From positions 1-12,472 of the forward strand of contig JBHIAV010000066.1 of assembly GCA_046758745.1 (NCBI GenBank): DNA of 12,472 nucleotides, read 5' to 3'. This document shows, piece by piece, positions 1 through 12,472 of this stretch. Within the stretch, counting starts at the first letter, position 1. Each line of letters begins with the position of its first letter. Both the position numbers and the translations under genes were made by a program. The stretch is from Gemmatimonadota bacterium (GTDB lineage: Bacteria > Gemmatimonadota > Gemmatimonadetes > Palauibacterales > Palauibacteraceae). The notes beneath the pieces are model-generated. The model searched no databases. It saw only the letters and a list, made by a program, of their open reading frames with translations, and had not been told where the DNA came from.

Positions 1-1641
1 GGTGTCGTGTTGTACGAGATGCTCGCCGGACGGCGGCCGTTCGCGGCGGAGCGACGCGAGCCCCTGATCCACTCGATCCTCAACGAAGGGCCGCCGCCGC
101 TTCGGTCGCTGCGGCCGGATGTGCCTCCGGAGCTAGAACGGATCGTAGCCGGCCTGCTCGCCAAGGATCCCGAGGAGCGACTGCCGACGGCCGACCGCCT
201 CCTCGAAGAGTTGGAGGCCGTCGCCTCCGGGACCTCCCGGCTGCGAAGTGCGCGTTCCCCCGTGCGCGCGTTCGCGGCGGTGACCGCCGTGGCGCTCACC
301 ATTGGCCTCGGGACCTTCTTCCTGACCAATCGGGCCACATCAAGCGATCCAGGGGAGGGAATGGACCCTGGGCTGGTTCCCGTGGTTCCGTTTCAATCAA
401 GCGCGCAGGACTCGTCGCTCGCCTACCTCAGCGATGGAATGGTGGAGCTTCCGGCTGCGAAGCGTGACCGGCCGACCGACGACATCGAGGCGTACAATCT
501 GTACCTGCGCGGGCGTTTTCTGTGGGGCAAGCGAACGAAAGAGTCAATGGAGCGGGCGGTCGAGTACCTCACGCAGGCAATCGGGCGCGACCCGAGCTTC
601 GCCGAGGCCTGGGTGGGGCTGTCGGATGTCTACGCCGTCCTGGCAACCTATGGCTACTGGCCTCTTGACAGCGCGTTGGTTCCGGCCAAAGAGGCCGCAG
701 AGCGGGCCGTCCAGCTCGATGATGAGCTTGCGGCCGCCCACGTCTCACTCGGACACGTGCGCGCCATCGCAGATCAGGATTGGCAGGGCGCGGTCAACGA
801 CCTTCGCCGTGCGATCGCACTTGATCCAGGTGAAGCCAACGCGCACCACTGGTTGGGCCACGTCCTCCTGGTGGGCGACGGTCGCCTCGAGGAGTCGATA
901 AGGGAGAAGCGGCTGGCCGCGCGGCTCGATCCGCTCACCCCTATGTACAGCGTCAGTCTCGCCAAGCGTCTCGTATCAGCGCGTCACTACGAGGAGGCGA
1001 GCGAATGGTACGAGCGGGCGCTGGAGCTGGATCCAAACTTCAGAGTTTCTCAGCAGGGATTCGGTCGCATGCTTCTCGGTCGCGCGCTGGCTCAGCCAGA
1101 GGCCGAGGCGCTTGAGGAAGCCGTCCGTGCGCTCGAAGCGGCGATGAAGACGGGCCGCGACAGCGTATTCGTCATGCCTGACCTGGCTTCCGCGTTCGCC
1201 GTGGCCGGCAATGAGGCTCGCGCCCGAGAGATCATCAGGCAGGCGCAGATGATGGGAAGTCGGCCGATCGACATTGGCCTGGCGTACGCGGCCCTCGGAA
1301 ACGCCGACAGCGCGTTCGCCTGGTTGGAGCGGCAGCCCTTTGGGGCTAGCGGAGAGACAACCACGCTCCTGCGCTTCGAAAGCCTCCGGAGTAGCCGGCC
1401 GATTTGCCGCGGCCGGCGTCCCGCCTCGTGGAGCTGTGCCCCGCCATCCAGAGATGATCCCGCTCTCCCTGCAGGAGGGATACGCCCAATGGATCTCGCG
1501 CGGCACGTCGAGCCTCCGGACCAGGAGCCGGCCCGGGCAGGGCTGGCGCTTCGGACGCCGCACCGCAAGGCCGTCTGCAGCGTGTCCCCCGTAGGGGAGG
1601 CGGCCGGAGGCGACACTTCCACGGCACCGCGGCCTGCCTGA
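1..1641 (+). CDS. Ser/Thr protein kinase - TM - truncated TolB-like domain - TPR protein (5' end outside window; 3' end probably degenerate after ~1400)
   Basis: Frame 1 opens with kinase subdomains IX-XI (GVVLYEMLAGRRPF...LLAKDPEER). A hydrophobic TM stretch follows, then VVPFQ...YLSDGMVEL, then TPRs (EAYNLYLRGRFLW, AIGRDPSFAEAW, ALELDPNF) ending DSAFAWLER...RFESLRS. Sequence after ~1400 does not look protein-like. Confidence 0.9.
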   Translation, partial: GVVLYEMLAGRRPFAAERREPLIHSILNEGPPPLRSLRPDVPPELERIVAGLLAKDPEERLPTADRLLEELEAVASGTSRLRSARSPVRAFAAVTAVALTIGLGTFFLTNRATSSDPGEGMDPGLVPVVPFQSSAQDSSLAYLSDGMVELPAAKRDRPTDDIEAYNLYLRGRFLWGKRTKESMERAVEYLTQAIGRDPSFAEAWVGLSDVYAVLATYGYWPLDSALVPAKEAAERAVQLDDELAAAHVSLGHVRAIADQDWQGAVNDLRRAIALDPGEANAHHWLGHVLLVGDGRLEESIREKRLAARLDPLTPMYSVSLAKRLVSARHYEEASEWYERALELDPNFRVSQQGFGRMLLGRALAQPEAEALEEAVRALEAAMKTGRDSVFVMPDLASAFAVAGNEARAREIIRQAQMMGSRPIDIGLAYAALGNADSAFAWLERQPFGASGETTTLLRFESLRSSRPICRGRRPASWSCAPPSRDDPALPAGGIRPMDLARHVEPPDQEPARAGLALRTPHRKAVCSVSPVGEAAGGDTSTAPRPA

Positions 1642-1716
1642 GCGCGCTACACCGCGCCGAGCGGTTCGGGGAGATCGTCCGCCTTCCGAAAACCGATCCC
1701 GACCTGAGGCGCTACC
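1608..1716 (+). pseudogene. Short remnant of a conserved hypothetical protein (HFHGTAACLSALHRAERFGEIVRL)
   Basis: Frame 3 peptide matches, from recollection, an internal motif (GHFHGTxACLSALYRAERYxEI) of a conserved uncharacterised protein. No start codon; flanks are not protein-like. Confidence 0.35.
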
Positions 1717-1914
1717 GGGAAGCCGGGGCGAGCGGGGTGGCCCGGCGCGGGGGGGGTGCGAACCTGCTGTCGTGGCGCACCTCGCGGACCCGAAGGACGG
1801 AGGGCGCCGGCAGGCGATCGCGCGCGTCAAGCGGGCGATGAAGGCAGCGGACGTAGGAGAGCGCCGCCACATCCAGGGAGGCGTTGGGAACACAAACCGT
1901 GCCTGCCGCGTAAC

Positions 1915-2181
1915 CTGTTAGAGTACAGCGGGTTCAAGCATTGGCGGGTTCCAGCGTACGGAATGCAGGCCATCGACATGATCCACGCCTTCGGCCCAGA
2001 CCTGGACGAGGCGTTTCTCCGAAACCGGTTGCGGCAGGAATCGTCCGAAGACGCGTATGGTCTGCTAAGCTCCTATGCGCGAAGGCCCGAGTCCTTCAGC
2101 GCGAGCGACCTCGAGCGGGAGCTTGACCGCATGCTGGGGCGAGAGCCGGCAAGCGGAGAGGAAACTGGAGCGGATGAATGA
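1915..2181 (+). pseudogene. 3' remnant of a DUF6036-like nucleotidyltransferase
   Basis: LLEYSGFKHWRVPAYGMQAIDMIHAFGPDLDEAFLRNRLRQE resembles the C-terminal helical part (F.HW...G.QA...LD..YL...E) of these enzymes. The catalytic N-terminus is absent and the in-frame upstream sequence is not protein-like. Confidence 0.5.
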
Positions 2182-2293
2182 CGATCCCCGAGCCCGATTT
2201 GAGTAAGCTGTGCCCGACGTGGGAGCGGCGCATGGCACGCATCCACCAAGTGCGCAGGCGATACGATCCCACCGCATCGCCGGAGGCGAGCGC

Positions 2294-2324
2294 AGCTGCA
2301 CCACCGGCCTCACGCTGATCAGGC
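2294..2324 (-). repeat. Degenerate tRNA-Ile(GAU) fragment / att-like core, copy A
   Basis: Minus strand GCCTGATCAGCGTGAGGCCGGTGGT matches the tRNA-Ile anticodon loop to T-stem segment with 2 changes. It is 28/31 identical to 11757-11787. Confidence 0.8.
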
Positions 2325-2482
2325 TGGGCGAAGGCATCCCTGACTGCGGCATGATGTTGGGAAAAGCCTTATTTGGCGAGGTTTCTGCCGGGATCCGGGA
2401 GCGTTTCCGACATCGCGCCGGACGGTAGGTGGACGTCCCGGCGCCGGAACAATCCCGGCGGCGTCTCCGAAATGTCGCGTCG

Positions 2483-4051
2483 TCAGCGCCCGCGTGACGC
2501 CCCGTCCCTCCCCACCTCTCCCCAGCGGGCCAGGAAACCCGTCACGAACTCCTGCACCTGCACGGGCTCGACGGCGAGGGACGCCAGCGCCATCGCCACC
2601 GTGAGGGCCAGGTGGTAGCCCTCGGAGCGCGAGGCCACGGCCCGGCGGTAAGCCGGGTGCGCGTCGTTTACCCACACGGTGGACTCGACGAGCCGGCCCA
2701 GAGAGCTGTCGTCCGCTCGGCTCTCGAAGCGGATGCGGAGCCCGTAGCGGGCTGGAATCTTTCGCGCGCCGCCTCCCGGGATGGCCGCGTCCGGGAGCTT
2801 CTTCTCCGGCGGCCCTCCCTCCGGCTCTGTGCCCTTCTTCTCCCGATCCGGGCCGACAGGCTCCTCGCTCGCGGGTTCCTCATGAGCCGGAGACCCCCCG
2901 GGCTCGAGCTCCACGCCAGGGCCGGGGACCACCCCCCGCGGGGAGGGCTCGCCGCCGAGGGGGAGGCGCCGCTGGCCGCCCCGGCGCCGCTCCACCAGCG
3001 TGGCCAGGAGCGGGTAGTCCTCGGAGAGCCCCGCCAGGACGGACTGGAGGTCCCGCTCCAGGGACCGCGGCCGGGGACGCCGGGGGCCTGAGGTCCCCGG
3101 GCCCTCTCCCCACGCCTCGAGCTGCATCGACACCGCCTCCTGGATCGCCTTCCGGTAGCCGAGGAAGACGGCCCCGCGGGGCCCCGCGCGGACGAAGTCC
3201 GCCTTGTTCAGGGTGAGGGACTCCGCCAGGGGCGGCACCTCGATCAGACCGCCCACGTCCGCCGGCCGGCTCGGGGAGATGCCGAGCCAATCCCACCCTG
3301 CCTGGATCACCTTGCCCAGCGTGCTCACGGCGATCCCCCGCTCCTCCTCGGCCAGAGCCGGATCCCGGTGGAGGAAGCCGACGCCGGAAGCCTTCCGCTG
3401 CCGCCCGACCCGGACCTCCAGCGACACCCGGCCCGGGTGGAGGGCCGTTCGGGCGAGGAGGCGGCCGTTCAGGTGAAAACGGACCCCGTGCGGATACTGG
3501 GAGGCCAGGATGTCGTCGAACGCAGGGTCGAAGAGCGGCCGGAAGTGGCGCAGGAGGCTTCCCTCGATGAAGCCCGGGTCCAGGAGCTGAGAGAGAGCGT
3601 TCTCCAGGTACAGCCGGACCGCCGTCCCGCCCCCATCGAGTAGCGCTCGGGGCTCGACCCAGCGCCAGGGGGCGCGCGTTCGGGAGGCGAGGCGCCAGGA
3701 GGTGGCGAGCGGCGTCCGTGCCCGGGCCGTCTTCGTCTCGGTGACCACCTCCTCGGAGACGAGGAGCCCGAGCTTGATCCCGACCCCCGCGAAGCCGATG
3801 CCCCGCCCGCGCCGCTTGCTGGTCACCGCGAGGTCATGGTAGCGGGCGAGGGCGCTTCGCCCCATCCCCTTGCCGTCGTCGTTCACCGTCAGCGTCCCGG
3901 CGACGGAATCGGCGACGATGTACACCTCGCCGGCCCCCGAGTCGAGGGCATTGGCGACGATCTCGGTGAGGATCGTCTCCTCGAGCGGGCCGGGGTAGGC
4001 GTCCCGGAGGTCCTCTAGCAGGCGGAGCAGGTCGACCCGGGTCTCTCCCAT
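2483..4051 (-). CDS. GHKL (HATPase_c / MORC-like) ATP-binding protein, 522 aa
   Basis: Start MGETRVDLL. GHKL motifs: TEIVANALDS (N box), DDGKGM (G1), GFAGVGIK (G2), GGGTAV. Then GLIEVPPL..LTLNKADF, a Pro/Glu-rich linker and a C-terminal VWVNDAHPAY. Confidence 0.88.
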   Translation of the reverse strand: MGETRVDLLRLLEDLRDAYPGPLEETILTEIVANALDSGAGEVYIVADSVAGTLTVNDDGKGMGRSALARYHDLAVTSKRRGRGIGFAGVGIKLGLLVSEEVVTETKTARARTPLATSWRLASRTRAPWRWVEPRALLDGGGTAVRLYLENALSQLLDPGFIEGSLLRHFRPLFDPAFDDILASQYPHGVRFHLNGRLLARTALHPGRVSLEVRVGRQRKASGVGFLHRDPALAEEERGIAVSTLGKVIQAGWDWLGISPSRPADVGGLIEVPPLAESLTLNKADFVRAGPRGAVFLGYRKAIQEAVSMQLEAWGEGPGTSGPRRPRPRSLERDLQSVLAGLSEDYPLLATLVERRRGGQRRLPLGGEPSPRGVVPGPGVELEPGGSPAHEEPASEEPVGPDREKKGTEPEGGPPEKKLPDAAIPGGGARKIPARYGLRIRFESRADDSSLGRLVESTVWVNDAHPAYRRAVASRSEGYHLALTVAMALASLAVEPVQVQEFVTGFLARWGEVGRDGASRGR

Positions 4052-4132
4052 GACCGCGAATATGCCTCCGGGAGCCGGACCGGCCAAGCGGAGGTTGGCA
4101 CCGTAGGGCCAAGGGCCCGGGTCGGATTGCGA

Positions 4133-4329
4133 CTACGACGAGCTGCCGGACTCGCGACGACGCAGGATCTGTCGCAGAACGATGATGTCTTCCCGGTCTT
4201 GCGGTCGGCCGCCTTCTTGGAGCGGATGAAGTCGGCGAGCCCAGCGGCGAGCAGCTCCACTCCGAACACCTCGAAGCGCACCGCCCCCTCGACCAGATCC
4301 TCGTATCCTCGGGTTCCGGAAGGCACGAA
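4133..4329 (-). pseudogene. Frameshifted 3' remnant of a nucleotidyltransferase-family protein
   Basis: FVPSGTRGYEDLVEGAVRFEVFGVELLAAGLADFIRSKKAADR changes frame near 4200-4208 into PQDREDIIVLRQILRRRE...*. Joined, this gives the typical L.D.I.SK.AA.RP.D..D ending. Confidence 0.75.
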
Positions 4330-4459
4330 GGCTGAGGCCGTGTCCTTCGGACGATGTTGGAGCCGAGCGGTCCGGCCATCGCCGCGCCCTGCGACCCCGC
4401 CACCCGCAGCGATCGCCTTTCGCGCGTGCCGCCGCTGACAGCCCCCTGCCGCGAAGTCT

Positions 4460-4776
4460 CCGAGCTTCTACAGCTCCGGGGGAAGCCACCTACGACCTTC
4501 GTTACTGGCTGGACCTGGAGGTCGAGGCCGACAGCGCCCCCAAGGATCTGGACCTCTTCCTCCGCTTCGAGTGGCTGGAGTCCTGCGGGCACCTGAGCGC
4601 CTTCGAGATCGTCGGGCGCGTCTACGGGGATGGGTACGGATCTGTTCGTTCTGCGGGTACGGGGAGGAAAACTCGTTCTGCTGGATGCACACGCGACCGC
4701 CCACGGGTGCGGGGAAGATGGTCTCCTGCCCGTTGTAAATTCGCCGCGCATGGGGGTGTGCGCATACGAGGGTTGA
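4460..4776 (+). pseudogene. Degraded Cys/His-rich conserved hypothetical protein (possibly related to pRiA4b ORF-3-like proteins)
   Basis: Pieces in shifting frames: LLQLR / EATYDLRYWLDLEVEADSAPKDLDLFLRFEWLESCGHLSAFEI / ICSFCGYGEENSFCWMH / ATAHGCGEDGLLPVVNSPRMGVCAYEG*. Missed by the ORF track. The 5' boundary is approximate. Confidence 0.75.
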
Positions 4777-4982
4777 GGGGCCCAGGGCCTGGCGCTCACT
4801 CTCAGCCCGTCGCGGCGCCCGCCAGGGCGCTCACGCTTGCGTCGGCCGGTGCCCTAAGCGACAGCCCCGACCGCGTGGACGCCCGCGGGGATCGATCCGC
4901 GCGGATCGGGGCGGCACTCACGCTGGGAGAAGGTTAGACCAGCCTCCGGTTCCGCACGAAGAGCGGCTCGGCGTCCCGGGAC

Positions 4983-5435
4983 CTACCGCTTCGCTGCCTC
5001 GGCAGTCTCCGCGGGGGCCACCCCCAGCTGCGACAGAAGGGTCAGCATGTCGAAGTACTGCCGCATCGAGATGGCCTTGCCGCCTCGGATGCGAATCACC
5101 TGACAGGATCGGAGCGCGATCCTCTTGCCCGTCGGCGGGATCTCGCCGTCCGGGAGCGGGAGCGGCCCGGTATGCGTGCCCCGCCACGTCAGCGGGAGCA
5201 CCACCGTGTCACCGTCCACGAAGGGGTCCTCAAAAGTCGCCCGGGAATCGGGCAACGCCTTCGCCCAGCCGCGCCACAGGTCGATGACCTCGTCGATCCC
5301 CTCGGCTTTGCGGTACGTCGCCACTTCGTCGTACACGAACTCCGGTGCTAGGGCGTTGCGGACGGCGTCCCAGTCCTTCTCGCCGTACGCTTCGGATGGG
5401 GCCTTGGCAGCCGTGATGAGTTCCTGGCGGGACAT
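4983..5435 (-). CDS. SnoaL-like ester cyclase (NTF2-like fold), 150 aa
   Basis: AGGAGG RBS before ATG at 5435. Motifs GDTVVLPLTWRGTHTGPL, IPPTGKRI, RQYFDMLTLLSQLG. Confidence 0.93.
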   Translation of the reverse strand: MSRQELITAAKAPSEAYGEKDWDAVRNALAPEFVYDEVATYRKAEGIDEVIDLWRGWAKALPDSRATFEDPFVDGDTVVLPLTWRGTHTGPLPLPDGEIPPTGKRIALRSCQVIRIRGGKAISMRQYFDMLTLLSQLGVAPAETAEAAKR

Positions 5436-5686
5436 CTGGTCCTCCTGTGGTGGAAGGCGGGTAGCTCCGGCTGACGGGGGCCTCTGGGGCGCGGTGGACC
5501 GTCGGTCAACTCCGGGCCGGTCGCCACGCGTGCAGGGTTGGGCGAGCGCGAGCGGTGCCCGCGGCCGAGCCGGAGCGCCGACCACGTCGCGGGTTCACCA
5601 GTACGCTCCAAGCTACCACACTTCCGACACGCGAGCTACCTGCCTCCGACATGACCACTGGCGGCCGCCGCAACGTGCGTGCCCGG

Positions 5687-6433
5687 TCAGCGCCGGGCGG
5701 CCATCGCCTCCGGGATCCGCAGGGCCTCCTCCAGCCGCACCGTCATGCGCGAGTCCTGCGGCATGACGGCCTCGTGGTCCCTGGTCGTCACCATGATGAG
5801 GGTGCCCGCCAGGCCGCCCGCCGCCGCGCCCGCCAGGGTGGCGGCAGTGCTGTTGCCCAGCAACCCTCCCAGCAGCGCGCCCGCCGCGACGCCGCCGCCC
5901 ACGATGGCCACGTCGCCCAGGGTGCTCCGGTTGGCGTCCTCCTTGGTCACCGCCCTCAGCACCCGCGCGTTGACGGGGATGCGCCGGCCGTTCACCTCCA
6001 TGTCGACGGGCCGCACGGCAATCACGTTCTTCGTGTCTCCGTTCACCTTGCGCTCGCCAGCCTCCGTGACCTCCCCGGTCAGTCGGGCGCCGGAGGCGAT
6101 CACGACGCGCCCGTCGTGCATGATGTCCGTGTCGAGGATGCCGGTGAAGCGGTCGCCGACCTCGTTGTCGTCGCTGCTCAGACGCTGAGTCAACCGCACC
6201 TCGAACTCGGTGCCGGCCGGCACGACGATGTCGCCTCCAGAGCCGGATTCCGAAGCGGAGACCGAGGGGGAGTGCCCCCGGACGGCCCGCTCGAACAGCG
6301 AGATGCTCTGCGCCGACAGCGGGGCCGCCAGGGCCAGGGCGAGCAGCGCTACCAGAGTCGGAGTGGCCGCCAGAGCCGGTCGGGCGGGGAAGAGTCGCTT
6401 CGTTCGCAGGGGAAGTCCTAATCTGTTTTCCAT
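5687..6433 (-). CDS. Secreted hypothetical protein with a TrbI/VirB10-like beta domain and glycine-zipper segment
   Basis: Signal peptide (LVALLALALAAPLSA-Q). Motif VPAGTEFEVRL..RLSS...VGDRF...DGRVVIASGARLTGEV and GGGVAAGALLGGLLG. GGAG upstream of ATG 6433; alternative start 6448. Confidence 0.8.
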   Translation of the reverse strand: MENRLGLPLRTKRLFPARPALAATPTLVALLALALAAPLSAQSISLFERAVRGHSPSVSASESGSGGDIVVPAGTEFEVRLTQRLSSDDNEVGDRFTGILDTDIMHDGRVVIASGARLTGEVTEAGERKVNGDTKNVIAVRPVDMEVNGRRIPVNARVLRAVTKEDANRSTLGDVAIVGGGVAAGALLGGLLGNSTAATLAGAAAGGLAGTLIMVTTRDHEAVMPQDSRMTVRLEEALRIPEAMAARR

Positions 6434-6673
6434 GGCTCGCGTCTCCATCTATCCAAGGTGTCGGCCCGCGACGTCGTGGGCCGGCACCCCCTGGGGGAAC
6501 GCGCGCCCTACGCGCTGCTCTCGTGATATGGAAAACACGCCTTCCCCGGGGGACGGTTCCGGCCCGCGGTGAGGGCAGCGCGACAAAGCCGCTAACCAGA
6601 GGCCCTGACGATCAAGTAGGTTCAAGTCGGCCCACGCGCGACGAACAGACCTGCGTCAGCGGAAGGACCGAGG

Positions 6674-6970
6674 CTAGCCTGGGTCCGGCGCCTCGGTGTC
6701 GGGCAGCGCCGCGGCGGGCACCGCCGTGGTTTGGCGGCAGCAGTCGACCAGCTCCTGTAGACGCGCGGGGCTGAACCCGATCACCAGGTCTTTTCCATGC
6801 GCGATCACGGGGACGCCGACACCACCGGAGATCGTCCGCCACTCCCGTAGGTGTTCCACGTCTTTCGTGATGTCAAGTTCTTCGAATTCGCACCCGTTTC
6901 CCCTAAGCCAAGCCTTCGCTTGCTTGCAGTAGGGACACGTGGGGGTCGTGAAGACCCGGATCTGGGCCAT
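6674..6970 (-). CDS. Glutaredoxin-like (NrdH/YruB-type) redoxin, 98 aa
   Basis: AGGAGG RBS. FTTPTCPYC active site, GVPVI cis-Pro loop, VIGF. Confidence 0.93.
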   Translation of the reverse strand: MAQIRVFTTPTCPYCKQAKAWLRGNGCEFEELDITKDVEHLREWRTISGGVGVPVIAHGKDLVIGFSPARLQELVDCCRQTTAVPAAALPDTEAPDPG

Positions 6971-7164
6971 AGTAGCCTCCTGTTTCGAAGGGAGCCGCGG
7001 TACTGGCGCACGTCTCGCCCCGCGTTTGTTGAGACTGCTAGACGTCGGCCCGGACGGCCGTATCCCCCCGGTGGATGAGGTTGAAATGTCCCCCCCGGGG
7101 GCTTGCGGCCTCTTCCTCGAGAACCACGTCTGGGGGCACGTAGAAGTCGCGCCCGCCAGGCACC

Positions 7165-9894
7165 TCACCCACCGCCCCCCTCCAGCCGATCCAGCAGTGC
7201 CTCTAGCCTCCGGATCGTCGCGCGGAGCTCCTCGCGGACCTGGTCCACGAGCTCCGGGTCCGCCCGGGCTGCGGCCGCCTCCGGCCCCGGCACGGCGGCC
7301 TCGGCGACCGGCGCGACCGCGGGCAGCTCCCCGATCAGCGCGGCGACGGAGGCGTCGAGCGTCTGGTGCATGACCACCTGACGGGTGTCGGCCAGGATGA
7401 TGCGACGGAGCTCCGGGAACTCCAGGGTCTCCGGCTTCAGGAAGACCGGCTCCGCGTAGAGGATGGCGTCCCCCATCGGGATGACCAGCAGGATCCCCCG
7501 CATCACTTCCGAGCCCACCTGACCCCACAGCGTGAACTGCTCGGAGATCACCGCGTCGTTGTCGATCCGCGCCTCGATCTGGTTGGGGCCGTCCACGTGC
7601 CGCCCCGTCGGGAACCGGAACAGGATCCGCTCGCCGTAGTGCTCGCCATCGTTCCGGGCCGCCATCCACCCCACCAGGTTATGCCGGTTGTCGGGCGTGA
7701 ACGGCTGGATCAGCAGGAACTCCTCGGCCTCCTCGCCCGGCAGCCGGGCCACGATGTAGTAGGACCGGAGGGGTGCCGAGCTCCCGAAGGAGGTCTGGAC
7801 CGGCACGTCCCACTGGTCCTCCTTGTTGTAGAAGACGACCGGGTCCCGCATGTGGTACTGGAGCAGCATCTGCGTCTGCACGCTGAACAGGTCCAGGGGC
7901 ACCCGGACGTGCGCGCGCAGATGCTCCGGCATCGCCTCCCGCGGCTTGAAGAGCCCGGGGAAGATGGCCTGGTAGGTGCGGACAAGCGGGTCGTTGGGAT
8001 CGAAGACGTAGAAGTCCACGCTCCCTTCGTAGGCATCCACGACCGCCTTCACGCTGTTCCGGATGTAGTTGAACCGGCGGTTCCACCTCGTCGCGTAGGG
8101 GTAGCGGCGCGTGACCGTGTAGGTGTCCTGGATCCAGGACACCCGGCCGTCGGCGACCACGGCGTACGCCTCGCGGTCCCGCATCAGAAACGGGGCGATC
8201 GTGCCCACGCGCTCGGCCACCGTCCGGCGGTACTGGATGCGGCTCTCCGGCCCCACCTCGCCGGTGATCAGGATGTTCAGGTCGCCGAACTGCCAGGCGT
8301 ACAGCAGCCGTCGGAAGAGCGAGCTCACCCGCACACCGCCGCCCCCCTCGTAGCGGATGTACTCGGGTCCCTCCGGCCCCGGGTAGTTGAACTCCTGCAT
8401 CCCCGTGCGCGCGATCACGAAGTCCAGGCTCCGGAGGCCGTAGTAGATCTCGGGACGCTCGAGCGGGATCCGGCCGACCGGCGGGACGTCGCGGATCAGG
8501 AAGGCGGGTCGCCCGCCGGCCTGGACCTCGGTCACGGGGCTCATCGCCACCCCGTAGCCGTGGGTGAACTGGAGGCGCCGGTTCACCCAGCGCTGCGCCT
8601 CGGCCGGGAGCTTTCCGGCCGACAGCTCGCGTGTGGCGAGCATCACCTGTCGCAGCTCGCCGTCCACCGTGTAGCGGTCGGTGTGCACGGCCAGGAAGTC
8701 GTAGTAGAGGCGGAAGAACTGGATCTGATTGTAGCTCTGGAGCAGCGGGCCCTCGTCCCAGAGCCGGATGTTCCGGATCGTCCCGCGGTTGCCGGCGACC
8801 GTCTCCCCCTCGATCGCGCCGCGGGCCGGATGGTCGCGCGACGTCAGGCCTTCGAGCCCGAAGGCGCGGCGCGTGAACTCGATGTTGCTGGCCAGGTACT
8901 CCCGCTCCAGCGCCAGCTCGCTCGGCTCGACGCGCAGCCGCTGGACCGCCACGGGCGCGACGATCCCCACCAGGATCCACGCGGCGGACCAGCCGACCAC
9001 GGGCCACAAGATCCACCGGCGTTCGCGGGAGAAGACGCCGCCGACGAACACGAACCCGGCGGTCGCCGCCGCGACGGCGGCCAGCAGCGTGCGGCCCGGC
9101 AGGTGCACGTGGTCGTCGGTGTAGCCGACGCCGAACACCGTCCCGGTGGGCGAAAACAGCAGCTCGTAGCGCCCCAGCCAGTGTCCGACCGCGATGAGCA
9201 GGAAGGTCGCCGCGCCCAGGGCCGCCAGCCGCTTCCGCACTCCGGCCTCGAGCCACGCCGGATCGCCCCGAAGGTTGCCGGTCACGTAGTGGAAGCCTAC
9301 GAGGATCACCCCGAGGCCCACGACCGCCGCCAGGAGCCAGCCGTGTGCCAAGCGCAGGGCCGGAAGCGTGAAGATGTAAAAGGAGAAGTCCCGGCCGAAG
9401 ATCGGGTCCGACTCGCCGAACGGGACGGCGTTCAGGGCGAGCAGCACCGTTTCCCACTCCGACGCGGCGTACAGGCCCAGGAGGACGGCGGCCAGGAGGA
9501 CGACCGCGGCCACGCCCCGGACCAGGAACTTGTGGAGGAAGTGGTAGTCCAGCACCTCGAGCGGGGCGTCAGGCAGCGGCGGCCGGTCGCTGGAGCGGCC
9601 CACGCCACGCAGGCCGAGGAACCCCAAGCCCAGGAAGAGGACGACCGCGAGCGCAAAGAGGACGACCCGGGTCGTCACGATCTCGACCAGCACCGCCTCG
9701 TACCCGAGCTCGCGGAACCAGAGCCAGTCGGTGTAGAACCCCCGCGACCAGTTCAGCCCCGCCCACACCAGGATCAGCCCCAGTACCCAGAGCCCCCAGC
9801 GCATCAGCTGGCGGATCCGGTCGACGTCGACCGAGCCGAGGTCGATCTTGTCCGACGCGCCCTTGCGGCGCTGGAAGTCTGGCAGGTCGTTCAT
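7165..9894 (-). CDS. UPF0182 family membrane protein, 909 aa
   Basis: YTDWLWFRELGY, DPIFGRDFSFYIFTLP, GYTD, NIRLWD, FTHGYG, PEIYYG, NYIRNSVKAVVDAYEG, YHMRDPVVFYNKEDQW, GPNQIEARIDND; multiple N-terminal TM helices. Confidence 0.97.
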   Translation of the reverse strand: MNDLPDFQRRKGASDKIDLGSVDVDRIRQLMRWGLWVLGLILVWAGLNWSRGFYTDWLWFRELGYEAVLVEIVTTRVVLFALAVVLFLGLGFLGLRGVGRSSDRPPLPDAPLEVLDYHFLHKFLVRGVAAVVLLAAVLLGLYAASEWETVLLALNAVPFGESDPIFGRDFSFYIFTLPALRLAHGWLLAAVVGLGVILVGFHYVTGNLRGDPAWLEAGVRKRLAALGAATFLLIAVGHWLGRYELLFSPTGTVFGVGYTDDHVHLPGRTLLAAVAAATAGFVFVGGVFSRERRWILWPVVGWSAAWILVGIVAPVAVQRLRVEPSELALEREYLASNIEFTRRAFGLEGLTSRDHPARGAIEGETVAGNRGTIRNIRLWDEGPLLQSYNQIQFFRLYYDFLAVHTDRYTVDGELRQVMLATRELSAGKLPAEAQRWVNRRLQFTHGYGVAMSPVTEVQAGGRPAFLIRDVPPVGRIPLERPEIYYGLRSLDFVIARTGMQEFNYPGPEGPEYIRYEGGGGVRVSSLFRRLLYAWQFGDLNILITGEVGPESRIQYRRTVAERVGTIAPFLMRDREAYAVVADGRVSWIQDTYTVTRRYPYATRWNRRFNYIRNSVKAVVDAYEGSVDFYVFDPNDPLVRTYQAIFPGLFKPREAMPEHLRAHVRVPLDLFSVQTQMLLQYHMRDPVVFYNKEDQWDVPVQTSFGSSAPLRSYYIVARLPGEEAEEFLLIQPFTPDNRHNLVGWMAARNDGEHYGERILFRFPTGRHVDGPNQIEARIDNDAVISEQFTLWGQVGSEVMRGILLVIPMGDAILYAEPVFLKPETLEFPELRRIILADTRQVVMHQTLDASVAALIGELPAVAPVAEAAVPGPEAAAARADPELVDQVREELRATIRRLEALLDRLEGGGG

Positions 9895-10156
9895 GACGGC
9901 AGTGCACTCCCGATGGACGGCTGACCGGGCACTCCGGCGTCCGCGGGGTCGGAAAGGTCGATCGCCGCGCCTCCGGAGCGGTCCGGGCCGAGTCCCTGGC
10001 CATGAAGCTAGGGGTCGGGCCCGGAGCCTGCGAGCGACGGGCTTCGGCGCCGGTTACACAACGCAGCTGCCGGCGCCGCCGGCCCGTTGCGTCCGATGCG
10101 GTGACTCAGCAGATTCCCTCTCCCGAGCCAGCCGATCCCCCGCACCCGCTGGCGCC

Positions 10157-10648
10157 ATGTTCCTCGACGCGATCAAGAGCCTCTTCGGCGCTCGGCCGGG
10201 GGAGCCACCGGAAGCCCCCGCGGACCACAGCCCCGAGACGGATCCCATGCCCGTGGCGGCCTGCGCCCTCCTCCTCGAGGTCGCGTACGCCGACGGGGAG
10301 TTCTCGGAGCAGGAGCGGGCGCACCTGGAGGCTGTTCTGGAGCGCCACTTCGGCCTCGCCCCGGAGTCAGGGCGGCGGCTGCTCGAACTGGCAGAGACGG
10401 CGCGCCGGGAGGCCGTGGACTACTACCGTTTCACGTCCATCCTGCGGCAGAACTACGACCTCGGGCAGAAGATGGTCCTGGCCGAGGTCATGTGGGGGCT
10501 AGTGTTGGCGGATGGGGAGATCGCGAAGCGGGAGCAATACCTCACCCGCAAGATCGCCAACCTCCTGGACCTGAAGCCCGGCTACCTGTCGAGCGCGAAG
10601 CAGGCGGCGGCCAAGCGGATCTGCTCGAGGGAGGGAGGGGAGCCGTGA
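10157..10648 (+). CDS. TerB-family protein, 163 aa
   Basis: AACALLLEVAYADGEFSEQE...HFGL...MWGLVLADGEI..REQYLTRKIANLL, the TerB-type double ADG pattern. Start chosen at MFLDAIKSLFG. Confidence 0.9.
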   Translation: MFLDAIKSLFGARPGEPPEAPADHSPETDPMPVAACALLLEVAYADGEFSEQERAHLEAVLERHFGLAPESGRRLLELAETARREAVDYYRFTSILRQNYDLGQKMVLAEVMWGLVLADGEIAKREQYLTRKIANLLDLKPGYLSSAKQAAAKRICSREGGEP

Positions 10649-10791
10649 CGCGGCGTCACCGGGCCGGGCGCGAGGCGGGGCGCGTCTTCGAACGCCTGCT
10701 GTGGCTGAGCGCCTCGGACAATCAGGGAGTACGGTTCCTCATCGAGCCGGTCGCCGCGGGAGAGCCGTGGGAGAGGAGCCGGGGGACCTGA
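10645..10791 (+). pseudogene. C-terminal remnant of a TPR-like conserved cytoplasmic protein
   Basis: EAGRVFERLLWLSASDNQGVRFLIEPVAAGEPWE matches a recalled C-terminal motif VFERMLWLNP.DNQGVRFL...W. Only 48 codons remain; its GTG overlaps the TerB stop (GTGA). Confidence 0.55.
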
Positions 10792-10857
10792 GCACGCCGC
10801 GGCGCCGTGTGTGCAGCCACGTCGCTCGTCCAGCCGGTGCTCGCTAGGTTTACTTGT

Positions 10858-11088
10858 ATGAGGTTTCGACCCCTCGACACGACGGCGGATGCTCTCCAGG
10901 CGCAGCGATCGGCTCTGAGCAAGCTGGATCCGGAAGCCCGCGTCCGCGCGGCGCTCGAGATGAGCGACTCGACCCGCGGCCTCCGCCTGGCGGGCCTCCG
11001 CTCACGTCACCCCGAGGCCTCGGAGAGGGAGCTCGTCGCGCGCTTCATCGCCGAGGCGTACGGGGTCTGGCTGGACCCGACCGGGTGA
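10858..11088 (+). CDS. Small helical protein, putative antitoxin partner of the downstream nucleotidyltransferase, 76 aa
   Basis: DTTADALQAQ...LDPEARVRAALEMSD...AGLRSRHPEASERE, a pattern typical of small genes preceding such NTases. GTGA overlap with the next gene. Confidence 0.8.
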   Translation: MRFRPLDTTADALQAQRSALSKLDPEARVRAALEMSDSTRGLRLAGLRSRHPEASERELVARFIAEAYGVWLDPTG

Positions 11089-11657
11089 CGCTCGAGACGT
11101 TCCTCCGCCGCGTCGTCGCGATTGTCGGCGACACCGGGATTCCCTACATGCTGACGGGCTCGATCGCGGTCGCCTACTACGCGGAGCCCCGAGCCACGCG
11201 GGACATCGACGTCGTGATCGCCGTTTCGCCCGGGGAGATCGAGCGACTGCTGCGACGGCTGGATGCCGAGGGGCTCTACGTGAGCCACGAGGCCGCGCGC
11301 GAAGCGCTGCGTCGACAGAGCCAGTTCAACGCGATCGACCCCGAATCAGGGTGGAAAGTGGACTGGATCGTCCGCAAGGATCGCCCCTTCAGCCGGAGGG
11401 AGTTCGAGCGCCGGCGATCGGTGGAGCTCATGGGTCTGGAGCTGCCCATCGCAACGCCCGAGGACCTGATCGTCGCGAAGCTGGAGTGGGCTCAGAAAGG
11501 TGCTTCGGAACTCCAGCTCCGCGACGCCCTGGCGATTCTCCTTCAGCGTGGGCGCGAGCTCGACCGTGGCTATATCGAGCGGTGGGTCGGCGAGCTAGAC
11601 CTCGGTCCTGAATGGGGCGTGGTACTCGAAGAAGCAAAGCGCGAGGAAGAGGCGTAG
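11085..11657 (+). CDS. Pol-beta-superfamily nucleotidyltransferase (DUF6036-like), putative toxin, 190 aa
   Basis: GTG start overlaps the upstream stop. Motifs YMLTGS....Y..PRATRDID, KVD, TPEDLIVAKLEW, QLRD, LDRGYIERWV. Confidence 0.88.
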   Translation: MTLETFLRRVVAIVGDTGIPYMLTGSIAVAYYAEPRATRDIDVVIAVSPGEIERLLRRLDAEGLYVSHEAAREALRRQSQFNAIDPESGWKVDWIVRKDRPFSRREFERRRSVELMGLELPIATPEDLIVAKLEWAQKGASELQLRDALAILLQRGRELDRGYIERWVGELDLGPEWGVVLEEAKREEEA

Positions 11658-11699
11658 GGGACGCCGTTTCCCCGCGTGGCCCCACCGAGTCGGGAACCA

Positions 11700-11787
11700 T
11701 GGGCCCGGGTGGATTTGCGGCGTTGTCCAGCCCCGCGAGCCCGCGTTAGCGGGTGGAGCGGCACCACCGACCTCACGCTTATCAGGC
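11700..11787 (-). repeat. tRNA-Ile(GAU) 3' half (att-like, copy B) interrupted in the T-loop by 45 nt
   Basis: Minus strand reads GCCTGATAAGCGTGAGGTCGGTGGT-[45 nt]-CAAATCCACCCGGGCCCA: anticodon loop CTGATAA, T-stem GGTGG/CCACC and acceptor 3' strand. The 5' half of the tRNA is absent. Confidence 0.9.
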
Positions 11788-11851
11788 AGAGACAAGTACC
11801 GCCGGATTCCGCCAACTTGCTGCGATTTAGGGGATTCGGCGACATGTTGAT

Positions 11852-11909
11852 CGGGCTCAGGTTGCAGGATGTCGGGCTCCACCGGGCTCAGTAGACACCT
11901 TGTAGACAC
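11852..11909. repeat. Putative integrase arm-type and accessory-factor sites
   Basis: GTAGACAC twice (11891, 11902) and CGGGCTC three times (11852, 11873, 11883), about 65-120 bp from the att-like core. Confidence 0.55.
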
Positions 11910-12093
11910 TGGTTCCCCGGTCTGAACTCCCGGCTCGTCGCTCTTCTCGAACGCACCGTTGCGACAGCCGCTCCGCTCGGGCTCTCTCAGGGCCCGGCCG
12001 GAGCAGGGAGCTTCGGATATGAGGAGGGAACAAGAACGAAGCGGCCCATATGGCGGGCATGAGCGCCTCGAATCCCGAGCGGTCCCGGACTGA

Positions 12094-12225
12094 AGACAAT
12101 TCTTGGCGAAAGTTACGATACACGTTATTTTTGCAGAGAATCGTATCTCTGGACCGGCAGGTTGGGTACCGAGACGATTCTTGGCCAAAGTTACACCGAA
12201 CGTTACATTAGAGGAGAACTGTATC
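12094..12225 (+). promoter_or_regulatory. Duplicated inverted-repeat operator upstream of abiEi
   Basis: Two AT-rich 54-bp units (12094-12147, 12172-12225), 40/54 identical, with 21 of the first 23 nt identical. Each unit is an imperfect palindrome. The second ends 2 nt before the ATG and contains GAGGAG. Confidence 0.75.
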
Positions 12226-12227
12226 GC

Positions 12228-12472
12228 ATGCGCGCACGCGACTACATCCGCGACCTGGCCGCGAACGGACGCTATCACTTCACTACCCAAGAGGCAATCG
12301 CAACTGTCGAGGGTGAGCCCGCCTCCGTTCGAGCTCAGTTGCGCCGGTTGAAGGAGCAGGGTCTGATCGCCGAGCCGGTGCGCAGTTTTCACGTCATCGT
12401 GCCCCCGGAGTACAAGCGCCTGGGGTGCCTGCCTGCCGAGCAGTTCATCCCGCAGCTCATGGATCTTCGCGG
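12228..12472 (+). CDS. abiEi: Type IV toxin-antitoxin AbiEi-family antitoxin (runs off window)
   Basis: MRARDYIRDLAANGRYHFTTQEA...LRRLKEQGLIAEPVRSFHVIVPPEYKRLGCLPAEQFIPQLM: winged-HTH N-terminus plus the IVPPEY...G.LP motif. Not in the ORF track because it has no stop in the window. Confidence 0.88.
   Translation, partial: MRARDYIRDLAANGRYHFTTQEAIATVEGEPASVRAQLRRLKEQGLIAEPVRSFHVIVPPEYKRLGCLPAEQFIPQLMDLR

Follow-up and report, generated by a model that had tools for sequence, protein, structure and literature searches.

Displaced tRNA-Ile(GAU) fragments with homologous arms bound an integrase-less 9.4-kb unit in a Gemmatimonadota contig

The window analyzed here, which is the entire 12.5-kb contig (12,472 nucleotides) of a Gemmatimonadota metagenome-assembled genome, carries two short, similar sequences about 9.4 kb apart, and the question they raise is whether these are the joints of integrated elements and, if so, what kind of island they belong to. 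A recount bore out that positions 2294-2324 and 11757-11787 lie on the same strand and are identical at 28 of 31 positions; an analytic estimate puts the chance expectation at about 8e-5 such same-strand pairs per window. The original prediction had proposed a genome-wide BLASTN search with the core, and blastn-short against the whole 3.07-Mb assembly returned these two copies and no others. The similarity continues beyond the repeats, since the 74 nucleotides to the right of each align without gaps at 38/74 positions, compared with 21.1 +/- 4.1 matches in about 200,000 random pairs of 74-mers drawn from the window (P ~1e-4). The motifs that had been noted at nearly equal offsets are also real: GTGGACGTC (at 2429) lies 105 nt and GTAGACACC (at 11891) 104 nt from the respective repeat ends, and both are parts of short direct repeats.

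Both repeats are 3′ parts of tRNA-Ile(GAU) on the minus strand. Comparison with intact tRNA-Ile(GAU) genes of the same family showed that tRNA identity begins 2 nt 5′ of the anticodon loop in both copies, as had been claimed, so that each repeat is a tRNA segment starting at a fixed point at the anticodon loop and running 3′; the right copy (R) reaches the tRNA 3′ end and the left copy (L) is truncated. The 25-position core used for the comparison extends from the end of the anticodon stem to the T-stem. The parts of the two copies are as follows.

11700..11787, minus strand: copy R, displaced 3′ part of tRNA-Ile(GAU); 24/25 core positions and 17/17 3′-end positions match the family tRNA-Ile
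11787-11786, minus strand: copy R, last 2 nt of the 5′ strand of the anticodon stem
11785-11764, minus strand: copy R, anticodon loop to T-stem
11763-11717, minus strand: copy R, 47-nt insert in the T-loop
11716-11700, minus strand: copy R, end of the T-loop, T-stem and 3′ strand of the acceptor stem
2256..2324, minus strand: copy L, decayed tRNA-Ile fragment; 22/25 core positions match and the tRNA 3′ end is lost
2324-2323, minus strand: copy L, last 2 nt of the 5′ strand of the anticodon stem
2322-2301, minus strand: copy L, core from anticodon loop to T-stem; the loop reads CTGATCA, not CTGATAA
about 2300-2256, minus strand: copy L, remnant of the T-loop insert; a hairpin piece matches the insert of a relative (G007)

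The 7-nt anticodon loop of L thus differs from that of R at one position, and the match between the copies past the T-stem falls within the T-loop insert. The interruption of the T-loop of copy R by the 47-nt insert had been missed in the earlier reading. ARAGORN found 0 tRNA genes in the window, including at copy R, and Rfam gave no tRNA match there at E values up to 1; with no complete cloverleaf found by either program and the 5′ half absent, the fragments do not qualify as functional tRNA genes. Across the assembly, neither a tRNA-Ile gene nor a tRNA-Ile 5′ half was found.

Upstream of each fragment the arm has the same layout: position -37 holds a dyad box, a second box follows near -68, and a pair of short direct repeats lies near -125. 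We refer to the element to the right of R as element A and to the 9.4-kb unit between the copies as element B.

11789..11910, minus strand: arm of element A; the same boxes lie at the same distances in relatives, and identity to the L-side arm is the 38/74 given above
about 11810-11822, minus strand: element A dyad box CAGCAAGTTGGCG, 37 nt upstream of the loop
about 11891-11909, minus strand: element A, two GTGTCTA direct repeats 11 nt apart, 124 nt upstream of the anticodon loop
2326..2440, minus strand: arm of element B; box layout matched to junctions of relatives
about 2347-2359, minus strand: element B dyad box CAACATCATGCCG, 37 nt upstream of the loop
near 2380-2400, minus strand: element B second box
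2420-2437, minus strand: element B direct repeats, a decayed, imperfect pair

The first box (box A) lies at exactly -37 in both arms of the window and between -32 and -38 in 10 other junctions, and a perfect pair of 7-nt repeats is found at -124 to -130 in 15 of 36 junctions of relatives. Conserved arm sequences are present on the element side of the core at both copies, as they are in relatives; two distinct arm types share the one tRNA-Ile core. The boxes are most likely binding sites for an integrase and its helpers. That the copies are alike by chance, or through a local duplication with no connection to tRNAs or mobile DNA, has in its favor only the shortness of the repeat and is practically inconceivable: it is refuted by the expectation of only 8e-5 chance pairs, by the match of both copies to the tRNA-Ile of relatives, and by arm boxes at fixed distances common to dozens of junctions elsewhere. 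These findings support the identification of the two sites as tRNA-Ile(GAU) 3′ fragments joined to homologous arms, and hence as att junctions of two related elements in direct orientation. The core of the original prediction, namely related att ends in direct orientation with no integrase between them, therefore holds, and the part that described tRNA-Ile(GAU) as an unusual target is not supported.

The latter premise was that tRNA-Ile(GAU) sits in the 16S-23S spacer, and it fails in two complete genomes of the same family, in which the 1.5 kb downstream of the single 16S gene contain no tRNA; the tRNA-Ile match lies away from the 16S gene in both and adjoins dnaE in one of them (G030). In relatives, an intact tRNA-Ile gene is found at a conserved dnaE-DUF4837 locus and is followed by arrays of fragments on the same strand, with 2-15 kb of variable cargo between them. 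The intact gene is divergent from dnaE-DUF4837 in families f1 and f2, with an M28 peptidase gene between in f2, and where present it heads the array (G001, G042, G046, G037 and G009). At least two matches on one contig were seen in 20 of the 61 genomes searched (G000 included), and copies on the same contig share a strand in every array except that of contig C1 of G030. The stretches between fragments hold unrelated cargo; among the 165 ORFs scanned, of 193 that passed filtering, there were two IS fragments only and no recombinase. In G000, contig C33 begins with the dnaE-DUF4837 locus, and the assembled sequence has no tRNA there. Since the tRNA reads on the minus strand in the window, the gene should lie beyond the right contig end.

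The absence of an integrase between the att ends was confirmed by a profile search, which found none in the window, and tblastn with two tRNA-Ile-linked integrases gave nothing convincing there (best E 0.11). The assembly likewise contains no tRNA-Ile-linked integrase, the closest integrase homologue (contig C5) adjoining tRNA-Pro(TGG); the lack of both an intact tRNA-Ile and a linked integrase in this assembly counts against a plain att reading. The link to an integrase comes from relatives, where 2 of 46 ORFs around 23 loci encode one: in G027 (locus L091) it is convergent and directly behind the tRNA, and in G029 (L092) a related integrase, with 41% amino acid identity to the first, lies upstream of the tRNA. 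Decayed remains of the G027-type integrase occupy the same place behind a fragment in contig C34 of G012 and behind the tRNA in contig C12 of G009, and the ACTGTC-type direct repeats that adjoin the L091 integrase are seen again about 125 nt upstream of distal fragments, copy R among them. Further points against a plain att reading are that no integrase was found inside the arrays in five relatives, that no complete integrase-bearing element with both ends was recovered, that L168 has no distal fragment within 9 kb, and that a tRNA-Ile core was present at only 1 of 80 integrase-homologue loci.

The genes of the window, together with a repeat pair near its right end, are listed below.

1..1641, plus strand: 3′ part of a Ser/Thr kinase-TPR gene, cut by the contig start (Pfam TPR and a Pkinase tail)
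2483..4087, minus strand: GHKL (HATPase_c_3) ATPase, last gene of the 9.4-kb unit (Pfam E 8e-10)
4983..5585, minus strand: SnoaL-like protein (Pfam SnoaL E 2e-25)
5687..6448, minus strand: unknown protein (GC3 0.90; no family above cut-off)
6674..6960 (start approximate), minus strand: glutaredoxin-like protein (Pfam Glutaredoxin E 4e-14; NCBIfam YruB-type)
7165..9894, minus strand: UPF0182 family membrane protein (Pfam E 1e-263)
9848..10648, plus strand: TerB-domain protein, start probably later than 9848 (Pfam TerB E 2.8e-29; GC3 0.83)
10854..11657, plus strand: nucleotidyltransferase-like gene, convergent with copy R (weak matches to DUF6036, E 0.0066, and AbiEii, E 3.6e-4)
12094-12147 and 12172-12225: two 54-nt direct repeats upstream of the abiEi gene
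12162..12472, plus strand: abiEi antitoxin gene, cut by the contig end, probable start Met at 12228 (PADLOC AbiEi E 6e-25; Pfam AbiEi_4 weak)

The 9.4-kb unit thus carries nucleotidyltransferase, TerB, UPF0182, glutaredoxin, SnoaL and GHKL ATPase genes, and the abiEi gene is cargo at the distal end of element A. The nucleotidyltransferase-like gene occupies the place that the integrase holds in integrase-bearing relatives, the GHKL gene points its 3′ end at the arm beside copy L, and the glutaredoxin match covers residues 238-294 of the ORF at 6674-7669, its C-terminal part only. In related arrays no cargo family is commoner than the kinase-TPR genes (a 14-member cluster), and SnoaL genes also recur there, with homologues at L119, L122 and L123.

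The content between the repeats varies among relatives and is mosaic and horizontally moved. It is not syntenic core sequence in relatives lacking the repeats, an outcome that would have spoken against the prediction, as similarity at the DNA level is confined to the UPF0182 gene. The block at 7157-10050 is the only part of the window that can be aligned to the closest relatives, with 96%, 95% and 91% nucleotide identity to L001, L002 and L003 and unalignable flanks. The UPF0182 gene itself is 95% identical to that of G011 and 84% to that of G006, in both of which it also lies between tRNA-Ile core sites, compared with a dnaE identity of 74-76% to G011, G006 and G007 (76% to G011). Similarly, contig C64 of G007 has a truncated copy of the GHKL gene, to which pieces of the gene in the window are 87-92% identical; the adjoining L junction is 76% identical, as is dnaE. 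Both modules are far closer to other genera than dnaE is, a similarity that appears to be of the level of mobile elements. Since the block common to other genera does not end at att sites, site-specific recombination alone does not explain this mosaic.

From the known mechanism, such an array would arise when elements encoding a tyrosine integrase enter the tRNA gene by recombination in or beside its anticodon loop, the presumed region of strand exchange, where the crossover would lie here as well. Each element would bring its own tRNA 3′ part, so that the gene stays whole, and each insertion would push the prior 3′ part and everything behind it further away. Copies R and L would be two such displaced parts, each with the far arm of the displacing element directly upstream in the direction of the tRNA, and the 9.4 kb between them would be one unit of the array that has kept its far arm and has no integrase. 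We consider it highly probable that the window is a piece of the variable island that genomes of this order of Gemmatimonadota carry downstream of tRNA-Ile(GAU), built by stacked integrase elements. Within it, the 9.4-kb unit is most likely a fossil for which excision is no longer possible, because copy L is without the tRNA 3′ end and its anticodon loop differs from that of R. An excision-joint search of the assembled contigs gave two candidate joints, both explained by a third related fragment.

It is unlikely that the unit is instead still mobile as an integrase-less element, excised in trans by the integrase of a neighbor in the manner of a cis-mobilizable element (CIME). In favor of this, its far arm is still recognizable, with the three boxes all present, direct att cores delimit it, its UPF0182 and GHKL modules show the high similarity to other genera described above, and in relatives the units between fragments as a rule lack an integrase. 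However, the decay of copy L in its core, loop and 3′ end argues against mobility, the similar blocks neither span the whole unit nor end at att sites, and the assembly has no candidate tRNA-Ile helper integrase.

The fossil reading leaves one feature unaccounted for: a plain scar would not be expected to have an insert in the T-loop whose hairpins are partly compensated. Inserts of 45-69 nt are present in the T-loops of many fragments across several families. They raise the alternative that the fragments, or at least those with an insert, are a maintained structured module, either a spare landing pad (decoy att site) protecting the tRNA gene or a tRNA-like RNA that is transcribed. Besides this recurrence, five f2 genomes carry an insert-bearing fragment at most about 70 nt behind the intact tRNA, and G030 keeps a full-length tRNA-Ile copy with an insert beside the normal gene. 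In a three-helix model applied to 10 sequences of f2 type, 83% of cells pair, compared with 35-55% when the model is slid, and 6 of 24 pairs are compensatory, a number reached in 10 of 500 shuffles. However, the consensus fold of the f1 type, to which the window belongs, is weak, with compensatory change in 2 of 16 pairs and a covariation term of -0.5 kcal/mol. The sequences are also few in number and related to one another, the T-loop is normal in many fragments, the decay of copy L is visible, and Rfam gives no match. The order in G046, with the insert-bearing fragment proximal and a normal one distal, is also not what a simple landing pad predicts. We regard this alternative as very improbable. 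The broader proposal, that hairpin-bearing fragments are a maintained module of Gemmatimonadota tRNA-Ile islands and the array a cassette platform derived from tRNA, not a graveyard of dead elements, is doubtful. If true, the fragments could serve, for example, as spare landing pads, and integrase-less cargo such as the UPF0182 and GHKL modules could be exchanged between genera while the sole detected tRNA-Ile(GAU) of the complete relatives stays untouched.

That tRNA genes with islands can be accompanied by partial tRNAs in tandem array is already known. Surveys of the Islander/TIGER type reportedly describe tyrosine-integrase islands in tRNA genes and tandem arrays split by partial tRNA copies, and Williams is said to have defined an anticodon-loop class of tRNA sublocation. 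The island studied here resembles these in several ways. Its repeats are the tRNA 3′ part from the anticodon loop, relatives have an intact tRNA at one end of the array, and one of them has an integrase immediately behind that gene; there are also arm repeats, cargo that varies and several accreted units. It differs in that the integrase is missing from this unit and most related arrays, that many displaced fragments have a hairpin insert in the T-loop, and that two arm types share one tRNA-Ile core. CIMEs of streptococci are att-bounded, integrase-less units that undergo site-specific accretion with integrative and conjugative elements; the 9.4-kb unit is likewise att-bounded, without an integrase and in tandem with related elements, but no helper element or conjugation genes were seen here. 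Arrays of promoter-poor cargo split by short, partly structured recombination sites also recall integron cassettes with their attC hairpins and IntI. This is a resemblance only, and we rejected an integron cassette array, as the sites here are tRNA-derived and conserved in sequence, the units are 2-15 kb long and hold several genes that run in both orientations, and the window has no integrase, with no IntI or attI. The report on Prochlorococcus tycheposons describes islands beside tRNA genes in which newer elements push older ones into the island, with scattered partial tRNAs, fragmented integrases, adaptive and defence cargo, and experimentally shown excision (bioRxiv 10.1101/2020.12.28.424599). 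All of these features except excision are shared in concept; the phylum and the tRNA are different.

These comparisons indicate that the island is of an ordinary kind, although its tRNA pieces carry an extra hairpin, and existing knowledge of how such islands form is unchanged by it; the hairpin insert is the one point that could matter more. For a poorly studied phylum known mostly from metagenome-assembled genomes, the findings identify tRNA-Ile(GAU) beside dnaE as a hot spot of gene gain, where the stacked, mostly integrase-less units of an island carry kinase genes, genes of toxin-antitoxin and defence-like kinds, and even a UPF0182 gene that one genus has acquired from another or both from elsewhere by transfer between genera. 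This should be of use in annotating these genomes and in explaining assembly breaks at this locus.

The repeat pair on the minus strand, copy L (2256-2324) and copy R (11700-11787), is real, and the first reading of it is mostly correct. We confirmed the reported match of 28/31, against a chance expectation of about 8e-5 such pairs, and a genome-wide search found no third copy in the assembly of the source genome, G000. When the region of copy R was used as a query against 61 related genomes, matches were obtained in 46; of 29 loci examined with ARAGORN, 17 contain an intact tRNA-Ile(GAU). Aligned to this intact tRNA, copy R extends from 2 nt before the anticodon loop, the starting point claimed in the original prediction, to the last tRNA base, with 47 nt (11717-11763) replacing two bases of the T-loop. 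In copy L, 22 of the 25 core positions (anticodon loop to T-stem) still match and a related insert survives in part; the 3′ end of the tRNA has been lost. In the relatives, every fragment starts inside the 5 nt that make up the 5′ strand of the anticodon stem, the pattern that a crossover in the anticodon loop should give. By ARAGORN, the window is free of tRNA genes and the G000 assembly lacks tRNA-Ile. Dense tRNA gene clusters lie at contig ends of this assembly (C70:2-1062, 8 genes; C14:177-817, 5; C68:9855-10405, 4), the last followed by a partial integrase match.

The window is the entire contig C66 (12,472 nt) of an assembly of 3.07 Mb in 130 contigs that is 87% complete. Its coding regions were delimited using Pfam matches and third-position GC (GC3); the E value given for abiEi is from PADLOC.

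Coding regions of the window
1-1641, plus strand, kinase-TPR gene
2483-4087, minus strand, GHKL ATPase gene
4983-5585, minus strand, SnoaL gene
5687-6448, minus strand, unknown gene
about 6674-6960, minus strand, glutaredoxin-like gene
7165-9894, minus strand, UPF0182 gene
within 9848-10648, plus strand, TerB gene
10854-11657, plus strand, nucleotidyltransferase-like gene
12162-12472, plus strand, abiEi, cut at the contig end (E 6e-25)

A shared coding motif as the cause of the repeats was rejected: in a frame comparison worked by hand, the copies lie in different frames of the minus-strand ORFs 2065-2352 and 11595-12392, neither of which carries a coding GC3 signal. A known RNA family was likewise rejected, since an Rfam search (E up to 1) gave no match at either repeat. 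The sole match elsewhere, to the Pseudomonas sRNA P10 at 9824-9895, at the 5′ end of the UPF0182 gene, is unrelated to the repeats and sub-threshold (23.4 bits against a gathering score of 37, E 0.042), and is most likely due to chance. Near the other end of the window, an AT-richer stretch (12094-12225) located just upstream of the abiEi start and overlapping it contains two 54-nt direct repeats, 74% alike and 78 nt apart, which may be operator sites of the antitoxin or repressor.

The likeness of the two copies continues into their arms, the element side upstream of each copy in the tRNA direction. The 38/74 identity over the 74 nt to the right was confirmed and compares with 21.1 +/- 4.1 for random pairs, and both copies have a common layout at fixed distances: a dyad box of the type CGGCA-nnn-TGnCG at -37 (box A), a second box near -68 and, near -125, a pair of 7-nt direct repeats spaced 11-12 nt apart. 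The two 9-mers originally noticed at a similar offset both belong to these direct repeats. A regex search located box A between -32 and -38 at 12 of 36 junctions, including both copies in the window; a perfect direct-repeat pair at -124 to -130 was present at 15 of the 36, the weight of this feature lying in its constant position. Upstream of seven other junctions (L083, L098, L108, L119:5193, L121:3265, L123:11950 and L130) we found a second arm type, in which CCAGCGCT-like repeats form runs and GCGGTGA is directly repeated at a distance of 12 nt. These arms point to a second family of elements on the same tRNA-Ile core, so that at least two families would share it. A pattern of box A plus core, searched for as a candidate attP on viral contigs, had 0 matches in IMG/VR.

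We examined the tRNA-Ile locus in the relatives. In the family of the window (f1), the intact tRNA-Ile is divergent from a conserved metG-PSP1-dnaE-DUF4837 block, from which it is separated by an M28 peptidase gene in the second family (f2). The fragments lie downstream of the intact tRNA on the same strand, and in 20 of the 61 genomes a single contig bears at least two matches. The fragments are separated by 2-15 kb of unrelated cargo: a single sulfatase gene in G037, a sulfatase with DUF3604 in G042, a histidine kinase with two response regulators in G046, and elsewhere kinase-TPR, solute-binding proteins, peptidases, DinB, SnoaL, cytochromes, a sigma factor, and toxin-antitoxin and restriction-modification genes. 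The abiEi-like ORF was rejected as an element core gene, having a homologue in 0 of 19 array loci. In G000, DUF4837-dnaE opens contig C33, which has 717 nt of sequence upstream of DUF4837; the tRNA-Ile of G001 is located ~880 nt upstream of the same gene, and no 5′ half of a tRNA-Ile is present in the G000 assembly. The genome order C33, tRNA-Ile, C66 (right to left) is therefore plausible. The idea that the target is a tRNA of the 16S-23S spacer fails in the complete genomes G030 and G015 of the same family: each has a single 16S gene with tRNA-His upstream only, the 1.5 kb downstream being free of tRNAs, and in G030 the only intact tRNA-Ile match lies 1.67 Mb from the 16S gene, beside phoD-dnaE.

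The absence of an integrase between the copies, as originally claimed, was borne out by tblastn of the window with two tRNA-Ile-linked integrases (E up to 10), in which a best E of 0.11 led us to reject an integrase remnant there. In the arrays, no recombinase was found among the ORFs scanned (165 of 193 filtered ORFs), which yielded two IS fragments, and a Phage_integrase search of five array-bearing genomes gave no integrase within arrays and one sub-threshold piece (G012:C34). Of 46 ORFs surrounding 23 loci with a tRNA or a fragment, 2 are tyrosine integrases. One, in G027 (L091), is directly behind tRNA-Ile and convergent with it; an element-borne terminator occupies the gap together with two ACTACTGTCGATT repeats. 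The other, in G029 (L092), is upstream of the tRNA. With both proteins as tblastn queries, we found frameshifted integrase remnants in the position seen in L091 at G012:C34, where the remnant follows a normal fragment, and at G009:C12, where it follows the intact tRNA. The G012 unit (~4.9 kb) is the most complete example, with the order fragment, terminator, integrase remnant, methyltransferase, sigma factor, cytochrome, type-1 arm, next fragment. A complete integrase-bearing element was rejected, since only 1 of 80 integrase-homologue loci (L168) had a tRNA-Ile core, with no distal fragment within 9 kb. Homologues of ~52% identity are multi-copy in several Longimicrobiales/Palauibacter MAGs (L171-L247), one assembly contributing at least ten loci, and a tRNA-Ile core is present at none of them. 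The closest homologue in G000 (51% amino acid identity, C5:2189-3433) is convergent with tRNA-Pro(TGG) at C5:3565-3640 and probably marks another integrated element, whose integrase is of this family but targets a different tRNA.

A T-loop insert is present in many of the displaced fragments. It is 45-48 nt long in 11 f1 sequences, 57-69 nt in f2, where it forms two GC hairpins, and 69 nt in the G030 type. A dispersed repeat (REP or MITE) was rejected as its source, there being no other copy in the G000 assembly. In five f2 genomes from four genera (L097, L102, L104, L105 and L133), the intact tRNA-Ile is followed, at a distance of no more than about 70 nt, by an insert-bearing fragment whose start is in the anticodon loop, an arrangement that looks conserved. 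The complete genome G030 has a ~345-nt tandem duplication of the phoD end, spacer and tRNA-Ile (L126 8826-9525). Its first tRNA-Ile copy, 345 nt upstream of the normal gene, is full-length with a 69-nt two-hairpin T-loop insert and mismatched T-stem halves; the second is normal and is followed 87 nt behind by a T-arm-only fragment with an insert of the same kind. A phylum-wide pattern scan (2 mismatches) was too noisy for counts, and one row, the unpublished G152, is the basis of no claim; insert-bearing copies were noted in G030, G296, G403, G253, G331, G037 and G038. Modelled folds lend modest structural support to the insert: 2 of 16 pairs are compensatory in the f1 consensus fold, and a three-helix model for 10 f2-type sequences (three degenerate) has 83% of cells paired versus 35-55% when slid, with 6 of 24 pairs compensatory, reached in 10 of 500 shuffles.

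Behind copy R lies the 3′ end of the nucleotidyltransferase-like gene, where integrase-bearing elements have the terminator, repeats and integrase. The anticodon loop reads CTGATCA in copy L versus CTGATAA in copy R, and tyrosine recombinases generally need identical overlap regions. From this mismatch and the lost 3′ end of copy L, we infer that the 9.4-kb unit would no longer be excisable. Metagenome contigs from four runs of the source community (X1-X4) cover the window evenly, parts without cover in X3 and X4 being left out, at a depth of about 11-12 in two runs; mapped onto the window, they contained no true deletion or circle junction. An apparent skip from 2296 to 11763 (X4; shorter side 23 nt, 4 extra letters, depth 3.3) and a backward joint from 11719 to 2274 (X1) were rejected as a deletion or a circle. 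Both derive from a third tRNA-Ile fragment in the community, whose core equals that of copy R, whose insert is an intact version of that in copy L, and whose left flank is different; its lower depth (about 3.3-3.6) indicates another locus or strain.

The 9.4-kb segment is not syntenic core, as judged from sequence comparison with 13 related loci: only 7157-10050, comprising UPF0182 and 156 nt upstream, could be aligned (96% identity to L001, 95% to L002, 91% to L003), and its flanks were unalignable. The UPF0182 gene, whose relatives are Gemmatimonadota MAGs, is 95% identical to that of G011 and 84% to that of G006, whereas dnaE of G000 is 74-76% identical to those of G011, G006, G012, G007 and G001. 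This difference in the genomes tested, together with the unalignable flanks, points to a recent transfer of the block between genera. In G011, which has two or three copies, and in G006, UPF0182 is likewise flanked by tRNA-Ile core sites, and in G006 it is the sole gene between them; a second paralogue in G000 (C4) is 37% identical. Pieces of the GHKL gene are 87-92% identical at the nucleotide level to G007:C64, and the adjoining L junction 76%. The G007 gene (L132 1510-2049) has an internal deletion, window 2971-3684 being absent, and lies between two insert-bearing fragments, adjoining two AAA_14/DUF4143 ATPase genes. On these comparisons, the segment is a horizontally acquired mosaic; since the shared blocks do not end at the att sites, other recombination must also have shaped it.

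Our literature search brought up no account of tRNA-Ile islands from Gemmatimonadota. Among the published descriptions consulted, that of tycheposon islands is the closest analogue. Islander/TIGER-type arrays and CIME accretion are further analogues. The window represents a known pattern, that of stacked integrations and partial tRNAs at a tRNA gene that bears an island.

Follow-up and report, generated by a model that had tools for sequence, protein, structure and literature searches.

Short structured inserts recur at a fixed T-loop base of tRNA and tmRNA sequences in Gemmatimonadota

We observed that a tRNA-Ile(GAT) 3' half (positions 11,700–11,787, minus strand), an att-type island scar, carries a 45-nt insert in place of T55, and that this insert belongs to a real, recurrent family that is apparently undescribed. 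The fragment lies in a 12,472-nt stretch of Gemmatimonadota DNA (contig JBHIAV010000066.1; the window), whose source genome comprises 3.08 Mb in 130 contigs with 68% GC and is 87% complete. A preliminary description of the window had reported that one T of the T-loop is replaced by the insert, that the insert contains a CCCGC-TAAC-GCGGG hairpin, and that a second fragment (copy A; the 11,700–11,787 fragment is copy B) leaves the tRNA at the same base. The minus-strand sequence is exactly as stated, the hairpin is present, and both copies exit after T54 (Table 1).

Table 1 Coordinates of the features in the window, and loci of related T-arm copies
Feature	Position	Strand	Remark
Copy B tRNA-Ile(GAT) 5' piece, anticodon stem/loop to T54, 25 nt	11763..11787	-	displaced 3' half begins here, attR-type
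Copy B insert, 45 nt, replaces T55; 'type 1' two-hairpin family	11718..11762	-	model score 42.2 bits, copy itself in training set
Copy B tRNA-Ile 3' piece, C56 to discriminator base, 18 nt	11700..11717	-	
Insert hairpin 1: GC/GC base, TCC/TC internal loop, CCCGC-TAAC-GCGGG top	11735..11759	-	plus-strand loop is cGTTAg
Insert hairpin 2: 3-bp stem, 8-nt loop	11719..11732	-	closing pair CG, UA or GC among homologues
Copy A tRNA-Ile piece, anticodon stem to T54	2300..2324	-	same break base as copy B
Copy A partial type 1 insert, 26 nt, most of hairpin 1	2274..2299	-	hairpin 2 and tRNA 3' piece deleted
Imperfect palindrome, putative att arm motif	11805..11822	-	common to upstream arms of other tRNA-Ile fragments
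Direct repeat GTGTCTAC, two copies, ~120 nt upstream of fragment	11890..11909	-	putative integrase arm-type sites of upstream cassette
Cargo segment between copies A and B	2325..11699	.	nucleotidyltransferase/antitoxin-like pair, TerB, UPF0182, glutaredoxin, SnoaL, HATPase
T-arm-only copies with insert	L264, L265, L268, L272, L282, L285, L286, L318, L320, L389		

Both tRNA pieces of copy B match intact tRNA-Ile(GAT) genes of relatives, and T55 alone is missing. ARAGORN called no tRNA in the window and listed no tRNA-Ile in the 87% complete source assembly; by analogy with relatives, the intact gene would sit upstream, past the contig end. The insert is not an assembly error, since it is bridged by assembled contigs from three of four sequencing runs (one study; one run is possibly the source). 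All three bridging contigs have T rather than C at position 11,736 of the plus strand, and none skips the insert. The copy A insert is a weak model match (E 0.25) but stands in exact register, and its 26 nt match a complete insert from another genome (L242) at 24/26 positions. The closest homologue of the copy B insert is 89% identical and comes from another genus (G011), while copy A is dissimilar, which suggests that the two copies are of separate origin. It had also been proposed that the insert re-supplies TCCACCCG at the T-stem spacing. This holds for the window copy and fails for the family, in which 1 of 35 distinct inserts does so and a full 5-bp stem at that site is possible in 3 of 35 with G-U pairs allowed; the rebuilt T-stem is a coincidence private to the window copy.

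Searches for homologues of the junction and the 45-mer, which the preliminary description had suggested, placed the insert in dozens of genomes and several tRNA types. Two main types were found. Type 1 (43–48 nt) belongs to the window's family and type 2 (55–68 nt) to its sister family. An insert-only covariance model of type 1 matched 29 of 114 genomes of the window's family, unevenly by genus (10/16 genomes in one, 0/12 in another). In the sister family, the type 2 model (65 nt) matched 27 of 31 genomes, with up to 13 matches in a single one. A third type is present in one genus (g16; G030, G123); there, the insert sits in a full-length tRNA-Ile copy ~345 nt before the intact gene and in T-arm copies behind that gene (L149:4993-5690, L247), and the junction retains TTCAA. 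The full split form of the window stretch was matched in 7/60 relatives. A metagenome pattern scan returned 45 loci, 35 of which carry such an insert when read by eye. The corresponding scan of a genome collection (at least 120 matches, swamped by chance coding matches, from which the split-fragment loci were retained) gave 10 split tRNA-Ile loci among the matches listed, and the titled ones are Gemmatimonadota. Phylum-wide, a strict broken-Ile pattern occurred in 3 of 401 genomes, all in the window's order; resting on a single tRNA-Ile sequence, this pattern is uninformative for other tRNAs. Samples of two other phyla gave 2/81 and 1/81 weak matches, none at a tRNA, and five further genomes gave none (0/5). 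Among class-level matches weaker than ~E 1e-3, 13 of the 18 contexts read lie at tRNA or tmRNA T-arms and 5 elsewhere. Rfam searches of the window and six loci returned only tRNA or sub-threshold matches, leaving the insert without a known RNA family, and a full-text literature search, with most subscription journals outside its coverage, found no description of such inserts.

Inserts are frequent in tRNA-Ile fragments: 28 of 61 carry one, 25 do not and 8 are otherwise truncated, compared to 2 of 24 full-length tRNA-Ile genes, each beside an intact copy (census of 60 regions from the pattern list, partly picked for several matches per contig). The junction reads T54, insert, C56, a break inside the 7-base T-loop, and the loop bases 3' of the insert agree with the recipient tRNA. 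With related inserts included, the type 1 junction occurs in Ile, Arg(TCG), Arg(ACG), Gly, Pro, Ala and Ser tRNAs and in tmRNA; the type 2 junction occurs in at least nine tRNA types (Ile, Pro(TGG), Pro(GGG), Gly, Arg(CCG), Ala, Lys(TTT), Lys(CTT), Leu). Beyond Ile fragments, the type 1 model itself found inserts in T-loops of fragments from Arg(TCG), Arg(ACG) and Gly tRNAs and in short T-arm copies that closely follow intact tRNA-Arg genes, and type 1 inserts also form tandem doubles and sit in one full-length tRNA-Ile pseudocopy. With a broader model, related inserts also appeared in T-arms of Ala, Pro, Ser and Arg(CCG) tRNAs and of tmRNA; several of these come from other families of the class. 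Read by eye, 32 of 33 type 1 contexts are flanked by a tRNA T-arm on one or both sides.

Most junctions lack T55: T is the first base in 4 and the last in 3 of 47 type 1 junctions, and the first in 0/55 for type 2, in automated censuses in which some rows are mislabelled (an Arg copy as Trp, a tmRNA as Ser), the two Pro types GGG and TGG are merged and ~6 junctions are shifted. Three copies in G167 are inserted at the same place with no base lost. G354 has four related longer inserts that point the other way and occupy the mirror position of a palindromic TTCGAA loop; together, the reversed and the clean copies fit an oriented, sequence-directed insertion. In every case inspected, the site on the element strand is TTYG^AA, with the element replacing or adjoining the middle base of G-A-A. 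No target duplication beyond a possible single A was seen beside TTYG (or TTCGA), in both orientations.

Several further arrangements were noted around these junctions. One tRNA-Ile fragment (L177:88) has T55 changed to A and no insert, and shares its upstream arm with the insert-bearing L189; it is possibly an excision footprint or a point mutation. T-arm-only copies with an insert (Table 1) lie ~65–75 nt behind intact tRNA-Arg, -Ala and -Ser genes, with a spacer of near-constant length and varying sequence, and L263 contains a 115-nt tandem unit. Reverse-oriented relatives of ~100–130 nt with a variable middle lie behind tRNA-Cys, -Ser and -Pro genes of G354 (L322, L390, L391), and these are the best candidates for tracing an autonomous form.

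Conserved structure, proposed earlier as a check, was found in the form of two hairpins that covary among homologues. Across 34 type 1 inserts, the two tandem hairpins have 94% of cells paired and 5 of 12 pairs changed on both sides, which none of 500 shuffles reached and for which slid controls gave at most 63%; relatedness inflates such tests, and the structure was picked by eye from the same sequences. One pair, compared across tRNA types, is GC in 17/32 inserts and CG in 14/32. In type 2, hairpin 2 covaries at 5 of 10 pairs. The window 45-mer alone folds no better than shuffles (z = -1.24); support for the structure comes only from the covariation of its homologues. On the antisense strand, the loops read cGAAg, cGCAg, cGGAg, cGTAg or cGNNAg, with all four bases as N in cGNAg and GA/GNA in internal loops, which is a signature of DNA mini-hairpins; such G..A loops cap 49 of the 71 Watson-Crick hairpins of type 1 and 19 of the 28 of type 2. 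GCGNAGC/GCGNNAGC are described as extra-stable DNA mini-hairpins that are less stable as RNA, with N4 promoters and single-strand priming signals among the places where mini-hairpins are found (PMC13037366). As a point against, by nearest-neighbour energies (DNA parameters) the antisense strand is lower in 16 of 36 type 1 inserts, and neither strand is favoured.

On balance we lean towards a gene-less, two-hairpin element that inserts at a fixed T-loop base and moves as folded single-stranded DNA by means of an enzyme acting in trans. The tRNA-Ile 3' halves would be displaced halves from serial island integration at the anticodon loop, in line with established integrase biology. Inserts lie in them between T54 and C56, and about half of the sampled halves carry one. 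The strand opposite the tRNA, with its G-N-A or G-N-N-A loops closed by C-G, would fold as DNA and be the active form. This strand would be joined into the G-A-A of the T-loop hairpin at TTYG^AA, replacing the middle A without duplication. Insertions into a sole working tRNA gene would be lethal and purged, leaving the element to persist in fragments and in spare gene copies. Having entered a tRNA type, it would also spread between homologous fragments by copying or with cassettes. An interrupted fragment is likely unable to rebuild a working tRNA on excision and would lock the neighbouring cassette in place. A bolder version is rather doubtful: a new kind of minimal mobile DNA, in which a 45–65 base single-stranded element would recognise the universal tRNA/tmRNA T-loop and take the place of the middle base of its G-A-A through an enzyme outside the known HUH, IS91, GIY-YIG and RT candidates, living as a parasite of the att scars in tRNA-anchored cassette arrays and making their excision lethal.

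Similar to the inserts are REP/REPIN sequences, which are 20–50 nt GC-rich hairpins that act as single-stranded DNA, with RAYT (TnpA-REP) transposases. The insert differs from these in having no GTAG/CGTC tag, 1–13 copies rather than hundreds and no extragenic dispersal, and no RAYT gene flanked by the insert was found. Like PATEs of the IS200/IS605 group as described in PMC3119063 and PMC7290912, the inserts are short and gene-less, lack terminal inverted repeats, have hairpins near both ends, produce no target duplication and lie beside a fixed sequence of 4–5 bases. At 43–68 nt, with no coding capacity and with two covarying near-terminal hairpins, they have the properties by which PATEs are recognised, and PATEs of 52 bp consisting only of termini exist (PMC3119063, PMC7290912). 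Unlike these, the insert usually replaces one target base, which is intact only in the G167 and G354 variants and a few type 1 copies; loss of a target base is no part of IS200/IS605 insertion as described in PMC7290912. It also differs in targeting tRNA and tmRNA T-loops, having never been seen at dispersed sites, and in that no related IS605 element or active Y1 transposase was found in the 10 genomes tested. The SMR-A/B short mobile repeats of Haloquadratum, in the account of PMC3119063, are likewise small (80–110 bp) and show no target duplication, insertion within hairpins, mobilisation by means unknown and a proposed disabling of the target. SMR-A/B have terminal inverted repeats and target PATE/IS605 palindromes (PMC3119063), whereas the insert has two tandem hairpins and a T-loop target. 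We conclude that the insert family belongs, as a variant, to the non-autonomous hairpin mini-elements; it is specialised for T-loops of tRNAs and tmRNA and kept in att scars.

A search for free copies, long forms and a mobiliser gave mostly negative results. The source genome has two insert copies, both in tRNA-Ile fragments, and no free-standing copy by model search. Viral contigs contained no insert copy (one chance match across searches), plasmids matched the tRNA part only (0/65 records cover 80%), and no empty or circular form was found in contigs of the four runs. The preliminary description had raised longer versions carrying a recombinase; none turned up in the loci examined, where orphan 3' pieces and truncated copies lack an enzyme gene, and many copies, copy A among them, are truncated or decayed. 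The single 1-kb long-form candidate (L018) was rejected, its ORF being membrane-protein-like.

The search for Y1 (HUH) transposases covered 10 genomes. None was found in G042 (a single contig with 13 insert copies), G354 (a single contig), G202 or G295; the fifth genome of this set has Y1 genes, with flanks unrelated to the insert. A transient Y1 supply in trans may nevertheless have operated. Separately, all five genomes tested from the window's family (L312–L316) share a single syntenic, degenerate-looking Y1 (HUH)-like gene without repeat flanks, between what by eye are an apparent cystathionine synthase/lyase gene and a phosphomannomutase-like gene; this Y1-like gene is possibly domesticated. 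GIY-YIG matches in 5–10 genomes fell mostly in long, UvrC-sized ORFs, and reverse transcriptase and IS91-type Y2 genes each occurred in one of five genomes; none of the three provided a linked candidate. An integron integrase was rejected on junction position, since its chemistry would leave T54 and T55 joined.

The host fragments form a pattern of their own. In relatives, tRNA-Ile 3' halves from the anticodon loop onward lie in tandem, 2–9 kb apart, downstream of an intact gene; same-orientation fragments downstream of the intact gene were found in G001, G090, G042, G046, G038 and G067. Short direct repeats occur upstream of 53 of 86 fragments, mostly ~100–125 nt away, compared to 2 of 37 full-length genes and 1 of 123 shuffles, and the imperfect palindrome in 31/86 fragments versus 0/37 full-length genes. 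The layout is that of displaced fragments left by tyrosine-integrase islands in tandem arrays, as described in PMC4383910 and PMC8371274: a 3' half from the anticodon loop, in the same orientation, with arm-like repeats upstream. It differs in the damage, which in the Islander descriptions is a small deletion near the 3' end rather than a structured T-loop insertion (PMC4383910, PMC8371274). The segments here also differ in being 2–9 kb and mostly without an integrase. No integrase was found in the cargo segment between copies A and B, and among 107 ORFs scanned in array segments (chosen from 257 called) a single match, a remnant, was obtained; the arrays thus look like decayed or trans-mobilised cassettes.

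We further noted that the tRNA-Ile-anchored cargo cassettes of 2–9 kb (window 2325–11,699; L142–L161) have arm motifs common across genera, are almost all integrase-free and carry recurring cargo (UPF0182, kinase-TPR, BTAD-TPR, SnoaL, DinB, AbiEi/AbiEii); they resemble a cassette array made from tRNA att sites. Directly behind copy B (10,807–11,657, plus strand) lie genes for an Rv0078B-like antitoxin and a nucleotidyltransferase (DUF6036/AbiEii-like), both with weak Pfam scores. At 12,094–12,147 and 12,172–12,225, two AT-rich 54-nt direct repeats, 74% identical, precede an AbiEi-like gene starting at 12,231 and probably belong to an operator or promoter. In run X4, one contig has a type 1 hairpin fused directly to 12,172. 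In L176 and L198 (1523 onward), the insert of a tRNA-Ile fragment passes via a short common stretch into a tRNA-Gly 3' part, a chimera of two att arrays.

The relatedness of the inserts bears on how they spread, and here recombination alone has to be weighed against a dedicated enzyme. Identity is 0.93 for 16 pairs within genomes and 0.73 for 335 pairs between genomes, without control for kinship, and G079 has near-identical inserts between different arms, so that copying appears to be recent. In G012, both copies have a foreign GATGG T-stem strand together with the insert. In one pair of loci the upstream DNA is identical and the inserts differ; in another the downstream DNA is the same and the inserts are almost alike. 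An insert that moves together with the 3' half would be expected to give this pattern; these pairs were drawn from loci mostly selected for carrying inserts. All of these observations favour, as does the failure to find a cognate transposase, an account in which one or a few ancient insertions were spread by recombination alone, with no dedicated enzyme now and the missing T55 inherited. Gene conversion between fragments, rare hops via the common GGT...CGA T-arm bases and travel in cassette att sites would then do the work. We regard this account as possible, though on the improbable side. It leaves unexplained the conservation of the stems and GNA loops, the reversed copies of G354 at the mirror position, and the high insert frequency despite a steady supply of insert-free halves. 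For type 2, identity is 0.80 for the same tRNA type in different genomes versus 0.74 for different types in the same genome (noisy parsing), a partial sorting in keeping both with rare jumps plus inheritance and with frequent transposition. Overall, the patterns fit targeted jumps to new T-loops together with homology-based copying, with which an active enzyme and recombination alone are both compatible.

We consider it unlikely that the insert is a device selected by host or cassette, either to disable an att fragment (blocking excision or RecA deletion, or serving as a decoy) or as a functional structured RNA or single-strand priming signal. The T-arm copies that in several genomes follow intact genes for tRNA-Arg, -Ser and -Ala, the conserved structure and the known mini-hairpins of priming signals and N4 promoters (PMC13037366) speak for it. 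Against it, the distribution is patchy by genus, many copies are truncated or decayed, and any insertion would break an att site, making a conserved fold unnecessary.

The preliminary description had called the insert the scar or miniature form of a T-loop-targeting element. The miniature, recurrent and T-loop-targeting part of this stands, while the integrase-element scar does not, as nothing is duplicated. Its alternative, a recurrent way of inactivating att sites, names a likely effect of the insert and at most a putative function. The T loop is indeed a known integrase crossover subsite in tRNA genes (PMC4383910), and some T-arm-only duplications (42–51 nt spacer) and the 115-nt tandem unit look like tiny islands. 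Unlike a tyrosine-integrase T-loop element, however, the insert restores no tRNA 3' end and leaves no duplicated fragment at the window junction; nothing is restored or duplicated in most Ile copies either, which argues against such an element. The junction lies within the 7-base loop rather than at its edges, only the window copy has the apparent re-supplied stem, and no integrase-bearing long form was found, so that a scar or minimal form of this kind is largely refuted and very improbable. Finally, it is barely conceivable that the insert is a tRNA intron removed after transcription or, as the preliminary description had allowed, unique to this locus through local duplication plus drift: a few full-length tRNA copies do carry inserts (G089, G030, G123, G038), but an intact gene is also present in G030, G123 and G089, splicing could not give back the missing T55, and the homologues in dozens of genomes refute local duplication.

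If the favoured reading of a mobile two-hairpin element is true, the inserts would rank with the smallest known site-specific mobile elements, with a target loop in every tRNA gene, and their enzyme would be a compact T-loop-directed insertion tool. The many natural variants provide a ready list of candidate structural rules. If recombination alone is responsible, they would still show clearly that a structured sequence can spread by way of att sites. The inserts also change how tRNA-anchored islands are read, as BLAST-based island finders miss split fragments, and cargo may become fixed in the chromosome when its att site is interrupted.
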